DNA of 64,000 nt from an uncultured archaeon (GCA_963817525.1 CAWFOU010000008.1:84084-148083), one strand, 5' to 3'; shown: positions 1 to 64,000, counted from the stretch's first letter. Numbers and translations are program-made. Notes: generated by a model from the letters alone, not told the origin.

Positions 1-635
1 ACGACAACGTGGAGGTCGTAGAAGCGCAGGATGGTGCCCGTATCCGTCCCGCTGCCTACGACCAGGAATTGGATCCAGCCAGACAGAGGCTGGGGCAGCG
101 CCGACATCATCCCTATCCCCACGTCGGTCGCAGACTTTGATACGACCGTCCATGGGAGAAGGTAGCCCGTGAAGCCGAAGCCCAGCGTCACGAAGCCCAT
201 GAACATCCCCGTTATCCACATCAGCTCTCTCGGCTTCTTGTTGACGGAGACGAAGTATCCCCTCATCATGTGCATGAATGCCAGCATTATCATAGCGTAG
301 GCCGTGTAGAGGTGTACGGTCTCGAGGAATCTGCCGTAGCTGACGTTCTGGAAGATGTAGAGGGTCGAGGAGTATGCTTGCAGGGGCGTGGGGATGTAGT
401 AGATCATCATTATCGCCCCCGTGACTCCCTGGATTGCGAAGGCGACGACGGCAAGAGCGCCGAGCCAGTAGAAGGGGTTGACCGAGTACGTCGGCGCCGG
501 TCGCAAGAGCTCGTACGAGAGACCCAGCCGGGCGTCGAACCAATGGACGACCCGGGCCAGGGCGCGTTCATGGGCCGGCGCCTCCCCGGAGGGATGGTAG
601 CCGCTATTTGCCTTTTCGTCTTCTTGCTCTGACAT
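1..635 (-). CDS. Cytochrome b of a Rieske/cytochrome b complex (3'-partial, runs off window start)
   Basis: Hand translation from ATG at 635: MSEQEDEK...NPFYWLGALAVVAFAIQGVTG...YYIP...ETVHLYTAYAMIMLAFMHMMRGYF...KKPRELMWITG; heme-ligating His pair and PREL-W motif of cytochrome b; directly downstream of Rieske gene. Not in ORF track. Confidence 0.92.
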   Translation of the reverse strand, partial: MSEQEDEKANSGYHPSGEAPAHERALARVVHWFDARLGLSYELLRPAPTYSVNPFYWLGALAVVAFAIQGVTGAIMMIYYIPTPLQAYSSTLYIFQNVSYGRFLETVHLYTAYAMIMLAFMHMMRGYFVSVNKKPRELMWITGMFMGFVTLGFGFTGYLLPWTVVSKSATDVGIGMMSALPQPLSGWIQFLVVGSGTDTGTILRFYDLHVV

Positions 636-637
636 TG

Positions 638-1444
638 TTATCCGCTCACTAGGGTGCCGCCCTGCAGGTCATCCAGGACGTTGCTTGACCCGGTGTTGTG
701 CCCAAAGATCGTCGGCGGCCCCATGCCCACCGCGTAGATGTCGCCCGAGTCGTCCATAGAAAGCGTCACCTGGGGCACTGGCCTGGGCGCCGGCCCGCCT
801 ATCACGGCGGCGCCGTTGACGAGGTCATAGACGCTCCCGTGGCAGCAGCAGTATCCCTCGGGTCCGGGCGCCTTGTAAGACGTGGCGCACGCGGGGCCGG
901 TGCCGGTGGGGATGAAGGCGTAGATGCAGCCCAGGTGCTGACACACGACGCTGAAAGCCACGATGTCGCCGTCGGGGCCGATCCCCCCGCTGGCTTTGAC
1001 ACCGAGCTTCACAAGGATGTTGGGGGTCTCCTCTAGGGGGTAGTTGAACGAGACCGGCTGTGAGACCATCAGGGAGCTGATGTTGGCGATCATCAGCGAC
1101 GGGAACGGAGATGACGTGGAGGACGTTGTTGTCGTTGACGCAGGGGAAGCGGAAGAAGCCGAGCTGGAGGAAGCGATCGCCGTCTGGTTCCCTACCGGCA
1201 ATGTGACGGTCTTCGTCAGGGTTTCGGTGACCGTAGGCGTGTTCGTCTGGGCCTCGGCGGGAGAGGGTGGGTTGGCGGGGGAGAAGAGCGACTTGACGAC
1301 CGAGACGACGCCAACAATCACGGCCACCATCCCCAGCGCGAGGCCTGACCTCAGCAGGTTCCTGCGCGTGATGCTGCTGTCGTCCGGGGCGCCGCCCGTT
1401 GACTGGGCGTTCTCCTTTTTCGAGTCTTCTTCTGCGTCAGTCAC
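638..1444 (-). CDS. Rieske [2Fe-2S] protein, SoxL/AioB-like, Tat signal
   Basis: CQHLGC and CCCHGSVYD Rieske boxes, GIGPDGDIVAFS motif, GGPAPRP loop, N-terminal TRRNLL twin-arginine plus TM helix, Ser/Thr linker. Confidence 0.93.
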   Translation of the reverse strand: MTDAEEDSKKENAQSTGGAPDDSSITRRNLLRSGLALGMVAVIVGVVSVVKSLFSPANPPSPAEAQTNTPTVTETLTKTVTLPVGNQTAIASSSSASSASPASTTTTSSTSSPFPSLMIANISSLMVSQPVSFNYPLEETPNILVKLGVKASGGIGPDGDIVAFSVVCQHLGCIYAFIPTGTGPACATSYKAPGPEGYCCCHGSVYDLVNGAAVIGGPAPRPVPQVTLSMDDSGDIYAVGMGPPTIFGHNTGSSNVLDDLQGGTLVSG

Positions 1445-1596
1445 GGCGTTCTCCTCTCATCGCTCGCTGTGAGTGCGCAGGCGAGGCTGATGAGCTGCGC
1501 CCGGAAGACTCGCGACACCGCCAGATCTCCGACGTTCACGCCGGTGGGGTTCGAGAAGGCGGAACCTGAGAAAGCGAGTTTCTCGGCCCTGGGCAT
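1441..1596 (-). CDS. Putative 51-aa small protein filling the gap upstream of the Rieske gene
   Basis: ATG 1596 to TGA 1441 (MPRAEKLAFSGSAFSNPTGVNVGDLAVSRVFRAQLISLACALTASDERRTP); stop overlaps Rieske GTG start (GTGA); GAGGGG upstream; no recognisable homology. Confidence 0.3.
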   Translation of the reverse strand: MPRAEKLAFSGSAFSNPTGVNVGDLAVSRVFRAQLISLACALTASDERRTP

Positions 1597-1606
1597 CGGC
1601 AACCCC

Positions 1607-2974
1607 TCACTTTCTCGGCCTGGTCACCAGCATCCCGATGATTAGTCCCAGTATGAGCACGATTACAATGCCCGCGTAGACGATCGTGGGTATAGACTGG
1701 ACGACCTGCGAGAGTGTCGAGGTCGCCGTGCTCACGGTCGTGCTTATGAAACTGCTGACCGACGTGCTGGTTACGGTCGTGGCTACGCCAGGAGGAGCGG
1801 AGGCAAGCGCAAGATTGACGACCTGGAGCCCAGTGTTGGGCGGCGACGCGCTGTCTGAGGAGGTCACGGCCACGGCGTAGGTCGCGTTCGCTGGAATCGT
1901 GGGAAGAGTCGCCCCGGCGAACTGGCCCGTCCATGCGCCGTTCGCCCCTGTGTAAGTCAGCTTCACCGTCCCTATGACTCCGCCGGGGTTCTTCGCGCCG
2001 CCGCCGAAGGTGTTCGCCGTGGCGTTCCAAGTGCCCCACCCAATGACAGCCGTCGCCGAGCCGCCGCGCGCGGCGGTGTCAAGGGGAGCGACGAACCCTG
2101 TCACGGGTTCTGCGTTCTTCGGATAAGTGATTGTGGCGACTATGTTGATGCCCTCCCCGGAGGCGATCGCGGCGACTGGCAGGCCCGTCTTCGTGTCGGT
2201 GAGCTGCACGCTCGTCGCGAGCTGCGCGGGGGCGATCGTGAAGGGGCTGCCGGAGTAGGTGTACACGGCGAAGTTGCCGGCCGCGTCAGAGACCTTGACC
2301 GTCGGGCTCCACGTTCCCACGTAGGTGTAGTTCCAGTTGGGCAAGACTGAGTTGTCGAAGAGCTTGGCGCCGGAATCCCAGTTGGCCTTTTCGGTCGTGC
2401 CCGCCGGGGTGGTGAAGTTGATGTTTATCCCCGCGGTATCGTTCGTGAGGGCCACCCCGTTGGAAGCATAGTGGATGTAGAACCTCGGGATCAGCTTACC
2501 ACCTCTCAAGACGCCCTGGACATATGAGCAGGTCCCGCCGGTCACCATGTCCATGGTAACGACGAGCTTGTTGGTCCCGTAGAAGCTGGCCGAACCCACG
2601 GTCTGCCCGCCCTGGGTCAGGAAAACGTTGAAAGTCCCCACCTGGTTCACCACTGTCCCAAAGCCGGCGGTGGCGTTCCCGTAGAGGACCGAATCAAGCT
2701 GTCCCGAAGCGGTCGCGGTGAATGGGATCGAGCTCTCAGATCCGCTCGGCTTTTGGACGATGATTGAATAGGAGCCAGCTGCAGGGGCGGTCACGTTTAT
2801 GGAAGTTGTCATCCCGAAGTTGATATATCCGGGGCTGGCCGTGATGTACTGTGTCTGAGCGGACGCCGCTGTGAGCGGACCAGTAACCGAAATAACCGAC
2901 ACGAGCAGCAACGCGCTTGCCGCTATCTGACCCGGCTTCCCGATTCTCAGCCGTTCTCTAATCATGATCTTCAA
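1607..2974 (-). CDS. Secreted, C-terminally membrane-anchored beta-rich surface protein
   Basis: Signal peptide (ASALLLVSVISVTGPLTAASA), Thr/Ser/Gly-rich body with NxT/S sequons, S/T linker, C-terminal TM and basic tail RPRK. Confidence 0.8.
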   Translation of the reverse strand: MKIMIRERLRIGKPGQIAASALLLVSVISVTGPLTAASAQTQYITASPGYINFGMTTSINVTAPAAGSYSIIVQKPSGSESSIPFTATASGQLDSVLYGNATAGFGTVVNQVGTFNVFLTQGGQTVGSASFYGTNKLVVTMDMVTGGTCSYVQGVLRGGKLIPRFYIHYASNGVALTNDTAGININFTTPAGTTEKANWDSGAKLFDNSVLPNWNYTYVGTWSPTVKVSDAAGNFAVYTYSGSPFTIAPAQLATSVQLTDTKTGLPVAAIASGEGINIVATITYPKNAEPVTGFVAPLDTAARGGSATAVIGWGTWNATANTFGGGAKNPGGVIGTVKLTYTGANGAWTGQFAGATLPTIPANATYAVAVTSSDSASPPNTGLQVVNLALASAPPGVATTVTSTSVSSFISTTVSTATSTLSQVVQSIPTIVYAGIVIVLILGLIIGMLVTRPRK

Positions 2975-3012
2975 GCTACGAACGTGATAAAGAGAATAAT
3001 AAGCATTCGACG

Positions 3013-3030
3013 ATTCTCACTATTGAGAAT
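3013..3030. promoter_or_regulatory. Palindrome ATTCTCA-N4-TGAGAAT, candidate operator
   Basis: Perfect 7-bp inverted repeat in the AT-rich region upstream of the surface protein/Rieske/cyt b genes. Confidence 0.45.
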
Positions 3031-3108
3031 AGGCGGACGCTCGAGCCCTTCCGGTCAGGTGGCGAAACGCGGCTCCTTGCATCAAGGCTTCGCCTGACCC
3101 CAGCGCGG

Positions 3109-4044
3109 TCATCTGAAAATCCTCGTCCCCGCCTTCCCCGCGAGGGCGTCCTCGGCCATCTCAAGGGATGTAATTATCGCCGTCTCTCCACCGGACTCTA
3201 AGAACTTGACCGCGCTCTCGACCTTAGGCCCCATGCTCCCTTCTGGAAACTGGCCCTGCTCGAGGAACTCCTTGCAATCCCGGATAGTCATCTTGTCAAC
3301 TGGTCTTTGGCCGGGTCGGTTGTAGTCAAGGTAGACTCTTTCCACATCGGTTAGGATGAGTAGGGTCTCCACGCGAAGGATGCTCCCGAGAAGCGCAGCT
3401 GTCCGATCCTTGTCCAAGACCGCCTCGACGCCCTTGGTTTTTCCTTCCCTGTCCCTCGTCACGGGGATGCCTCCTCCCCCAGCGGCGATTACGACGGTCC
3501 CTGACTCGAACAACCCAAGGATTGTTCGCTCCTCGAGAATCTCGACCGGCGAGGGAGAAGGGACCACCCTCCGATATCCCCTCCCGGCGTCCTCCACCAT
3601 TGTCCACCCTCTATTTTTCTTTAGGCTGGGGGCCTCTGCCGAGGAGTAGAAAGGCCCCACGGGCTTTGTGGGGTGCTGGAAGGCGGGGTCCGCGCCGTCC
3701 ACCAAGACCCGCGTCACTACGGTCGCGACGGGAAGGTCAACCCCGTCCGCTTGGAATTCGTCCTGCAGCCCCTGCTGCAGCATGTATCCGATCATCCCCT
3801 GGGTCTCCGCCCCGCAGACGTCGAGCGGCATCGGAGGCAGCGTGGCCTTGGCGAGCTCGTTCTTCAGCAGGATGTCACCCACTTGGGGCCCGTTCCCATG
3901 CGTGATTGCAATCTGGTCACCCTCCTCGACCAACTTGGCGAGGTGCCTCGCGGTGGCGCGGAGGTTCGCGAACTGCTCCTCGGCAGTCCCCTTCTCCCCG
4001 TGCCTCAGTATCGCGTTGCCTCCGAGGGCAATCAGGACTCTCAT
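3109..4044 (-). CDS. arcC: Carbamate kinase
   Basis: IALGGNA, THGNGPQVG, AETQGMIGY, TKPVGPFY, GYRRVVPSP, GGGGIP, GSMGPKV motifs. Confidence 0.97.
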   Translation of the reverse strand: MRVLIALGGNAILRHGEKGTAEEQFANLRATARHLAKLVEEGDQIAITHGNGPQVGDILLKNELAKATLPPMPLDVCGAETQGMIGYMLQQGLQDEFQADGVDLPVATVVTRVLVDGADPAFQHPTKPVGPFYSSAEAPSLKKNRGWTMVEDAGRGYRRVVPSPSPVEILEERTILGLFESGTVVIAAGGGGIPVTRDREGKTKGVEAVLDKDRTAALLGSILRVETLLILTDVERVYLDYNRPGQRPVDKMTIRDCKEFLEQGQFPEGSMGPKVESAVKFLESGGETAIITSLEMAEDALAGKAGTRIFR

Positions 4045-4059
4045 GCGCCCGACGCCCGA

Positions 4060-5376
4060 CTAGCCCTTGGACTCCCGTCTGAGGACGCACGTCATGCAGT
4101 GCGCGCCGCCGTATCCGCCCGTTATCTCCTGCAGGGGCAGAGCTGTGGCGTCGACACCGAGGTCGTTGAACTCCTTCTTCCTGGGGAAGAACTGGGCCGA
4201 GTCTTTGAGCTGGGCGTGCTCCTTCTTCGCCTCCGCGAAGAGCTTGGCGTAGCGATGCGGGGCGAGGTTCGCCTGGTACTTCAGGTTCCTCAGGACCTTC
4301 TCGACGACGTTCTCCACATCCACGGCCATTATCTTGCGGTCGCTGAGGCAGAGGAAGTTAGAGGCGTAGCACATCTGCTCGAGGGTGGTTATGGGGACGA
4401 CCGTGAACCCGCGGCCCACGAGGTAGTCGTGGATGTTCGGGTTGCCCGACTGGCGCTTGTACCTGCCATTCGAGGACCTTCTGTAGACCTCGACCTTCGC
4501 CCGCTTCAGGAGGGGGACGCACCCCACTGCGATCCCCTTCCCCGCGATGTTGAGGTAGGTGTCCAGGTGCATGTTGATCATGGGATCTGGCTGGTCGCCC
4601 GGGATCAGCGGGTGGGCTGCCTGGTGGACCACGGCCACCTCGTCGAAGCCAACGCCGTTGGCGAGTATCTGGTTGACCCCGCTCCTGTTGGTCCTGTCCC
4701 CTATGCCCAGCATCGCGAAATCCCCCGCTGGCATGAAGTCACCCCCCTCGAAGGTGCCCGGCCTCTTCACATGGCATGCGATCTTCGCGCCGGCCATCTC
4801 CAGGATCGCCCCGGTTATCTCGGGCTCCATCTGCCTCTGGGGCTTGGACATGCTCCCGACCATGACGCCGCGGTCTGAGACGGCCTGCTGATCCCTCATG
4901 AAGTAGAGGTTGGCGAGGGGGACGTCGAGAGTGACCCGGGGAAGGACGACCCTCACCCCTTTCCTCTCCTCCAGGGCGACGCTCGGCCTGAGGAGCTGGA
5001 CGTTGAAGACCGTCTCGGCGTCGAGCTCGGTTATCCCCTTCCTGAACTCGCGTCTGGCCTCCGCGGCGTCGTCCTTCGGGCCGGTGACCTTCACCGTGTC
5101 CGCGGCGTGTTCCTGTGCCCTCGCGAGGAGCCCCGGGTCGTCTTTCGCGAGGTTGATGTAGAGCCTCTTCAGGCGGTGGACCTTCACGCCCGCCTGGGAG
5201 AGGGCGTGCTCGAGCTCGGTGTGCTCGTAGATGGCCTCGTCCATGCTGAAGGCCCTCTCGTATAGGAAGGAGAAGGGCGCCATCAATCCGAAGAACATCT
5301 CGATTCCCGGCCTGTGGATGACCACCTCCTTCAGCGGGTCCCACTCGGCTCTCACCGTGGAGTCCATCCGTCTCAC
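4060..5376 (-). CDS. arcA: Arginine deiminase
   Basis: LKEVVIHRPG, NLYFMRD, FEGGD, MHLDT and GYGGAHCMT catalytic motifs; adjacent to arcC (start may be ATG 5367). Confidence 0.93.
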   Translation of the reverse strand: MRRMDSTVRAEWDPLKEVVIHRPGIEMFFGLMAPFSFLYERAFSMDEAIYEHTELEHALSQAGVKVHRLKRLYINLAKDDPGLLARAQEHAADTVKVTGPKDDAAEARREFRKGITELDAETVFNVQLLRPSVALEERKGVRVVLPRVTLDVPLANLYFMRDQQAVSDRGVMVGSMSKPQRQMEPEITGAILEMAGAKIACHVKRPGTFEGGDFMPAGDFAMLGIGDRTNRSGVNQILANGVGFDEVAVVHQAAHPLIPGDQPDPMINMHLDTYLNIAGKGIAVGCVPLLKRAKVEVYRRSSNGRYKRQSGNPNIHDYLVGRGFTVVPITTLEQMCYASNFLCLSDRKIMAVDVENVVEKVLRNLKYQANLAPHRYAKLFAEAKKEHAQLKDSAQFFPRKKEFNDLGVDATALPLQEITGGYGGAHCMTCVLRRESKG

Positions 5377-5425
5377 CTTTGGGTCGCCGGCCGGCGGCCG
5401 CGCGTCTCGACCTCGATGGCTGGAG

Positions 5426-7000
5426 TCATTGCTCCATCACAGCCCGCGTGTTCGCCTTATACGCCCATAGGAAGACCAGGGCGGAGAAGACAGCTATCAC
5501 CACGAGGTCGTAGGGCATAGAGACGTATCCGAGCGGGCCGGGGATCGAGAGGACGCCAGAGGTGATGAAGTTGGTGTCCCCCACAAAGGATATCGCCGTG
5601 AGCCCGACCACGTAGACCCAGAACCAGGCCTGCCGGCGCCATTCCATCTTCTTGTTCTTCGCGAACAGGTAGAGGGGGAAGCCGATGAGGGTGAGGATCG
5701 CCCCTATCAGTGTCAGCGGCCATGTGGCCCAGTAGATCAGGACGCTCGAAAGGACGAAGCCCAGGAAGGCGAAGACCATCCCTCCGGGGAGCCTGTAGTG
5801 GTCGGCGGCGCCCATCTTCGGGTTCTTCCTGAGTATCGCGAGAGAGACCGAGGCTGCCGCGTATGGGATGAGGGTGGTTATCGAGGCCAGGAGCACGACG
5901 TTGGGAAAGAACGGGAAGAGCACCTGGATTATCCCGGTCAGGACCGAGGCGAAGACGATCGAGATGGCGGGCGTGCTGTACTTGTGGTTCACCCTGTCCA
6001 TGGGCTTGGGGAAGAGCCCGTCGTCTGCCATGGCATATGGAATCCGCCCCTGGAAAAGGACCCAGTCACTCCCGGCCCCTGCGGTGCTGATGATCGCGCC
6101 TATCGTTATCACCGCCGCTAGGAGGCCGTAGCCTGCGCCCTTGGCGACGTCGGAGAGTGGGGAGGACAGGCTCCCTATCCCTGTGCTGTAGGACCAGTCG
6201 CCCACGCTCATGCCTAGACCCGACCAATTGATCATGCCCACGAAGGCGATCCCTATGAGGACGTAGACCGCCACAACGATGGCCATAGTGATTATGATCG
6301 CCCGTGGGATGGTCCTGGACGAGTTCTTCACTTCGGCGCTCGGGATCACGACGGCCTCGAACCCGGTGAACATGAAAACGGCCAAGGCCATCGCGACCGC
6401 GATCCCCGACCAACCGAACGGCATGAACGGCGCGAAGCTGCTGAAGTTCAGGTAGAACAAGCCCACGACGGCGAAGAGGATGAGAGGGATCAGCTTTGCG
6501 ACGGTGGTCACGATGCCGAAGAGCCCTCCCCACTTGACGCCGACGACGTTGATGATTGTGAAGGCGGCGAGCGCGACCAGCGCTATCCCGATCCCGAGGG
6601 GCGTAAGGGTAAGCCCGACCGCGAGCCCGGGGACGTAGAAGCCGATGTAGGCCACGAAGACGTCTATTATCGCCGCCGTGCCGGTGAATGCGTAGATGAA
6701 ATAGCCCCAGCCTACGAGATAACCGGCCGAGTTTCCCAGGGCGAGCCGTGGAATCGCGTAAGGCCCTCCCGTGAGCGGGAACCTCGAGCCCAACTCGGCG
6801 TAGATCAGTGCGAGTATCGTCATGATGACGCCGACGAAGACTATCGCGAGGGTGAGAGCCGGTCCGGCGTCCGCGCCGTAGGCGGCTATCAGTCCGAAGA
6901 TTCCCGACCCGATTATGCCGCCGGTCCCCAGGCCCACCAGGCTCCACAAGCCCAGTTCCTTCTTCAGGGCGGGCTTCTCGGTTTCAGCGGTCGTCGACAT
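5426..7000 (-). CDS. APC-family amino acid permease (probable arginine/cationic amino acid transporter)
   Basis: LKKELGLW, GGIIGSGIF, YAELGS..P..GG, FTGFE motifs; 12+ TM segments; in arc cluster. Confidence 0.9.
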   Translation of the reverse strand: MSTTAETEKPALKKELGLWSLVGLGTGGIIGSGIFGLIAAYGADAGPALTLAIVFVGVIMTILALIYAELGSRFPLTGGPYAIPRLALGNSAGYLVGWGYFIYAFTGTAAIIDVFVAYIGFYVPGLAVGLTLTPLGIGIALVALAAFTIINVVGVKWGGLFGIVTTVAKLIPLILFAVVGLFYLNFSSFAPFMPFGWSGIAVAMALAVFMFTGFEAVVIPSAEVKNSSRTIPRAIIITMAIVVAVYVLIGIAFVGMINWSGLGMSVGDWSYSTGIGSLSSPLSDVAKGAGYGLLAAVITIGAIISTAGAGSDWVLFQGRIPYAMADDGLFPKPMDRVNHKYSTPAISIVFASVLTGIIQVLFPFFPNVVLLASITTLIPYAAASVSLAILRKNPKMGAADHYRLPGGMVFAFLGFVLSSVLIYWATWPLTLIGAILTLIGFPLYLFAKNKKMEWRRQAWFWVYVVGLTAISFVGDTNFITSGVLSIPGPLGYVSMPYDLVVIAVFSALVFLWAYKANTRAVMEQ

Positions 7001-7006
7001 CTTTTG

Positions 7007-7459
7007 TCACTTCACTATCAGGACGTCACGCTTGGAGTGGCTCACCACGGAAGAGGAGACGCCCCCCAGCAAGAACCGCTCGAGGCCAGATATCCCCCTT
7101 CTGCCCAACACCACTAGGTCGATCCCCTCGCTCTCGGATAGGTCGAGGATAATCTCCGCGGGGTGCCCGTCCTCCACGGAGCCAGCGACCTTGACTCCGG
7201 CTTCCTTAGCTCTCTTGACGGCGAGGTCGAGGAGGCTCTTCCCTTCCTTCATGACCTGCTCTTGATAGCCGGGTGGATAGTATGGCGCGCTAGGGCCGTA
7301 GACCGTCAGGATGGTGTTGACGGCCACCACGACCCGCAGGGAGGTCCCGTCAAGGGACGCAAGCGCGATTGCCCGGTCGAGGGCCCGCTTGGCGTTCTCC
7401 GAGCCGTCGTAACCGATCAGTATCTTCTTGTAGTTCTGCAAATCGTCATCGGTGTTCAT
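7007..7459 (-). CDS. Universal stress protein (UspA family)
   Basis: KILIGYDGS, DLVVLGRRG...LLGGVSSSVV motif. Confidence 0.95.
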   Translation of the reverse strand: MNTDDDLQNYKKILIGYDGSENAKRALDRAIALASLDGTSLRVVVAVNTILTVYGPSAPYYPPGYQEQVMKEGKSLLDLAVKRAKEAGVKVAGSVEDGHPAEIILDLSESEGIDLVVLGRRGISGLERFLLGGVSSSVVSHSKRDVLIVK

Positions 7460-7466
7460 TGGCGCC

Positions 7467-8042
7467 TCACCCGAAGAGGTTGTTCGTCTGCTCCATCAGG
7501 TTGTGAGCCGCGGCCGCCACACGAGACAGTGGCTTATCCCGGCCCCACATGGTGAAGTTCTCCGAGAGCCACCTTCCGTGAAGCTTCTCGAGAGTGTCCA
7601 GGTTGGGCGCTAAATCTACGACGATCGCTCCGTTCTCGTCGAGTCTTATCGAGACTCCCGAGAACGTGGTTCTGTAGACTCCGTATCTCTTTCCGGCGGG
7701 TGTGACGACCGACTTCTCGAGGACCATCAGCCCAGCGGCTACAAGCTTGTTCACTCTCCGGTAGCAGGTGCTCAGGGGAAGGTTCTGCGTTGCGCTAATC
7801 TCTTCGACGGTCTTTCCGCTGGCGATGGCCGAGACGAGTATTCGTCTTGAGGACTCGTCTCCCAGAGCGCGAAGGATCGCGTTAGACTCCTTCAGGGCGC
7901 GGACAGCGGCGTCCTCGGACGGGTTGGAAGACTTTTCACTCTCTAGCGTCGAAAAGAGCAACGGGCTCGTTAGCACGGCCTTCAGTCCCCCGATCCCTCC
8001 TTCGCTGACGACCGCCCGGATCTCTCGTGCCATCCTTTCCAC
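7467..8042 (-). CDS. Winged-HTH (ArsR-like) transcriptional regulator
   Basis: ILRALGDESSRRIL...KTVEEIS...LPLSTCYRRVNKL...GKRYGVY pattern of archaeal wHTH proteins. Confidence 0.75.
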   Translation of the reverse strand: MERMAREIRAVVSEGGIGGLKAVLTSPLLFSTLESEKSSNPSEDAAVRALKESNAILRALGDESSRRILVSAIASGKTVEEISATQNLPLSTCYRRVNKLVAAGLMVLEKSVVTPAGKRYGVYRTTFSGVSIRLDENGAIVVDLAPNLDTLEKLHGRWLSENFTMWGRDKPLSRVAAAAHNLMEQTNNLFG

Positions 8043-8169
8043 CTAGCACGATAGAGAGGGTCTGAAGTATTAGAGGAGGCTTGTACGTTTGTGGCCTCAG
8101 GAGGACTCGCTGTGTACAGTTGTACGCAGTGGAGCGGGGCCGGGACCCGCATGTGAGCGATCGTGGGCG

Positions 8170-8763
8170 TCAGTGCGATGATTTCTTCTCTGCCTCGGCG
8201 GTCACTTCAATCATGCCTTCAGATACCCTGCTGTTGGCAACCCTGTAGGAGTAGGCCGAGAGCAGCCCAAGCAGGAACTGCTCGGTGCAGCTCGTGGATT
8301 CGACGGAGAACCCCGCCCCGACTATTCGGACGATGATGTTCACCCCCCTGTCGCCTTCCCTTCTCTCGAACTCCAGCCTCTTCACGGGGAGGAGGCCGTC
8401 AAGCTCGTCGACTCTCGCGATGAGCTGCTGGAAGTCCTCGGCGTACATCTGCAAGTAGGCGCCGACCCTCTTCCCTTCGTCAAACCACGACTTCAATAGC
8501 CAATCCTTGTCGCTCTGGAAGGTCCTCACCATCAGCTTCTCCATGAGGTCTCCGGGGAGCGGAATCGCGTCGGTGTCTTTCAGGATCCGGCTCCACCTCC
8601 AGGACGAATAGACCTCTTTCGGCGAGCCCCCATACTTGCAGACTTTCAGGACCGCGTCCAGAGCCTCGTTGGTGAGCGCGTAGAGGCTCTTGTTTTCCTT
8701 TGTCGCTTCATCAGCCAAGAGGTCTGCCGTCTTCTCGTCGACGGCGATGTTTGTCCGAGCCAT
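8170..8763 (-). CDS. Ribbon-helix-helix regulator with C-terminal putative ligand-binding (V4R-like) domain
   Basis: Start at ATG 8763 (MARTNIAVDEKTADLLADEA..SLYALTNEAL), an RHH strand-helix-helix pattern; C-terminal alpha/beta domain assignment is inference. Confidence 0.6.
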   Translation of the reverse strand: MARTNIAVDEKTADLLADEATKENKSLYALTNEALDAVLKVCKYGGSPKEVYSSWRWSRILKDTDAIPLPGDLMEKLMVRTFQSDKDWLLKSWFDEGKRVGAYLQMYAEDFQQLIARVDELDGLLPVKRLEFERREGDRGVNIIVRIVGAGFSVESTSCTEQFLLGLLSAYSYRVANSRVSEGMIEVTAEAEKKSSH

Positions 8764-8870
8764 GGGAAGGCTCGCGGAGTACGCATTTGTACATAAGTCT
8801 ATGCAGAATGCATGAGAACGTACAGACGGCGAGATATACTTCCTTCGCACCCTTTGGGGTGGCGAACCAG

Positions 8871-9221
8871 ATGGTGGATGAAGGCGCGGCGACGCCACCA
8901 GTCGAGCCAAAGCCGCGGAGAGAGCGCAAGCGGCTGGGCACTCGGGCCGTCGCCTCCGAAGTACGCGAGGCTGCGCTAGCCAAGAGTATGTCGCGGATTC
9001 TTCAAGGTTACCTGAATGGCAGAAGGCTGGTCACGGTCAAGATCAGGTTGGTCGAAGGGAAGAGCGTCGACGGCTTCCTGAAGATCACCGGCGAGAAGGG
9101 CGAGCGCCTTCTGGTGGATTTCAAGGCGACCGCGACGCCGCAGGGCCAGGTGTCTTCTCTTCAGGTAGGCGCGAGGAACATCCCTCTCGAGGCGGGCGCG
9201 AGCTCCAAGCGGAGTCGCTAG
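8871..9221 (+). CDS. Hypothetical basic protein
   Basis: ATG 8871 downstream of a GATATAC TATA-like element; typical codon usage; no family recognised. Confidence 0.55.
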   Translation: MVDEGAATPPVEPKPRRERKRLGTRAVASEVREAALAKSMSRILQGYLNGRRLVTVKIRLVEGKSVDGFLKITGEKGERLLVDFKATATPQGQVSSLQVGARNIPLEAGASSKRSR

Positions 9222-9231
9222 CTTCAGGCCA

Positions 9232-11247
9232 TTAGGCTCCGAGCAAGACTCGCACGTCGACCGCGAACGCACCCTCCGTGTTGACGATGACTGGGTTGAG
9301 GTCGATCTCTGTGATTTTGAGATCGACCGTCATCCTTGACAGCCGCTGCATCGCTGCAATAAGCGCGGCTTGGTCGTATCCCCTCTTCCTCGAGCTCAAG
9401 ATGTCGTAGACCCTGCTCTCTCGCAGCATCTCCTCGGCCTCGTCCGCTTCGATTGGACCGAGTCGATGGGATGGCCTCCCTATGGCCTCCACGTAGATGC
9501 CGCCGGCGGAGACAAGCACGGTCGGCCCGAAGCCAGGGTCGTTGAGCCCACCGAGCAAAACCTCCGCCCCCATAATTTGTTGCTGAACCATCACTCGCGG
9601 GCAGACTCTCGACAGGTCGGAGAACGCGCCCCTCGCCCGCTTGGAGTCGGAGACACTCATGACGACGCCGTTGAGCTCCGTCTTGTGGACCGGCTCGTCC
9701 GGCGAGATCTTCATCACGACCGGATATCCGAGTCTCTCCGCGAGGGCCTCGGCCTCGTCGGGGGAGGCGGCTGTCCCGTATCTTGGGACCTGAATCCCGT
9801 ACAGCTCAACTAGGAGCAGGCCGTCGCGGTCTGACAGGACGCGCTTCCCCGAGACGAGGGCCTCGGCGCCGTCCAGCGGGTGGGCTGTCCTGTCCTTCGT
9901 CCTCGCGGGGGGGCGCTTCACGAAGTGGCCTATCGCCCGGACGGCCTCCTCGGGGAACGTGAAGCTGGGGATTCCAGCGGCGTCGAGGACGTCCGCAGCC
10001 GCGTCCTCGTCCGTGCCCATCATGACGCCGACCAAGCTGGACCCCCTGAACCCGACCACCGTCCTGGCGACCTCGACGCAGCTCAGGAGCGGCATGGACT
10101 GCATCAGGACCAGCTTCGTGCAGTCGATTCCCTGGACTTCTGCCAAGGCGGCCCTGTATCTTTCCGCGTTGGCGTCCCCCGACAGGTCCAGCGGGTTCCT
10201 GGGCCGGATCTGGGGAGGCAGGAGGGCGGAGAGCCTCGCGACGGTGGTCTCCGGGAGCGCAGCGAGCCTCAAGGAGCGGCGCTCTATCTCGTCCGTAGCG
10301 ATGACGCCGTGACCTCCAGAGTTGGTTACCACGAGGAGGTCAGGCTTTATCACCTCGTCGCCGGTGAGGAGCCTGGCTAGGTCGAGCGAGTCCTCGAGGC
10401 TCTCCGCCAGCATCCCGCCCACGGCGTTGACCGCAGCCCTGAAGACGTCCGCCGAGCCGGCGAGGCTGCCGGTGTGGGTCCTGGCCGCCTCCGACCCCCT
10501 CTTCCCGAGCCCTCCCTTTAGGAAGATGACGGGCTTCCGCCTGGTGGCGTTCGGGACGAGGTCCAGGAACCTCTGCCCGTCGCTGACGCTCTCGAGGTAG
10601 ACGAAGACTACCCCGGTGCCCGGGTCGCCAGCCAGGAAGTCCAGGACCTCCGCCTCCGAGACGTCGGCCTGGTTGCCGAGGCTCACGAAGTAGCTTATGC
10701 CGGTCCTGCTCCTCTGCGCCCACTCGAGCATGTACATCCCGAGGCCTCCGCTCTGGGCAACCAGCGCGACTTTGCCCCGAGGGACCTCGGAGAACGCGAA
10801 GGTCCCGTTGAAGGCGGGGGTCACTAGCCCTAGCGTGTTCGGCCCGAAGACCCTGATCCCAGCCTGCCCAGCGATCTTCTTCACCTCTTGCTCGAGCTCG
10901 GCGCCGTGCTCGTCCACCTCCCTGAATCCGGAGGTGATCACGACGGCACCCTTGACGCCCTTCTTGGCAGCGTCCAGCATGACGCCCGGGACGGCGTCTC
11001 TGGGGACCACGACTATCGCCAGGTCCACATCCTCCTCGATTGCCGTGAGCGAGCCGTAGGCCCTCCGCCCCTCGACGTCCATCGCCGACGAGTTGACCGG
11101 GTACAGATTCCCGCTGAAGGTCGCGAGGAGGTTCCTGAAGACGACGTTCCCGATCTTCTCCTTCCTGTGCGAGGCGCCCACGACGGCGATGCTCCTCGGG
11201 TCGAAGAGCCCCCCGAGAGAGCCGTTCTTTCTCGAATCGTCGGTCAA
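9232..11247 (-). CDS. ADP-forming acyl-CoA synthetase (acetate-CoA ligase), fused alpha/beta
   Basis: FDPRSIAVVGAS CoA-binding start, GPNTLG, QSGG, SLGNQAD, RTHTGSLAG phospho-His, NPLDL, GYPVVMKI..HKTE, EIDLNP ATP-grasp. Confidence 0.93.
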   Translation of the reverse strand: MTDDSRKNGSLGGLFDPRSIAVVGASHRKEKIGNVVFRNLLATFSGNLYPVNSSAMDVEGRRAYGSLTAIEEDVDLAIVVVPRDAVPGVMLDAAKKGVKGAVVITSGFREVDEHGAELEQEVKKIAGQAGIRVFGPNTLGLVTPAFNGTFAFSEVPRGKVALVAQSGGLGMYMLEWAQRSRTGISYFVSLGNQADVSEAEVLDFLAGDPGTGVVFVYLESVSDGQRFLDLVPNATRRKPVIFLKGGLGKRGSEAARTHTGSLAGSADVFRAAVNAVGGMLAESLEDSLDLARLLTGDEVIKPDLLVVTNSGGHGVIATDEIERRSLRLAALPETTVARLSALLPPQIRPRNPLDLSGDANAERYRAALAEVQGIDCTKLVLMQSMPLLSCVEVARTVVGFRGSSLVGVMMGTDEDAAADVLDAAGIPSFTFPEEAVRAIGHFVKRPPARTKDRTAHPLDGAEALVSGKRVLSDRDGLLLVELYGIQVPRYGTAASPDEAEALAERLGYPVVMKISPDEPVHKTELNGVVMSVSDSKRARGAFSDLSRVCPRVMVQQQIMGAEVLLGGLNDPGFGPTVLVSAGGIYVEAIGRPSHRLGPIEADEAEEMLRESRVYDILSSRKRGYDQAALIAAMQRLSRMTVDLKITEIDLNPVIVNTEGAFAVDVRVLLGA

Positions 11248-11314
11248 GTAGCCGTCCCCGCCGTTTCGTCCCTGAGGCGGTTAAAACCTAGCGTTGGGCT
11301 CCCCCGCTTTGAGG

Positions 11315-12001
11315 CTAGGGGGTGCAAGCGGGAGCGTAGGACGAGGTCTCCGCGCAGAATGTCCAGGCGAAGACAGACCCGTTGTAGACGGGCAGGTCGT
11401 CCGCGCCAACCTGGGCAGGCTGCCACCTAGCGGTCGCGTTGTAAGTCCAAACGAACCAGGACATGGTCTGGGTGCCGGAGACGCCATCAATCGCCTCGAC
11501 CAAGTGCTCGGAGAGGGGTGCCGGGTACCATTGAGCCTGAAGGTCCCCTTTGGCAAGCACGACTGTCTCTGTGTACATGTTCCACCCGGGCTGTGCCTGG
11601 GTGCCGTTGTACCAGCGAGCCGTGCCGTTCCCAAAGTCGAAGAGGATGTCGGCAGAGTACAGCGAGCTCGACGCGGGCTTCAGGCTGAGGTATTCGCTCC
11701 AAAGCTGCGAGAGCTGCGCGCTCGCCTCCTGGTATATCGGAAGCGTGGTGTTCACCACCGAGATGGCCCCGACTAGAAGCGAGAGGGTGGCGTTGTCCAG
11801 GGCGAGGGATGCGTTGTAGCTCGAGGAGAGTCGGTCGTACTGGCCGGTTGCAGACGCGAGCTCGCTGACGTACTCGTCTTTGGACTGGGCGGCCTGCGAA
11901 TACTCGGTGTAATAGTACACTGCGGCGGTCGCGCTCACTATAAGGAGGGCGACCAGGACGATGGCGAGCCCGTAGTTGGTCCTTGCGGACATTCCCGACA
12001 T
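11315..12001 (-). CDS. Membrane-anchored protein with DUF4430/transcobalamin C-terminal-like domain
   Basis: N-terminal TM, helical stalk, FDFGNGT..W, VEAIDGV...W..W.YN...W....VGAD...V.NG..FAW pattern. Confidence 0.6.
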   Translation of the reverse strand: MSGMSARTNYGLAIVLVALLIVSATAAVYYYTEYSQAAQSKDEYVSELASATGQYDRLSSSYNASLALDNATLSLLVGAISVVNTTLPIYQEASAQLSQLWSEYLSLKPASSSLYSADILFDFGNGTARWYNGTQAQPGWNMYTETVVLAKGDLQAQWYPAPLSEHLVEAIDGVSGTQTMSWFVWTYNATARWQPAQVGADDLPVYNGSVFAWTFCAETSSYAPACTP

Positions 12002-12050
12002 GGCTGGATTAGCCAGCCATTATTAAGCGTTCTTCGGGGACACCCGGGCC

Positions 12051-13028
12051 TTATTCCGCCGGCGCAGGGACGATGGGGTAAGCCCCGCACGTGACGCAGA
12101 AGCTAGACCTAGGCCTGACGTCGGCCCCGCAGCGCGGGCACGTGAGCCCGGTCCTGGCGGTGGCAGAGGGGGGAGGGAAGACCCTCCTGTAGATCGTGTA
12201 GTATTCGAGGTGCTCCTTGTCCCTTATCTCCACCCCGTCCCGGGAGGCGGCGTCCCTCTTTGCGCGGGCGAACTCGCCGTCACCGATCTTGGAGGCGTAG
12301 TACCTTGGGAGGTGCGTGATGCCCGAGCCATACTCGATGGGGGTCTTCACCCTCCAGGCGCTCCTCTTCCCGATGGTCTTCTCGAAGGCGACCCTGAGGA
12401 TCAGCTTCCCGTACTTCTTCCCCCCTCTGGAGCCCACGAGCTGCCCAGGCCCAAGGGTCTTGGCGAAGTCGACCACCGACCTGTCGAGGTAGGGAAGGAG
12501 TGCGGAGATCCCGAGGGACTCGGCCATGGGCTTCGAGGAGAAGCGCATGACCTTCCAAAGGTCCCTGAGCCGCTTCTTCAGCTGCGTGGGCGGCAGGTTG
12601 AAGCTGAAGCTATAGCCCGCGAAGAGCTCGTCCGCTCCGTCGCCCGTCATCACCTGCGAAAACCCCCCGTCTCGGGCGGCCATCATGCCGTGGTAGACGG
12701 TGAGGCTGTTCCTGACCTCCATCGGGTCGAATGTCCTCAAGACCCGGATGACCTCGCCCAGCCTCTCCGGCAGCACCTCGGGCCGAAGCTCCAGTAGTTC
12801 CAAGTCCAGGCTCAGCCTCTTGGCGGTCGACCTCGCGTACGGGATGTCGGGAGCGTCCCAGAGCGGGAAGAAGACGGTGTAGCACTTCGGCTTGGCGCGC
12901 GCCACGAGGTGCGCTATTATCGTCGTGTCGAGCCCACCCGACAGCAGGATTGAGTCGCCCAGGCTTCTCTTGACGCTGCCACCGATGACCTCCGCGCACT
13001 CCGCCGCTGCTTCGTTCCCGGGCCTCAC
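12051..13028 (-). CDS. Asparagine synthase C-terminal (PP-loop) domain protein with C-terminal zinc ribbon
   Basis: LLSGGLDT, TGDGADELFAGY, PYLD, KLILR motifs; CPRC..CVTC; no glutaminase domain; GTGA overlap with DUF72 gene. Confidence 0.85.
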   Translation of the reverse strand: MRPGNEAAAECAEVIGGSVKRSLGDSILLSGGLDTTIIAHLVARAKPKCYTVFFPLWDAPDIPYARSTAKRLSLDLELLELRPEVLPERLGEVIRVLRTFDPMEVRNSLTVYHGMMAARDGGFSQVMTGDGADELFAGYSFSFNLPPTQLKKRLRDLWKVMRFSSKPMAESLGISALLPYLDRSVVDFAKTLGPGQLVGSRGGKKYGKLILRVAFEKTIGKRSAWRVKTPIEYGSGITHLPRYYASKIGDGEFARAKRDAASRDGVEIRDKEHLEYYTIYRRVFPPPSATARTGLTCPRCGADVRPRSSFCVTCGAYPIVPAPAE

Positions 13029-13858
13029 ACCAGAGTCGCCTGGTTCTTTCCAAGCTCGGAGTCTATCTTCCTGGTGACCTGGTCGAGAAGCTTCCGCTGC
13101 TCCGCGCTGGCCGTGCCGAGCAGATCCATCATCTTCAGGCTGTCCTCAACGGCATATCCGTGGAAGTGGTTGTTGAAGTAGCCGTAGACTTTCTTCGTCT
13201 TCGTGGCGATCGCCTCGACCTTCTTGCTCCAGCCTGCGAGCTCGTCCCGCCCATACCTGTAGTTGTACCAGGGCCTTCCCCCCCGGCCGTGCCAGCGCAC
13301 GAAGGCAAAGTCGGCGGTTGTCGTGGTGTCCGCGGGAAGGAGGGGCTCGTCGACGTTGGTGATCGCCACGTTGTGCTGCCTCAGGAGGTCGAGGGCGTCG
13401 GACTTGTCCAGCCAGGACTTGTTTCGGAACTCCACGGCGAACGAGACGTCCGTCGGCAGCGCCCCAAGGAAGCCCTGGAGCTTCCTTAGTCCCCCGGAGT
13501 AGGTGAAGCTCGGAGGGAGCTGGACCAGGAGCGGGCCGAGCTTGCCTTCGTCGGCAAGAGGCTTCATGAGGTGGAGGAACCTGAAGAGGTCGTCCTTCGC
13601 GCCTCTCTCGAGGTCGAGGGTCTTCTCGTGGGTGATCAGTTTGGGCAGCTTGGCGCTGAGGACGAAGCCTGGGGGGGTGCTTCTCGCGGCGCCCAGGACC
13701 ATCCCCTTGCTGGGGTAGGCGTAGAAGGTGGAGTCGATCTCTACGGTGTCGAAGAACTTCGAATAGTAGGTGAGCTTCTTCTTCTCACCCTTGGGATAGA
13801 AGGGGCCCTCCCACTCCTTGTACGACCATCCGGATGTACCTAGGTGGATTTCCCCCAA
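13025..13858 (-). CDS. DUF72 family protein
   Basis: GTSGWSY, VEIDSTFY, KLPKLITH, LVQLPPSF, AVEFRNKSW, RWHGR, YFNNH. Confidence 0.95.
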   Translation of the reverse strand: MGEIHLGTSGWSYKEWEGPFYPKGEKKKLTYYSKFFDTVEIDSTFYAYPSKGMVLGAARSTPPGFVLSAKLPKLITHEKTLDLERGAKDDLFRFLHLMKPLADEGKLGPLLVQLPPSFTYSGGLRKLQGFLGALPTDVSFAVEFRNKSWLDKSDALDLLRQHNVAITNVDEPLLPADTTTTADFAFVRWHGRGGRPWYNYRYGRDELAGWSKKVEAIATKTKKVYGYFNNHFHGYAVEDSLKMMDLLGTASAEQRKLLDQVTRKIDSELGKNQATLV

Positions 13859-13984
13859 GGTCTGACTACCAAGCCCTTGGCCATTGATAAGGCAGACAGG
13901 GGTACTTCTAGAGTCCCTCGCTTTCCTGCTTGACCCGCGATTTGTCCTTCAAGATTTATCTACCTTGAGTCTCTCCTCTTTCAC

Positions 13985-14194
13985 ATGGCAAAATACTCCG
14001 TGGTCTTTGGTCGTCTAAATGAGTTTGACACGGAGGAAGATACCGTGACCATCCTCAAGGACGGGGAGGTGATGGAGTACCGGCTAGACATCAGCCTGGA
14101 GAACTCCGAAGGGTGGGAGAAGAAACTACAGGAATTGCTGAACAAGGATGTGACGCTCAAGCTGAAGGACGACCAAGTCTATGACGTGAGCTGA
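13985..14194 (+). CDS. Small acidic hypothetical protein (possible OB-like beta barrel)
   Basis: ATG about 25 nt after TTTATC TATA-like box; beta-strand periodicity; divergent from DUF72. Confidence 0.65.
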   Translation: MAKYSVVFGRLNEFDTEEDTVTILKDGEVMEYRLDISLENSEGWEKKLQELLNKDVTLKLKDDQVYDVS

Positions 14195-14288
14195 CGACAC
14201 GGTTCCAAGCTCCGGGCGACGCGAAGGTACTTTTTCCTCTCTCGAACACATTTAAGCGGGCGTCTCATTCTAAGGACGAGACGGAGCC

Positions 14289-14951
14289 CTGAGCGAATCG
14301 GAGCAATCCCCAGCAAAGCCGAGGGCGAGGATCGAGTCGCTTGCGGACCTCATCTTCGGCCTCGCCCTTTCGGTTGGGGCGATATCCCTCGTCAGCAATC
14401 CGCCCACCAGCAAAGGGGCGGTCTACAACGACCTGGCGACCTTCGGGTTCAGCTTCCTCATTCTGATCACGATGTGGCTCCGCTACACACGGATAATGTC
14501 GGTGTTCCCAATACAGAACAGGAGGGTGAACAACCTCAACATCCTCCTGCTGTTCTGCGTCTCGATAGAGCCTTTCCTCTTCAACCTGGTCAGAAACATG
14601 CCGGCCGTAGCCGACCCGACCGCCTTCGCGGATGCCACATCCCAGCTCTACGCGCTTGACCTGGGCGCGATGTTCGCAATCCTGGGGGGGTTCACGGTCA
14701 CCCTGGCGGACGAAGAGAGGAAGCTCATCCCGAAGGCACTGATACGCCAATACAAGATCGAGGGTGTATCCGCCTTCGTCTGCGGGTTGATCTTCGGGTT
14801 GTCTGCGCTGCCAGTATTCTACGGCATCACGTTGGACGGGGGGGCCCTCAGGTACTACCTATGGGGCGTCCCCTTGGCGCTGATCTGGGTGACAAGGCGC
14901 TGGGTTAGCCGCCAGGAGGACTCGGTCGAGTCGTCCGTGGAAGCGGTTTGA
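14289..14951 (+). CDS. TMEM175-family (DUF1211) potassium channel, probable CTG start
   Basis: RIESLADLIFGLALSVG signature lies in-frame upstream of the track ATG (14472); in-frame TAA at 14271; CTG at 14289 is the only start-like codon before the motif; TTTAAG at 14251. Confidence 0.75.
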   Translation: MSESEQSPAKPRARIESLADLIFGLALSVGAISLVSNPPTSKGAVYNDLATFGFSFLILITMWLRYTRIMSVFPIQNRRVNNLNILLLFCVSIEPFLFNLVRNMPAVADPTAFADATSQLYALDLGAMFAILGGFTVTLADEERKLIPKALIRQYKIEGVSAFVCGLIFGLSALPVFYGITLDGGALRYYLWGVPLALIWVTRRWVSRQEDSVESSVEAV

Positions 14952-14990
14952 TCTTGAGGGACGGCCAAAGGCTCCCTGTTCGTGGCCAGC

Positions 14991-15983
14991 TCACGTCTCA
15001 GAAGGCTTTCCGTCCTTCCTTGCCTCCAGCAATGCCCTCGTCGCCGGGTCGGTGAGGATGCTCTTTACGAGGGCAGGCCCTTGGTAGACCAGTGCGGTGT
15101 AGATCTGCACTGTCGTGGCGCCGAGCCTCAGGAGGGCGGCTGCGTCGGCGGGGCTATCGATGCCACCGCAAGCGTTGACCTCGAAGGAGGGGCTGACGAA
15201 CTTTCTGATTCGCCCCAGTGCGGCCTTCGTGTGCTCGAGGAGGGGCGGGCCGCTCCAGCCTCCCTTCCCGACCGCCATCCGCGCGTCCTCGATGGGGATG
15301 GAGTTCGAGGCGGTGACGCCGTCGAAGCCGAGCGACTCCCACCTGTTCACCATCCCCATGACCCCTGCGAACTGGGGCTCGTCGATGAACGGGGGCGTCT
15401 TCAGATAGGTTGGCTTGGCCTTTGCGTCCCTGAGGGCCTGGGCGAGCGCCGCGAAGGCGTCGGGCTCCCGCAGGTCCCGGAGATTCGGAGTGTTCGGCGA
15501 GCTCAGGTTCAGCTCGACGCCCGCGACATGGGGCTGGACCTTGACGTAGCACCCCAACACGTCTTCGGCCGTCTTGCCGCTGATGCTCGCTACGATTGGG
15601 ACCTTCAACCGCGTCTGGGATTCGAGAGCGCCGATGAACGCGTCTATGCCGGGGTTGGGAAAACCAAGGGCGTTTACGAGCGTCCTGTCCTCCTTGTTCC
15701 TGGCGACCCTAGGCTTCGGGTTGCCGGGCCACGGCTTCAGCGTGAAGGTCCCGGCCACGAGGTAGCCGAAGCCGAGCCTGGAGAGGCTCTCGAGATGCCT
15801 TCCTGTCTTGTCATACCCGCCGGCCAGGCCCAAAGGGTTCGCGAGCTCGCCGAGGGCCGTCTTGACCGGCATAGGCTCAGCGGATATCCTGGAGGCGAAC
15901 CTCACCAGGCTCAGCCCGAGGTTGTGAGCTCTCTCTGGGTCGAGGGCGAACAGGACCGGCTGGGCGAGCCGATACCCGTCCAA
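14991..15983 (-). CDS. pyrD: Dihydroorotate dehydrogenase (class 2, quinone-type motifs)
   Basis: LDPERAH, NPLGLAGGYDK, GNPKPR, NALGFPNPG, NLSSPNT, GGWSG, CGGI, VQIYTALVYQGP. Confidence 0.93.
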   Translation of the reverse strand: MDGYRLAQPVLFALDPERAHNLGLSLVRFASRISAEPMPVKTALGELANPLGLAGGYDKTGRHLESLSRLGFGYLVAGTFTLKPWPGNPKPRVARNKEDRTLVNALGFPNPGIDAFIGALESQTRLKVPIVASISGKTAEDVLGCYVKVQPHVAGVELNLSSPNTPNLRDLREPDAFAALAQALRDAKAKPTYLKTPPFIDEPQFAGVMGMVNRWESLGFDGVTASNSIPIEDARMAVGKGGWSGPPLLEHTKAALGRIRKFVSPSFEVNACGGIDSPADAAALLRLGATTVQIYTALVYQGPALVKSILTDPATRALLEARKDGKPSET

Positions 15984-16027
15984 CTAGGACGACCTCGCCT
16001 CAGCGGCTGGGCGCACCGGGCGGCCGG

Positions 16028-17410
16028 TCACAGGGGCCTCTGCATCTCCCCTTTGCTTCGAGTGTCGACGTGGCCATGGTCCATCACGACGCCGCCCCTG
16101 ACTATTGTGTAGACGGCGGCGCCCTTGGCCTTGAACCCCTCGAAGGGGCTGTACTTCGCCTTGCTCTCGAACTTGGCGGGGTCTATCGTCCACTCCTTTT
16201 TCGTGTCGACGACGGTAAAGTCGGCGTCGGCCCCGACCGCGATCCTCCCCTTCTTGGGGTAGAGGCCCCATTTCTTTGCCGGCGCGTCCGAGGTGAGCCG
16301 GACGTACCTGGTGAGCGTGAGGAGGCCTCGGTCGACGCAGGTGAGCATCAGGGCGACGGAGGTCTCGAGGCCCGGGAATCCGGAGGCCTGCTCGAAGATG
16401 GAGGCGCCCGAGGTCTTCTCCTCGATGGTGTGGGGGGCGTGGTCGGTGGCGATCATGTCGACGGTCCCGTCCCTGACGGCGCTCCAGAGGGCGAGCCTGT
16501 CCTCCCTCCGTTTCACCGACGGGTTGCACTTCATCATCGAGCCCTTCGCCGGATAGTCGCCCTTGTCGAGCAGGAGGTATTGGGGGCACGTCTCGGCAGT
16601 GACGTCGCTCCCTCGGGCGCGGGAGAGCTTCGCCTGGCGCACCCCGGCCGCGCCTGCGGCGCTGCTCAGGTGGGCGATGTGCAGGCCGCACCGCGCCTCC
16701 CTGCCGAGGGCTATCGCACGCCTCACCGCTTTCTCCTCGGCTATCTCCGGTCGGGACTCGTAGTGAGCCAGGGGGTCGACCCGCCCCGACGCCTTCAGCT
16801 TCGCGGTGAGGCGCTTGATTGTCGAGGCGTCCTCCGCGTGAACGGAGACCCTCCTTCCGGCCCGCCCGACCAGGGCGAGGTCCTCGCGCATCTCTCCCTC
16901 CGAAGGCGACGCGACGTTCCCCGTCGTCTCGGCCATGTAGCACTTGAAGCCTATCACGCCCGCGTCGACCATCGGGGCTATCTCCGGTGCGCTCCCCATC
17001 GTGAGTAGGCCGTAGAAGGCGTAGTCCACCAAGGCCTTCTCGGCCGCCTTCATCTTGGCGCGAAGGGTCTCGACGTCTCCGGTCGGGGGGAAGTTGTTGG
17101 GCATGTCGAAGACCGTGGTCACCCCGCCTGCCGCGGCGGCCGCGGTGCCCGTCCGGAAGTCCTCCTTGTCGGTGGAGCCTGGGTCTCGCATGTGGACGTG
17201 GACGTCGATGACACCTGGGAGGACGACCAGGCCGGACGCGTCGATCACCTTTCTGGCCTTTGGCGCATTGGAGTTAGCGCCGACCCATGAGACCTTCCCG
17301 TCCTTCGCGGCGACTGCGCAGCTCCGGAGCGACGACGACACGGCGACCCTCCCGTTGACGATCACCAGGTCGGCCGAGCTCAAAATACCTGATGGCCCGA
17401 AGCCCCGCAC
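16028..17410 (-). CDS. pyrC: Dihydroorotase (cyclic amidohydrolase)
   Basis: PGVIDVHVHMRDPG, GGVTT..DMPN, HAED, HIAH, ETCPQYL, KCNP, ATDHAPH; upstream of pyrD (start may be TTG 17383); allantoinase not excluded. Confidence 0.82.
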   Translation of the reverse strand: MRGFGPSGILSSADLVIVNGRVAVSSSLRSCAVAAKDGKVSWVGANSNAPKARKVIDASGLVVLPGVIDVHVHMRDPGSTDKEDFRTGTAAAAAGGVTTVFDMPNNFPPTGDVETLRAKMKAAEKALVDYAFYGLLTMGSAPEIAPMVDAGVIGFKCYMAETTGNVASPSEGEMREDLALVGRAGRRVSVHAEDASTIKRLTAKLKASGRVDPLAHYESRPEIAEEKAVRRAIALGREARCGLHIAHLSSAAGAAGVRQAKLSRARGSDVTAETCPQYLLLDKGDYPAKGSMMKCNPSVKRREDRLALWSAVRDGTVDMIATDHAPHTIEEKTSGASIFEQASGFPGLETSVALMLTCVDRGLLTLTRYVRLTSDAPAKKWGLYPKKGRIAVGADADFTVVDTKKEWTIDPAKFESKAKYSPFEGFKAKGAAVYTIVRGGVVMDHGHVDTRSKGEMQRPL

Positions 17411-17417
17411 TGACTAT

Positions 17418-18176
17418 TTATCGATATTGCGGACGCGGGCTTGTCATCGAGGTCGGCTTTGCTTCTTCGGCCTTGTACCTCTCCTCAAACGGCGCGAGCA
17501 TGGACAGCAGGTTCGTCGGGAAGACGGCCGGGTCCGTCAGCTTGGTCCTTTCCTGCTTGAAGCGCGCATATCCCTCGTTGACGCTCGCGCTCAGTCTCTG
17601 CGATGAAGACTTACGTCTCCCGCCACGTTTGATGATCCGCAAGAATCGTATCTCGTCTTGAAACTTCACGAGGGTGGACAGCAAGACCGAGTTCTGCGCG
17701 GCGACGGCGACCCTCCCAAACTCGTAGTAGAGGTCCAAGGTGCCTTCAGGCGTCTGCGAGACGTTCATCGTGCTGTTTCGGAACCAGCCCTGAAGGGATA
17801 GCAGGGACAACGAGGTCGAGTCGTACGCCTCGTCGACCTTTTCCATTTTTGGGAAGAGGGTGTCCCGAATGACCGCTATGACGATGGTCCAGCCTACCGC
17901 GACTGCGATCAAGAGCACGATGATGTCGAACAGGTAGGCCGTCTTCAGGACGCCGAGCTGGGTCAAGGTGATTGAGGCGGCCGCGATGGCGGCTATCGCC
18001 TGCCATACGACGTCGCGCGTCTTCAGGATGGCGTCGTCCGAGTCCCGCAGCTGCGACGAGAAGCTGTCGTAGTCGGAGCGGTGGACGTCGATGAGGTTCT
18101 GGATGACCGAGTCGACGCGGTTCACGAACCACCTTTTGTTCTCGTCGGACTCTGCCCTGCCCGGCGCCGCGCTCAT
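17418..18176 (-). CDS. Hypothetical two-TM membrane protein
   Basis: Two hydrophobic helices, co-oriented between ABC permease and pyrC. Confidence 0.65.
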   Translation of the reverse strand: MSAAPGRAESDENKRWFVNRVDSVIQNLIDVHRSDYDSFSSQLRDSDDAILKTRDVVWQAIAAIAAASITLTQLGVLKTAYLFDIIVLLIAVAVGWTIVIAVIRDTLFPKMEKVDEAYDSTSLSLLSLQGWFRNSTMNVSQTPEGTLDLYYEFGRVAVAAQNSVLLSTLVKFQDEIRFLRIIKRGGRRKSSSQRLSASVNEGYARFKQERTKLTDPAVFPTNLLSMLAPFEERYKAEEAKPTSMTSPRPQYR

Positions 18177-18191
18177 CGCACTCGCCGTCGC

Positions 18192-18971
18192 TCACTGGAC
18201 GAGCTTGCGCAGGACCACGGAGGCCGCGACCATCATTAGCACGGTGAAGATGGCGACGACCGCGACGTCTAGGGGGACCTGTGAGTAGTTCCCGGTGAGG
18301 AGCATGGAGCGCATCGCGTCGACCACATAGCTCAGGGGGTTGACCTCCGAGACGTACTGGAGCCACTTTGGCATCAGCGAGATGGGGTAGATGGCGTTGC
18401 TCGCGAAGAAGAGGGGCATGGTCAGCGCCTGCCCAAAGGCCATCATCCTGCTCTGGGTCCCTAGGAAGGCGCTGAGCGTCATCGAGAAGGCCGTGAAGGC
18501 CATAGCGAAGAGCACGACCACGAAGAAGACCCCAAGGACGTCTAGGGGGTCGAGCCTGAGGTTGATGCCTAGGATCAGCGTCAGCCCTAGGACGACGATC
18601 GCCATGAAGATGCCCCTCACGCTGGACGCGAGCGTCTTCCCGATAACTACTGAGGCCCTCGGGGCTGGGGTCGAGAGGAGCTTTGTGAGCATCCCCACGT
18701 CGCGCTCCCAGATGAGCCGGACGCCGTAGAGAATGGCGACGAAGAGGACAGACTGGGCTATTATCCCCGAGGACATGAACTGGAGGTAGGTGTAGTCCCC
18801 CTCGGTCAACTGGCTCGACCTGAGCGCCGTGAGCGCCGACCCGAAGACGACCAGCCAAAGCGCAGGCTGAATCGCTCTCATCCACAGCTCGGAGGAGTCG
18901 TGGCGTATCTTCCTCGCCTCCATCTCGGCGATTGTAAGGGCGGAGGAGACGAACTTGGCCGCGGTAACCAA
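18192..18971 (-). CDS. ABC-2 type exporter permease
   Basis: IQPALWLVVFG, WERDVG.L..LL.TP, FASNAIYP...MP.WL....NPL.Y.VD. Confidence 0.93.
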   Translation of the reverse strand: MVTAAKFVSSALTIAEMEARKIRHDSSELWMRAIQPALWLVVFGSALTALRSSQLTEGDYTYLQFMSSGIIAQSVLFVAILYGVRLIWERDVGMLTKLLSTPAPRASVVIGKTLASSVRGIFMAIVVLGLTLILGINLRLDPLDVLGVFFVVVLFAMAFTAFSMTLSAFLGTQSRMMAFGQALTMPLFFASNAIYPISLMPKWLQYVSEVNPLSYVVDAMRSMLLTGNYSQVPLDVAVVAIFTVLMMVAASVVLRKLVQ

Positions 18972-18975
18972 TGAC

Positions 18976-19959
18976 CTATCTCGACCTCCTTTGGAAGGTC
19001 TTCCTTGCCTCCTTGGTCTCCCTGAACGAGCCCTTGGCCTCGAGCCCGAGGCTGGTGTACTTCAGGAAGACGTCGTCGAGGCTAGGCGAGCTGAGGGAGA
19101 TTCCCTTGATTCCCACCCCCTGGTTCCTCAGATAGTCGATTATCTGCGGCAAAGCGGCTTCCCCGTCGGGGGACACGATCTTGAGGGAGTAGTCGTCGAC
19201 CTCTGTCACCCGGCCCAGGTCGGCAGGGACCGTAGAAGGGGGCACGGTGGAGGTCTTCACGGTGACGAGGTCCCCGCCGATGGACCGCTTCAGGTCCTCT
19301 GGGGCGCCCGAGATCGCGATCTTGCCCTGGTTCATGATGGCGAGGCGGTCGCACAACTCGTCCGCCTCCTCCATGTCGTGGGTGGTGATGAAGATCGTGA
19401 CCCCATAGTCGGAGTTGAGCCTCTTGATGTATCCCCAGGTCTTGAGCCTGGACGCCGGGTCCAGGCCGATGCTCGGCTCGTCGAGGAAGAGGATCCTCGG
19501 CCGGTTGACGAGGGACTCGGCGATCTCGAGGCGGCGCATCATCCCCCCGGAGAAGTGCTTGACGAGGTCGTCCGCCCTCTCGGAGAGGTCCATGTACTCG
19601 AGGGCCTCCTTGATCCTCTGCCCGCGGTCCGCCTTCTTCACGTCGAAGAGCTTCGAGAATATCAGGAGGTTCTCGTAGGCTGTAAGGTCGCCATCGACCG
19701 ACACGGACTGAGGGACGTAGCCCAGCATTGACCTCACCGCGGAGGGGTCTCGGCTCACGTCTGTCCCGAAGATCTTGATCGACCCGGAAGTGGGGACGCC
19801 GAGCGTGGTGATCATCCTTATGGTGGTGGTCTTGCCCGCGCCGTTCGGCCCCAGGAATCCCCACACCTCGCCCTCGTCGACTTCGAAGCTGATGTCGTCT
19901 ACCGCCTTTATCCCGCCCGGATAGACCTTTGAGAGGTGCTCGACCTCGATCGCTTTCAT
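18976..19959 (-). CDS. ABC exporter ATP-binding protein (DrrA-like)
   Basis: GPNGAGKT, FSGGMMRR, LFLDEP, TTHDMEEA, PSLDDVF. Confidence 0.95.
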   Translation of the reverse strand: MKAIEVEHLSKVYPGGIKAVDDISFEVDEGEVWGFLGPNGAGKTTTIRMITTLGVPTSGSIKIFGTDVSRDPSAVRSMLGYVPQSVSVDGDLTAYENLLIFSKLFDVKKADRGQRIKEALEYMDLSERADDLVKHFSGGMMRRLEIAESLVNRPRILFLDEPSIGLDPASRLKTWGYIKRLNSDYGVTIFITTHDMEEADELCDRLAIMNQGKIAISGAPEDLKRSIGGDLVTVKTSTVPPSTVPADLGRVTEVDDYSLKIVSPDGEAALPQIIDYLRNQGVGIKGISLSSPSLDDVFLKYTSLGLEAKGSFRETKEARKTFQRRSR

Positions 19960-20136
19960 CGATTGCCTTCCAGTTTACGAAGAAATCCGCCGCCTATCTG
20001 TATAAACGTATGCTCGGGACTCCGGATCTCGCCCATCTCCATATGGAAGACTTTATACGCCGGACAGGTCGCAATATCACGCACATCTTGCCCCACTGCA
20101 ACGGGACGGGACAGGACTGCGGGAACTAGAAGCAAT

Positions 20137-20811
20137 ATGACAAAGATAGAGGAAGACGACATTGGGATAGACTCCGTCCTGCTGACGGTCGAGAACCCCG
20201 TGAGGCGGAAGATAATCAAGCAGCTCAGCAAGGAGCCCAGCTACCAGCTCCGCATCTCCAAGGAGCTCGGCTTTAGCCAGCAGCTGGTGGCGAAGCACCT
20301 TGAATCCATGGAAGACTCCGGCGTGGTCTCCTCCCAGATGGAGGCGAGCCCCCACGGCCCGAAAAGGAAGGAGTACCTGCTCAACCGGAGCATTTCGCTT
20401 ACGATAGACTTCGCGCCGAACCTCTTCAAGGCGAGGGTCATGGAGTTCGACCCGCTGCCCGAGCTCGACCTGCCTGGAGCGTCCGGGGATGTCTTCAGGA
20501 TGCTCGCGGAGGTGATGCAGCGCCCCGAGGAGAACGCCAAGCTAAAGCCCCTGGGCTCGCTCATAAAGGAGATAGACAGCAAGCTCACCCGGATCGAGGA
20601 CGAAAAGTCCGTCCTGCTGTACCTGAGGCACCTCGCAATGAAGGAGGTCTCTCGGGCCGTAGGGGGCCATTCAGATGGCGGGTGGGACGCGAAGGTGATC
20701 AACCAACTGGTGGACGAGAACGAGAAGAACCTGCGCGAGACGTTCAGCGGCCTTAGGATGAGTCAAGAGTGGGTTAGGGCCATCCTGGCCGAGCTGGAAC
20801 AGGGACTATAG
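20137..20811 (+). CDS. ArsR-type wHTH regulator, COG1777 (Phr/HSR1-like)
   Basis: ATG 20137; ENPVRRKII..LS..P.Y...ISKELG.SQ..V.KHL..ME..G.V, GPKRKEY, ISLTIDFAPNLF, C-terminal coiled coil. Confidence 0.75.
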   Translation: MTKIEEDDIGIDSVLLTVENPVRRKIIKQLSKEPSYQLRISKELGFSQQLVAKHLESMEDSGVVSSQMEASPHGPKRKEYLLNRSISLTIDFAPNLFKARVMEFDPLPELDLPGASGDVFRMLAEVMQRPEENAKLKPLGSLIKEIDSKLTRIEDEKSVLLYLRHLAMKEVSRAVGGHSDGGWDAKVINQLVDENEKNLRETFSGLRMSQEWVRAILAELEQGL

Positions 20812-20850
20812 CCCCGCCCAGCTCCTTTTCTCATGCTTCCTCCTTGGTAG

Positions 20851-20873
20851 AATAAAGAGGGGCTTGGCCCCTC
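20851..20873 (-). terminator. Hairpin plus T-tract terminator of the small protein gene
   Basis: GAGGGGC-N3-GCCCCTC 7-bp stem followed on minus strand by TTTATT. Confidence 0.55.
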
Positions 20874-20883
20874 GGATGGAAGC

Positions 20884-21051
20884 CTAGAACTGGAAGGTGG
20901 ACTGTGGAACGCCAAGCTGAGTCTGGAGGGTGCGTATCCTCTCAGAGTATTCCTTCATCTTGGCATTGTCGTGCTGGACCTTTGCGATCTTGTACGCCTT
21001 CCACGCCTTCCGTAGTGCTCCCCACGTCTGACCCGTTGTGTAGGTGCTCAT
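20884..21051 (-). CDS. 55-aa small basic helical protein
   Basis: MSTYTTGQTWGALRKAWKAYKIAKVQHDNAKMKEYSERIRTLQTQLGVPQSTFQF; ATG 21051, TAG 20884; own AT-rich promoter and terminator; below ORF-track cutoff. Confidence 0.85.
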   Translation of the reverse strand: MSTYTTGQTWGALRKAWKAYKIAKVQHDNAKMKEYSERIRTLQTQLGVPQSTFQF

Positions 21052-21065
21052 GTCAAGATGATATT

Positions 21066-21087
21066 GATTTCACGTTATTTTGAAATC
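21066..21087. promoter_or_regulatory. Palindrome GATTTCA-N8-TGAAATC over promoter of the small protein gene
   Basis: Perfect 7-bp inverted repeat 15-36 nt upstream of ATG 21051. Confidence 0.45.
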
Positions 21088-21133
21088 TGGGTCAATCTTA
21101 CTAGAGCACATGATACGAACTACTTCAACCGAT

Positions 21134-21595
21134 TCAGGCGGCTGAATCGCCAGAATCTGGCTTTTGGGGGGTGCTCCCGGGGTCGGGGGAGCGCTGCGCC
21201 ATCGCGATTATGTCCTGCTGGATCTGCTCCCTTGTCTTCCCGATCGTGGGGATCCCCAGCTTTCTGGCCGCCTCGATGAGCAGCTGGTCGCCGGTCTTGA
21301 CGCTGGGCGTAGCGGCGGTGGGCTGGGGAAGAGAGCGCGTCGGGCCCTGCTGGGAGGCCTGGGGGAGCGCGGCCGCCGCTACGACCGGTGCGGCGGACGA
21401 GGATGGGGAAGGGGCAAAGAAGGGGCTCGTGCCGTTCTGGATGCTGGCCGAGGCCTTTTGGAACTCCTTCGTCGCGTTATCGAACTCCCTCCTGGCCTGC
21501 GCGAGCATCCTCGCGAGCTCCGGAATCTTCTGGGGTCCCCACAGGAAGAATACTAGCAGGATGACGCCGATGCTCGCAAGTGCTACGGGGTCCAT
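21134..21595 (-). CDS. tatA: Twin-arginine translocase TatA/TatB subunit
   Basis: N-terminal TM then WGPQKIPELARMLAQARREF amphipathic helix; C-terminal ARKLGI...GKTREQI extension. Confidence 0.85.
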   Translation of the reverse strand: MDPVALASIGVILLVFFLWGPQKIPELARMLAQARREFDNATKEFQKASASIQNGTSPFFAPSPSSSAAPVVAAAALPQASQQGPTRSLPQPTAATPSVKTGDQLLIEAARKLGIPTIGKTREQIQQDIIAMAQRSPDPGSTPQKPDSGDSAA

Positions 21596-21649
21596 TCCGG
21601 TTCGCGACTCGGAAATTTCCCTCCTTAGCGTCTTATTAAGATTAGCCGG

Positions 21650-22498
21650 CTAGATGGAGCGGAGGAGGAGCCACACGTTGCTTGGGTGCTCCTTTATCCT
21701 GCGTACGGAGTACGGGTACCACTCCTGGCCGTAGGGCATGTAGTCCACCACCCTGTATCCCTCTTTGGCTAGCTTGACCTTGAGGTCGTCCCGTATCCCC
21801 CTGAGCATCTCGAACTCGAACTTTGTGTTGGGGCTAGAATTGTGGAGCCTCAAGGCCTCCTCGATGGGCCTGGAGTCATGAGTCCCCACGGCGAACCCCT
21901 GCCCCCTCTCGAAGAGTACGCCGAGGAGCTTGATGTAGTTCTCCGTCACCTGCTGGCGCGAGCGGAAGACCAGCTCTGAGGGCTCCCTGTAGGCCCCCTT
22001 CACCAGGCGGACCTTGCCGCCGATGTCCATGAGGCGCTTGAGGTCGCCTTCGCTTCGCCTGAGGTAGGCCTGGAGGGCGACCCCCACGTTCTTGTTGGCA
22101 TCCAGAAGCCTAGAGTAGATGTCCAGGGTCCGCGTCGTCACGGCGGAGCCCTCCATGTCGAGCCAGAGCATGCGCCCCATCCCTCCTGCCTCCTCCACGA
22201 GCTGCCGGGCCTTGTCCTCGACCACCGAATCCTCGAGCACCCCCAGCCCGAACTGGGTCAGCTTCATGGAGACGCACCCGTCGATTCCCCTGGTTTCGAT
22301 GGCCCGCTGCAGCTTGACGTACTCCTGGAAGTGGGACTCGGCGACGCGAGGGTCGGTCACGTCCTCACCGAGGTAGTTCAGGATGGTGCCCAGGCCCTTC
22401 GAGTTGGCTTCCTTGGCCTTGGCGAGGGCCGCCTCCATGTCCTTGCCCGCGATCCAGCGTTTCGCGGCGCCGTACGTCAGGTCTTGAAGTATCCCCAA
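21650..22498 (-). CDS. Proline dehydrogenase (monofunctional)
   Basis: RWIAG, NYLGE, SMKLTQFG, LDME, ALQAYLRR, RLVKGAY, GTHD, EMLRGIR, YMPYG..WYPY..RRI.E; start likely TTG 22498 rather than track start that overlaps the opposite gene. Confidence 0.92.
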   Translation of the reverse strand: MGILQDLTYGAAKRWIAGKDMEAALAKAKEANSKGLGTILNYLGEDVTDPRVAESHFQEYVKLQRAIETRGIDGCVSMKLTQFGLGVLEDSVVEDKARQLVEEAGGMGRMLWLDMEGSAVTTRTLDIYSRLLDANKNVGVALQAYLRRSEGDLKRLMDIGGKVRLVKGAYREPSELVFRSRQQVTENYIKLLGVLFERGQGFAVGTHDSRPIEEALRLHNSSPNTKFEFEMLRGIRDDLKVKLAKEGYRVVDYMPYGQEWYPYSVRRIKEHPSNVWLLLRSI

Positions 22499-22553
22499 AG
22501 CTACAGCGAGCCAACCGTTTTTATCGGGAGATATAAGCAGGGAAACTAGTTCG

Positions 22554-23666
22554 GTGCAGTTGGCCAAGTCTGCAGTACCCAACCTGAAGAGGCGGACCGC
22601 CGTCCTCGCCAAGGAGCTCCGCTTGGCGGGGCTCGCGGGGGCGATAATCGTCCCTGGGCCCAACCTCCTGTACTATACCGGCGTAAGCGCGCACCTCTAC
22701 GAGCGACCCTTCCTCTTCTTCGTAGAGAGCGACGGCGAGGCGCATCTCCTCGCCCCCCAGCTTGAGGCGGGGCCCTTCCAGGTCTCCATCCCCATGAAGG
22801 TCCACGCGTGGACCGACAACCAAGGCCCATCGGGGGCGTTCAGGGAGGTCCTCAAGGACGTCGACGCGAAGGGAACGTGGGGCTGCGAGGGGAAGGTCCC
22901 CTTCGGGTTCCTCAATCACCTCCTTGCAAAGGGGCTGAAGGTCAAGCCCGCCGAGAGCGTCCTACAGTCGATAAGGGAGGTCAAGGAGCCGGAGGAGCTC
23001 GAGCTGCTCAAGAGGTCCGCAGCCATCCTTTCCGGGTCGGTCCTCAAGGTGCCGGAGGCGCTCCGCGAGGGCACGACGGAGAAGGAGCTTTCCCGCTTCA
23101 TCTCCGAGGACGCGCTCGCGAACGGGGCTGACGAGGTGGAGCCCACCATCCAGTCCGGGGCGAGGGCGGCGGACCCCCACTCCGTGACGTCCACGAGGAA
23201 GATCGGCCGCGGCGAGAGCGTGGTCGCCGACGTCGTCAGCTCCTACGCTGGGTACGCGGCGGACATTACGAGGACGTTCGTGCTCGGGAGCGGCGGGGAG
23301 GTGGAGAGGACGTACGAGAGCGTGCTGGCCGCGCAGCGAAAGGCGATAGACGCGGCCGGGGCGGGTGTGGCCACCGGAAGGGTGGACGCCGCTGCGCGGG
23401 ACTCGCTGAAGAAGGACGGCCTGGCGAAGTACTTCATACACAGGACGGGGCACGGGCTGGGGCTGGAGGTCCACGAGGCCCCGTACATCGTCGCGAAGGG
23501 GCGGGAGCGCCTCAGGGCTGGGATGGTCTTCACCGTCGAGCCCGGGGCGTACCTGCCTGGGAAGCTCGGCGTCAGGATAGAGGACGACGTCTCGATATCG
23601 AGGGGCGGGCGCGCCGAGGTGACCACGGAGAAGGTCCCCAAGGAATACGGGTGGTGGAGGAAGTGA
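22554..23666 (+). CDS. Xaa-Pro aminopeptidase/prolidase (M24B)
   Basis: REVK...E, PH, D...Y.ADITRT, HRTGHGLGLEVHE, TVEPG.Y, GVRIEDD. Confidence 0.95.
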   Translation: MQLAKSAVPNLKRRTAVLAKELRLAGLAGAIIVPGPNLLYYTGVSAHLYERPFLFFVESDGEAHLLAPQLEAGPFQVSIPMKVHAWTDNQGPSGAFREVLKDVDAKGTWGCEGKVPFGFLNHLLAKGLKVKPAESVLQSIREVKEPEELELLKRSAAILSGSVLKVPEALREGTTEKELSRFISEDALANGADEVEPTIQSGARAADPHSVTSTRKIGRGESVVADVVSSYAGYAADITRTFVLGSGGEVERTYESVLAAQRKAIDAAGAGVATGRVDAAARDSLKKDGLAKYFIHRTGHGLGLEVHEAPYIVAKGRERLRAGMVFTVEPGAYLPGKLGVRIEDDVSISRGGRAEVTTEKVPKEYGWWRK

Positions 23667-23670
23667 CCCC

Positions 23671-25362
23671 GTGAGGAACCACGACGTCGCCGAGCTGCTG
23701 GACAAGATGGCCCAGGCCTCGGAGGCAGCCGGCGAGGACAGGTTCAAGGTGATCGCCTACAGGAGGGCGGCGACCGTCATCCGCAACATGGAGCAGGACG
23801 TGGAGGACGTGTGGAAGCAGGGTCAGCTCGAGGAGATCAAGTACGTCGGCAACGCGATAGCGAAGAAGATCGACGAATACCTGAGGACGGGCAAGCTCGA
23901 GGCGCTGGACAAAATGGAGAGGAAGGTTCCCACGGGGGCGCTCGAGCTGATGAAGGTCCCGGGGATCGGGCCTAAGACCGCATACAAGCTGGCGCAGAGC
24001 TACCACGTTAAGAGCGTGGAGGACCTCAGGGTGGGACTGGCATCGGGCGCGCTCACCGAGGCGGTCGGGGCGGTGATGGCCAAGAAGCTGGCCGGGGAGG
24101 TCGAGAAGATGAAGGAGGGCGGCTCCAGGATGCTCCTCGTCGAGGCCTTCAACCTCGCCGCGATGCTGGTAGCGTACTTCGAGGAGAAGGGCATCGACGT
24201 CCAGCCCGCCGGGAGCCTGAGGAGGGGGGCGAACACCGTGGGGGACATCGACATACTGACCACCGACGAGGACGCGAGCGACGCGTTCGTGAGCTACCCG
24301 ATGGTGGACAGGGTCATCGAGAGGGGGCCCACGAGGGTGAGCGTCTTCCTGAAGACGGGGACACAGGTCGACCTCCGCATCGTCAAGAAGGACGAGCTCG
24401 GCGCGGCGCTAGTCTACTTCACGGGCTCGAAGCAGCACAACATAGAGCTGAGGAACCTGGCCATCGAGAAGGGCTGGAAGCTCAACGAGTACGCCCTCGC
24501 TGACGCGAAGACCGGGAAGGTCGTCGCGGGCAAGACCGAGGAGGAGGTCTACTCCAAGCTCGGGCTGGAGTTCATCCCGCCGGAGCTGAGGGAGGCGAGG
24601 GGCGAGGTGGAGGCGGCGATGGAGGGCAAGCTCCCGCACCTGGTGGAGGTGGGCGACCTGAAGGGCGACCTCCAGATGCACAGCACGTGGAGCGACGGCA
24701 GCGCCGAGCTGGAGAGGATGGCCCGGGTGGCGATGGACAGCGGCTACGAGTACATCGCGTTCACCGACCACTCGGTCTCAGTGGGCATCGCGAACGGGCT
24801 CAACGAGGAGAGGTTCAGGCGGCAGTGGAAGGCCATAGACGACCTCAACGAGAAGGTGAAGCCGTTCAGGGTGCTGAAGGCCGTCGAGGCTGAGGTGAGG
24901 TCGGACGGGAGCCTCGACTTTAGCAGGGAGTTCTTCGACCAGTTCGACGTCGTCGGGGCGTCCATACACCAGGCCTACAAGCAGTCGCCCGAGAAGCTCA
25001 CGGAGAGGGCGGTGATGGCCCTGGAGCACCCCTCGGTCGACATCCTATTCCACCCCACCAACAGGATAATCGGGAGGCGGGAGGGGAACCCTCTCGACCT
25101 CCGCAAGGTCATAAAGACGGCCAAGGACAACGGGAAGATGCTCGAGATAGACGGCGCCCCCAACAGGCTCGACCTCGACGAGATCTGGGCGAGGAGGGCG
25201 ATGCAGGAGGGCGTGAAGCTCGTCGTGGACTCGGACGCGCACTCGCCCGCGGAGCTCAAGAACGTCCAGTTCGGGGTCGCAGTGGCGAGGAGGGCTTGGC
25301 TGGAGTCAAAAAACATAGCAAATACCCTGCCGCTCCGCGACCTCCTCAGGCTGGTCTCCTAG
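23671..25362 (+). CDS. polX: DNA polymerase X with PHP domain
   Basis: AYRRAA, VPGIGPK, AGSLRR..TVGDID, QVDLR, YFTGSK.HN, LNEY, IPPELRE; PHP DLQMHS..SDG, TDHS, HPT.R, DSDAH. Confidence 0.96.
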   Translation: MRNHDVAELLDKMAQASEAAGEDRFKVIAYRRAATVIRNMEQDVEDVWKQGQLEEIKYVGNAIAKKIDEYLRTGKLEALDKMERKVPTGALELMKVPGIGPKTAYKLAQSYHVKSVEDLRVGLASGALTEAVGAVMAKKLAGEVEKMKEGGSRMLLVEAFNLAAMLVAYFEEKGIDVQPAGSLRRGANTVGDIDILTTDEDASDAFVSYPMVDRVIERGPTRVSVFLKTGTQVDLRIVKKDELGAALVYFTGSKQHNIELRNLAIEKGWKLNEYALADAKTGKVVAGKTEEEVYSKLGLEFIPPELREARGEVEAAMEGKLPHLVEVGDLKGDLQMHSTWSDGSAELERMARVAMDSGYEYIAFTDHSVSVGIANGLNEERFRRQWKAIDDLNEKVKPFRVLKAVEAEVRSDGSLDFSREFFDQFDVVGASIHQAYKQSPEKLTERAVMALEHPSVDILFHPTNRIIGRREGNPLDLRKVIKTAKDNGKMLEIDGAPNRLDLDEIWARRAMQEGVKLVVDSDAHSPAELKNVQFGVAVARRAWLESKNIANTLPLRDLLRLVS

Positions 25363-25404
25363 CCGGCGGAAACGCTTTTGGGGGTTGCTTCCAGCCCGTG
25401 AAAT

Positions 25405-25503
25405 GCGGGGGTAGTCAAGCCTGGCCAACGACGTGGGACTTAAGCCACATGTGAAGAGATCCCATCCCTTTGGGGTTCGTGGGTTCGAATCCCACCCCCC
25501 GCA
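25405..25503 (+). tRNA. tRNA-Leu(TAA) with 14-nt intron at position 37/38 (25445-25458)
   Basis: Acceptor GCGGGGG/CCCCCGC + A73; anticodon stem TGGGA/TCCCA with loop CT-TAA-G|A after removing CCACATGTGAAGAG; long variable arm; GGTTCGAATCC T-arm; no encoded CCA. Confidence 0.92.
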
Positions 25504-25582
25504 TAATCTTTCACTTGCGAGCGATTGACCGCCGTTAGAGGAGACAGCCTTTTAGCATGAGACTTGTCTTTCACCAGCCGGA

Positions 25583-26449
25583 TTGACACTGGGACGATCG
25601 GGCACCCTCCTGTTGGTCGTATTGCTCCTCTCAGGTGGAGGGTCGCTAATCCAGTCAGCAGGCGGTCAGGTATCGGGAGGTTCGGCCAGCGCGGCTGCCT
25701 CCCCGCACCCCGAGCCGCTCTCAGCCGCTTCGACTCCTCTACCATCGAATCTCGCTGGCATCAATGGGACTACCTGGGAGGACAGCTCAGGCGGTACCTG
25801 CGCTGAATGCACCTACTCGGTATACTTGACGGCCGGGGGTGCCTCAACGCCCAATTCTTACTTTCTCGCCATTTGGTACTTGACAGACCCAGCGTGCCCT
25901 CCAGCTGTGGAGCAGGAGTTGGTCCATCTCGACATTGGCGCCAATGGCACCACGTTGAATGACAACTCGGGGGGTAATTCCATCGAACTGTGTACTCGTG
26001 CCAGCAACACCATCGTCCAAGATTGTGGTCAGGATCAGCTTTGGTACGTGAACAACTTCACTCTGACCGTAACCCAGACCAGCATCTCAGGGTGGTACCA
26101 AAGTCAATACTGGACCTGGGACACGGCTTCCAACGGAGCCATAACGAACTGCTCGATTGAGTATTATTTTTCCCAGCCCTTTACTCTCACTCCTGTGTTC
26201 AGTTCGACGAGCTTATCCTCTAGCTCAGCTTCTTCCAGTGCAGCCACATCACAGCAAAACGCGGGAAACACAAACACGCCTGCAGCTCAGACCTCGAGCA
26301 GTTCAACGACCGGCTCTTCCTCCTCCTCGACAACGACATCAACCCATTCCGGCGGCTCCGGACGCCTCGAAGTGGAGATCTTGGTAGCCGCACCCATTCT
26401 GTTCGTTTTGCTTGTCGGGTCATGGTTCTTTCTCAGAAAGAGAAAGTAA
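25583..26449 (+). CDS. Secreted Cys-containing protein with S/T linker and C-terminal TM anchor
   Basis: Signal peptide, six Cys, NxT sequons, Ser/Thr-rich linker, TM + RKRK; visibly lower GC. Confidence 0.75.
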   Translation: MTLGRSGTLLLVVLLLSGGGSLIQSAGGQVSGGSASAAASPHPEPLSAASTPLPSNLAGINGTTWEDSSGGTCAECTYSVYLTAGGASTPNSYFLAIWYLTDPACPPAVEQELVHLDIGANGTTLNDNSGGNSIELCTRASNTIVQDCGQDQLWYVNNFTLTVTQTSISGWYQSQYWTWDTASNGAITNCSIEYYFSQPFTLTPVFSSTSLSSSSASSSAATSQQNAGNTNTPAAQTSSSSTTGSSSSSTTTSTHSGGSGRLEVEILVAAPILFVLLVGSWFFLRKRK

Positions 26450-26539
26450 GGTTCGATTCTCCCAATCTGAATCCGAATCGCCTGTCTACAGCATCGTGCG
26501 TTAATATAAGAGACTTCTCGTCTCCGCTTGAATCGTATA

Positions 26540-27211
26540 TTGGCGTTTTGCACAAGTTGTGGAAAGGAAATCCCGCAAGACGCGGCTTTCTGCGCTTATT
26601 GTGGAAGACCGACGGTTTCTGCTCCTCAGGTCACTGGGGCCCAGAGCGCAAGTTTCACGCCACCGACATTGACCGGGGCTTCAACTCTTCTGAATACCAG
26701 CGATATTGTAATGAGGAGGAAACTAGTGTCGATGAGGGAGCATTACGACATCGAAGATAGAGGCGGAAGGAAGATTGGGGAAGGGGAAGGCAATTTTGTT
26801 CAGGTTCCCGCGAAGTTCGTTGTCAGCGAGGTGAGTGACTCTTCTGCAAAGACCGAAGTCATGCACATTGATGGTAAAGTACTGTCGTTGAGACATCAGT
26901 TTACTTTGTACGACGCGAGCGGAAATCTGTTGGGAGAATTGAAGAAAAAGCTCGCGAAATTGATAGGACAGGAGTATTGGCTTGAGGTAAACGGAACGGA
27001 GTTGATGAGAATATTTGGGAAATTTACCCAGCATCAATATCAGATGACTGTCAACGGCCAACAGGTAGCCGAAGTGAATCGGAAATGGGTCTCTGCAACG
27101 GGTGAATTCGGCTTATCAATTACCGGCGACGTGGATCCCAGAATTGTTATCGGCTCTGCTATCGTGATCGAACATCTAGAAACGCAGGGGAGCGGAATCA
27201 GAATAAATTGA
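26540..27211 (+). CDS. Zinc-ribbon plus LURP-one/scramblase (Tubby-like) domain protein
   Basis: FCTSCG..IP..AAFCAYCG; MRRKLVSMREHYDIED, IDGKVLSLRHQFTLYD, VAEVNRKW; TTAATATA at 26501 favours TTG 26540 (track 26528). Confidence 0.8.
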   Translation: MAFCTSCGKEIPQDAAFCAYCGRPTVSAPQVTGAQSASFTPPTLTGASTLLNTSDIVMRRKLVSMREHYDIEDRGGRKIGEGEGNFVQVPAKFVVSEVSDSSAKTEVMHIDGKVLSLRHQFTLYDASGNLLGELKKKLAKLIGQEYWLEVNGTELMRIFGKFTQHQYQMTVNGQQVAEVNRKWVSATGEFGLSITGDVDPRIVIGSAIVIEHLETQGSGIRIN

Positions 27212-27397
27212 TCTTCTGATGATTTCGGGTGCCGGCAGTCCTTCGCAAACGGCGACAAGAGGAGAGCCGGCCGAGAGTCGAGCTCCGAAGCCCTCTAAGT
27301 ATGCGGGCAAGATTTCGGTCTTGGTATCACACAGACTGTGCTGGGTCGAGATAGCATCGTTGTTTCGCGCCGAGCGCAACGCGAGCTTCATCTCCTC

Positions 27398-28345
27398 TTA
27401 GATGAGGGGGATCAGCCTGTCCTTGATGGCCTCGAGAGGCCAGAGCAACCGGTCGCCGATTATCATGGGTATGAGGTATTCTACGCCGGCGCGGGCATAA
27501 GCCCTCAGCTCCTCCGCGCAGTGCTCGGGTGTCCCCACGATGCATCCCTTCTCTCTGAGCTTCTTCCGATAGCCGTTGGGCGACATCCCCATCCGCTCTG
27601 CCTCCTTCTGGACAATCTGCTCCACCTCGGAGTCGGTCCCCGCCAACAGCAAGGGCTGCGCCGAATAGGTCACCTCGCTCCTGTCGCGCTTCATCTCCTT
27701 CCGAACTTCCTCGGCCCGCTCGACGATTTTTCCGCATAGCTTGGGCTCGGCGACCGTGTTGAGCCCGTCGGCGAGCTCCACGGCGTACCTCGGCAGCGTC
27801 CTCGTCCCCGTCGATACCCCGACCCAGACGGGAAGGTGGGCCTGCACGGGCTTCGGGTTGCAGGTGGCGTTCGTGATGGAAAAGTGCCTTCCCGCGAAGG
27901 ACGTGCCGTCCTCCGTCCACATCATCCTGAGAATCTTCAGCGTCTCCTTGAGCTGCCCCAGGCGGTCGGGAAGCGGAAGAAAGTCGTATCCGTATGCCGC
28001 ATACTCGGCCTCGTGCCACCCCGCGCCGACCCCCATCACGAAGCGGCCATTTGAGATGCGGTCGACGGTCGCGCCCATCTTCGCGAGGTAGGCCGGGTTC
28101 CTGTACCCCACGCACGTGACCATGACGCCAATCCTGAGCCGCTTTGTGTCCCTTGCAAGCGCCGCGAGGGTCGTGTACGCCTCCAGGCAAGGGTCGGAGG
28201 CCCGGTCGACCAGGGAGACGCCGAGGAGATGGTCGTGCAGCCAGGCCGAGTCGAAGCCCAGCTCCTCGGACTTGGACCAGACCGAGGAGAGCTCGTCGTA
28301 GGTGTAACCGCTCTGGCCCTGCCCGGTCTTTATCCCGAACCTCAT
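27398..28345 (-). CDS. LLM-class (luciferase-like, probably F420-dependent) oxidoreductase
   Basis: ATG 28345 MRFGI; EELGFDSAWLHDH, EAYTTLAALA..T..LRIG, YRNPAYLAK.GATVD.ISNGR, NPKP.Q. Confidence 0.92.
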   Translation of the reverse strand: MRFGIKTGQGQSGYTYDELSSVWSKSEELGFDSAWLHDHLLGVSLVDRASDPCLEAYTTLAALARDTKRLRIGVMVTCVGYRNPAYLAKMGATVDRISNGRFVMGVGAGWHEAEYAAYGYDFLPLPDRLGQLKETLKILRMMWTEDGTSFAGRHFSITNATCNPKPVQAHLPVWVGVSTGTRTLPRYAVELADGLNTVAEPKLCGKIVERAEEVRKEMKRDRSEVTYSAQPLLLAGTDSEVEQIVQKEAERMGMSPNGYRKKLREKGCIVGTPEHCAEELRAYARAGVEYLIPMIIGDRLLWPLEAIKDRLIPLI

Positions 28346-28435
28346 GGGCGATACGGGCTGGCCGCGCCGATTCCTAATAAGAGGATGTCCCGGGCCGGAA
28401 AACGGTTTATTATGCTGGAAGAGTCGGAGGGGGCA

Positions 28436-28972
28436 GTGAGCGTGCAGCAACAGCAGGTCGAATGGCTGGTCCTCGTCGACGACAACGACAAGGAGCTGGG
28501 CATCGACACGAGGGAGAATTGCCACAAGGGTACTGGGAGGAGGCACAGGGCGTTCGTGGTCTTCCTCTTCGACAGGGAGGGGCGGATGCTGCTCCAGAGG
28601 AGGAGCATGAAGAAGAAGCTCTGGCCGGCCTACTGGGACGTCTCGGTGACGAGCCACGTCTACAAAGGGGAGACCTACGAAGGGGCGGGCATCCGGAGGT
28701 CGATGCAGGAGCTCAACGTGGTCGTTAAGAAGCTCGACCGCAAGCTGGACTATACCTACTTTGCAAAGTTCGGCGACTATTGCGAGAACGAGTTCTGCGT
28801 GCTGCTCACCGGGCAGCTGGACGGCGCGCCAAAGCCAAATCCGGACGAGATAATGGAGACGAAGTACGTGACGATGGACGAGCTGGCCGCGGACATGTCG
28901 AAGAACCCCGACAAGTATACGCCGTGGTTCAAGATAGCGTTCGAGAAATACACCCAGCGAAAAAAGGAATGA
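28436..28972 (+). CDS. idi: Isopentenyl-diphosphate delta-isomerase type 1 (Nudix fold)
   Basis: LVDDND...G, CH...G.RHRAF..FLF, LLQRRS..K..WP..W, SH, ENEFC, PNPDE, YTPWF. Confidence 0.82.
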   Translation: MSVQQQQVEWLVLVDDNDKELGIDTRENCHKGTGRRHRAFVVFLFDREGRMLLQRRSMKKKLWPAYWDVSVTSHVYKGETYEGAGIRRSMQELNVVVKKLDRKLDYTYFAKFGDYCENEFCVLLTGQLDGAPKPNPDEIMETKYVTMDELAADMSKNPDKYTPWFKIAFEKYTQRKKE

Positions 28973-29019
28973 GCCCGCGGCTCACGCTTTTATCGTCTGA
29001 GCGGCACCATCGATGAGGC

Positions 29020-29709
29020 TTGGCTTTCGACCCCGCCATATTCCTCGCCGCCCTGGGGATCACAACCCTGGAGCTCGTCGAGGCGGCCGCGGTCGCACTG
29101 GCGCTCTACGCGCAGTCCCGTAGGGCCGCCGTCTTCCTCTACACGGCGGCGGGGTCGGTCGTCGTCTTCACTCCTATGTTCGTCCTCGGCGCCCTGATCA
29201 CCCTCCTCCCCGACTACGTCGTCAAGCTGACCGCGGGCGCCCTCCTCCTGTACTTCGGGCAGAGGCTGGTCAAGAGCGCCCGCAGGGCGGTGGTCAACGC
29301 CAGGAAAGGTTCCAGCTTCAAGGAGCGCCTTGAGAAGGGAGAACTCGTCACCGCGTTCTCGGTAGGCGTAGTCGAGTCCTTCGAGGCCGCCATCGTCCTC
29401 GTCGGGCTCCTTGCGAACGGCTTCCAGTCCACGGTCTTTGGGATGGCGGGAGGAATAGGGGTGGTCGTCGTCGCCACCTACGTGCTGCGCGACCAGGCGA
29501 GGAAGATGAAGCAGGCGAACATGAAGGTCGTCGTTTCGGCGCTCCTGCTCTCGTTTGCGACATTCTGGTTCGGCGAGGTCTTAGAGCCGCTGAACGACCT
29601 CCTCCTGATCCCGCTCTTCGTCGTCTACGTCGCAGCGGTATACTCGTTAGCGAACCGCCCCTCCGCCCAGGTCGTGGCGCCTACCGGGACGCCGGCCACG
29701 GCGAGCTGA
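29020..29709 (+). CDS. Membrane protein with duplicated E-x-x-E-A motif (COG4280/FTR1-like)
   Basis: LELVEAAAV and VESFEAAIV repeats, about 7 TM helices. Confidence 0.7.
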   Translation: MAFDPAIFLAALGITTLELVEAAAVALALYAQSRRAAVFLYTAAGSVVVFTPMFVLGALITLLPDYVVKLTAGALLLYFGQRLVKSARRAVVNARKGSSFKERLEKGELVTAFSVGVVESFEAAIVLVGLLANGFQSTVFGMAGGIGVVVVATYVLRDQARKMKQANMKVVVSALLLSFATFWFGEVLEPLNDLLLIPLFVVYVAAVYSLANRPSAQVVAPTGTPATAS

Positions 29710-29841
29710 GGCCAGCGGAGGAATTGGTTGATCTTCGCGCCGGCGACGTGAACATAGCGTCGCAGACCAGGGCTCGGCGCGGTTAGGACAATTTCCGAGG
29801 CGCGGAATTTTGCCGTTGTTAAGACTATTGGAGGAAGACGG

Positions 29842-31050
29842 CTAGAGGATGGTCGAGACGCCGTACCTCCCCCCGAGGAGACGGCCCTCCTCGAACCTCC
29901 GCAGCTTGAATACGGAGACATCATAGTCGGGGAAGCCCCCGTCCTTTACCAGCGAGGCGACGATTCGCCCGAACTCGGGAGAAAGCTTGAACCCGTGGCC
30001 GCTCAGCCCGACCACGCAGTACAGGCCGGGGAGGCCCCGCTCCGAGAGCTCGTCTATGATGGGGCTCTGGTCGGGCGTGTTGTCGTAGAGGCCCGCGTAT
30101 CCGCGTCTGTATGTCCCTCCATCCGCCATGACGGGGAACGCGGCCGCGGACGACCTGGAAAAGTCGGAGGCCTCCTCGTAGCTGATGCCCTCGTCGTAGG
30201 CGTCGGGGTCGGACTCGCTCCCCGAGGCGTCAAGCTCGTGGGAGAGCGTTCCTACGAAGAAGAGCTCGTTGCCCTCGGGCTTGTAGTAGGCAGAGCGGGG
30301 AAAGTCGAAGACGACGGGCCGCTTGCCCAAGTAGCTGGGAGGCCGGCCGAAGATCGCGACGGGGTGCCTGGACACCTTCAACGGTAGGTCCACGCCCAGC
30401 CCCGAGAAGAGGGGCTTCGACCAGACGCCGGTGGCGAGCACGACGCTCCGGCAGCTCACAGGCCCTCCGGTCGTAGAGATGGAGTATCCTCCTCCGGACG
30501 CCGGCGCGCGCCCTATCTTGGTGACCCTCGTCCCGGTGAGGACCTTCGCGCCTAGGTCGACCGCGGCGGAGGCGAAGGCGCCGGCGGTCGCTGATGGCTC
30601 TGCGTAGCCTGCGTGTGGCTCGTAGGCGAAGAGGGAGAAGGCGCCCGCGTCAAGCATCGGCTCGACGCCCGACGCCGCCAGCTCCTCGGGGCTCATCAGC
30701 GTGGAGTCTATCCCGAGCCTTTTGTGCATGGCCGAGTTCTGGCGGAGCGCCTTGACCGAGGCGTCGTCCGCCCCCACCAGGAGCCCGGTCTCCACATAGC
30801 CGGCGCTGCGACCGGGTAGCTCCCTCCCAAAATCCCTGAAGAAGCGGTAGCTGAGGAGCGCCATCCTGGCCAGCACCTCGGTGCTGTAGTGGGTCCGGAC
30901 CAGAGCCGTCGACCTGCTGGTCTGCCCAGCGGCGAGCTGGGGGGCCATGTCGACCAGAAGCGGGGCCTTGACCCCCGCCTTGGCGAGGTGGTAGAGGACG
31001 CTGCATCCCGTTGAGCCTCCCCCGACGACGACGACCTCGCGCTCCTGCAA
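29842..31050 (-). CDS. FAD-dependent amino acid/amine oxidoreductase (DAO/sarcosine oxidase beta family)
   Basis: VVVVGGGSTG, GQTSRS, LATGVW, AGLYDNTPD..PII, GLSGHGFKLSP; start likely TTG 31050. Confidence 0.9.
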   Translation of the reverse strand: MQEREVVVVGGGSTGCSVLYHLAKAGVKAPLLVDMAPQLAAGQTSRSTALVRTHYSTEVLARMALLSYRFFRDFGRELPGRSAGYVETGLLVGADDASVKALRQNSAMHKRLGIDSTLMSPEELAASGVEPMLDAGAFSLFAYEPHAGYAEPSATAGAFASAAVDLGAKVLTGTRVTKIGRAPASGGGYSISTTGGPVSCRSVVLATGVWSKPLFSGLGVDLPLKVSRHPVAIFGRPPSYLGKRPVVFDFPRSAYYKPEGNELFFVGTLSHELDASGSESDPDAYDEGISYEEASDFSRSSAAAFPVMADGGTYRRGYAGLYDNTPDQSPIIDELSERGLPGLYCVVGLSGHGFKLSPEFGRIVASLVKDGGFPDYDVSVFKLRRFEEGRLLGGRYGVSTIL

Positions 31051-31136
31051 CCTGCTTACCGCCCCTGCGGGCACCTGCTCTCTATTTACTCTTGGGCACA
31101 TTTAGAAAGGGATGCGGGTGAGGCGCGTGAGGGTAG

Positions 31137-32066
31137 ATGGCCTCCTCAAGGATAACCAGCAGGGCCTACATCATAGACACGGTGGGCATGGGGAACGCTA
31201 GCACGATCGCGGTCTACGTCGTGAAAGGCGGGAGGAGGACGGCCGTGATAGACTGCGGCTACGCCTCCACCTACGGGAACGTGATGCAAGGCCTCCGCCA
31301 GCTCGGGGTGGAGCCCTCGAAGGTAGACTACCTGATACCGACCCACCTCCACCTCGACCACGCCGGGGCGACAGGCCACCTCCTCAGGCACATGCCCCGC
31401 GCTCGGGTGATAGCCCACGAGCGGGCGATCCCTCACCTGGTCGACCCCACGAAGCTCGTCGAGAGTGCGACCAGCCTCTTCGGGGAGAAGCTAGTGCAGA
31501 TGTACGGGAAGCCCCTTCCGATAGACAAGAACAAGATCAACGCGGTGGGGGAGGAGTCCCACATCGACCTGGGAGGCGCCACCCTCACGACACTCCACGC
31601 GCCCGGGCACGCGCCCCACCAGATCTCCGTCCTCTTCGAGGAGGAGCACCTCCTCTTCTCCGCGGACGCGGTCGGCATGGTGTTCCCCTCGTTCCCCACC
31701 CTGCTGCCCACGACGCCACCCCCGAGCCTCGACCCAGTGAAGCTGGTGCAGACGCTCGAGATGCTCCGGCAGACCGACCCCAAGATGATCCTAGTGCCTC
31801 ACTACGGGGCCAGGAAGGACGTCGGCGTCGTCATTGACAGGACAAGGGAAAAGACCGAGGAGTGGGTCAGGGAGGTGAAGAGGCTCAACGACACGCACCT
31901 GAGCCCCGAGAAGATCGTGGAAGAGCTGAGGAGGAAGATCACCGAAGAGACGGGCATCCCCCTGGCGGCGTTCCCGAACTACGTCAACGTCATGATCAGG
32001 GCGAGCGTCCTCGGGATACTGGCGTACCTCAACCGGGCCAGCTCGAGCACGGCGCCCGAGACCTGA
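31137..32066 (+). CDS. Metallo-beta-lactamase fold hydrolase
   Basis: IDCG, THLHLDHAG, PGHAPH, ADA, PHYG. Confidence 0.92.
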   Translation: MASSRITSRAYIIDTVGMGNASTIAVYVVKGGRRTAVIDCGYASTYGNVMQGLRQLGVEPSKVDYLIPTHLHLDHAGATGHLLRHMPRARVIAHERAIPHLVDPTKLVESATSLFGEKLVQMYGKPLPIDKNKINAVGEESHIDLGGATLTTLHAPGHAPHQISVLFEEEHLLFSADAVGMVFPSFPTLLPTTPPPSLDPVKLVQTLEMLRQTDPKMILVPHYGARKDVGVVIDRTREKTEEWVREVKRLNDTHLSPEKIVEELRRKITEETGIPLAAFPNYVNVMIRASVLGILAYLNRASSSTAPET

Positions 32067-32089
32067 GAGGCGCGTGGAGCGGGAAACCC

Positions 32090-32628
32090 ATGACCACCGA
32101 GCGCAGGTTCGCCGCCTTCAGCAAGGACGCCCTCCCGCCGAGGATGAGCGGCGTCCCCGAGGGCGGGATGTGCATATCGGCCTTCCTGGTCATCTCGAAG
32201 AAGGGCGAGCCCGGGAGCGTCCTGATGGGCAGGATAAACAAGAACGCGGAGTGGGACCACATCGGCGCCTTGAACGGAAAGCGCCTCGAGCGCTTCGCGT
32301 CCGGCTGGATGCTGCCGTCCTCCCACCGGATGCTCTACGAGACCCCGAGGGTGCCGCGAGGAGGATAATGCGGGAGCTGCTAAGCCTGAAGAACCTGAGG
32401 CTGCAGGGGCCGCTCACCTTCGCGGACACGAGCACGGCCCCATTCTCGGGGATGCCCAACCACTGGGACATCGGGTTCATCTTCACGGCGGAGAGGGAAG
32501 CCGTCCCCTCGAGCGGAGCATGGGACGAACTGAGGTTCGTCGACGTAAACAAGCTGAAGCACGACGAAATCGTGAGGTCGCAGGTGGACGTTCTCACTTA
32601 CGCGGGCAAGCTGAAGCTGAAGCAATAG
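32090..32628 (+). pseudogene. Nudix-like protein split by a frameshift near 32345
   Basis: MTTERRFAAF...GWMLPSSHRMLYETP continues in the -1 frame as EGAARRIMREL...HWDIGF; one extra C in GAGACCCCGAG restores the E-T-P-x-x-AARRI-x-RE Nudix-like box. Confidence 0.7.
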
Positions 32629-32702
32629 GTCGGGAATAGCGGTTCCGGCAGGCCCCCTACGGGGACCCGCCTGTATTGGGCCGCTACGCGGAAAGACTAG
32701 TC

Positions 32703-34367
32703 TTAGTCTTCGCCCATGTCGCCCATTCCGCCGCCTCCGCCAGGCGGACCGGACGGACCCTTCGACTTGCCGGCTGCGATGACGTCGTCGATGCGCAGTA
32801 TCATGCAGGCCGCCTCCGTGGACGACTTGATTATCTGCTCCTTGACGCTGAGCGGCTCGATCACGTTGTCCTTGTACATGTCCTTGACCTTGCCCTCCTT
32901 CGCCTCGACTCCGAACCACTTGCCTCCCTCGGCGTGCTTCGCCCTTATCTCGGTCATCGTGTCGATGGGGTCAAGGCCCGCGTTGGTCGCGAGGCAGATT
33001 GGGATCGTCTCGAGCGCGTCGGCGAACTTCTGGGCCGCGAGCTGCTCCCTCCCGTTGAGCTTCTCGGTCCACTTCATTAACTGGGTTGCGACCTCTGCCT
33101 CGGGGGCGCCGCCTCCGGCCACGATGGCCGGCTTCTCGACGACGTCCTTCGAGACCATGAGCGCGTCGTGCATCGACCTCTCGGCCTCGTCTACTATCCT
33201 CTGCGTCCCTCCCCTGATGAGGATGGTGACCGCCTTCGGGTTCTTGCACCCTTCGACGAAGACCCACTTGTCCTGCTCGACCTTCCTCTCCTCGACCAGG
33301 TCCGCGTAGCCTAGGTCCTTGGGGGACAGGTCGTCGAAGTTGTTCGCGATCCTGGCGCCGGTTGCCTTTGCCAGCTTGGTCAGGTCGCTCTCCTTCGCCC
33401 TCCGCACCGCGAGGACGCCCGCCTTGGCGAGGTAGTGCTGCGCGATGTCGTCCATGCCCTTCTGGCAGACGAGGACGTTGGCGCCGATGGCCACGACCTT
33501 GTCCGACATGTCCTTGAGCATGCGAGTCTCCTCGTCCAGGAACTTCTTCATCATGGACGGGTCGCTGATGTTGAGCTTAGCGTCGAACTCCGTCTTCTCG
33601 ATCTCAAAGGCCGCGTTGACCAGGGCGATCTTCGCCTTCTCCACCCTCTTCGGCATGCCTGCGTGGACGACCTCCTTGTCGAGGACGATCCCCTTGATGA
33701 GCGAGGTGTCCTGGAGCGAACCGCCGGGCTTCTTCTCGACCTTGATGTTGTCGAGGTCGACCTTGTAGGTGCCAGCGTCGGTCTTCTCGGAGACCTGTAG
33801 CACAGCGCTGACTATGAGCTCGGCGAGTTCCTGGGCCTCCCTGGAGACGAGCTTCGTCTGCATGCTAGTGCGAGCGATCTTGACGAGCCACTCCTTCCCG
33901 TTCGGGGGGACCTTCTCGGCGATGTCGTTGAGTATCTTTATCGCCTGAGCCGCGGCCTTGTTGTAGCCCTCGACGATTATCGTCGGGTGGACTCCTTTGT
34001 CGATGAGGATCTCCGCCTTTTCAAGGAGAGCGCCTGCGAGGATGACCGCTGACGTGGTGCCGTCCCCGACCTCGTTGTCGGTCGCCTTTGAGACCTCGAC
34101 CAGCATCTTGGCCGCTGGATGCTGGACGTCAATCTCCTTGAGCATCGTCGCGCCGTCGTTGGTTATCGTGACGTCGCCGAGCGAGTCGACGAGCATCTTG
34201 TCCATGCCCCTGGGCCCTATGGAGCTCTTCACTATCTCGGCGACCAGCTTGGCCGCCTGGATGTTGTTTCTCTGCGCCTCCTTTCCTCTGGACTGGTTGC
34301 TTCCTTCCTTGAGAATCAGGACCGGCTGACCATTGGAGGTCACGCCCTGGATAGCTTGTGTTGACAT
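32703..34367 (-). CDS. ths: Thermosome (group II chaperonin) subunit
   Basis: GPRGMDKML, ITNDGAT, EVGDGTT, GGGAPE, ILRIDD, Gly/Met tail. Confidence 0.98.
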   Translation of the reverse strand: MSTQAIQGVTSNGQPVLILKEGSNQSRGKEAQRNNIQAAKLVAEIVKSSIGPRGMDKMLVDSLGDVTITNDGATMLKEIDVQHPAAKMLVEVSKATDNEVGDGTTSAVILAGALLEKAEILIDKGVHPTIIVEGYNKAAAQAIKILNDIAEKVPPNGKEWLVKIARTSMQTKLVSREAQELAELIVSAVLQVSEKTDAGTYKVDLDNIKVEKKPGGSLQDTSLIKGIVLDKEVVHAGMPKRVEKAKIALVNAAFEIEKTEFDAKLNISDPSMMKKFLDEETRMLKDMSDKVVAIGANVLVCQKGMDDIAQHYLAKAGVLAVRRAKESDLTKLAKATGARIANNFDDLSPKDLGYADLVEERKVEQDKWVFVEGCKNPKAVTILIRGGTQRIVDEAERSMHDALMVSKDVVEKPAIVAGGGAPEAEVATQLMKWTEKLNGREQLAAQKFADALETIPICLATNAGLDPIDTMTEIRAKHAEGGKWFGVEAKEGKVKDMYKDNVIEPLSVKEQIIKSSTEAACMILRIDDVIAAGKSKGPSGPPGGGGGMGDMGED

Positions 34368-34391
34368 CTTCTTCAAATCACCGATTGAGGG

Positions 34392-34412
34392 TATACAACT
34401 TCGAGTTGTATA
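34392..34412. promoter_or_regulatory. Palindrome TATACAACT-TCG-AGTTGTATA, candidate heat-shock repressor operator
   Basis: Perfect 9-bp inverted repeat overlapping the minus-strand TTATATA TATA box and lying between it and the thermosome start. Confidence 0.65.
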
Positions 34413-34482
34413 TAAGAATTAAGCCCTTGAGCGCAGGGCGATAATCCGCCCCGAACTTCAGCCAGACTCCCCCGAGGTCCCA

Positions 34483-35061
34483 TCACTTTCTAGGGCGGTA
34501 TCTGACTTGCACTACGCCGGATTCGTATGTCTTGGCGCTCACGAGTTCGAGTTTGGTTTGGCTTGTAAAGAGCGGCTTTCCCTCGCCTATTGCCACTGGG
34601 TGGACCATGAGTATGTACTCGTCCACAAGCCCAAGCCTGGCAAACTTTTGGCCAGTACGCACACCACCTGGGACGTATATTTTGCCACCTTTTCTTTGCT
34701 TTATCTCGTCTATTACTTTCACAAACTCCTTGTCACTCTTGGCGACAAGAATCTCAACACCCCGCTCGGCCTTTTCTTCTTTGTTAGAGATGGCAATGGG
34801 GTGTAGCTTGTTCACGGCCTTGGCGATGGCCATCTCCCACGCTTTGGTCTTAACGTTCTTCCCGGCCTCTCTCCAGTATGCGACCATGCCGAGAGCAGTT
34901 GGATACCCCATGACCCAGGTATCCACGCTCTTCACTATCTCAACGATGTCGTTGTTCAGATTTGAGTCGTCACTTGGAGGCGTGAACCAATCCAGGTCGT
35001 TGTTGGCGCCCGCTACAAATCCATCTAGAGTCATGGTCATGTACAAGATTATTTTTTTCAT
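34483..35061 (-). CDS. Dihydrofolate reductase-like (RibD C-terminal) protein
   Basis: MTMTLDGFVAG, LVDEY.L.VHP..IG.GKPLF, GVVQVRY; lower GC than flanks. Confidence 0.9.
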   Translation of the reverse strand: MKKIILYMTMTLDGFVAGANNDLDWFTPPSDDSNLNNDIVEIVKSVDTWVMGYPTALGMVAYWREAGKNVKTKAWEMAIAKAVNKLHPIAISNKEEKAERGVEILVAKSDKEFVKVIDEIKQRKGGKIYVPGGVRTGQKFARLGLVDEYILMVHPVAIGEGKPLFTSQTKLELVSAKTYESGVVQVRYRPRK

Positions 35062-35145
35062 CGCATCACCTGGGAGGCACCCCCTCCCCTCTCGGTCTCC
35101 CTTGAATACTTGAACCCTGCCGCTTTTGATAAGAGTTGTGGGCGG

Positions 35146-35451
35146 CTAGCGTACTGGACTCTTCTTCACCCGTGAGAGCTGCTTCTCTATCTCGCCCGCC
35201 AGCCCGACGTCCCACTTGGTGATTCCGCCCTCGTCGTGCGTCTGGATCTTGAGGGTCACGGTCGTCCAGATCACATGGATGTCGGGGTGGTGCTCTTGTG
35301 CCTCAGCGATGAGCGCGACCTTGTCCACGAACCTGATCCCGGCGAGGAAGGTCGGGAAGCGGAACTCCTTGGTGATGAAGTCCCCATCCCTCGTCCAGCC
35401 CGGGAGAGACTCGAGGGCGCGGTCGACCGCCGAAGCCGAGAGCTTCGCCAT
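35146..35451 (-). CDS. Pterin-4a-carbinolamine dehydratase
   Basis: ATG 35451; LPGW, F.F..F, AEAQEHHPDI, THD.GGIT..D. Confidence 0.93.
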   Translation of the reverse strand: MAKLSASAVDRALESLPGWTRDGDFITKEFRFPTFLAGIRFVDKVALIAEAQEHHPDIHVIWTTVTLKIQTHDEGGITKWDVGLAGEIEKQLSRVKKSPVR

Positions 35452-35542
35452 GGCCGTCTGGCTGTGGTCGCGGTAGTTAAGGAGTCTCGGCTCTGGCAAA
35501 CGTATTATATCCTGACTCGGAAGACTGTCTTCGAACGAAGAC

Positions 35543-35947
35543 TTGAACAGACTATCACTCATAGGGGCGATAGGCGCCGTCGGACTGGTCATCCAGATCC
35601 TCCTGGGTCTCGGCCTCGCAGGGAGCTCCAACCCGAAGGGGAGTGCGCTCATCGTCCCCCACCTCGTGATAGGGGTTGCGGGGATAGCCCTGCTCGCCTA
35701 CCTGGTCTCGGGGATATTCCGGGCTGGCAGCTCGGGCGCGGCGAAAGGAATCTACTCGCTGGCGCTCATCCTCACTCTCGCGCAGGTGGCGCTCGGGTTC
35801 AGCCTGCTCGCGACGGGTGGCAGCCAAGGCATACTCATGGCCCACCAGGGGATCGCTTTCCTGATACTCATCCTGCTGGCCGTCGGAGGCGTGGTGTCGG
35901 CCAGGAGCAGGAGGGCCATGTCGAGCACTGCGGCCGCCCCAACCTAG
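35543..35947 (+). CDS. Four-TM membrane protein with two intramembrane His
   Basis: IQILLG, PHLVIG, AQVALG, AHQGIA; pattern reminiscent of cytochrome b561/HemeA-synthase half-domains (inference). Confidence 0.65.
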   Translation: MNRLSLIGAIGAVGLVIQILLGLGLAGSSNPKGSALIVPHLVIGVAGIALLAYLVSGIFRAGSSGAAKGIYSLALILTLAQVALGFSLLATGGSQGILMAHQGIAFLILILLAVGGVVSARSRRAMSSTAAAPT

Positions 35948-36027
35948 AGGCCGTCGCTTCTTTTGAGCCCCTAGCCAACGCCTTTTGACTCCTCTACGAT
36001 TAAGCAGGGGCACGGCATCTTAGCGTC

Positions 36028-36357
36028 GTGAGCGAGAGCCATCGCCGAGCTCAGGTACTCAAGGCGAGCGCCAGCTCTGCCACCCGGGTGATGAAGGAGA
36101 GGAGGGCCGTTGCCGGACAGCTCGCCGACGCCAAGACGAAGGAGAAGCTCAAGCAGGTCGTAAAGCCGAACTCCCTCACAAAGACTCTGCGAAGGACGGG
36201 CATTGCCCTGATCATAACGCCCGACCCCATCACGGCGGTCCCCGGGGTGGTGATGCTCGGAGCCTCCTTCGCCACCAGGAAGAGGGAGCCGCTCACCCCG
36301 GCCTCCGTCTACGAGGAGACGCAGAAGATAATCTCCGAGATGGACTCGTTCTTCTAG
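36028..36357 (+). CDS. Hypothetical protein
   Basis: GTG about 25 nt after ATTAAG; GIALIITPDPITAVPGVVMLG hydrophobic hairpin. Confidence 0.65.
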   Translation: MSESHRRAQVLKASASSATRVMKERRAVAGQLADAKTKEKLKQVVKPNSLTKTLRRTGIALIITPDPITAVPGVVMLGASFATRKREPLTPASVYEETQKIISEMDSFF

Positions 36358-36411
36358 CGATTCCGACGAATCGTTGATAAAGAACGGTTAGCGCTTGCTG
36401 CGGCGGGTTCA

Positions 36412-36726
36412 ATGGAGGTCAAGCCCGTCAACGGTCTAAAGGTCAACTGCATCCCGACCAAGGAGGCTGTCTTCGGGGAGGACGGCGTCGAGGTCAAGAA
36501 GGCCTCGTTGCCCGCCGGCAAGAATCGCGCGGGGGTCCTTACGGGCAGGACGCTCGCAGGCTTCGCCGAGGTCGAGATGACTGCCCTTGACGGAAAGAAG
36601 CACTGGTATCCCACGGAGGAGATGCTCGGCGAGAAGGGGGAGAAGGTGGTCGAGGAGGAGATCGTCATAGAGGAGCCCGCGGACGACGAAGGCGAGGAGT
36701 CCTCGGCCGAGGAAGACGCCGAGTAG
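36412..36726 (+). CDS. Hypothetical protein with acidic tail
   Basis: ATG after GATAAA; strong codon bias; E/D-rich C-terminus. Confidence 0.7.
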   Translation: MEVKPVNGLKVNCIPTKEAVFGEDGVEVKKASLPAGKNRAGVLTGRTLAGFAEVEMTALDGKKHWYPTEEMLGEKGEKVVEEEIVIEEPADDEGEESSAEEDAE

Positions 36727-36774
36727 CCTCTCCGACGCATCTGTCCTTAAGTAGATTCCTGAAGTGTCTCCCAG

Positions 36775-37635
36775 TTGTCGAGGCCCGAGGTCGGGGAGGT
36801 CAGGAGCAAGACCCTTCTCCGCAGGATGGACTTTGGGAGGAGAGGCGTGGAGTACACTATCAACCTCTATCGGGGCTGCACCCACGCGTGCGTCTACTGC
36901 TACGCTCCCTCCCTAGTCCACGACGAAAGGGAGTGGGGGACGTTCGTAGACGCGAAGGTAGACGCCCCCGCCATCCTGAGGAGGGAGCTCAGGGACGCGG
37001 AGAGGGCGCCCGTCTTCCTTAGCAGCGCCAGCGACCCGTATCAGCCCGTCGAGGCGAGGTACAAGCTCACCAGGCGCTGCCTGCAGGAGCTCCACGCGTT
37101 CGGGTTCCCCGTGGTCGTCCTCACGAGGTCCCCTCTCGTCCTGAGGGACCTCGACCTCCTGAGGAGGATGGAGTGGGTGAGGGTGGGCTGCTCGATCTCG
37201 ACGGCCGCCGGCAGGGCCTTCGAGCCCGGGGTCCCGCCGGTGGAGAGGCGGCTGGAGACGCTGCGCAGGCTCGCCGAGGAGGGGATAGAGACGTGGGTCT
37301 CGCTCGCCCCCGTCATCCCGGGGATAGTCACCTTCGAGATTGAGGAGCTGCTCTCGAAGCTCCGCGACGCGCACGTCGGGGCAGTCGCGGCCGGATTGCT
37401 CCGGTTCCAAGGCTACGACGCCTCCAGGGAGATGTTCGAGGCAGCCACGGGGATGACGGCGGACGAGGCGCTAGAGTCGGGGGAAAGCGTGATCGCCCGG
37501 GTAAGGGAGGCCGTCTCGCGGGCCGGGTTCAAAGGCCCCGACGAGCTCTTCAGATGGGAGCCCCCGAGGGCGCCGAGCCTGGACCAGTTCGTCGGCCTTA
37601 GCCTGGAGTCGTCCTTGCCCGCCGGATCCCGTTGA
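36775..37635 (+). CDS. Radical SAM protein (SplB/Rv2578c-like family)
   Basis: INLYRGCTHACVYCYA CxxxCxxC, SDPYQPVE..Y.LTR, TRS.LV.RD.D, FEPG, APVIPG. Confidence 0.92.
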   Translation: MSRPEVGEVRSKTLLRRMDFGRRGVEYTINLYRGCTHACVYCYAPSLVHDEREWGTFVDAKVDAPAILRRELRDAERAPVFLSSASDPYQPVEARYKLTRRCLQELHAFGFPVVVLTRSPLVLRDLDLLRRMEWVRVGCSISTAAGRAFEPGVPPVERRLETLRRLAEEGIETWVSLAPVIPGIVTFEIEELLSKLRDAHVGAVAAGLLRFQGYDASREMFEAATGMTADEALESGESVIARVREAVSRAGFKGPDELFRWEPPRAPSLDQFVGLSLESSLPAGSR

Positions 37636-37921
37636 GTATCCATCGAGGCCGAATCCACTCTTCTTCGTTGCCTTCTGCGGTCTTGAGCACGACCCTGTCC
37701 TCATCCTCGTCGACCACCCCGACCACGTCGTGGGATGCCCTGTAGCTCGAGTATTCTCTGTCCGTGATCGCTATCGGCTTGCCCTGCTTGCTGCCTATGC
37801 TCCCCATCATGCTCGCCTTCGAGCCGTCGACCGAGAGATAGAGCGACGCGTTGAGGAACTCCACGTAGACCTGGGCGCTCCTCAGCCTCCGCGGCAGGTC
37901 GTGCTTCACCAAGAGCTTCAT
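37598..37921 (-). CDS. Hypothetical protein
   Basis: ATG 37921, typical codon usage, short convergent overlap with radical SAM gene. Confidence 0.55.
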   Translation of the reverse strand: MKLLVKHDLPRRLRSAQVYVEFLNASLYLSVDGSKASMMGSIGSKQGKPIAITDREYSSYRASHDVVGVVDEDEDRVVLKTAEGNEEEWIRPRWILNGIRRARTTPG

Positions 37922-37953
37922 CGGCGCCTCGAGGAGGGGCTTCGATATTTGTC

Positions 37954-38889
37954 TTACTGAGGGCTCTTGAGGAGCTGGACTCCCACTCTCGTAGCCGCCT
38001 CGAGGGGCATGGTGCTCCCGAAAACTTCAGGGTGGATCATCTTGGACATGAGCTCGAGACCGTCGACGAGCCTAGGGCCTGGCCGTGAGTAGATGGCCGA
38101 GCCGTTGGTGGCGAAGACGTTCCCGTCCCTGACCGCGGCTAGCGACCGCCACCCCTCGTTCTTGGCGAGGAGAGGGATGTCCTTGGCTGCGCGCGCGGCG
38201 TCGAACCCGCACGGCATCAGGATGATGACCTCAGGGTCGTAGGCGACCACGCTCTCCCAGGGTATCTTCCGGGAGTCCCGTCCGGCCAGGCCCAGCGCGT
38301 CGCTCCCGCCGGCGATCTCGGCCATCTCCGGGACCCAGTGGCCAGAAGCGAAGACGGGGTCGAACCACTCGGCGCAGAAGACCCTCGGGCGCTCGAGCCC
38401 CTCCGCGCCCTCCCGCACGCCTTGGATCCTGGCCTCCAGACTCCCGACCAGCTCCTCGGCCGCGGGCTCCGCGTCGCACGCCCTTCCCACGGTAGCGATG
38501 TCCTCAAGGACCCCTGCGAGGCCCCTGGGCTTCAGCGAGACGACCTCGCAGCTCTTCGAGAGCTCGGAGATGGTCGAGAGGACGTCTCGCAGGGAGACCG
38601 AGCAGACGTCGCACAGCTCCTGAGTGATGACGACGTCGGGGGGGTTCTCTCGGAGGAGCGCCTTGTCGATGGTGTAGAGGCCGTGGCCGTGCCTCATGCT
38701 GTCCACGACCGCGTCGTCTATCTCGCGCTGGCTCATCCTGGAGCTGTCGACCAAAGACCTGATTGCGACCGGCTTGCTCCTCGCCTCGGGCGGATAGTCG
38801 CACTCGTGAGTCACGCCGCAGAGCTGGTCGCCCAGGCCCAGCGCGTAGACCATCTCGGTGGCGCTCGGGATGAAGGAGTAGATCCTCAA
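37954..38889 (-). CDS. BtuF-like (cobalamin/iron-complex) substrate-binding protein, no signal peptide
   Basis: RI.S..PSATE....LG, GVTHECDYP, TQELCDVC, EW.DP...GHWVPEM, PCGF, SRPGPRL. Confidence 0.85.
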   Translation of the reverse strand: MRIYSFIPSATEMVYALGLGDQLCGVTHECDYPPEARSKPVAIRSLVDSSRMSQREIDDAVVDSMRHGHGLYTIDKALLRENPPDVVITQELCDVCSVSLRDVLSTISELSKSCEVVSLKPRGLAGVLEDIATVGRACDAEPAAEELVGSLEARIQGVREGAEGLERPRVFCAEWFDPVFASGHWVPEMAEIAGGSDALGLAGRDSRKIPWESVVAYDPEVIILMPCGFDAARAAKDIPLLAKNEGWRSLAAVRDGNVFATNGSAIYSRPGPRLVDGLELMSKMIHPEVFGSTMPLEAATRVGVQLLKSPQ

Positions 38890-38936
38890 CGCCGGGAGAA
38901 AACCTCGGCTCTGCTAGATTAACGTTGCCGACGCGG

Positions 38937-40400
38937 TCAGAGTCCCCTCGGACGTTTCGCGGAGGTCCTTGTCATGGCGGCAACGGCGCCCACCACGACG
39001 AGCGCGACCAGCCACAGCGACGCGTCCGGGAACTCGGGGGCGGAGGTCGTGGTGCTGCTGCTCCCGGAGGACAGGGAGGAAGTCCCTGAGGCGCTCCCCA
39101 GGTAGACGTAGTTGACGCTCCCGGGAGAGACCTGCGCGACGCCGTTGGAATAGGCCACGTGGAGGTTGTCCGCGGACTCCGCGGTGTCCTGCCCGAAACT
39201 GTAGTACGAGGGGAAATAGCTCAGCACCCCGCCGGTCGAGTTGTCGTAGAGGAGCTGCATCGAGGCGCTCATCTGGTTGAAGTTGGTGGACTCCCCGTCG
39301 TTCTCGCCTCCGAACACGAACTCCGTGTCGTAGAAGGTGCCCTCGGGGGTGGTGCTGTTCCCGGAGACGTAGAAGTACGCGGTGGTCACCGTGGGGTCGT
39401 GGATCGTCAGGTCATCGAACCAGTCCATGGGCGACCCCGGCTCCGAGCCGTTCCTCAGGACCTGCGCGCCCATCTGCACCTGCACTCCCTGCCCCGCCTC
39501 GACCGTCTCGTTGATTGCCAGGGCGAGGTCTAACGGGAGGGAGTACGAAGAGTTGCCGAGCTCTACCCCGTAATAGTACTGCGTCTGCCCCGACTGCGAG
39601 TACGAGTACGTCAGGCCGCCCTCCGACGAAGTGATGGTGACGTTGCTCAGGAAGCCGCTCACGCTGTAGTTCCAGAGGTTGTCGCCGTACGCGATGTGTG
39701 AGGCGCCGGTCACAAAGTCAGGGGTGTTCTGCGCCCAGTATACCTGCTGGGCGCCGCCCTTCTCGTTGACCACGAGGACGGAGTTCAGCTGGAGGGTCGC
39801 GCCGGAGACGGTGGAGTTGGCCAGGTCCGCGGTGGCGTTGTGCGCGAGCAGGGATGCTATGTCCGCGACGCCTACCACCTCGTGAGCCGCCACGCTGTAG
39901 GGAGTGACGCTCCCCGACGCGTTTTCGAGGCCGAAGGTCGCTATGCCGCTCGGCTCGGGCGCGGTGATCGGCCCGGACTCGTAGGGCGAGTTGGGGTAGA
40001 GGTCGTAGTTGTAGGTCACGTTGGCGTTGGCCTCGTAGGCGTAGAACACGAGGAAGTAGTCGCCCTTGGGCACGTGCTCGGTGGCCTGGGCGGTCGTCGC
40101 GTTCTGGATGTAGACCGAGTTCGATATGTCGCTCTGGGAGGCGTTGAACGCCGAGAACTGCGAGGAGGACATTAACGCTGTGGTGACAGTTACGTTGCTG
40201 CCCACGTCGAAGACCAGCGAGTTCGTGCTCGCGGCGGCGTCTATGGAGATGTACTCGAAGTAGCCGTCGGGTACGTCCACCTGGAACTCGAGAGGAAGCG
40301 CGGAGGACCTGTGTGCGCTCGCAGCCGGTATGACCGCCAGCATCATCAGCGAGAACAGGGGGACGAGGGAATAGGCCCGATTGGCGCTGCGCGCTTTCAA
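38937..40400 (-). CDS. Thermopsin-family acid protease (A5) with N-terminal accessory domain and PEF-CTERM-like tail
   Basis: P.GIA.FG, ATLQLNSVL, YWAQN, DNLWNYS, DTEFVFGG, Y.FG.DTAES; APEFP + TM + basic tail. Confidence 0.88.
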   Translation of the reverse strand: MKARSANRAYSLVPLFSLMMLAVIPAASAHRSSALPLEFQVDVPDGYFEYISIDAAASTNSLVFDVGSNVTVTTALMSSSQFSAFNASQSDISNSVYIQNATTAQATEHVPKGDYFLVFYAYEANANVTYNYDLYPNSPYESGPITAPEPSGIATFGLENASGSVTPYSVAAHEVVGVADIASLLAHNATADLANSTVSGATLQLNSVLVVNEKGGAQQVYWAQNTPDFVTGASHIAYGDNLWNYSVSGFLSNVTITSSEGGLTYSYSQSGQTQYYYGVELGNSSYSLPLDLALAINETVEAGQGVQVQMGAQVLRNGSEPGSPMDWFDDLTIHDPTVTTAYFYVSGNSTTPEGTFYDTEFVFGGENDGESTNFNQMSASMQLLYDNSTGGVLSYFPSYYSFGQDTAESADNLHVAYSNGVAQVSPGSVNYVYLGSASGTSSLSSGSSSTTTSAPEFPDASLWLVALVVVGAVAAMTRTSAKRPRGL

Positions 40401-40582
40401 CGCTCGGAAGCTCCCGTCTTCCGGCTTGTAAACATTGGTCGGGCCTGGTCGTCGGGATTACGAACTTGGATCACGAGGGGGTTGAGTAAGCGTGCACCGG
40501 TGGGACACCCTTCGTCAATCGCCCAAAACGCATCAGGCAACTAACACAATAAATACTCGGCGCGGGGCGCGGCCATTAGCCC

Positions 40583-41956
40583 ATGACAAAGGTGGGGATC
40601 GAGGCTCTTTACGTCTACTCGCCCGAGTACTACGTCGACAACGCCGAGCTGGCCCTGGCCAGGGGGAGCGCCCCCAAGCACTTCACCGAGGGGCTGGGGG
40701 TCAAGACCTTCGCTGTCCCTCCGCCCAACGAGGACCAGTCGAGCATGGCGGCGACCGCCGCCCACCGCCTCATGGAGACGTACGGGATCTCGCCGAAGGA
40801 CATCTTCCGTATAGACACGCCAACGGAGAGTGGGCTGGACAGTTCGCGGGCGCTCGTCTCCGACGTGGTGGGGATGCTCGAGCAGGTCTACGGGAACGGG
40901 AGCCTCTCCCACGTTTTGGGATACGAGCAGAAGTTCGCCTGCGTCAGCGGGATGGAGCGCTACCTGGACACGAGCGCCTGGTTCGCGGCTGGCTGGAACA
41001 CGTCAAAGTACGCCCTGATAGTCGCGACAGACGTCGCAAAGTACGACCTCAAGAGCAGGGAGGAGCCTACTCAAGGGGCGGCCGCGGCGGCTGTTCTCGT
41101 CGGCAAGGACCCCAGCCTCTTCGAGATAATCCCAGGCGCGTTCGGGTCCGCCCTCAGGCACGAGAAGGGCGATTTCAAGAAGCCCGGAGGGAGGACGGTC
41201 GCGTTGGTCGACGGCATGAGGTCGTACGCCTCATACCTGACCGAGATGAAGCTCGCCTGGCTCAACTTCCAGAAGGCCGCCGTTAGAGCGGGGATGGTCA
41301 AGCAATCGGGCGACTTTGCGACGATAGACGGAATCGACAAGGCGATCTATCACAACCCTCACAAGAAGATGGTCATCTCGGCTTACGCTTCGCTGCTGAT
41401 GCACGAGTGGAGATCCCTGCCAAGATGGAAAGATGTCGTGTCTACCATAGGTCAGGAGCCCTCGAGGGAGGGGATGGACGACCTCGCCTACTACATGAGC
41501 GATGGCTATGGCGACTTCAGGCGCAAGTTCATGAACTCGAACGCCTTCACCGACGACTTTGAGAAGCGCGTCGGAAGCTCAGTGATAGGCCCGGAGCTGG
41601 TCGGGAACTCGTACTCCGTCTCGGTCTTCGTAGGCCTGGACAGCATGTTCGAAAACGACAAGGACGACCTAGGGGGGAAGAGGGTGGTGCTCTGCGGGTA
41701 CGGGAGCGGTAGCCACGCCGTCATCCAGGCCAACACGATCCCCCACGGGTTCAAGGCCGTCTCGAAGAGGCTCGACCTCATGCAGCGGCTCAACTCGAGG
41801 AGGAAGCTCTCGATAGAGGAGTACGAGATGATCCACGAGGGCAGGATGAACCCGAGCGAGTGGCCTCCCGGCGCTTCCAGGCGTTTTGTCCTAAACAGCA
41901 TCGGTCAGGAGGGGACGCGTGCCGAAGGCGACAGGCTGTACACGCTCGCGAACTGA
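40583..41956 (+). CDS. Hydroxymethylglutaryl-CoA synthase
   Basis: VGIEA...Y.P, ED..SM, TES..D, KFACVSG catalytic Cys, DVAKY...S.EEPTQGA, H.P, GNSY, YGSG. Confidence 0.9.
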   Translation: MTKVGIEALYVYSPEYYVDNAELALARGSAPKHFTEGLGVKTFAVPPPNEDQSSMAATAAHRLMETYGISPKDIFRIDTPTESGLDSSRALVSDVVGMLEQVYGNGSLSHVLGYEQKFACVSGMERYLDTSAWFAAGWNTSKYALIVATDVAKYDLKSREEPTQGAAAAAVLVGKDPSLFEIIPGAFGSALRHEKGDFKKPGGRTVALVDGMRSYASYLTEMKLAWLNFQKAAVRAGMVKQSGDFATIDGIDKAIYHNPHKKMVISAYASLLMHEWRSLPRWKDVVSTIGQEPSREGMDDLAYYMSDGYGDFRRKFMNSNAFTDDFEKRVGSSVIGPELVGNSYSVSVFVGLDSMFENDKDDLGGKRVVLCGYGSGSHAVIQANTIPHGFKAVSKRLDLMQRLNSRRKLSIEEYEMIHEGRMNPSEWPPGASRRFVLNSIGQEGTRAEGDRLYTLAN

Positions 41957-41984
41957 GGGCGGCGGCCGGCGGCCTTCCGCGTCT

Positions 41985-42320
41985 CTAGCCCTTTAGGACC
42001 GCGTCGATCTTCTGCTTGTACATAGAGGCCGGGCCCGCCCCTATGACGGTGGAGGCCACCTGGCCGTTCTTGAAGACGATTATCGTGGGGATGCTCATGA
42101 TGCCGTACTTCATGGCGATGTCGGGGTTCTCGTCGGTGTTGACCTTGGCGAACTTTACCTTCCCGTCATATTCCTTAGATAGCTGCTCTATGATCGGGGA
42201 GACCATCCGGCAAGGTCCGCACCAATCGGCGTAAAAGTCGACTACCGCTGGCGTCTGTGATTTTAGGACTTCCTTCTCGAACTCGGAGGATTTCAAGTGC
42301 GGGAGCGTCTTGGTCTCCAA
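41985..42320 (-). CDS. trxA: Thioredoxin
   Basis: DFYADWCGPC, IMSIPT. Confidence 0.96.
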   Translation of the reverse strand: METKTLPHLKSSEFEKEVLKSQTPAVVDFYADWCGPCRMVSPIIEQLSKEYDGKVKFAKVNTDENPDIAMKYGIMSIPTIIVFKNGQVASTVIGAGPASMYKQKIDAVLKG

Positions 42321-42414
42321 TTTGTATTCGCAATCCGCGCGCGTTCAGGCCCCCTTTTATGCCTTTGGAGCGGTTTGCGAGAATCGTGGGAATTTGGCGC
42401 GGATGTGGCTTTTC

Positions 42415-42978
42415 TTAGCTCGAAAGACCGGCCATCTTCAGAACCTCGGCCCGGCGGAAGCATTCGGGCGCGTGGTCGTTTACGATGCCCGTGGCCTGCA
42501 TCCAAGCGTAGACTATCACCGGTCCGACGAACTTGAACCCCCGTCCCTTCAGGAGCTTGGACAGATCCTCCGAGAGGGGCGTGCTTGCGGGGACGAGTCC
42601 CGTGCCCTGCAACGGCCTCCCGCCCGCGGCGCCCCAGACGAACTCCGAAAAGTCCTCCCCCGCGGCCTGCATGGAGTTGTAGACGCGGGCGCCCGCGATG
42701 GTCGCCTCGATCTTTGCCCTCGAGCGCACGATTCCCGGGTCCTCGAGCAGCCGCTCGACGTCCGACTTGCCGAAGCGGGCGACCGGCTCGGGGTCGAAGT
42801 CCCTGAAGGCTCTGCGAAAAGCGTCGCGCTTGCGTAGGATGATCGTCCAAGACAACCCCGCCTGAAATCCCTCTAGCATCAGAGTCTCCCAGAGCTTCCT
42901 CCCGTCGCGCTCCGGGACGCCCCACTCCTCGTCATGGTAGGCGGGGAGGAGCTGGTCACCCTCCGCCCACGAGCAGCG
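42415..42978 (-). CDS. tag: DNA-3-methyladenine glycosylase I, no in-frame canonical start
   Basis: RCSW...YHDEEWGVP..D.RKLWE.L.LEGFQAGLSW, F.FVGP, QA.G.VNDH...C; conserved N-terminus extends upstream of track ATG 42879. Confidence 0.85.
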   Translation of the reverse strand, partial: RCSWAEGDQLLPAYHDEEWGVPERDGRKLWETLMLEGFQAGLSWTIILRKRDAFRRAFRDFDPEPVARFGKSDVERLLEDPGIVRSRAKIEATIAGARVYNSMQAAGEDFSEFVWGAAGGRPLQGTGLVPASTPLSEDLSKLLKGRGFKFVGPVIVYAWMQATGIVNDHAPECFRRAEVLKMAGLSS

Positions 42979-43012
42979 CCGCGCTGCGTCCTGGCGGGAG
43001 GCCTTCCCGAGG

Positions 43013-43360
43013 TCAGAGCGAGAACTTGATGCTGGCGTCCTTGTCGAGCTTCTTCAGCTCCGTCATGACATGCTCCTTGTCCTCTTCCGCGGCGACGGTC
43101 CTGTAGACCAGACCCTTCACGGCGCCGTGGTCCCTGAAGGTGTCGAGGTACCACCCGCAGACCAGCATGTCGTGGGGCTGCTTCTTGTTCTTCAAGACCG
43201 TGATCGCGTTGTACGGGGTGGGGTGGTAGATGTGGACGGGGTTGGCCTCGTACTGCCTCTTGACGTCCATCGGTATCATCTGCGCGCCGGTCGGGACCGA
43301 CTCGAGCCCCGAGACCTGCGTCCGCTTCTTCGCCCCTCCTCCCGAGAACGGGTTCTTCAT
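43013..43360 (-). CDS. Hypothetical protein
   Basis: ATG 43360, strong codon bias. Confidence 0.7.
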   Translation of the reverse strand: MKNPFSGGGAKKRTQVSGLESVPTGAQMIPMDVKRQYEANPVHIYHPTPYNAITVLKNKKQPHDMLVCGWYLDTFRDHGAVKGLVYRTVAAEEDKEHVMTELKKLDKDASIKFSL

Positions 43361-43444
43361 GCGACGTTCCTGGACGGCGTCGGCGGCAGGCGGTAAAACC
43401 TTTCCGTCGGGCCTAGGGCCGCGACGAGAGGCAACAATCTAATA

Positions 43445-45100
43445 GTGAGCCACCGGGGAGAAAGTCCGGCAATCCTCACAGTGACCGAAGCAGAGGGAAG
43501 GGAAGAGCGGCGGCGCGGCGGACCGGGCGAGGGGCGCTACTTCGTGAGGCAGGCGACGGGCCTGGTGAGGCAGTTCTCCGCGATAGACGTCTTCACTTGG
43601 AGCATCATCTTCTTCCCGTGGCTCACAAGCTGGGCGGGGATCTTCTGGGTCACGCCCGACTACTACCACAACGTCAACTACTACGCGAGCCTCGCTGTGT
43701 GGGCCGTCATCGCGATGGTCATCGTGCTCCTCTACTGGCAGCTCACGACTGCCATGCCACGCTCGGGCGGGGACTATGTCTTCATCTCCAGGGTGCTCTC
43801 GAGCCCGGTGGGCTTCGTCGCGAGCTTCCTGTTCTTCGTGGCCATCCTGATCTCGGCGGGGTCGGGATCCTACTGGGCGTTCTCCGAGGCCGGGACCCAG
43901 CTCTCTTTTGCGGGGCCGGTCCTGGGCGACTCTGGCCTCACGTCCTTGGGGAACTTCATCACGCCGGGGGTCTCGAGCTCGCCGGCGACACTGATGACGG
44001 TCGGGATCGCCATCCTGGCAGTCGGGGCCGTGCTGGTGATAACGGGGGGGCGGCTCTTCAGGCTGGTGGTCTACTCCTTCTTCGGGTATGGCGTCTTCAC
44101 CATGCTGCTGGTGATGGCGATATTCCTCGCGAGCAGCCACACCGACTTTGTAAAGGCATACGACTCGTACTTCCAGGGGGGAGTGGCCGGGGTCTTCAAG
44201 GACGCAGCCTCGGCGGGGTACGTCCAGGGGGCGAGCCTGGCGAACCTCGGCGCGGTGGTCCCGCTCCTCTTTGTGAGCATAGGCCCCTACCCCGTCATGC
44301 AGTTCGTCGGGGGGGAGATCCGGAGGCCGCGCACCTCCCTGCTCTACGGCCTGGTCCTCGCGGAGGCCGTCTCGATAGCGGTCTGGTTCGGGCTCACGTA
44401 CATGCTCGACCACGTGATAGGCCTCCCCTTCATCGAGGCTTGGGCGATTCAGAACGGCGGCGGCGGAGCCCCCCTCTCGACCGTCCCCACAGCCTTCGCC
44501 ACAGTGCTCGACCCGAGCAGCCTTCTCCTATGGCTCATCGTGATAGGCCTCTTCATCGGGAACATCGGCTGGTCCTGGCTCAGCCTGGTCTTCATCAGCA
44601 GGCTGTTCCTCGCGTGGTCGTTCGACAGGGTGATGCCCCAGTGGCTGTCCAAGGTCAGCGATAGGTTCCACACGCCGGCCATTGCCATCGGGCTTGCCGC
44701 CGCGCTCGCCCTGATACCGATGTACCTCCAGTACTTCACGTCGTTCATCTCGGCGCAGGTGAACGCCATCTTCTTCTACAGCGTGGTCTGGTTCCTCGCG
44801 GCCCTCAGCGCGGTCCTGCTGCCCTTCATGAGGCGGGACATCTACGAGTCGGCGACCGGAGCCAAGAGGCGGCGCATCCCTGCGATCTCGGTCTTGGGGG
44901 CGGCCGCTGCAGGGCTCTTCGCATACCTAGGGTACAACAGCATCTCCAACCCTGCGGTCGGGCCCTTCCAGTTCTCCGCCCAGGTCGTGGTCGGCCTGAT
45001 CATCCTCGTCCCCGTCGTCATCTACGGGCTTTCATACAGGTATCACAAGGCGAGGGGGGTGGACCTCATGATGGCGCAGTCGGAGCTCCCGCCGGAGTAG
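43445..45100 (+). CDS. APC-family amino acid/amine permease (archaeal subfamily)
   Basis: FVRQATGLVR, AMPRSGGDYVF.SR, GGEI, SR..LAWSFD, V..RFHTP; 12 TM. Confidence 0.9.
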   Translation: MSHRGESPAILTVTEAEGREERRRGGPGEGRYFVRQATGLVRQFSAIDVFTWSIIFFPWLTSWAGIFWVTPDYYHNVNYYASLAVWAVIAMVIVLLYWQLTTAMPRSGGDYVFISRVLSSPVGFVASFLFFVAILISAGSGSYWAFSEAGTQLSFAGPVLGDSGLTSLGNFITPGVSSSPATLMTVGIAILAVGAVLVITGGRLFRLVVYSFFGYGVFTMLLVMAIFLASSHTDFVKAYDSYFQGGVAGVFKDAASAGYVQGASLANLGAVVPLLFVSIGPYPVMQFVGGEIRRPRTSLLYGLVLAEAVSIAVWFGLTYMLDHVIGLPFIEAWAIQNGGGGAPLSTVPTAFATVLDPSSLLLWLIVIGLFIGNIGWSWLSLVFISRLFLAWSFDRVMPQWLSKVSDRFHTPAIAIGLAAALALIPMYLQYFTSFISAQVNAIFFYSVVWFLAALSAVLLPFMRRDIYESATGAKRRRIPAISVLGAAAAGLFAYLGYNSISNPAVGPFQFSAQVVVGLIILVPVVIYGLSYRYHKARGVDLMMAQSELPPE

Positions 45101-45110
45101 AGGGGCGACC

Positions 45111-45836
45111 ATGCCTTCCGCCCCCAAGATCATCGACGCCCACGCCCACGTGGGGAAGTTCGGGAGCTGGGCCAACGTGTCCGCGTCCGCCCGGCAGCTC
45201 CTCGAAAAGATGGACGAATCGGGGGTCGAGAGGTCGGTCCTCTTCGGCCCAGACAACCTCCTCGTCAGGGACGCCGTCCGGAGGCACCCGACGAGGTTCG
45301 TGGGGTACGTGTGGCCGAACCCCCACGACAAGGGGGCGCTACCGCTGGTCCGAGAGGCCGTGAAGCGATGGGGTTTCAGGGGGGTGAAGCTCCACCCGCT
45401 CGTGCACGCCTTCCTCCCCACCGACGAGGAGGTCATCCCAATAGTCGAGTTCGCGCGCAAGGAGAAGATACCCGTCGCCATCCACTCCGGCCACCCTCCC
45501 TTCTCGCTCCCATGGAGCATAGGGGAGCTGGCGGAGATGTACCCGGAGGTCAGGGTGGTGATGCTTCACATGGGGCACGCTCACGGGGTCTACATCAAGG
45601 CCGCGATAGACACGGCGAGGAGGTACGACAACATCATCCTCGAGACGTCTGGGGTGTCGATGCACTCCAAGATCAAGGAGGCCGTCGAGAGGGTGGGCGA
45701 GGGGAGGGTGGTGTTCGGCTCTGACTACCCGTTCCACGACTACACGGTCGAGCTCCAGAAGGTGAAGGTGGCCGGCCTCACAGAGAGCCAGGAAGAGATG
45801 GTGCTCTACAGCAACGCGAAGAGGCTCCTGCTGTGA
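45111..45836 (+). CDS. Amidohydrolase_2 family metal-dependent hydrolase
   Basis: IIDAHAH, GVKLHP, IHSG, LHMG, ETS, FGSDYP, NAKRLL. Confidence 0.9.
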   Translation: MPSAPKIIDAHAHVGKFGSWANVSASARQLLEKMDESGVERSVLFGPDNLLVRDAVRRHPTRFVGYVWPNPHDKGALPLVREAVKRWGFRGVKLHPLVHAFLPTDEEVIPIVEFARKEKIPVAIHSGHPPFSLPWSIGELAEMYPEVRVVMLHMGHAHGVYIKAAIDTARRYDNIILETSGVSMHSKIKEAVERVGEGRVVFGSDYPFHDYTVELQKVKVAGLTESQEEMVLYSNAKRLLL

Positions 45837-45837
45837 C

Positions 45838-47298
45838 TCAGGCCGTGGACAGGCTCTTCACGTAGGCGGCCTCGTCGAGCTTGGAGAAGCCCAGGTCGAG
45901 CGACTGCCCGGGGCGCATGAGCTCCAGCACCGCCTTCCCTGCTCCCCTCTGCCTCCAGTAGGCGTCCCCGAACCGGGAGACGAGCGAGTTCCTCAGCTCC
46001 AAGGCCCGGACGGCCGCCACGAGGTAGGAGGGGGAGTAGAGGATGTATTCTGGCATCACGTGGTGGAGCTTCCAGTACGCCCCGGGATACCTGATGCCCA
46101 GGAAGCGCTCGGTCAGGTCGGCGTAGAGGCCGTCGAGCGACGAAAAGTCCAGGGACTCCCGCCAGTACCTGAGCTTCAGGGTGGAGTTGGCCGCGTAGAA
46201 GGTCGCGAAGTAGAGGCTGTTGAACCTGTAGCGCTCCAGGATGTCCCCTGCAGCGTCCTCTGGGAGGCCCAGCTCAGAGGTCAGGAAGAGCCTCTCGTGC
46301 ATGAGCCCCTCGAAGAAGATGGAGAATATCTCGGCGACCCCGTTGGCGACGCCATACCTGTCGTAGAAGCTCGCGCGGGGGTCGATGGAGGAGAAGTGGA
46401 TGGCGTGCCCGAACTCGTGGAAGACCGCCGAGAAGTCCTCGAAGGGGTTCGCCTTCCGGTATGAGATCCTCACGTCGGACGGTATCTTGATACCCGAGCA
46501 GAAGGCGGAGGCGTTCTTGCCCTTGCGGTCGGCGGCGTCGACCTCGATCTTCGAAGCGTCCAGGCCTATCCTCTTCATCGTCCTGACAATCTTTGGGATG
46601 GGCCTCTGCTTCGTGGGGAGATCCTTCGCGTACCTCTTGAAGACCCTGTTCCTGAAGAAGTAAAAGTCGTCGTAATACTCCGCAGGTCTCCCGATTATCT
46701 CCGAGGAGTATTTCTCGAGCGACTCCCCGAAGGGAGACCTGGCGAGCTCCCCGAGGCGCTGGACCATCGAGATCAGCCTTTCGTAGGAGACGCCCTCGTG
46801 CTCGAGGTAGGCCGCGAGAGGGTCGGTCCCGAAGTTCGCCAGGAGCTCCTTGTACGTCTCGAACCTCCTCTGGATTATCGGTGCCAGGACGGAAGACTTT
46901 GCGATGAAGTCGTCGAAGACCTTCTTCCGGGCCGACGAGTCGTCCGAGCTTGCCGCGAACTGCCTCCAAGACCCCCAGTTTACGGGGGCGCCACCGAACT
47001 TAAACTCGTGCGAGACCACCTTCGTGGCCCTGGCCTCGTGCAGCTGCAGGAGCTGCCTGTAGGTCCCCGCCGCCCCGATGGAGGCGACGGACATGAGGAA
47101 CAGTCCGCGCGAGGCGTCCCTGACGCGTCCGAAGGTCTTCACGTAGCGCGAGTAGTGGGTCTTGGAACTGCCCTCGAGCGAGGCGAGCTTCTTCTTGTCG
47201 AACTTCAGCCCGACGAGTTGCTTGAAGTAGAGCAGGTTCTTCTTTGTCTCGAGGGACTCGGCCTCCTTGGTCCAGGACGCTAGCTTAGAGGAGGGCAT
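45838..47298 (-). CDS. Gluzincin (M3-like) metallopeptidase
   Basis: HEFGH motif, downstream AEIFS third ligand, AFC..I.IP.DV. Confidence 0.75.
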   Translation of the reverse strand: MPSSKLASWTKEAESLETKKNLLYFKQLVGLKFDKKKLASLEGSSKTHYSRYVKTFGRVRDASRGLFLMSVASIGAAGTYRQLLQLHEARATKVVSHEFKFGGAPVNWGSWRQFAASSDDSSARKKVFDDFIAKSSVLAPIIQRRFETYKELLANFGTDPLAAYLEHEGVSYERLISMVQRLGELARSPFGESLEKYSSEIIGRPAEYYDDFYFFRNRVFKRYAKDLPTKQRPIPKIVRTMKRIGLDASKIEVDAADRKGKNASAFCSGIKIPSDVRISYRKANPFEDFSAVFHEFGHAIHFSSIDPRASFYDRYGVANGVAEIFSIFFEGLMHERLFLTSELGLPEDAAGDILERYRFNSLYFATFYAANSTLKLRYWRESLDFSSLDGLYADLTERFLGIRYPGAYWKLHHVMPEYILYSPSYLVAAVRALELRNSLVSRFGDAYWRQRGAGKAVLELMRPGQSLDLGFSKLDEAAYVKSLSTA

Positions 47299-47370
47299 CG
47301 CAGAGACGGGTGGGGTCGGGGCGGATAATATCCTTCTCGCGAGAGCCGTGAAAGCGGCAGCATCGTCATC

Positions 47371-48198
47371 CTAGGCGACGAGCCGGTTCAGGCCCCATTT
47401 GGTCCTGACGCTCTCCTCCAGCCTGTAGAAGAGCAGTCTGTCGGCCGCGAGGCCTATCGAGAATATCACCATCATCGAGACGATCACCTCACTCATCTTC
47501 AGGAACTGGCTGCCGTCGTAGAGGATACCGCCTAGCCCGATGGCGCCCATGAGCATCTCCGCGCCTATGAGGGCATGCCAGGCGAACGACCACGCCTGCC
47601 TCACCCCGGCGATGAGGGACGGCATGGCCGCGGGCATCATCACGCTCCCGAAGAGCGCGAGGTTTCCGGTCCCCATGTTCTTCGCGGCCCTGATGTATAT
47701 CGAGGGGGTGTTCCTCAGACCGCTGTACGTCGACATCATAATCGAGAAGACCGAACTCAGCACCACGACGAAGAGTATCGCGGCGTTGTCGAGACCGATT
47801 ATGATTATGGCGAAGGGGACCCAGGCGAGGCTGGGGAACGACTGCAGTCCGAGGCTGAAGGAGTTCATCATCCTTCCGAAGCGCTTGAAGTAGACCATCA
47901 AGACGCCCGCCCCGAGCCCCAGCACCAGGGTCACCCCAAAGTCCACCACGATGCGCTCCAGCGTGTCGGCGACGCCTGCTTGTAGGGTCCCGGCCTTTTC
48001 CAGGACGAGGAACTCGGCCCAGGTCGCGCTCGGCGACGGGAAGAGGTACGGCGGCCAGATCTTCAGCCAGAAGACGACCTGCCACGCGACGACGAAGACC
48101 ACGAGGCCTACGACGATGTCGAGGACAGTGGTCAGCGCCTGCCTCCTCTCGCGCCTGGACCTGCTCTCAGTGGCTGAGATTGTCTTCGCTTGTTGCAA
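47371..48198 (-). CDS. NitT/TauT/SsuC-family ABC permease
   Basis: LFPSP, LQSFPSLAWVP, YIRAAKNMG, WHALIGAEM...GLG. Confidence 0.93.
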   Translation of the reverse strand: MQQAKTISATESRSRRERRQALTTVLDIVVGLVVFVVAWQVVFWLKIWPPYLFPSPSATWAEFLVLEKAGTLQAGVADTLERIVVDFGVTLVLGLGAGVLMVYFKRFGRMMNSFSLGLQSFPSLAWVPFAIIIIGLDNAAILFVVVLSSVFSIMMSTYSGLRNTPSIYIRAAKNMGTGNLALFGSVMMPAAMPSLIAGVRQAWSFAWHALIGAEMLMGAIGLGGILYDGSQFLKMSEVIVSMMVIFSIGLAADRLLFYRLEESVRTKWGLNRLVA

Positions 48199-49031
48199 AC
48201 TTGTCTTCCTCCCTCAGGTTCTTCAATATGGCCGCTATCGTGCCGGTCAGGGCGGGGTCCTCGACGTCCCTGGGCCGCCTCAGGTCGACGAGGTACTGCT
48301 CTTTGATCCTGGCTGGCCCGCGCGAAAGCAGGATCACCCTGTCGCCGAGCGACGCGGCCTCCCTCACGTCGTGGGTGACGAAGAGTATCGTCTTCCCGGT
48401 CCTCTGGTGGATCTCCTGGAGCTGCAGCTGGAGGGTCTCGCGCGTCTTGACGTCGAGCGCGCCGAACGGCTCGTCCATAAGCAGTATCCTCGGGTTCATC
48501 GCCAGCGCCCTCGCTATAGCGACCCTCTGCTTCATCCCGCCGGAGAGCTGGTGGGTGAACGACTTTGCGAACTTTGTTAGGCCGACCATCTCGATGTACT
48601 GGGACACGGTTTTGTTCCTCTCCTCCTTCGGCACGTCGTGTTGCTTCAGGCCGAAGGCCACGTTGTCCTCGACGTTGAGCCACGGGAAGAGCGCGTCCTC
48701 CTGAAAGATCATCACAATGTCCGTGCCTGACCCCGCCACCCTGTGACCGCTCACCACCACGTCGCCCCCGTCGTAGCCATCGAGCCCCGCGATGATGTTC
48801 AGGAGGGTGCTCTTGCCGGAGCCCGAGGGGCCGATGATGGTAACGAACTCTCCCTCGCTGACGTCGAATGTAACGCCATCGAGGACCACCAGGTCTTCGA
48901 GCCCCGCCCCGCCGTGGTTGGGGTAGACCTTTCTGAGGTTCTGGACCTGGAGGATTCTCTCGGTCCTTGCGAGGATGGGAGAGTATGCTCCCCTTTCGCT
49001 GGAGTCGCCCGAGGGCTTCGTGTCTGGCCAC
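48167..49031 (-). CDS. NitT/TauT/SsuB-family ABC ATPase; GTG 49031 is one base out of frame with the body
   Basis: GPSGSGKS, LFPWL.V..NV, LSGGMKQR, MDEPF, FVTHD; ILQVQNLRKVY strand lies in-frame upstream of track start 48889. Confidence 0.88.
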
Positions 49032-49037
49032 TCGCCC

Positions 49038-50243
49038 CTAGCCTGTTACCTGCGGGAGGCCGTACTCCTCCAAGATGGAGTTCAGGATGGTGAGGTTGTA
49101 GAGCCCCGCCAGGCTCTGGGCGGTCGGCGCGACCGTCCCCAAGTCGTTCAAGGCGTACGCGTTCTGCGCCTGCTGCAAGACCGAGGCCTCGAGGGGGCTG
49201 TCGGTGAAGCTCAGCCTGGTCATCGCCGTCTGTATTATGGGGAGCCCTACCGCCCCTCCCGTGAGGTTCCCGAGGACGTCGTTGAGCTCGACGGCCGCCT
49301 GCTGCGGGTTGCTCTGAATCCACTGCGTCTCGTAGAGGTTGGCTGCGACTATCTCCTTGACCACGTCGGGGTGGGAGTGCAAGAAGGCGGTGCTCACCAC
49401 GAGCTCGGCGGTCGAGAAGCCGTTCGGCCAAAGGCTAGCCTCGTTGAGGAAGATGTGCGCGTCCGCGTCTGCGACGAGGATGGCGCCCCACGGCTCGGGG
49501 ACCCACGCCCCGTCGATCTGCCCCTTCTCCATCAGGGCCACGATGTTGGCGTCCGATGTGTCCTCCACCGTGACGTTGCCCGACGGGGCTATGCCGTACC
49601 CGTTCGCGATCAGGTAGTGGCGGAGCGCAATGTCCTGGGTATTCCCGACTCCGGGCGCCGCGAAGGTCTTGCCTCCCAGGTCCTTGACTGAAGTTATGCC
49701 GGAGTCATTGCTGACCACGAAGACCGCTCCGCCGTTCGCGACTCCCGAGACCACCTGTAGCGCCGTGCCGTTCGAGGCGAGGTAGGCGTTCACCGCTGGG
49801 CTAGGCCCGACATAGGCGATGTCGATCTTGCCGGCGAGCAGTGCGGTCATCTCGGGCGAGCCCGAGGTGAAGATGGTCGTGTGGATGGTCGTGGAAGGCC
49901 CGACGAACTTCTGGAAGTCTCCGTCGTTCAGGCCTATCACCGCGGGCGCATGGTTGAGGTTCGCGAAGTAGCCGATGGTGACCACCGAAGCCGAGTTGTT
50001 GGTCGGAGGGTTTGCGGGTAGCGTGAGCGTCTGCGAGACCGTGCTTGTAGAGCTGGCGGTCGATGAGGAGCCTGAGGAAGCATAGGAGGACGACAGGGTA
50101 GAGGCAAGCGTCCCCGTACTCGTCGCCGCCGAGGTGAGAGTCGAGACCCCGTAGCCTGCGGCTACCACGAGCGCCACGACCACTATCACGGCGACCACAT
50201 ACTTGCCGGCGATTCCCGACCTTGTCTGGACGTTTATCTTCAT
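49038..50243 (-). CDS. SsuA-like (sulfonate/sulfate/oxyanion) ABC substrate-binding protein, TM-anchored
   Basis: N-terminal TM, S/T linker, IGYFANLNHAPA, ID.AYVGP.PA, P..GNTQD.ALR, AWVPEPW. Confidence 0.9.
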   Translation of the reverse strand: MKINVQTRSGIAGKYVVAVIVVVALVVAAGYGVSTLTSAATSTGTLASTLSSSYASSGSSSTASSTSTVSQTLTLPANPPTNNSASVVTIGYFANLNHAPAVIGLNDGDFQKFVGPSTTIHTTIFTSGSPEMTALLAGKIDIAYVGPSPAVNAYLASNGTALQVVSGVANGGAVFVVSNDSGITSVKDLGGKTFAAPGVGNTQDIALRHYLIANGYGIAPSGNVTVEDTSDANIVALMEKGQIDGAWVPEPWGAILVADADAHIFLNEASLWPNGFSTAELVVSTAFLHSHPDVVKEIVAANLYETQWIQSNPQQAAVELNDVLGNLTGGAVGLPIIQTAMTRLSFTDSPLEASVLQQAQNAYALNDLGTVAPTAQSLAGLYNLTILNSILEEYGLPQVTG

Positions 50244-50262
50244 TTGTTGACGCGGGGAGGCG

Positions 50263-50386
50263 GTAATTATATGTAATTAACCTTTCATTATATATAATTA
50301 CGATGCGACTAAGGTGCGAGGGTCGAACGTTCTCTCTGGAACCCCTGCGGCCGGCGACCCGAACGGATAATTACAAGTAATTATCC
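50263..50386. promoter_or_regulatory. Divergent promoter with three tandem RTAATTAY-N2-RTAATTAY boxes
   Basis: GTAATTAT-AT-GTAATTAA (50263-50280), TTCATTAT-AT-ATAATTAC (50284-50301), GGATAATTAC-AA-GTAATTATCC perfect palindrome (50365-50386). Confidence 0.7.
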
Positions 50387-50403
50387 AGTCATCGGGATAA
50401 AGC

Positions 50404-50622
50404 GTGACGAAATACACCTCCGTCTCGATCCCCCTGACCCTCCACAAGAGGCTGGAAAAGCTGATCTCCAAGAAGACCGGCTTCAAGTCGGTCTCGGACT
50501 ACGTGACCTACGTCCTGCGGGAGGTCGTCGCGATGCACGAGATGAAAGAAGTGCCGGAGCCCTTCACGAGTACCGACTTGGACGAGATCAAGAAGCGGCT
50601 GCAGGCCCTCGGATACCTTTAG
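50404..50622 (+). CDS. CopG/MetJ-like ribbon-helix-helix regulator
   Basis: KYTSVSIP..L...L..LI..TGF.SVSDYV.YVLRE; C-terminal IKKRLQALGYL. Confidence 0.9.
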   Translation: MTKYTSVSIPLTLHKRLEKLISKKTGFKSVSDYVTYVLREVVAMHEMKEVPEPFTSTDLDEIKKRLQALGYL

Positions 50623-50631
50623 GCGAGCGCA

Positions 50632-51777
50632 ATGGCTAACGCGCCCCACGGCGGGAATCTGGTCCAGATCAAGCAGGCTTCCATTGGCTCCCCATCCCTC
50701 AAGGGTTTCAAAGAGAGCCAGAGGCTGAGAGTGAGCAAGGAGACCGCGACCGTGGTCGCGAACATCGCGAACGGGATATTCAGCCCGCTCGAGGGGTTCA
50801 TGACGGAGAACGACTACCTAAACGTCCTGGAGCACATGCGTCTCGAGGGGGACGTCCCTTGGACGATACCCATCCTGCTCCTCGGCCCAGGCAACAGCGG
50901 GTTCGGCTCCGGCGACGATATCCTGCTCGTCGACGAGGCGGGCCGCCCGGTCGCCATCATGGAGTACGAGGGGAGCTTCGGGATATCCAGGAATGAGTAC
51001 GCGAGGAAGGTCTTCGGGACGGAGGACAAGGCCCATCCCGGGGTCGCGAAGACCTTCGAGGGGAGCAACCGGGCCATCGCCGGGAAGCTGAAGGTCGCGG
51101 TGAAGCCGGACCACGGCGAGTACGCGGACTACACGCTCACGCCGAAGGAGACGCGGATACTATTCGCGGAGAAGGGATGGGACACGGTAGTAGCGTTCCA
51201 GACCCGCAACGCCCCCCACATCAACCACGAATACCTCCAGAAGAGCGCCCTCGCGCTCGTGGACGGGCTCTTCATCAACCCGGTCCTAGGGAAGAAGAAG
51301 GCGGGCGACTTCAAGGACGAGGTGATCCTCGCGACCTACAAGGAATTGCTGGCCAACTACTACCCCAAGAGCTCGGTGGTGATGAGCGTCCTGCACTACG
51401 AGATGCAGTACGCAGGCCCCAAGGAAGCGATAATGCACGCGATAATGCGGAAGAACTTCGGCTGCACGCACATCATCATTGGCCGCGACCACGCGGGGGT
51501 GGGGAACTACTACGGGCCGTACGCCGCGCAGGAGATCTTCAAGGAGTTCCCCGACCTCGGGATAACTCCGCTGTTCTTCAAGGAGTTCTACTACTGCAAG
51601 AGGTGCGCTGGGATCGCGAGCGAGAAGACGTGCCCCCACGGGGAGGAGGACAAGCTCAGCTTCAGCGGCACCAAGCTGCGCAAGATGTTCTCCGAGGGCG
51701 AGGTGCCTCCCAAGGAGTTCATGAGGCCAGAGGTCGCGCAGGCGATACTGAAGTTCGACCGACCGTTCGTGGAATGA
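50632..51777 (+). CDS. sat: Sulfate adenylyltransferase (ATP sulfurylase)
   Basis: PHGG.L, G.FSPLEGFM, W.IPI.L, HPGV, FQTRNAPH..HE, YAGP.EA..HA..RKNFGCTH.IIGRDHAGVG, SGT.LR. Confidence 0.97.
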   Translation: MANAPHGGNLVQIKQASIGSPSLKGFKESQRLRVSKETATVVANIANGIFSPLEGFMTENDYLNVLEHMRLEGDVPWTIPILLLGPGNSGFGSGDDILLVDEAGRPVAIMEYEGSFGISRNEYARKVFGTEDKAHPGVAKTFEGSNRAIAGKLKVAVKPDHGEYADYTLTPKETRILFAEKGWDTVVAFQTRNAPHINHEYLQKSALALVDGLFINPVLGKKKAGDFKDEVILATYKELLANYYPKSSVVMSVLHYEMQYAGPKEAIMHAIMRKNFGCTHIIIGRDHAGVGNYYGPYAAQEIFKEFPDLGITPLFFKEFYYCKRCAGIASEKTCPHGEEDKLSFSGTKLRKMFSEGEVPPKEFMRPEVAQAILKFDRPFVE

Positions 51778-51786
51778 AATGACCTC

Positions 51787-51812
51787 CACGCCCGTGCGGC
51801 TTGCACGGCGTG
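51787..51812. terminator. GC hairpin after sat (terminator or processing element)
   Basis: CACGCC(C)GTGC-GGCTT-GCACGGCGTG, followed by a separate AT-rich TATA-like region at about 51846-51875. Confidence 0.4.
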
Positions 51813-51948
51813 CAAATTATCATCGGTCATAATTCTGGGCCCTCACTAATAATAAATGACTAAGCATTAAATATCGTAAACGGAGGCCCGAATTCGAGAC
51901 TTGTTAGAGGCCCGCGAGAGCCTCAAGTCGATTTGAGAGCGATTCACA

Positions 51949-53361
51949 ATGTCAAAGAAAGTGGCAGTCCTCGGCCTAGACTCCGTGCCGCCGGAGATCC
52001 TGTTTGACAAGCTCATAGACAAGCTCCCCAACTTCAGGAATATCTACCGCGAGGGCCTCCACGGGAGGCTGAGGACGTGCGACCCGCCGATAACGGTCCC
52101 GGCCTGGATGGTGATGATGACCGGGAAGAACCCGGGCGAGCTCGGGATATACGGCTTCAAACACAGGAGGGGCTACTCGTACAGCGACGGCTACATAGTG
52201 ACCTCCAACAATGTGACGGCGAAGACGGTCTGGGAGGTCCTGTCGGACGCGGGGCGCAAGTCGGTCGTCATAGGCGTCCCTCCCGCGTACCCAGTCAAGC
52301 AGGTCGCCAATGCGACCACAGTGTCGTGCTTCCTCACACCATCCGCAGAGAGGCCTTTCACCAACCCCGACGCGCTGAAGGCGGAGGTGGTCAAGGCGGC
52401 GGGCGGGGAATACATCTTCGACGTGACGTTCAGGACAGAGAACAGGGCGGACGTCAAGAAGGAGCTCTTCGAGATGACGGAGAAGAGGTTCGACGTCGCG
52501 GAGTACCTGGCGAAGAGCAGGCCGTGGGACTACTTCATGCTCCACGAGATCGGCTTCGACCGCCTCCATCACGCGTTCTGGAAGTTCTTCGACCCGAAGC
52601 ATCCCAAGTACGTGAAGGGGAACGAGTTCGAGGGTATCGACCTCGAGTACTACTCGATGGTGGACAGGCGCATCGGGGCGCTGCTCCCGCTGTTAGGCGA
52701 GGACTGCACGACGTTCATCGTCTCCGACCACGGGTCGAAGGCGATGCAGGGAGGGTTCTGCATCAACCAGTGGCTCGAGCGGGAGGGGTATCTGAAGTTC
52801 AAGAAGAAGCCCGAGAAGCCCACCGAGCTGGACAAGGCGGAGATAGACTGGGGGAAGACCAAGGCGTGGGGGTGGGGCGGGTACTATGCCCGCATCTTCT
52901 TCAACGTGAAGGGGAGGGAGGCGACGGGCGTGATAGACCAGTCGCAGCTCGAGGCGGAGAAGAAGAAGCTCACAGAGAAGATATTGAAGATAAAGGACCA
53001 CACGGGCAGGACGATGAGGAACTCGGTGAGCGAGCCGGCGAAGCTCTACGGCACGGCGATCGGAGACAAGCCCGACCTGATGGTGTACTTCGACGACCTC
53101 GACTGGAGGTCCGCGGGGACTGTCGGGCACGACTCGCTGTATCTCTTCGAGAACGACACGGGGCCTGACGACTCGGTGCACTCGATGGACGGGGTGTTCA
53201 TGATGCGCGTCCCTGGCCGAGACCTGAAGGGGCGAGAGGTGAAGGGAGCTAGGGTGGAGGAAATGGCCCCGACCATACTCTCCATTCTCGGCATAGACCC
53301 CAAGGGAGCCGGCTTTGGAGGAAAGGCCATCGCGGCCGCGCTCGAAGGGGAGGGGCGATGA
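51949..53361 (+). CDS. Alkaline-phosphatase-superfamily protein (COG3379, type I phosphodiesterase-like)
   Basis: VLGLD, PPITVPAW..M.TGKNPG..GIYGF, DRLHH.FW, IVSDHG, H...GVF; ATGA overlap with cysC. Confidence 0.9.
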   Translation: MSKKVAVLGLDSVPPEILFDKLIDKLPNFRNIYREGLHGRLRTCDPPITVPAWMVMMTGKNPGELGIYGFKHRRGYSYSDGYIVTSNNVTAKTVWEVLSDAGRKSVVIGVPPAYPVKQVANATTVSCFLTPSAERPFTNPDALKAEVVKAAGGEYIFDVTFRTENRADVKKELFEMTEKRFDVAEYLAKSRPWDYFMLHEIGFDRLHHAFWKFFDPKHPKYVKGNEFEGIDLEYYSMVDRRIGALLPLLGEDCTTFIVSDHGSKAMQGGFCINQWLEREGYLKFKKKPEKPTELDKAEIDWGKTKAWGWGGYYARIFFNVKGREATGVIDQSQLEAEKKKLTEKILKIKDHTGRTMRNSVSEPAKLYGTAIGDKPDLMVYFDDLDWRSAGTVGHDSLYLFENDTGPDDSVHSMDGVFMMRVPGRDLKGREVKGARVEEMAPTILSILGIDPKGAGFGGKAIAAALEGEGR

Positions 53362-53900
53362 GCTGGATGTCGAGCGAAGGGTTCACGATCTGGATGACCG
53401 GGCTCCCGGGCTCGGGCAAGTCGACGCTCGCGGGTGTCCTGAAGACCAAGCTCGAGGCACAGGGGAGGCGCGTCGAGATACTGGACGGCGACGAGGTGAG
53501 GAAGGGCCTTTCGCGCGACCTCGGGCTGTCGAGGGAGCACAGGGAGGAGCACGCGTGGAGGGTCTCCTTCGTCTCGAAGCTCCTCTCGAGGAACGGAGTA
53601 ATCTCGATTGTCGCGCTGATCTCTCCATACAAGACCTCGCGGGATAGCGCCAGGCAGATGATAGGGCCGGAGAGGTTCGTCGAGGTCTACGTCAAGGCAT
53701 CCCTGCAGGTGTGCGAGATGAGGGACCCCAAGGGCCTCTACGCAAAAGCGAGGCGGGGCGAGATCACGAACATGACAGGGATCCAGGACCCCTACGAGGA
53801 GCCGACGGACGCTGACATCGTGGTCGAGACCGAGAGAGGGACCCCCGACACGAGCGCCGAGTTCATAATCCAAGAGCTCCGCAGGCGCCGCAAGCTCTAA
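53358..53900 (+). CDS. cysC: Adenylyl-sulfate kinase
   Basis: W.TGLPGSGKST, LDGD.VR..LS.DLG, ISPY, F.EVYV, RDPKGLY, TGI.DPYE.P. Confidence 0.97.
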   Translation: MSWMSSEGFTIWMTGLPGSGKSTLAGVLKTKLEAQGRRVEILDGDEVRKGLSRDLGLSREHREEHAWRVSFVSKLLSRNGVISIVALISPYKTSRDSARQMIGPERFVEVYVKASLQVCEMRDPKGLYAKARRGEITNMTGIQDPYEEPTDADIVVETERGTPDTSAEFIIQELRRRRKL

Positions 53901-53922
53901 CGCGCGGGCTCGGACGGGCGCT

Positions 53923-54423
53923 CTAGAGGTAGCTCGAGTAGCGGCTGCGGACCAGCTTACGCATCTCGTCAGATAGCCTGCTGTCTACGCTCTGCTGCTC
54001 CCTGGTCAGCGACGCCGCCGGTCTCCCGCGGCTCGCGAACACGACAGGCCCCTGGATGTAGCTACCCGGTCCGGTGGGGGCGACGGGGTTCACGGTGCTA
54101 AGGTAGGCCAGGAGAGCGCTCATCCCTTCCTGGGAGTCGTCGGTGACGGCCGCTGCTTGTCGCGGGTCGACCCTCCTAAAGCCGAAGGAAAGTGGCGAGG
54201 GCGGGGGCCTGGCGTCATGGACCGTCCTCGCGCCGAGGATGAACGGCGAGGGCTTGAAGATCGTGTCCAGCTTCAGGTGCCAGGATTCGTCGGGGCTCCC
54301 GACATGGGCGTCGAAGAAGCCGTCCCTGGAGGAGGGGGAGATGGTGAAGCTCCAGCCGCGCGGGTCATTGGAGTAGCGCTGAAGGAGCGTCCGGTAGAGC
54401 GCGTCGCCTCGAAGTATCTCCAT
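53923..54423 (-). CDS. Hypothetical protein
   Basis: ATG 54423 about 25-30 nt after minus-strand TTTATTA; no family recognised. Confidence 0.65.
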   Translation of the reverse strand: MEILRGDALYRTLLQRYSNDPRGWSFTISPSSRDGFFDAHVGSPDESWHLKLDTIFKPSPFILGARTVHDARPPPSPLSFGFRRVDPRQAAAVTDDSQEGMSALLAYLSTVNPVAPTGPGSYIQGPVVFASRGRPAASLTREQQSVDSRLSDEMRKLVRSRYSSYL

Positions 54424-54478
54424 CGAAGGACGCGAGGCGCGTCGAGGGTAATAAAGGTGGCACGGCGGCCGCGCTGTT

Positions 54479-55423
54479 TCAGCCGGCCCCTGAAAGGGTG
54501 TCATGGACCACGGCAGCCAGCGCCTTGATGAAGAGGGGCGACGTGTTCAGGGACTTTGTCCGGACGAACTCGATTCCGGCCTTCTCGGCCTGCTCCCTCG
54601 CCCCGATGTCGATGTCGTAGAGCACCTCCAGGTGGTCGGCTAAGAACTGGACCGGCGCGATGACGACGTGGCTGTAGCCCCCCTCTCGGAGCCTCGGCAT
54701 CATGTCGGCGAAGTCAGGCTTTAGCCACTCCTCCGGGGTGTGGCCGGCGCTCTGGTAGCAGAACATCCAGCGCCCCTCGGGTAGCCTCGCCAGCTCGGCG
54801 ACCGCGGCGGCGGTCTCCTCCAACTGGTGGATGTACCCAGGCTCCCCTTCCACCACCCGCTTGGGCATGCTGTGCGCGGTCAGGAGGACGGGGACCCCCT
54901 CCCTCATGGAGGGCGGCAGGGCGTCCAGCGCCTCGTTCACCCTCTCCGCCAGGGCCTCTAGGAAGTAAGGCTGGAGGTGCCAGTCCTCCGCGACCTTCAG
55001 GGAGAGCCCGTCGCGGTGGAGGGAGGCCACGGCCGAGCTCACGTCTTGCAGGTATCCCCCCATGATGATCGGCGAGTACTGGGGAGACATTATGACCCCG
55101 ACCACGCGCCCGGACTCGGGCGCGGACTCTCGGACGACGTCGGCGATGAGAGGGGGCGAGAACCGCATACCCGCCACCGCGCGATACGAGTTCCCGTCCT
55201 TTAGCCCCGTCAGCTCCTTCTCCAGCGCGGCGGCCTGCTCGTTGGTGATGCGCAGCAGGGGAGAGCCGCCTATCAGCTTGTAGCGGCGGCGGAACTCCGC
55301 GACCAGCGCCTCGTCCGGTTCGCGCCCGCCCCGGACCCTGCGGAGGTACGCCGGTATGTCGTCTGGGCTGGCGGGGGAGCCGTAGGTCATCAGCAAGACG
55401 CAGACCTCTCCGCCGTCGGTCAG
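54479..55423 (-). CDS. hemH: Ferrochelatase (coproporphyrin-type CpfC/HemH), probable CTG start
   Basis: LLMTYGSP, Y..IGGSPL, PQYS, TAHSMP, YQSAG....WL.P, FLADHLE.LYD.D, LN; CTG 55423 overlaps hemE stop (CTGA) with GGAGGT 7 nt upstream. Confidence 0.93.
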   Translation of the reverse strand: MTDGGEVCVLLMTYGSPASPDDIPAYLRRVRGGREPDEALVAEFRRRYKLIGGSPLLRITNEQAAALEKELTGLKDGNSYRAVAGMRFSPPLIADVVRESAPESGRVVGVIMSPQYSPIIMGGYLQDVSSAVASLHRDGLSLKVAEDWHLQPYFLEALAERVNEALDALPPSMREGVPVLLTAHSMPKRVVEGEPGYIHQLEETAAAVAELARLPEGRWMFCYQSAGHTPEEWLKPDFADMMPRLREGGYSHVVIAPVQFLADHLEVLYDIDIGAREQAEKAGIEFVRTKSLNTSPLFIKALAAVVHDTLSGAG

Positions 55424-56457
55424 GCGCTCGACCTCCGCGCGGTCTTCTCGTGCACCAGCCTGACGAGGCTGCGCAGGTTCTCCGGGTCGGTCTCCCTCAG
55501 GACCCCGTGCCCCAAGCTGAAGATGTGGCCCCTGCGGCCCTTCGACTGCCCGACTATCTCTTCCGCCTCGAGATGCATAGCGTCCCCGCCCGCGAGCGCG
55601 AGGACGGGGTCAAGGTTCCCCTGTATGCCCACCCTTCCACCCGACGCCTCCCATGCGTCGGCGATGCGCATCCGCCAGTCCACGCTCAGAACGTCGGGGC
55701 CTGTCTCCACGAACTGCTTCAGGAGGGAGGAGGAGTTGGCGCAGAAGTGTATGCGGGGGACCTTCCCATCGAGCGAGCCCATTATCTCCTTGGTGTATTG
55801 CGAGACGTACCTCTCATAGTCCGAGGGTGAGAGGCATCCCACCCAGCTGTCGAAGAGCTGAACGGCGGCCACGCCGTGGGAAACCTGGGACGCGAGGTAG
55901 GTCTTGACCATCTTGGTCAGGGCGCCCATCAGGCGGTGCCAGGTCTCGGGTTCGCGGTACATCATCTGCTTGGTGAGCTCAAGGTCCCTGCTGGGCCGGC
56001 CTTCGATCATGTATCCTGCCAGCGTGAACGGGGCGCCCGAGAACCCGATGAGGGGGACGGAGTCGTCCAGCTTCTGGAGAGTGGCGTCGATGCCGTCGAA
56101 GACGTAGCCCACGTCCTCCTCGGGGCTGAGGGCCTTCAGGGAGCTGACGTCGTCAGAGGTGCGTATCGGGTTGGTCACTATGGGGCCGACGTTCTCCTCG
56201 ATCCTGAACTGTACGCCCATGCCCTCCAGGGGGAGCATGATGTCGGCGAAGATTATCCCCGCGTCGACGTCCAGCGCCCTAACGGCGTCGACGGCCACCT
56301 GGGAGGAGAGAGCAGGGTCTTTCGCTATCTCGGTGACGGGCCTGTTCCCCTTCACGGCCCTGTAGCTCGGAAGGTACCTCCCCGCCTGCCTCATGAACCA
56401 GACGGGAGTGTGCTCTGGCTCCTTCTTCGTGCACGCGTCGATAAAGGTCGTGTTCAT
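55420..56457 (-). CDS. hemE: Uroporphyrinogen decarboxylase
   Basis: PVWFMRQAGRYLP, IIFADI, LIGFSGAPFTLA.Y, QLFDSW, QGNLDP, LGHG; ATGA overlap with hemL. Confidence 0.97.
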   Translation of the reverse strand: MNTTFIDACTKKEPEHTPVWFMRQAGRYLPSYRAVKGNRPVTEIAKDPALSSQVAVDAVRALDVDAGIIFADIMLPLEGMGVQFRIEENVGPIVTNPIRTSDDVSSLKALSPEEDVGYVFDGIDATLQKLDDSVPLIGFSGAPFTLAGYMIEGRPSRDLELTKQMMYREPETWHRLMGALTKMVKTYLASQVSHGVAAVQLFDSWVGCLSPSDYERYVSQYTKEIMGSLDGKVPRIHFCANSSSLLKQFVETGPDVLSVDWRMRIADAWEASGGRVGIQGNLDPVLALAGGDAMHLEAEEIVGQSKGRRGHIFSLGHGVLRETDPENLRSLVRLVHEKTARRSSA

Positions 56458-57788
56458 AGTGACCGCCCCCTTCTGGCGCACTTTGCAAAGGCCCTCCGGC
56501 TCGCGCCGATCGTCGCGTCGAGGTCGGCCGTGGTGTGGGCCGTCGAGACGAAGATCGTCTCGAACGCGGAGGGAGGGAGGTAGACGCCGTCGTCTAGCAT
56601 GGAGCGATGGAACTCGCCGTAGAGCGCCCTGTCGGTCGTCTTCGCTTCCTCGAAGTTGGCGACCTTCCGCCTTGAGAAGAAGAGCCCCAGCATCGAGCCC
56701 GCCCTGTTTGTGCTGACCTCCACGCCCTCCCCTCCGGCCTCCTCTAGGAGTCCCCGCTCCAGCCGCTCGGCCGTCGAGTCGAGCTTGCTATAGGCCCCGC
56801 CCCTCTCCATCAGCGAGACCGTGGCCAGCCCGGCGGCCATCGCGACCGGGTTGCCCGACAGCGTCCCGGCCTGGTACACGGGCCCCTCGGGAGCCACCAT
56901 CCGCATGAGTTCGCGCGAGGCGCCGTACGCGCCCACGGGGAGGCCGCCCCCTATCACCTTGCCCAGGCAGGTGATGTCAGGCCTGACGCCGAGCACGGCC
57001 TGGGCTCCGCCGAGCGACAGCCTGAACCCGGTAATCACCTCGTCGAAGATCAGGAGCGCGCCGTCCTCGGTGCAGAGGCTCCTCGCCCTCTCGAGGAACC
57101 CCTCCGCGGGCGGGACGACCCCCATGTTCCCCGCGACCGGCTCCACGATCACCGCGGCGAACTCCCCCTTGTGGGCGGCGAAGGCTGACTCCAGCGCGCG
57201 GACGTCGTTGTAGGGGATCGTTATTGTCTCGGCCGCGACCGCAGCGGGCACACCCGCGGACGAGGGCACGTCGAGCGTCGCCAGGCCCGAGCCGGCGTTC
57301 GTCAGGAAGGGGTCCGAGTGCCCGTGGTAGCACCCGTCGAACTTGAGGAGCTTGCTTCTCTTGGTGTGGGCCCTGGCGAGCCTCAGGGCGGACATCGTCG
57401 CCTCCGTTCCCGAGCTCACGAACCTTACCTTCTCGATGCTCGGGACCGACGCACAGACCTTCTCCGCGAGCTCCACCTCGGCCTCGGAGGGCGCTCCGAA
57501 GCTCGTCCCCCGTCTCAGCGCGGACGAGACGGCGGCGACCACCTCGGGGTGGGCGTGCCCAGCTATGAGCGGCCCCCAGGAGCAGACATAGTCCACGTAG
57601 CGGGCCCCGTCGGCGCTCCAGACGTGCGAGCCCTTCCCTCGCGAGATGAAGATGGGCGTCCCGCCGACTGCTTGGAATGCGCGCACCGGGCTGTTCACGC
57701 CCCCGACCATGACCTTCTGCGCGCGGGCGAAGAGAGCCTCCGACCTGCGCCGACCGGCCTTCTTGGATTTCACCATCTCGGGCTGCAC
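56454..57788 (-). CDS. hemL: Glutamate-1-semialdehyde 2,1-aminomutase
   Basis: GGVNSPVRAF, SWGP, SGTEATM, GCYHGH, FDEVITGFR, GKVIGGG.P, YQAGTLSGNP. Confidence 0.97.
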   Translation of the reverse strand: MQPEMVKSKKAGRRRSEALFARAQKVMVGGVNSPVRAFQAVGGTPIFISRGKGSHVWSADGARYVDYVCSWGPLIAGHAHPEVVAAVSSALRRGTSFGAPSEAEVELAEKVCASVPSIEKVRFVSSGTEATMSALRLARAHTKRSKLLKFDGCYHGHSDPFLTNAGSGLATLDVPSSAGVPAAVAAETITIPYNDVRALESAFAAHKGEFAAVIVEPVAGNMGVVPPAEGFLERARSLCTEDGALLIFDEVITGFRLSLGGAQAVLGVRPDITCLGKVIGGGLPVGAYGASRELMRMVAPEGPVYQAGTLSGNPVAMAAGLATVSLMERGGAYSKLDSTAERLERGLLEEAGGEGVEVSTNRAGSMLGLFFSRRKVANFEEAKTTDRALYGEFHRSMLDDGVYLPPSAFETIFVSTAHTTADLDATIGASRRAFAKCARRGRSL

Positions 57789-57809
57789 TCCGCCAGACGC
57801 GACCGCTCG

Positions 57810-58538
57810 CTACCCGAGCAACCGGAGGAGGTGGGCCGCGTCGGTCCTGACGCAGGTGAAGATGGGCGTCTCCAGCTCCGTGTACTTGCTTGCCTCGGTG
57901 CTCCTGAGCTCCTCGACGAGCGCCAGGAACTCGCCGGGGTCGTCCCCCTCGAAGGCGAGGACGAACTCCTGGTCGTCGAGCCCGAAGGAGTAGCCCGTGT
58001 TTATCTTGATCTTGGGATACTTGCGCCCCACCTTGAAGTGCTCTCCCATTATCCTCTGCCTCTCCGCGAACGGGAGACCGTACCAACTCCTCATCTTCAC
58101 GAACGGGTAGACGAACATGTACTTCGCCTTGTCCGGCGGGGAGGGCTCCTCTCCATCCGGGTGCTTATGCGACCGCGTGTAGTGGGACTGCCTCGTCATG
58201 GCCAGGTAGGAATAGGGTATCTCGAGGAACCTCCCCAGCGACGTCGCAAGCACCGCGGAGACTAGCTCCTGGAAGGGCTCGAGGCGGTCGGAGTCCGCTA
58301 GTATCATGAAGTCGGCGTCGCCCCTGATGCCGACGAGCGAGAAGAGCTGCAGCTTCAGGCCCGCCTGTCCTTCGAGCAGGGCGGCGAGCTCGTCCCTGGC
58401 GGCGTCCCTCTCCTCCGCAGGGAGCGACCTCCACTCCCGGGCGACCTTGAAGAAGGTGTACTTCAGGAATCGCGACTCTTGGGCCGTCCTCTGGCCGTCC
58501 ACCTGGGCCGTCGGGCTCTCCTCCAAGCCTCCGCTCAC
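57810..58538 (-). CDS. hemQ: Coproheme decarboxylase / chlorite dismutase family (ChdC/HemQ-like)
   Basis: GTG 58538 overlapping hemB stop; SLVGIRGDADF, YPFVK...WY.LP..ER..IM.EH..VG, YSFGLDD.EFV.AFE, LR.TEA. Confidence 0.85.
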   Translation of the reverse strand: MSGGLEESPTAQVDGQRTAQESRFLKYTFFKVAREWRSLPAEERDAARDELAALLEGQAGLKLQLFSLVGIRGDADFMILADSDRLEPFQELVSAVLATSLGRFLEIPYSYLAMTRQSHYTRSHKHPDGEEPSPPDKAKYMFVYPFVKMRSWYGLPFAERQRIMGEHFKVGRKYPKIKINTGYSFGLDDQEFVLAFEGDDPGEFLALVEELRSTEASKYTELETPIFTCVRTDAAHLLRLLG

Positions 58539-59543
58539 TGCTCCTCTCTCAGCCAGGCCGCGAGCTGCTCCGCGTAGTAGGAGATTATGATGTCCGCCCC
58601 CGCCCTCCTGATCGAGGTCGCGACCTCTAGCGCTGCCCTCTTCTCGTCCAGCCAGCCATTGGCGCTCGCGGCCTTGATCATCGAGTACTCCCCGCTGACG
58701 CTGTAGGCGGCCAGCGGGAGGTCGTGCCTCGCCCGCGCCTTGCTGATAACGTCGAGGTAGGCGAGGGCCGGCTTGACCATTATCATGTCCGCCCCCTCCC
58801 TCACGTCCGAGTCGATCTCCCTCATGGCCTCCCTGGCGTTCGCCGGGTCCATCTGGTAGCCCTTCCTGTCGCCGAACGACGGAGCCGACTTTGCCGCTTC
58901 GCGGAAGGGCCCGTAGAAAGACGACGCGTACTTTGCGGAGTAACCCATAACGAGCCTCTCTTCGTAGCTCGACCCGTCCAGCGCCTTTCGTATGGCCAGG
59001 ACCTGCCCGTCCATCATCGCGCTGGGGCAAACAATGTCGGCGCCCGCGGCGGCGTACTGGAGGGCCGCCTCTGCCAGGAGGGGGAGCGTCTTTTCGTTGC
59101 TCACTCCTCCGTCGACCAGCAAGCCGCAGTGGCCGTGGGAGGTGTACTCGCACAGGCACACGTCGGCCGCCACCACGAGCGAGTTGAAGTGGCTCTTTAT
59201 CTCCCTGACCGCCCTAGGGACGACCCCGTCGCGGGAGTATGCCTCGCTCCCGGACTCGTCCTTGGAGTCTGGGATCCCGAACAGGAGGACAGACCGCACC
59301 CCTTCGTCTGCCAGCCTTCCCACGTAGTCGGAGACCGTGTCCACGGAGTATCGGTTCACCCCCGGCATCGCATCCACGGGCTCGACTACGCCCTGGCCGT
59401 CCCTCACGAAGACGGGCGCCATCAGGCTCGACGCGTGGACGCGGCTCTCCTTCAGCATCTCGCGTATCGTCTCCGTGCGCCTCAGCCTCCGGAGCCTCTC
59501 GTCGGCCCGCCTGCCCGGGTCGGCCTGCCCGCTCCTCGAGCAA
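58535..59543 (-). CDS. hemB: Porphobilinogen synthase; TTG 59543 is one base out of frame with the body
   Basis: MPGV, DVCLCEYTSHGHCG, PSAMMDG, YSAKYAS.FYGPFR, YQMD, MVKP, AY.VSGEY; RLRRLRR arm in-frame upstream of track ATG 59458. Confidence 0.95.
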
Positions 59544-60335
59544 CTAGCCCGCCTCCCCCCGCGCGGCCCTGCTCAGCTCGTCCACGAGGCTCTCAAGGGT
59601 GTGTGTCTTAGGGGTGATGACCCGCCCAAAGCCCCTCCGACGCGCGGCGGCGGCGGTCACCGGCCCTATGCAGACCGCGAGCGCTCGGTCAGCGAGAGCG
59701 GCCAGCCCGGCGGCGCCGAGCCTCCCTGCGAAGGCTTCCACGGCCGACGGGCTCGCGAAGACCACGGCGTCCGCGTCAGTAACCTCATGCCCGGTCGACG
59801 CTCCCTCCTCCCCCTTGACAGAGGATGTCCGGTAGACCGCGAGGTCGGTGACCTTGAAGCCCTTCCCGTCCAGAGTCGCCACGGCCTCGGGGTCGCTGAT
59901 GTCCGCCCTCAGCATGAGCACCGCCCGCCCCCGCCCCGTCGGCAGCTGCTCTGCCATGACCTTGGTAAGGTACTCCTCGGGCACAAAGTCCACCGCAATC
60001 CCCTCCCTTTGGAGCGCGGCGCTAGTCATCTCCCCCACTGCCGCGACTGCGGGCCTTCCTGTCCAGGGCAACGCGAGCCCGAGCGCCCTCATCCTCCCCG
60101 CGAAGAACTCCGCCCCAGTGGCGGATGTGAACAGCACCCAGTCGAAGCTCCTCAGGTCCTTCAGGCTTGAGTCGACGCGCGACCAGTCCTCTGGCGGGAG
60201 GAACTCGATCGTGTCCATCTCGATGGGCTCGAATCCCAGAGCCTTCAGGCTCTTGGCCAGTCCGGCGTTCCCCTTCCTCGACCTGGTTATCACTACCTTC
60301 GTGATCTTCCGTGCGCCCTCTACCTGGGCCTTCAT
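59544..60335 (-). CDS. hemD: Uroporphyrinogen-III synthase
   Basis: VVITR, FTS..G, AVG..T, VY.T, FASPSAV, IGPVT. Confidence 0.92.
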   Translation of the reverse strand: MKAQVEGARKITKVVITRSRKGNAGLAKSLKALGFEPIEMDTIEFLPPEDWSRVDSSLKDLRSFDWVLFTSATGAEFFAGRMRALGLALPWTGRPAVAAVGEMTSAALQREGIAVDFVPEEYLTKVMAEQLPTGRGRAVLMLRADISDPEAVATLDGKGFKVTDLAVYRTSSVKGEEGASTGHEVTDADAVVFASPSAVEAFAGRLGAAGLAALADRALAVCIGPVTAAAARRRGFGRVITPKTHTLESLVDELSRAARGEAG

Positions 60336-61267
60336 GACGCCGCACCCTCCCAGTCACCCTTCAGGAACTCCTCGGCGAGCCCCGTCCCCAGGGACGCGGC
60401 CTTGCTGCTCGGCCCCGATGCAGAGCGTCGCCTGTAGTCGGTCCCGTCCTCCTTGGCGACCATCCCGACCATGGTTATCCTCGACCCCGACACCCGCGCG
60501 CACCCCCCGACCGGCACGTTGCAGTCGACGCCCAGGCGCTGGGCGAAGGCCCTCTCGCACGCCGACTCGAGCCCCGTCGCCTCATCGTGTATCCCCGCGA
60601 GTACCTTTGCGACGTCGCTGTCTCCGCGCCTCATCTGGACCGCGATCGTCCCCTGCCCCAGGGCTGGGACCATCTCCTCTATGGAGAAGGTCTGGGAGAT
60701 CTTCGTCCCCTCCCCTAGCCTTTCCAGGCCGGCGACCGCGAGGACGATCGCGTCGAGGTCTCGGGTGGCGCCGTCGACGACCCTACGGAGGCGCGTGTCG
60801 ACGTTCCCGTGGAGTTCGACGACTTTTAGGTCACGCCTCATCTTCATGAGCTGCGCCTTCCTCCTCAGGCTGCTGGTGCCGACCCTCGCGCCCCTGGGGA
60901 GGGCCTTGATGGTCCCTCCGCTCCTTGAGACGAGGGCGTCCCTCGGGTCGCTCCTGGTGGGGGTGGCTCCGATCTCGAGGCCCTCCGTGGGGTCGCTCGG
61001 GAGGTCCTTCATGCTGTGAATCGCGACGTCGATCTTTCCCTCGAGGAGGAGTGCCTCCAGGTCCCCCGTGAACGCCCCCTTCTCCCCCGCCCTGCCGAGC
61101 CCGCGCTTCGCCGCTGGAGGCAGCCGGTCTCCCAGCGTCTTCACGGGGACGAACTCGAGCGCTATGCTGTCGCCGAAGCGCTTCTTGATGAGCTCTGACA
61201 CTATTGATGTCTGCGCCCTTGAGAGCCTGCTGCTGCGCGCCCCAATCCTCACGTTGAGGACGCCCAC
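60332..61267 (-). CDS. hemC: Porphobilinogen deaminase
   Basis: GTG 61267 coupled to hemA stop; GARSS.L...Q, T.GD, KG.F, HSMKD.P, GTSSLRR, LA.AGL.RL, PA.GQG, C..PVG. Confidence 0.96.
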   Translation of the reverse strand: MGVLNVRIGARSSRLSRAQTSIVSELIKKRFGDSIALEFVPVKTLGDRLPPAAKRGLGRAGEKGAFTGDLEALLLEGKIDVAIHSMKDLPSDPTEGLEIGATPTRSDPRDALVSRSGGTIKALPRGARVGTSSLRRKAQLMKMRRDLKVVELHGNVDTRLRRVVDGATRDLDAIVLAVAGLERLGEGTKISQTFSIEEMVPALGQGTIAVQMRRGDSDVAKVLAGIHDEATGLESACERAFAQRLGVDCNVPVGGCARVSGSRITMVGMVAKEDGTDYRRRSASGPSSKAASLGTGLAEEFLKGDWEGAAS

Positions 61268-62580
61268 TACTTCTCCCCCTGCTCGAAGATTCGCTGCACC
61301 AGGTCTAGCCGCTCGTCTTGGGGGAGCTCCGGGCTGGACGACTTTGCGAAGCTGGTAGGCGGCGCAAGGAGCTTGCTCACCAGCCTCTTGCTCATGGCTT
61401 CGACGACCTTTCTCTCCCTGCCGGAGAGGCGGGGGAGCCTCCTCAGCGCCGCGTCGGCCTCGGCCCTGCGAGTGCTCTCCGCCCAGGTGTAGACCTGAGA
61501 GAGGGCCGACGTCTGCCTGCTCGCCAGCAGCCAGCGAGAGAAGCTCTCCGCCTCGGCGAAGACGAGCTCCTCCGCGCGCCTCGCCTCCGGCCTGAGGGGC
61601 ACGCGCCGGGATGCGAGTACCCTTGCGAGGTCCTCCAGGTTGTAGACCTCCGACTGGCCGTCGCCCAGCCCGGGGTCGATGTTCCTCGGGAACGCGAGGT
61701 CGAGGATAACTCGCTTCCTGGCACCGAGGTCGCTCTTCTTCAGGACGTATCCCCTGTGTTTGGTCGCGGAAATAATCAGGTCGCACCTGGCCGCCACGCG
61801 CTTCAGGTCCTTGTGAGAGACGATTGTGGCGCGCGAGAACGAGGGGACGGAGGCCCTCCTCGTCGCCACGTAGATCCTCGCGCCGTCGAGCTGGTTCGCG
61901 GCGAGCCTGGTCGTCTTCCCGGTCCCTATCAGGAGGACGCTCCGGGGAGTTTGGGCGAGCCGCTCCAAGGCGAATCGGATGGCAATCGAGCTCACGGAGT
62001 CGTACGGCTCCTTGAGAGCCCCCCTCGCTCGCCTGCCCACGCTGACTGAGGCGTCGAAGAGCGCAGAAAGGGTTCCCCTAGATGATTTTGAGGTCCTCGC
62101 GGCGACCCCCGCGTCCTTGACCTGCGAGAGTATCTGCTCCTCCCCGATCACCATGGAGTCGAGCCCCGACGACACGCGGAAGAGATGGGCTATCGCGTCG
62201 ACGTCGCGGCGGACATACACCGAGTCCCGCCCCATCCCTGGCGTGCTCGAGACCCAATCCAGGAACGCGCGTTCCGCCTCGTCCGCCGAGTCGGAGGCCA
62301 TGAGAATCTCAATCCTGTTGCACGTGACCAGCTGCGCGTACTCCTTGACCCCGGGCAGCCTGGGGAGCTTCTCCGAGTCGCGAGAGAGGCGCCGCGCGAG
62401 CGCCTCCCTAAAGGAAAGGGACGAGGTCTTGAAGGACGTACCGACGAGGACGACTGAGGAGCCCCTGGTCGAGGCGGACGGCTTGGCCTTCGCCTGCGCC
62501 GCTATCTGGCCGTCCCCCTGCACTGGAAGGGAAACGCTCTCCGGTTGCTCGACCAGAGTGGACTTCAAGAAACGGGCCAC
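61267..62580 (-). CDS. hemA: Glutamyl-tRNA reductase
   Basis: TCNRIE, HLFRVSSGLDSM.IGE.QIL.QVK, SVS, IGTG, DLAFPRNID, KLL..P. Confidence 0.95.
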   Translation of the reverse strand: MARFLKSTLVEQPESVSLPVQGDGQIAAQAKAKPSASTRGSSVVLVGTSFKTSSLSFREALARRLSRDSEKLPRLPGVKEYAQLVTCNRIEILMASDSADEAERAFLDWVSSTPGMGRDSVYVRRDVDAIAHLFRVSSGLDSMVIGEEQILSQVKDAGVAARTSKSSRGTLSALFDASVSVGRRARGALKEPYDSVSSIAIRFALERLAQTPRSVLLIGTGKTTRLAANQLDGARIYVATRRASVPSFSRATIVSHKDLKRVAARCDLIISATKHRGYVLKKSDLGARKRVILDLAFPRNIDPGLGDGQSEVYNLEDLARVLASRRVPLRPEARRAEELVFAEAESFSRWLLASRQTSALSQVYTWAESTRRAEADAALRRLPRLSGRERKVVEAMSKRLVSKLLAPPTSFAKSSSPELPQDERLDLVQRIFEQGEK

Positions 62581-62689
62581 GACCCCTTATTTTATTATTT
62601 AACGTTTGTTAGCATGGACGGTCCGTGCGAGAACCTGCCGATCCCGAGCCCGGACACGTCGGAGGGCCAAGACCTCCGGTAGTTCAGGC

Positions 62690-62720
62690 AAAAAATGGGA
62701 GATGCCCCCGGTCGGGGGGC
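62690..62720 (-). terminator. Hairpin plus T-tract after the PQQ dehydrogenase gene
   Basis: GCCCCC..GGGGGC stem (62704-62720), then TTTTTT on minus strand (62690-62695). Confidence 0.5.
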
Positions 62721-62743
62721 CTGGTTTGTTGTATCTCCTAAAA

Positions 62744-64000
62744 TTAGGAGGCGGGCTTCCTGCCACGCATGGCAAGATAGCCCGTAGCTATGATGAAGAT
62801 CACGGCGACTATAGCTACTGCGTATAGCGCTGTGTTGCTGCTTGACGTTGTCGATGTGGAGGTCACCGTGGTTATCGCTCCGCTCGCGGTGACTGTGGTT
62901 GTCTGCCCGTTGGCTCCGGTCGTTACCGTTACGACAGCGCCTGAGGCTGTGGCTGTCGTCGTGGATGTGGCTGTCGTCGTGGATGTGGCTGTCGTCGTGG
63001 ATGTCGAAGTCACAGTGGCGGTGCTCGTGCTGGAAGGCGGGAGGTTCTGCAGGGTCAGGGCCACGATGTCTCCTGGCGTTGTGCCTGGACACGTCGATAC
63101 GGCCTCGAAGCTACACGACCCTACTGGGACCAGGATGTACTCCTGCCCGTTGACGGATGCTCCGATTGAGACGCTCACGTCCATTGGCGCGCCGATGTAG
63201 TAGTCCCTGATGAGCCCGCCTGTCTGGGCGTTCACCATCGTGATGTCGCCCGAGGATAGCACGTTGTAGACGACGTTACCGCTAACGTCGGTCTGGCCAC
63301 GGTATCCCTGTTCGGCTGCGACTGGGTAGTGCCAGTTGAGGGCTCCGGTCTGTGCGTTGATGGCCCAGAGTGTTGCGTTGTTGGTGATAGTGCCGCAGGT
63401 CGGACACGCCACGCCTCCTTCACCTGTTGAGGTAAAGTAGGTGGACGCGTTGAGCCCGAAGTAGCCCATGTATTCAGGCACAAGGTGCGAGGTGGCATAG
63501 ATTACGCCGGTGGATGGGTCGAACGCCTGCTCGTCCTCGAAGCCGGCCAGTTCAGATGGCCACTGGAGGAACGGAGGCTGCGAGCCCCTCAGGCACGCGA
63601 TGGTGTAGGCTGGTGCGCAGTTCAAGAGCGCGGATGGGAAGTCGATGCCAGTCTGAGATGCGTTCATCGGGTTCATGGGGAAGCAGACCGGGCACCTAGT
63701 CGGTCCTGGCGACTCAGTGCCTGCGGCTGGGTCCCACGCCCAGATCAAGTTGCCTGTCAGGGCGTTGATCTCGAAGAGGTATCCGTCCTTGCACGTCTTC
63801 AGGATGACCTCGGTGTTGACGCCCGAGAGGGTGACGTTGGCGAGTGCTTGGTACCAGGAGCAGTCGTAGTCCCAGACGTCGTGAGTCGTGGTCTGGAAGC
63901 CCCATACGATCTGGCCCGTGGTGATGTTGAGTCCGAGGACTGAAGCTGACCAGAGGTCAGGTCCTGGGTCGCAAGGCCCTGTGAACGGGTCCTTGTTGTT
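62744..64000 (-). CDS. PQQ-dependent dehydrogenase-like beta-propeller, C-terminally membrane-anchored (5'-partial)
   Basis: Frame open to window end: PGPDLWSASVLGLNITTGQIVWGFQTTTHDVWDYDC..CKDGYLFEINALTG..IW; repeated A.TG...W blades; Thr-rich linker, TM, RGRK tail. Confidence 0.88.
   Translation of the reverse strand, partial: NNKDPFTGPCDPGPDLWSASVLGLNITTGQIVWGFQTTTHDVWDYDCSWYQALANVTLSGVNTEVILKTCKDGYLFEINALTGNLIWAWDPAAGTESPGPTRCPVCFPMNPMNASQTGIDFPSALLNCAPAYTIACLRGSQPPFLQWPSELAGFEDEQAFDPSTGVIYATSHLVPEYMGYFGLNASTYFTSTGEGGVACPTCGTITNNATLWAINAQTGALNWHYPVAAEQGYRGQTDVSGNVVYNVLSSGDITMVNAQTGGLIRDYYIGAPMDVSVSIGASVNGQEYILVPVGSCSFEAVSTCPGTTPGDIVALTLQNLPPSSTSTATVTSTSTTTATSTTTATSTTTATASGAVVTVTTGANGQTTTVTASGAITTVTSTSTTSSSNTALYAVAIVAVIFIIATGYLAMRGRKPAS
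62949..63002. repeat. 3 x 18-bp perfect tandem repeat encoding TSTTTA linker
   Basis: GTGGCTGTCGTCGTGGAT x3 inside the PQQ dehydrogenase linker. Confidence 0.9.

Follow-up and report, generated by a model that had tools for sequence, protein, structure and literature searches.

The 64,000-nucleotide stretch analysed here, called the window throughout, comes from a mesophilic, high-GC member of the Nitrososphaerota whose genome is 95% complete with 8.75% contamination. Between positions 47371 and 53900, three importer genes diverge from a small gene, sat, a gene of the AlkP/NPP type and cysC. The features are as follows:

47371-48198, minus strand: ABC transporter permease (SsuC/TauC/SaoP-like); PF00528 (BPD_transp_1), E 7.4e-18
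48167-48889, minus strand: ABC transporter ATPase; PF00005, E 3.9e-35
49038-50243, minus strand: substrate-binding protein, SsuA/NMT1 family; TIGR01728 SsuA_fam, 174.3 bits (cut-off 163.5), and PF13379, E 7.4e-33
50264-50279, no strand: operator-like site 1, TAATTA-N4-TAATTA, in the divergent intergenic region
50368-50383, no strand: operator-like site 2, TAATTA-N4-TAATTA, 20 nt upstream of the small gene
50404-50622, plus strand: 72-aa CopG/RHH-like small protein, head of the operon
50632-51777, plus strand: ATP sulfurylase (Sat); PF01747, E 3.8e-93, PUA_2, E 4.3e-37, and NF003166, 477.6 bits (cut-off 387)
51949-53361, plus strand: AlkP/NPP-type protein (COG3379-type), 470 aa; PF01663, E 3.5e-42, 145.7 bits (cut-off 23)
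53358-53900, plus strand: APS kinase (CysC); PF01583, E 1.2e-62, and TIGR00455, 222.2 bits

These gene calls reproduce the layout given by an earlier sequence-only reading, including the overlap of the AlkP gene with cysC. The stop codon of the AlkP gene and the first codon of cysC share an ATGA, and cysC is translationally coupled to the AlkP gene. The same reading had described a self-contained sulfate-activation module lacking cysH, sulfite reductase and a P-loop sulfotransferase within the window. Both points hold: sat and cysC lie on one strand (50632-53900) and are identified by their PF01747 and PF01583 matches, and none of the three missing functions was found in the window. The cysC of the window is the sole APS-kinase match in the whole genome. 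For the permease, the top NCBIfam models were SaoP, SsuC, NtrB and TauC, each under its own cut-off, and the best models for the ATPase were the SaoA, taurine and nitrate types, again under their cut-offs. The binding protein belongs to a family of the sulfonate/taurine/nitrate type (TIGR01728 SsuA_fam) and has a membrane anchor at its N-terminus and a Ser/Thr-rich linker. The importer, which the earlier reading had proposed as a supplier of sulfate, adjoins the cassette in only 7 of 80 related loci, which were drawn from many archaeal and bacterial phyla.

The small protein has no Pfam or NCBIfam match, and its gene lies upstream of the cassette in 51 of the 80 related loci. It is highly conserved, with P10, S29, Y33, R65, L66, L69, G70 and Y71 invariant. 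The structure model has an extended N-terminus followed by helices at residues 11-23, 30-46 and 56-68. The top-ranked structures in a fold search were RHH repressors (omega, NikR, CdbA and Arc), with non-significant E values of 3-6, and a profile comparison with the RHH domain of NikR gave a weak match (E 0.03). The equivalent gene in a published cluster is named copG (PMC8268124). The pattern TAATTA-N4-TAATTA has just two matches in the 64-kb window, against 0.00 expected by chance. Site 1 sits within an 18-nt inverted repeat, and site 2 within a perfect 10-nt inverted repeat, GGATAATTAC/GTAATTATCC. Across the 80 related loci, 24 of 27 matches fall 250 nt or less upstream of the small gene. 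These palindromic, operator-like sites support DNA binding by the small protein, which is probably an autoregulator of the operon.

The AlkP protein falls in the NPP/PF01663 branch, as indicated by a score over the cut-off, two-metal ligands with a Thr nucleophile, and an NPP fold. PF01663 is its sole Pfam match, and no sulfotransferase family model matched it. The metal and nucleophile set D11, T49, D204, H208, D260, H261 and H411 is conserved in the family. T49 is the Thr of PPITVPAW that had been put forward as a putative nucleophile; it aligns with the Thr of the LTFPNH stretch in Xanthomonas NPP, that enzyme's nucleophile, and T or S occupies this position in 66 of 72 family members. The closest folds to the structure model (pLDDT 96.8) are ENPP1 and Xanthomonas NPP, with TM scores of 0.56-0.59, 13-15% identity and a Foldseek probability of 1.0. 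The fold, the Thr nucleophile and all six metal ligands are common to the window protein and the NPPs (Xanthomonas NPP, ENPP1/3; PF01663). Unlike the secreted NPPs, the window protein is predicted to be cytoplasmic, with no signal peptide and an N-terminus that begins straight at strand 1, bearing D11. It also differs from them in having ~90 extra residues, clade-specific basic residues and a tie to sat/cysC. The clade conserves basic residues at positions 71, 73, 264, 315 and 323, which have no counterpart in the three glycan-linked paralogues from the same genome. Clade identity between bacteria and archaea is 45-55%, which fits a single small invariant substrate. We ruled out a formylglycine sulfatase (PF00884), as Thr49 in PPITVPAW replaces the C/S-x-P-x-R motif, and also membership of the CysQ/Inositol_P or DHH families (PF00459, PF01368/PF02272), for which the protein has no match.

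The clade was expected to co-occur with sat and cysC, and it is linked to them across phyla. Among the 80 related loci, cysC is adjacent downstream of the AlkP gene in 68 and sat is adjacent upstream in 54. The PF01663 gene is positioned between sat and cysC, flanked by both, in 52 loci; it is flanked by either in 70 and by neither in 10. The sat-AlkP-cysC order is far beyond chance. At 12 loci with room, AlkP is coupled or fused to cysC with no adjacent sat; the AlkP-CysC fusion of Desulfotomaculum copahuensis is one of these. Sat-AlkP fusions account for 119 of the best 120 long homologues, and single proteins fusing AlkP, a pyruvate-kinase barrel and Sat exist. Among the genes that border the cassette are TauE genes, at 13 of the 80 loci, and sulfatase-fold genes with Thr replacing the formylglycine Cys, at 12. 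A DHH/DHHA1 pApase-type gene is present in the AlkP operon in 3 of the 80 (L049, L067 and L055). Locus L055 has the order sat-DHH-AlkP-cysC, and its AlkP protein is 51% identical to that of the window.

The system was at first taken to be undescribed, which did not survive a comparison with the literature. Jin et al. 2021 (PMC8268124) reported that Pyrococcus yayanosii (pych_17520-17560), Thermococcus onnurineus and other archaea share a copG/ATP sulfurylase/DHH pApase/NPP/APS kinase cluster, and a pyrophosphatase at the AlkP position has been published for T. onnurineus. In that paper, PYCH_17550 is a "type I phosphodiesterase/nucleotide pyrophosphatase" that is "speculated" to degrade PPi; the authors mention TauE as a neighbour and identify neither a sulfotransferase nor an enzyme that reduces sulfite (PMC8268124). 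The T. onnurineus NA1 genes are TON_1704 (APS kinase), TON_1705 (pyrophosphatase), TON_1706 (PAP phosphatase) and TON_1707 (ATP sulfurylase) (PMC4463584). TON_1705 is published as an inorganic pyrophosphatase (PMC4463584, PMC9653972), with a quoted pH optimum of 9.5, a Km of 18.8 uM and a kcat of 2.1 s-1, the last being ~500-fold below that of a family I pyrophosphatase listed alongside (PMC9653972).

The window and the P. yayanosii/T. onnurineus cluster share a small leading gene (probably copG-like in the window), sat, a PF01663-named gene and cysC, in that order, and no sulfotransferase or reductive genes were identified in either. However, the window operon has no DHH pApase between 50404 and 53900 where the published cluster has one, the neighbour is an SsuABC-like importer instead of TauE, and the host is a mesophilic, high-GC Nitrososphaerota, unlike the Pyrococcus and Thermococcus hosts. 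By Pfam family name and gene position, we infer that the window AlkP protein is the equivalent of PYCH_17550/TON_1705; no named Thermococcales protein is among the best 120 matches listed. The locus is best explained as a thaumarchaeal (Nitrososphaerota), soil-archaeon copy of the published archaeal sulfate-activation cassette. In Methanothermococcus thermolithotrophicus, ATP sulfurylase, APS kinase and a DHH-family PAP phosphatase are reported in one genomic environment (PMC10322725). Unlike the window cassette, that pathway continues to a PAPS reductase and a sulfite reductase, and "alkaline phosphatase" has 0 occurrences in the paper.

We think it somewhat more probable than otherwise that the cassette supplies PAPS, with the NPP-type enzyme acting as a dedicated PPi hydrolase. 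Sat would produce APS and PPi, the NPP-type enzyme would hydrolyse the PPi at its two-metal Thr49 site, thereby pulling the unfavourable Sat reaction forward, and CysC would convert APS to PAPS. The pyrophosphatase activity is taken from the literature for another organism, to whose enzyme the window protein would be orthologous. The RHH-like protein would presumably bind both TAATTA-N4-TAATTA sites and control the operon, and probably the adjoining ABC importer too. Presumably an enzyme encoded outside the cassette would then spend the PAPS on sulfation rather than reduce it to sulphide. Candidate users are three COG3379 paralogues that lie beside glycan genes in the host genome, by analogy with Agl30 and Agl31 of Halobacterium salinarum, alkaline-phosphatase-superfamily proteins of a glycosylation cluster, one of which is cytosolic; gene deletion and heterologous expression showed that they act as sulfotransferases (PMC11980604). 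Agl30 and Agl31 are sulfatase-like, whereas the window AlkP protein is NPP-like, and they serve as a model for the glycan paralogues and for the sulfatase-like genes beside the cassette, not so much for the AlkP protein of the operon. In the available main text of that paper, "PAPS" is absent and no sat-cysC cassette was found described (PMC11980604).

The fusions argue for the pyrophosphatase reading, as Sat-AlkP proteins join a PPi producer to its proposed remover. In stramenopiles and haptophytes, ATP sulfurylase (or PAPS synthase) reportedly occurs as a fusion with inorganic pyrophosphatase, which joins producer and remover in the same way, although the partner there is a family I pyrophosphatase and here an alkaline-phosphatase fold. 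The AlkP-pyruvate-kinase-Sat fusions match an enzyme set used for PAPS synthesis in vitro. The gene order of L055, which equals the published sat-DHH-AlkP-cysC order, points the same way, as do the TauE neighbours at 13 loci, the 45-55% identity within the clade, its conserved basic residues and the operator-like sites. Several observations count against the pyrophosphatase reading, the first being the low kcat quoted for TON_1705; alkaline-phosphatase-fold enzymes are promiscuous. The host genome already encodes a family I pyrophosphatase. Furthermore, AlkP tracks cysC more closely than sat and stays joined to it at loci with no adjacent sat, while a pyrophosphatase would serve Sat and not CysC. 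Finally, ammonia-oxidiser relatives carry cysC in 74 of 80 genomes and the AlkP gene in none, so AlkP is dispensable for PAPS synthesis as such.

Searches of the whole host genome bear on where the PAPS goes. PAPS_reduct (PF01507) had 0 matches in the 95%-complete genome, where the control was positive in 14 of 14 genomes and an Apr-like PAPS reductase lay outside the search; a normal cysH route does not explain sat-cysC here. Sulfotransfer_1 (PF00685), Sulfotransfer_3 (PF13469) and Sulfotransfer_2 (PF03567) had no match in the whole genome. Sulfotransfer_4 and Stf0 had none either, but their controls were negative too, so this proves little. A NIR_SIR gene lies with sirohaem-synthesis genes on another contig (contig 7), and its reading frame looks split (404 aa + 144 aa).

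An alternative that we consider unlikely is that the NPP-type enzyme consumes the PAPS. As a non-canonical sulfotransferase, it would hand the sulfuryl group, directly or by way of Thr49, to an acceptor in the cytoplasm, for example a sugar nucleotide or a lipid-linked glycan, and the pyrophosphatase activity of TON_1705 would be a side activity. In its support, ~60% of the AlkP carriers among the genomes sampled from two archaeal classes (151 Nitrososphaeria and 81 Bathyarchaeia) lack both PAPS_reduct and Sulfotransfer_1/_3. The AlkP gene is present in 18 of the 151 Nitrososphaeria; only 5 of these 18 have a strong PAPS_reduct match and only 3 a clear Sulfotransfer_1 or _3 match, with 2 more weak or broken. 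NIR_SIR was found in 0/9 and 0/14 of the 23 genomes sampled from the two families that hold 14 of the 18. Among the Bathyarchaeia, 15 of 81 genomes have an AlkP orthologue, all 15 with the high-scoring cysC type and 10 of them lacking both PAPS_reduct and Sulfotransfer_1/_3. Only 3 Bathyarchaeia genomes are cysC-positive and AlkP-negative, and 2 of these are among the three that have an ordinary sulfotransferase, a complementarity that involves 3 genomes, with a hypergeometric estimate of ~0.06 and related genomes that are non-independent. Five distant AlkP-positive genomes gave 0/5 for Sulfotransfer_1 and 0/5 for Sulfotransfer_3. Additionally, the D. copahuensis AlkP-CysC fusion adjoins a Wzx flippase in a genome with no PAPS_reduct match, orthologues lie beside Wzx flippases in two genomes (G130 and G116), and Agl30/Agl31 give a precedent for sulfotransferases in the superfamily.

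Against a sulfotransferase stands the measured pyrophosphatase activity of TON_1705, the enzyme at the equal cluster position, and the Agl30/Agl31 precedent is sulfatase-like, not NPP-like. The sulfatase-fold genes at 12 loci and the host's three COG3379 paralogues could be the missing consumers, and with other candidates available the argument by elimination falls. Varied acceptors are hard to square with such high conservation between phyla, and AlkP is fused mainly to Sat instead of CysC. One genome bearing an orthologue has an ordinary sulfotransferase 6 kb away. The sampled genomes are incomplete assemblies, and only part of the sulfotransferase families was scanned.

It is improbable that the cassette serves assimilatory sulfate reduction in the host, with an unrecognised step reducing PAPS or APS and the sulfite passing to the contig 7 NIR_SIR. 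Assimilatory is the usual literature label for sat and cysC in such archaea, as in papers on Bathyarchaeota and Helarchaeota (PMC7110647, 10.1101/527697) and in the title given to the published clusters, "assimilatory sulfate reduction" (PMC8268124). The sirohaem-synthesis genes beside NIR_SIR and the non-canonical PAPS reductase of Methanothermococcus (PMC10322725) also speak for it. However, PAPS_reduct is missing from the host genome by the PF01507 search, the NIR_SIR frame looks split, and the two thaumarchaeal families with 14 of the 18 AlkP-positive genomes have no NIR_SIR match.

Equally doubtful is a nucleotide clean-up or control hydrolase, either a pAp 3'-phosphatase replacing CysQ or a PAPS/APS phosphodiesterase limiting the pool. 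The protein has the fold and active site of nucleotide pyrophosphatases/phosphodiesterases, and NPP enzymes cleave phosphoanhydride and phosphosulfate bonds. Any PAPS user also needs to remove pAp (PMC10322725). However, a distinct pApase that has been characterised is already part of the published clusters (PMC4463584, PMC8268124), and hydrolysing APS or PAPS beside the enzymes producing them would be futile. The earlier suggestion of a CysQ replacement is weakened by the pApase-type genes that share the AlkP operon in L049, L067 and L055, and by the host's own Inositol_P protein and DHHA1 protein (contig 1, 587555-588499), the latter 34% identical to an operon-linked one.

The conserved TAATTA-N4-TAATTA predicted operator is new in this analysis. 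In its boldest form, the unlikely sulfotransferase reading would make the NPP-fold enzyme, tied to sat and cysC from Asgard archaea to Firmicutes, more than a pyrophosphatase: the missing PAPS spender of these organisms, a sulfotransferase or other PAPS-dependent group transferase on an alkaline-phosphatase fold that acts on a common cytoplasmic glycan precursor; if true, this would explain the ~60% of carriers that have neither a PAPS reductase nor an ordinary sulfotransferase.

The window spans positions 84084-148083 of contig 8 in the host genome, G000, which comprises 2.82 Mb in 15 contigs and is 95% complete with 8.75% contamination; GC content is ~62%. The closest relatives of the AlkP protein of the locus come from metagenome genomes named Nitrososphaerales or Thaumarchaeota. 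The gene layout in the sequence-only reading was confirmed, and all of the genes listed below are real, while the interpretation placed on them is supported in part.

47371-48198, minus strand, ABC permease
48167-48889, minus strand, ABC ATPase
49038-50243, minus strand, SsuA-family binding protein
50404-50622, plus strand, small gene encoding 72 aa, without family match
50632-51777, plus strand, ATP sulfurylase (Sat)
51949-53361, plus strand, AlkP protein of 470 aa (PF01663)
53358-53900, plus strand, APS kinase (CysC)

The AlkP stop and the cysC start share an ATGA overlap. Neither flank is related to the cassette: the upstream one carries genes for an amino-acid permease, an amidohydrolase and an M3/M32-like peptidase, and the downstream one carries those for ferrochelatase, URO-D and a class-III aminotransferase as well as a chlorite-dismutase-family gene. 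A 193-aa open frame directly after cysC (53923-54504, minus strand) has no Pfam match and may not be a gene. The single match in an Rfam scan of 47000-54600, ASdes at 24.1 bits against a threshold of 40, was dismissed as chance.

We then compared 80 related loci from Nitrososphaerota, Bathyarchaeia, Asgard archaea, Methanomethylicota, Aminicenantes, Bacillota, Chloroflexota, Actinomycetota and others. Tblastn places cysC directly downstream of the AlkP gene in 68/80 loci and sat directly upstream of it in 54/80; both genes are adjacent in 52 loci, at least one of them in 70, and neither in 10. The co-occurrence with sat and cysC to which the sequence-only reading had looked is borne out. Of the 80 loci, 51 have the small gene. 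A quick tree was built from 77 rows; L009 and L055 were left out for an in-frame stop in the match and L042 because of its short length. Rows with the linked state are distributed across the entire tree, and the unlinked rows fall in a few subclades, namely Rubrobacter with Thermoleophilia, Dehalococcoidia and singles. Among homologues above 823 aa in length, 119 of the best 120 are Sat-AlkP fusions and the remaining one is GlmM-AlkP. Rarer fusions are CysC-AlkP, a cluster of two members, and the single-member clusters AlkP-PK barrel-Sat, AlkP-PK, AlkP-GT2 and NTP_transferase-AlkP; GlmM-AlkP, too, is a single-member cluster. Fusions that involve GT2, GlmM, NTP_transferase or the pyruvate-kinase barrel, of which one is marked partial, are at most adjacency evidence.

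Some relatives sit in other settings. In Desulfotomaculum copahuensis, an AlkP-CysC fusion sits inside a polysaccharide locus, together with a methyltransferase, a Thr-type sulfatase-like gene, Wzx, a sugar dehydratase and a nucleotidyltransferase. The Paenibacillus campi locus (L066, 671-11227) reads NRPS module, amino-acid kinase, M20 peptidase, AlkP, CysC, a second PF01663 protein (657 aa) and an MFS exporter. This string may direct the biosynthesis of a sulfated product; an ordinary sulfotransferase was not found in the stretch seen. In two genomes of family f3 (loci L092, G130 C6, and L093, G116 C1), the AlkP orthologue is not adjacent to sat. Its neighbours there are genes for a Wzx-type flippase and a glycerol-1-phosphate dehydrogenase-like protein (Fe-ADH_2), and cysC is 1-10 kb off.

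The system had been put forward as undescribed. However, the cluster was already described in Pyrococcus yayanosii (PMC8268124), a species for which that paper cites genetic tools, and in Thermococcus onnurineus (PMC4463584). The cluster of Jin et al. consists of copG, ATP sulfurylase, a DHH pApase, a "type I phosphodiesterase/nucleotide pyrophosphatase" and APS kinase, with TauE adjoining; its NPP gene in P. yayanosii, PYCH_17550, was "speculated" to degrade PPi, and the paper identifies no sulfotransferase and no sulfite-to-sulphide enzyme in this organism (PMC8268124). The T. onnurineus genes are TON_1704 (APS kinase), TON_1705 (pyrophosphatase), TON_1706 (PAP phosphatase) and TON_1707 (ATP sulfurylase) (PMC4463584). 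The window locus is another copy of the described cluster, because the related locus L055 has the published order (sat-DHH-AlkP-cysC) and TauE flanks the cassette in 13/80 related loci. It differs from the published Pyrococcus/Thermococcus cluster in having no in-operon pApase and a different transporter beside the cassette. The best 120 matches to the L055 AlkP are metagenome proteins throughout, with no Thermococcales protein by name, and a literature search under the name COG3379 found nothing relevant.

The AlphaFold model of the AlkP protein has a pLDDT of 96.8. Among solved structures, ENPP1 and the Xanthomonas NPP come closest in fold, at TM 0.56-0.59 and 13-15% identity. A phmmer search of PDB sequences with the single sequence gave no match at E <= 1; only the family profile recovered NPP and phosphonoacetate hydrolase, at E ~1e-8. 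Residues D11, T49, D204, H208, D260, H261 and H411 are conserved in an alignment of 72 members. In the family profile, T49 is aligned with the Thr of the LTFPNH stretch in NPP, which we take to be the nucleophile. The protein begins directly at strand 1 and lacks a signal peptide; therefore, it is cytoplasmic. Basic residues at 71, 73, 264, 315 and 323 are conserved in the clade and unmatched in the three paralogues of the genome, which are 22-25% identical. In the protein atlas, the AlkP protein matches solely generic "alkaline phosphatase family" clusters. A predicted complex with the 72-aa protein scored 0.31 against a mark of 0.32 and is given no weight here.

The 72-aa protein is strongly conserved, is modeled as an extended N-terminus followed by three helices, and has weak similarity to RHH repressors. 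The divergent intergenic region is 160 nt long (50244-50403) and contains two inverted repeats built on TAATTA-N4-TAATTA. These sites (50264-50279 and 50368-50383) are the sole 2 matches in 64 kb, where 0.00 were expected. The related loci (80 in number, 859,038 nt in all) contain 27 matches, in 15 loci ranging from Nitrososphaerota to Asgard archaea; 24 of the 27 fall within the 250 nt that precede the small gene, a target space of ~1.5% of the sequence. These observations support a role, predicted from sequence, for the 72-aa protein as an autoregulating DNA-binding protein.

Next, we looked for PAPS users. PAPS_reduct had no match in the host genome, and its control rang in 14/14 genomes. 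No match was found there for Sulfotransfer_1, _2 or _3, nor for Sulfotransfer_4 or Stf0, but neither of the last two controls rang anywhere. The genome has one NIR_SIR gene with sirohaem genes (contig 7, 16700-18520; L007:7710-8924 and 9082-9516). It is apparently split into frames of 404 aa and 144 aa, and adjoins HemD, sirohaem synthase-like and uroporphyrin methylase genes. A normal cysH/sir route had been named as evidence against a sulfation system; here its first step is without a PAPS_reduct match, and its second is represented by the apparently split gene.

We extended the search to 151 Nitrososphaeria genomes, 81 Bathyarchaeia genomes and five distant carriers. The AlkP orthologue occurs in 18/151 Nitrososphaeria genomes, including 13/14 in family f6 and 0/80 in family f2, which we take to be ammonia oxidisers; cysC is present in 13/14 and 74/80 of these, respectively. 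PAPS_reduct is found in 80/80 f2 genomes (a count that includes the unpublished G132 and stands as a statement without it) and is strong in only 5/18 Nitrososphaeria carriers. NIR_SIR is unmatched in family f5 (0/9) and in f6 (0/14). Among the 18 carriers, 3 have a clear match to Sulfotransfer_1 or _3, 2 others have a weak or broken one, and none has a match to Sulfotransfer_2. Several f6 genomes have two or three cysC copies, and in other Nitrososphaeria cysC lies directly beside a Sulfotransfer_1/_3 gene (G140 C38:49831-51220, G074 C1:133558-135065 and G027 C1:1147069-1149551).

In Bathyarchaeia, the orthologue occurs in 15/81 genomes at 46-54% identity. A high-scoring cysC type accompanies it in 15/15 carriers, once as contig-end fragments, and is found without it in only 3 genomes. 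PAPS_reduct is present in 5/15 carriers and an ordinary sulfotransferase in 1/15; the two remaining genomes with such a sulfotransferase belong to the 3 that are cysC-positive but lack AlkP. Most Bathyarchaeia have a low-scoring APS_kinase-family gene (E 1e-27 to 1e-33), distinct from the high-scoring cysC, and a middle class (about 1e-40) accompanies a sister AlkP clade at 37-39% identity. The five distant carriers gave Sulfotransfer_1 in 0/5, Sulfotransfer_3 in 0/5 and strong PAPS_reduct in 2/5. With the models used, a recognised PAPS user was not found in roughly 20/33 sampled Nitrososphaeria and Bathyarchaeia carriers, a figure drawn from incomplete and non-independent genomes and from part of the sulfotransferase families.

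We lean toward the AlkP enzyme being a dedicated PPase. TON_1705, its counterpart by cluster position and Pfam family name, is quoted with a pH optimum of 9.5, a kcat of 2.1 s-1 and a Km of 18.8 uM in Table 1 of PMC9653972. The low kcat argues against a PPase, as do the family I PPase of the host genome (which also has an Inositol_P protein and a DHHA1 protein), the tighter coupling of AlkP to cysC than to sat, and the cysC-bearing ammonia oxidisers without AlkP. The scarcity of recognised PAPS users initially pointed to AlkP as the consumer, a sulfotransferase by elimination. However, the gene in this position of the cluster has a published PPase activity, Sat, which produces PPi, is the commonest fusion partner by far, and AlkP-fold paralogues or sulfatase-like neighbours could consume PAPS instead. 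We therefore consider a PAPS-consuming transferase unlikely. A nucleotide hydrolase, the other role offered by the sequence-only reading, seems very unlikely.

Alkaline-phosphatase-superfamily sulfotransferases of another kind than the cassette AlkP are known: Agl30 and Agl31, shown by deletion and Haloferax expression (PMC11980604). Comparable candidates exist here. Among PF00884 neighbours of the cassette, 12/13 have Thr at the formylglycine Cys position (motif P-W-T-x-P-S-H) and His for Arg (L021, L026 at 8297-9646, L029, L030, L034, L043, L045, L058, L059, L063, L073 and L076); only the L067 copy keeps C-x-P-S-R. One Thr-type neighbour matches S1 sulfatases at E 1e-16. These Thr-type proteins may be transferases rather than sulfatases. 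The three COG3379/PF01663 paralogues in the host genome adjoin a Wzx-type flippase, a PMT-like GT-C protein and a GT4 glycosyltransferase, and are candidates for glycan-modifying, possibly sulfating, enzymes.

G000 contig 1, 367710-369266, COG3379/PF01663 paralogue (L088)
G000 contig 1, 651565-653199, COG3379/PF01663 paralogue (L089)
G000 contig 1, 901839-903344, COG3379/PF01663 paralogue (L090)

The genes sat and cysC are present in many uncultured archaea and bacteria, including soil Nitrososphaerota, Bathyarchaeia, Asgard archaea, Aminicenantes and Anaerolineae; the literature assigns them to "assimilatory sulfate reduction." Our data show that sat and cysC move together in a regulated cassette for PAPS supply, of which a third conserved enzyme is also part. 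Because the reductive steps were not found in most sampled carriers, the cassette is more likely for sulfation of cell components than for sulfur assimilation. It is quite improbable that it serves a hidden assimilatory route; a thiol-sulfotransferase route to sulfite was rejected as a general explanation, as NIR_SIR is unmatched in two thaumarchaeal families with 14/18 carriers. The interest of the locus lies in the fate of PAPS and in the third enzyme, thinly characterised with one modest in-vitro activity on record, and the conserved putative operator offers a handle on the signal that turns sulfation on.
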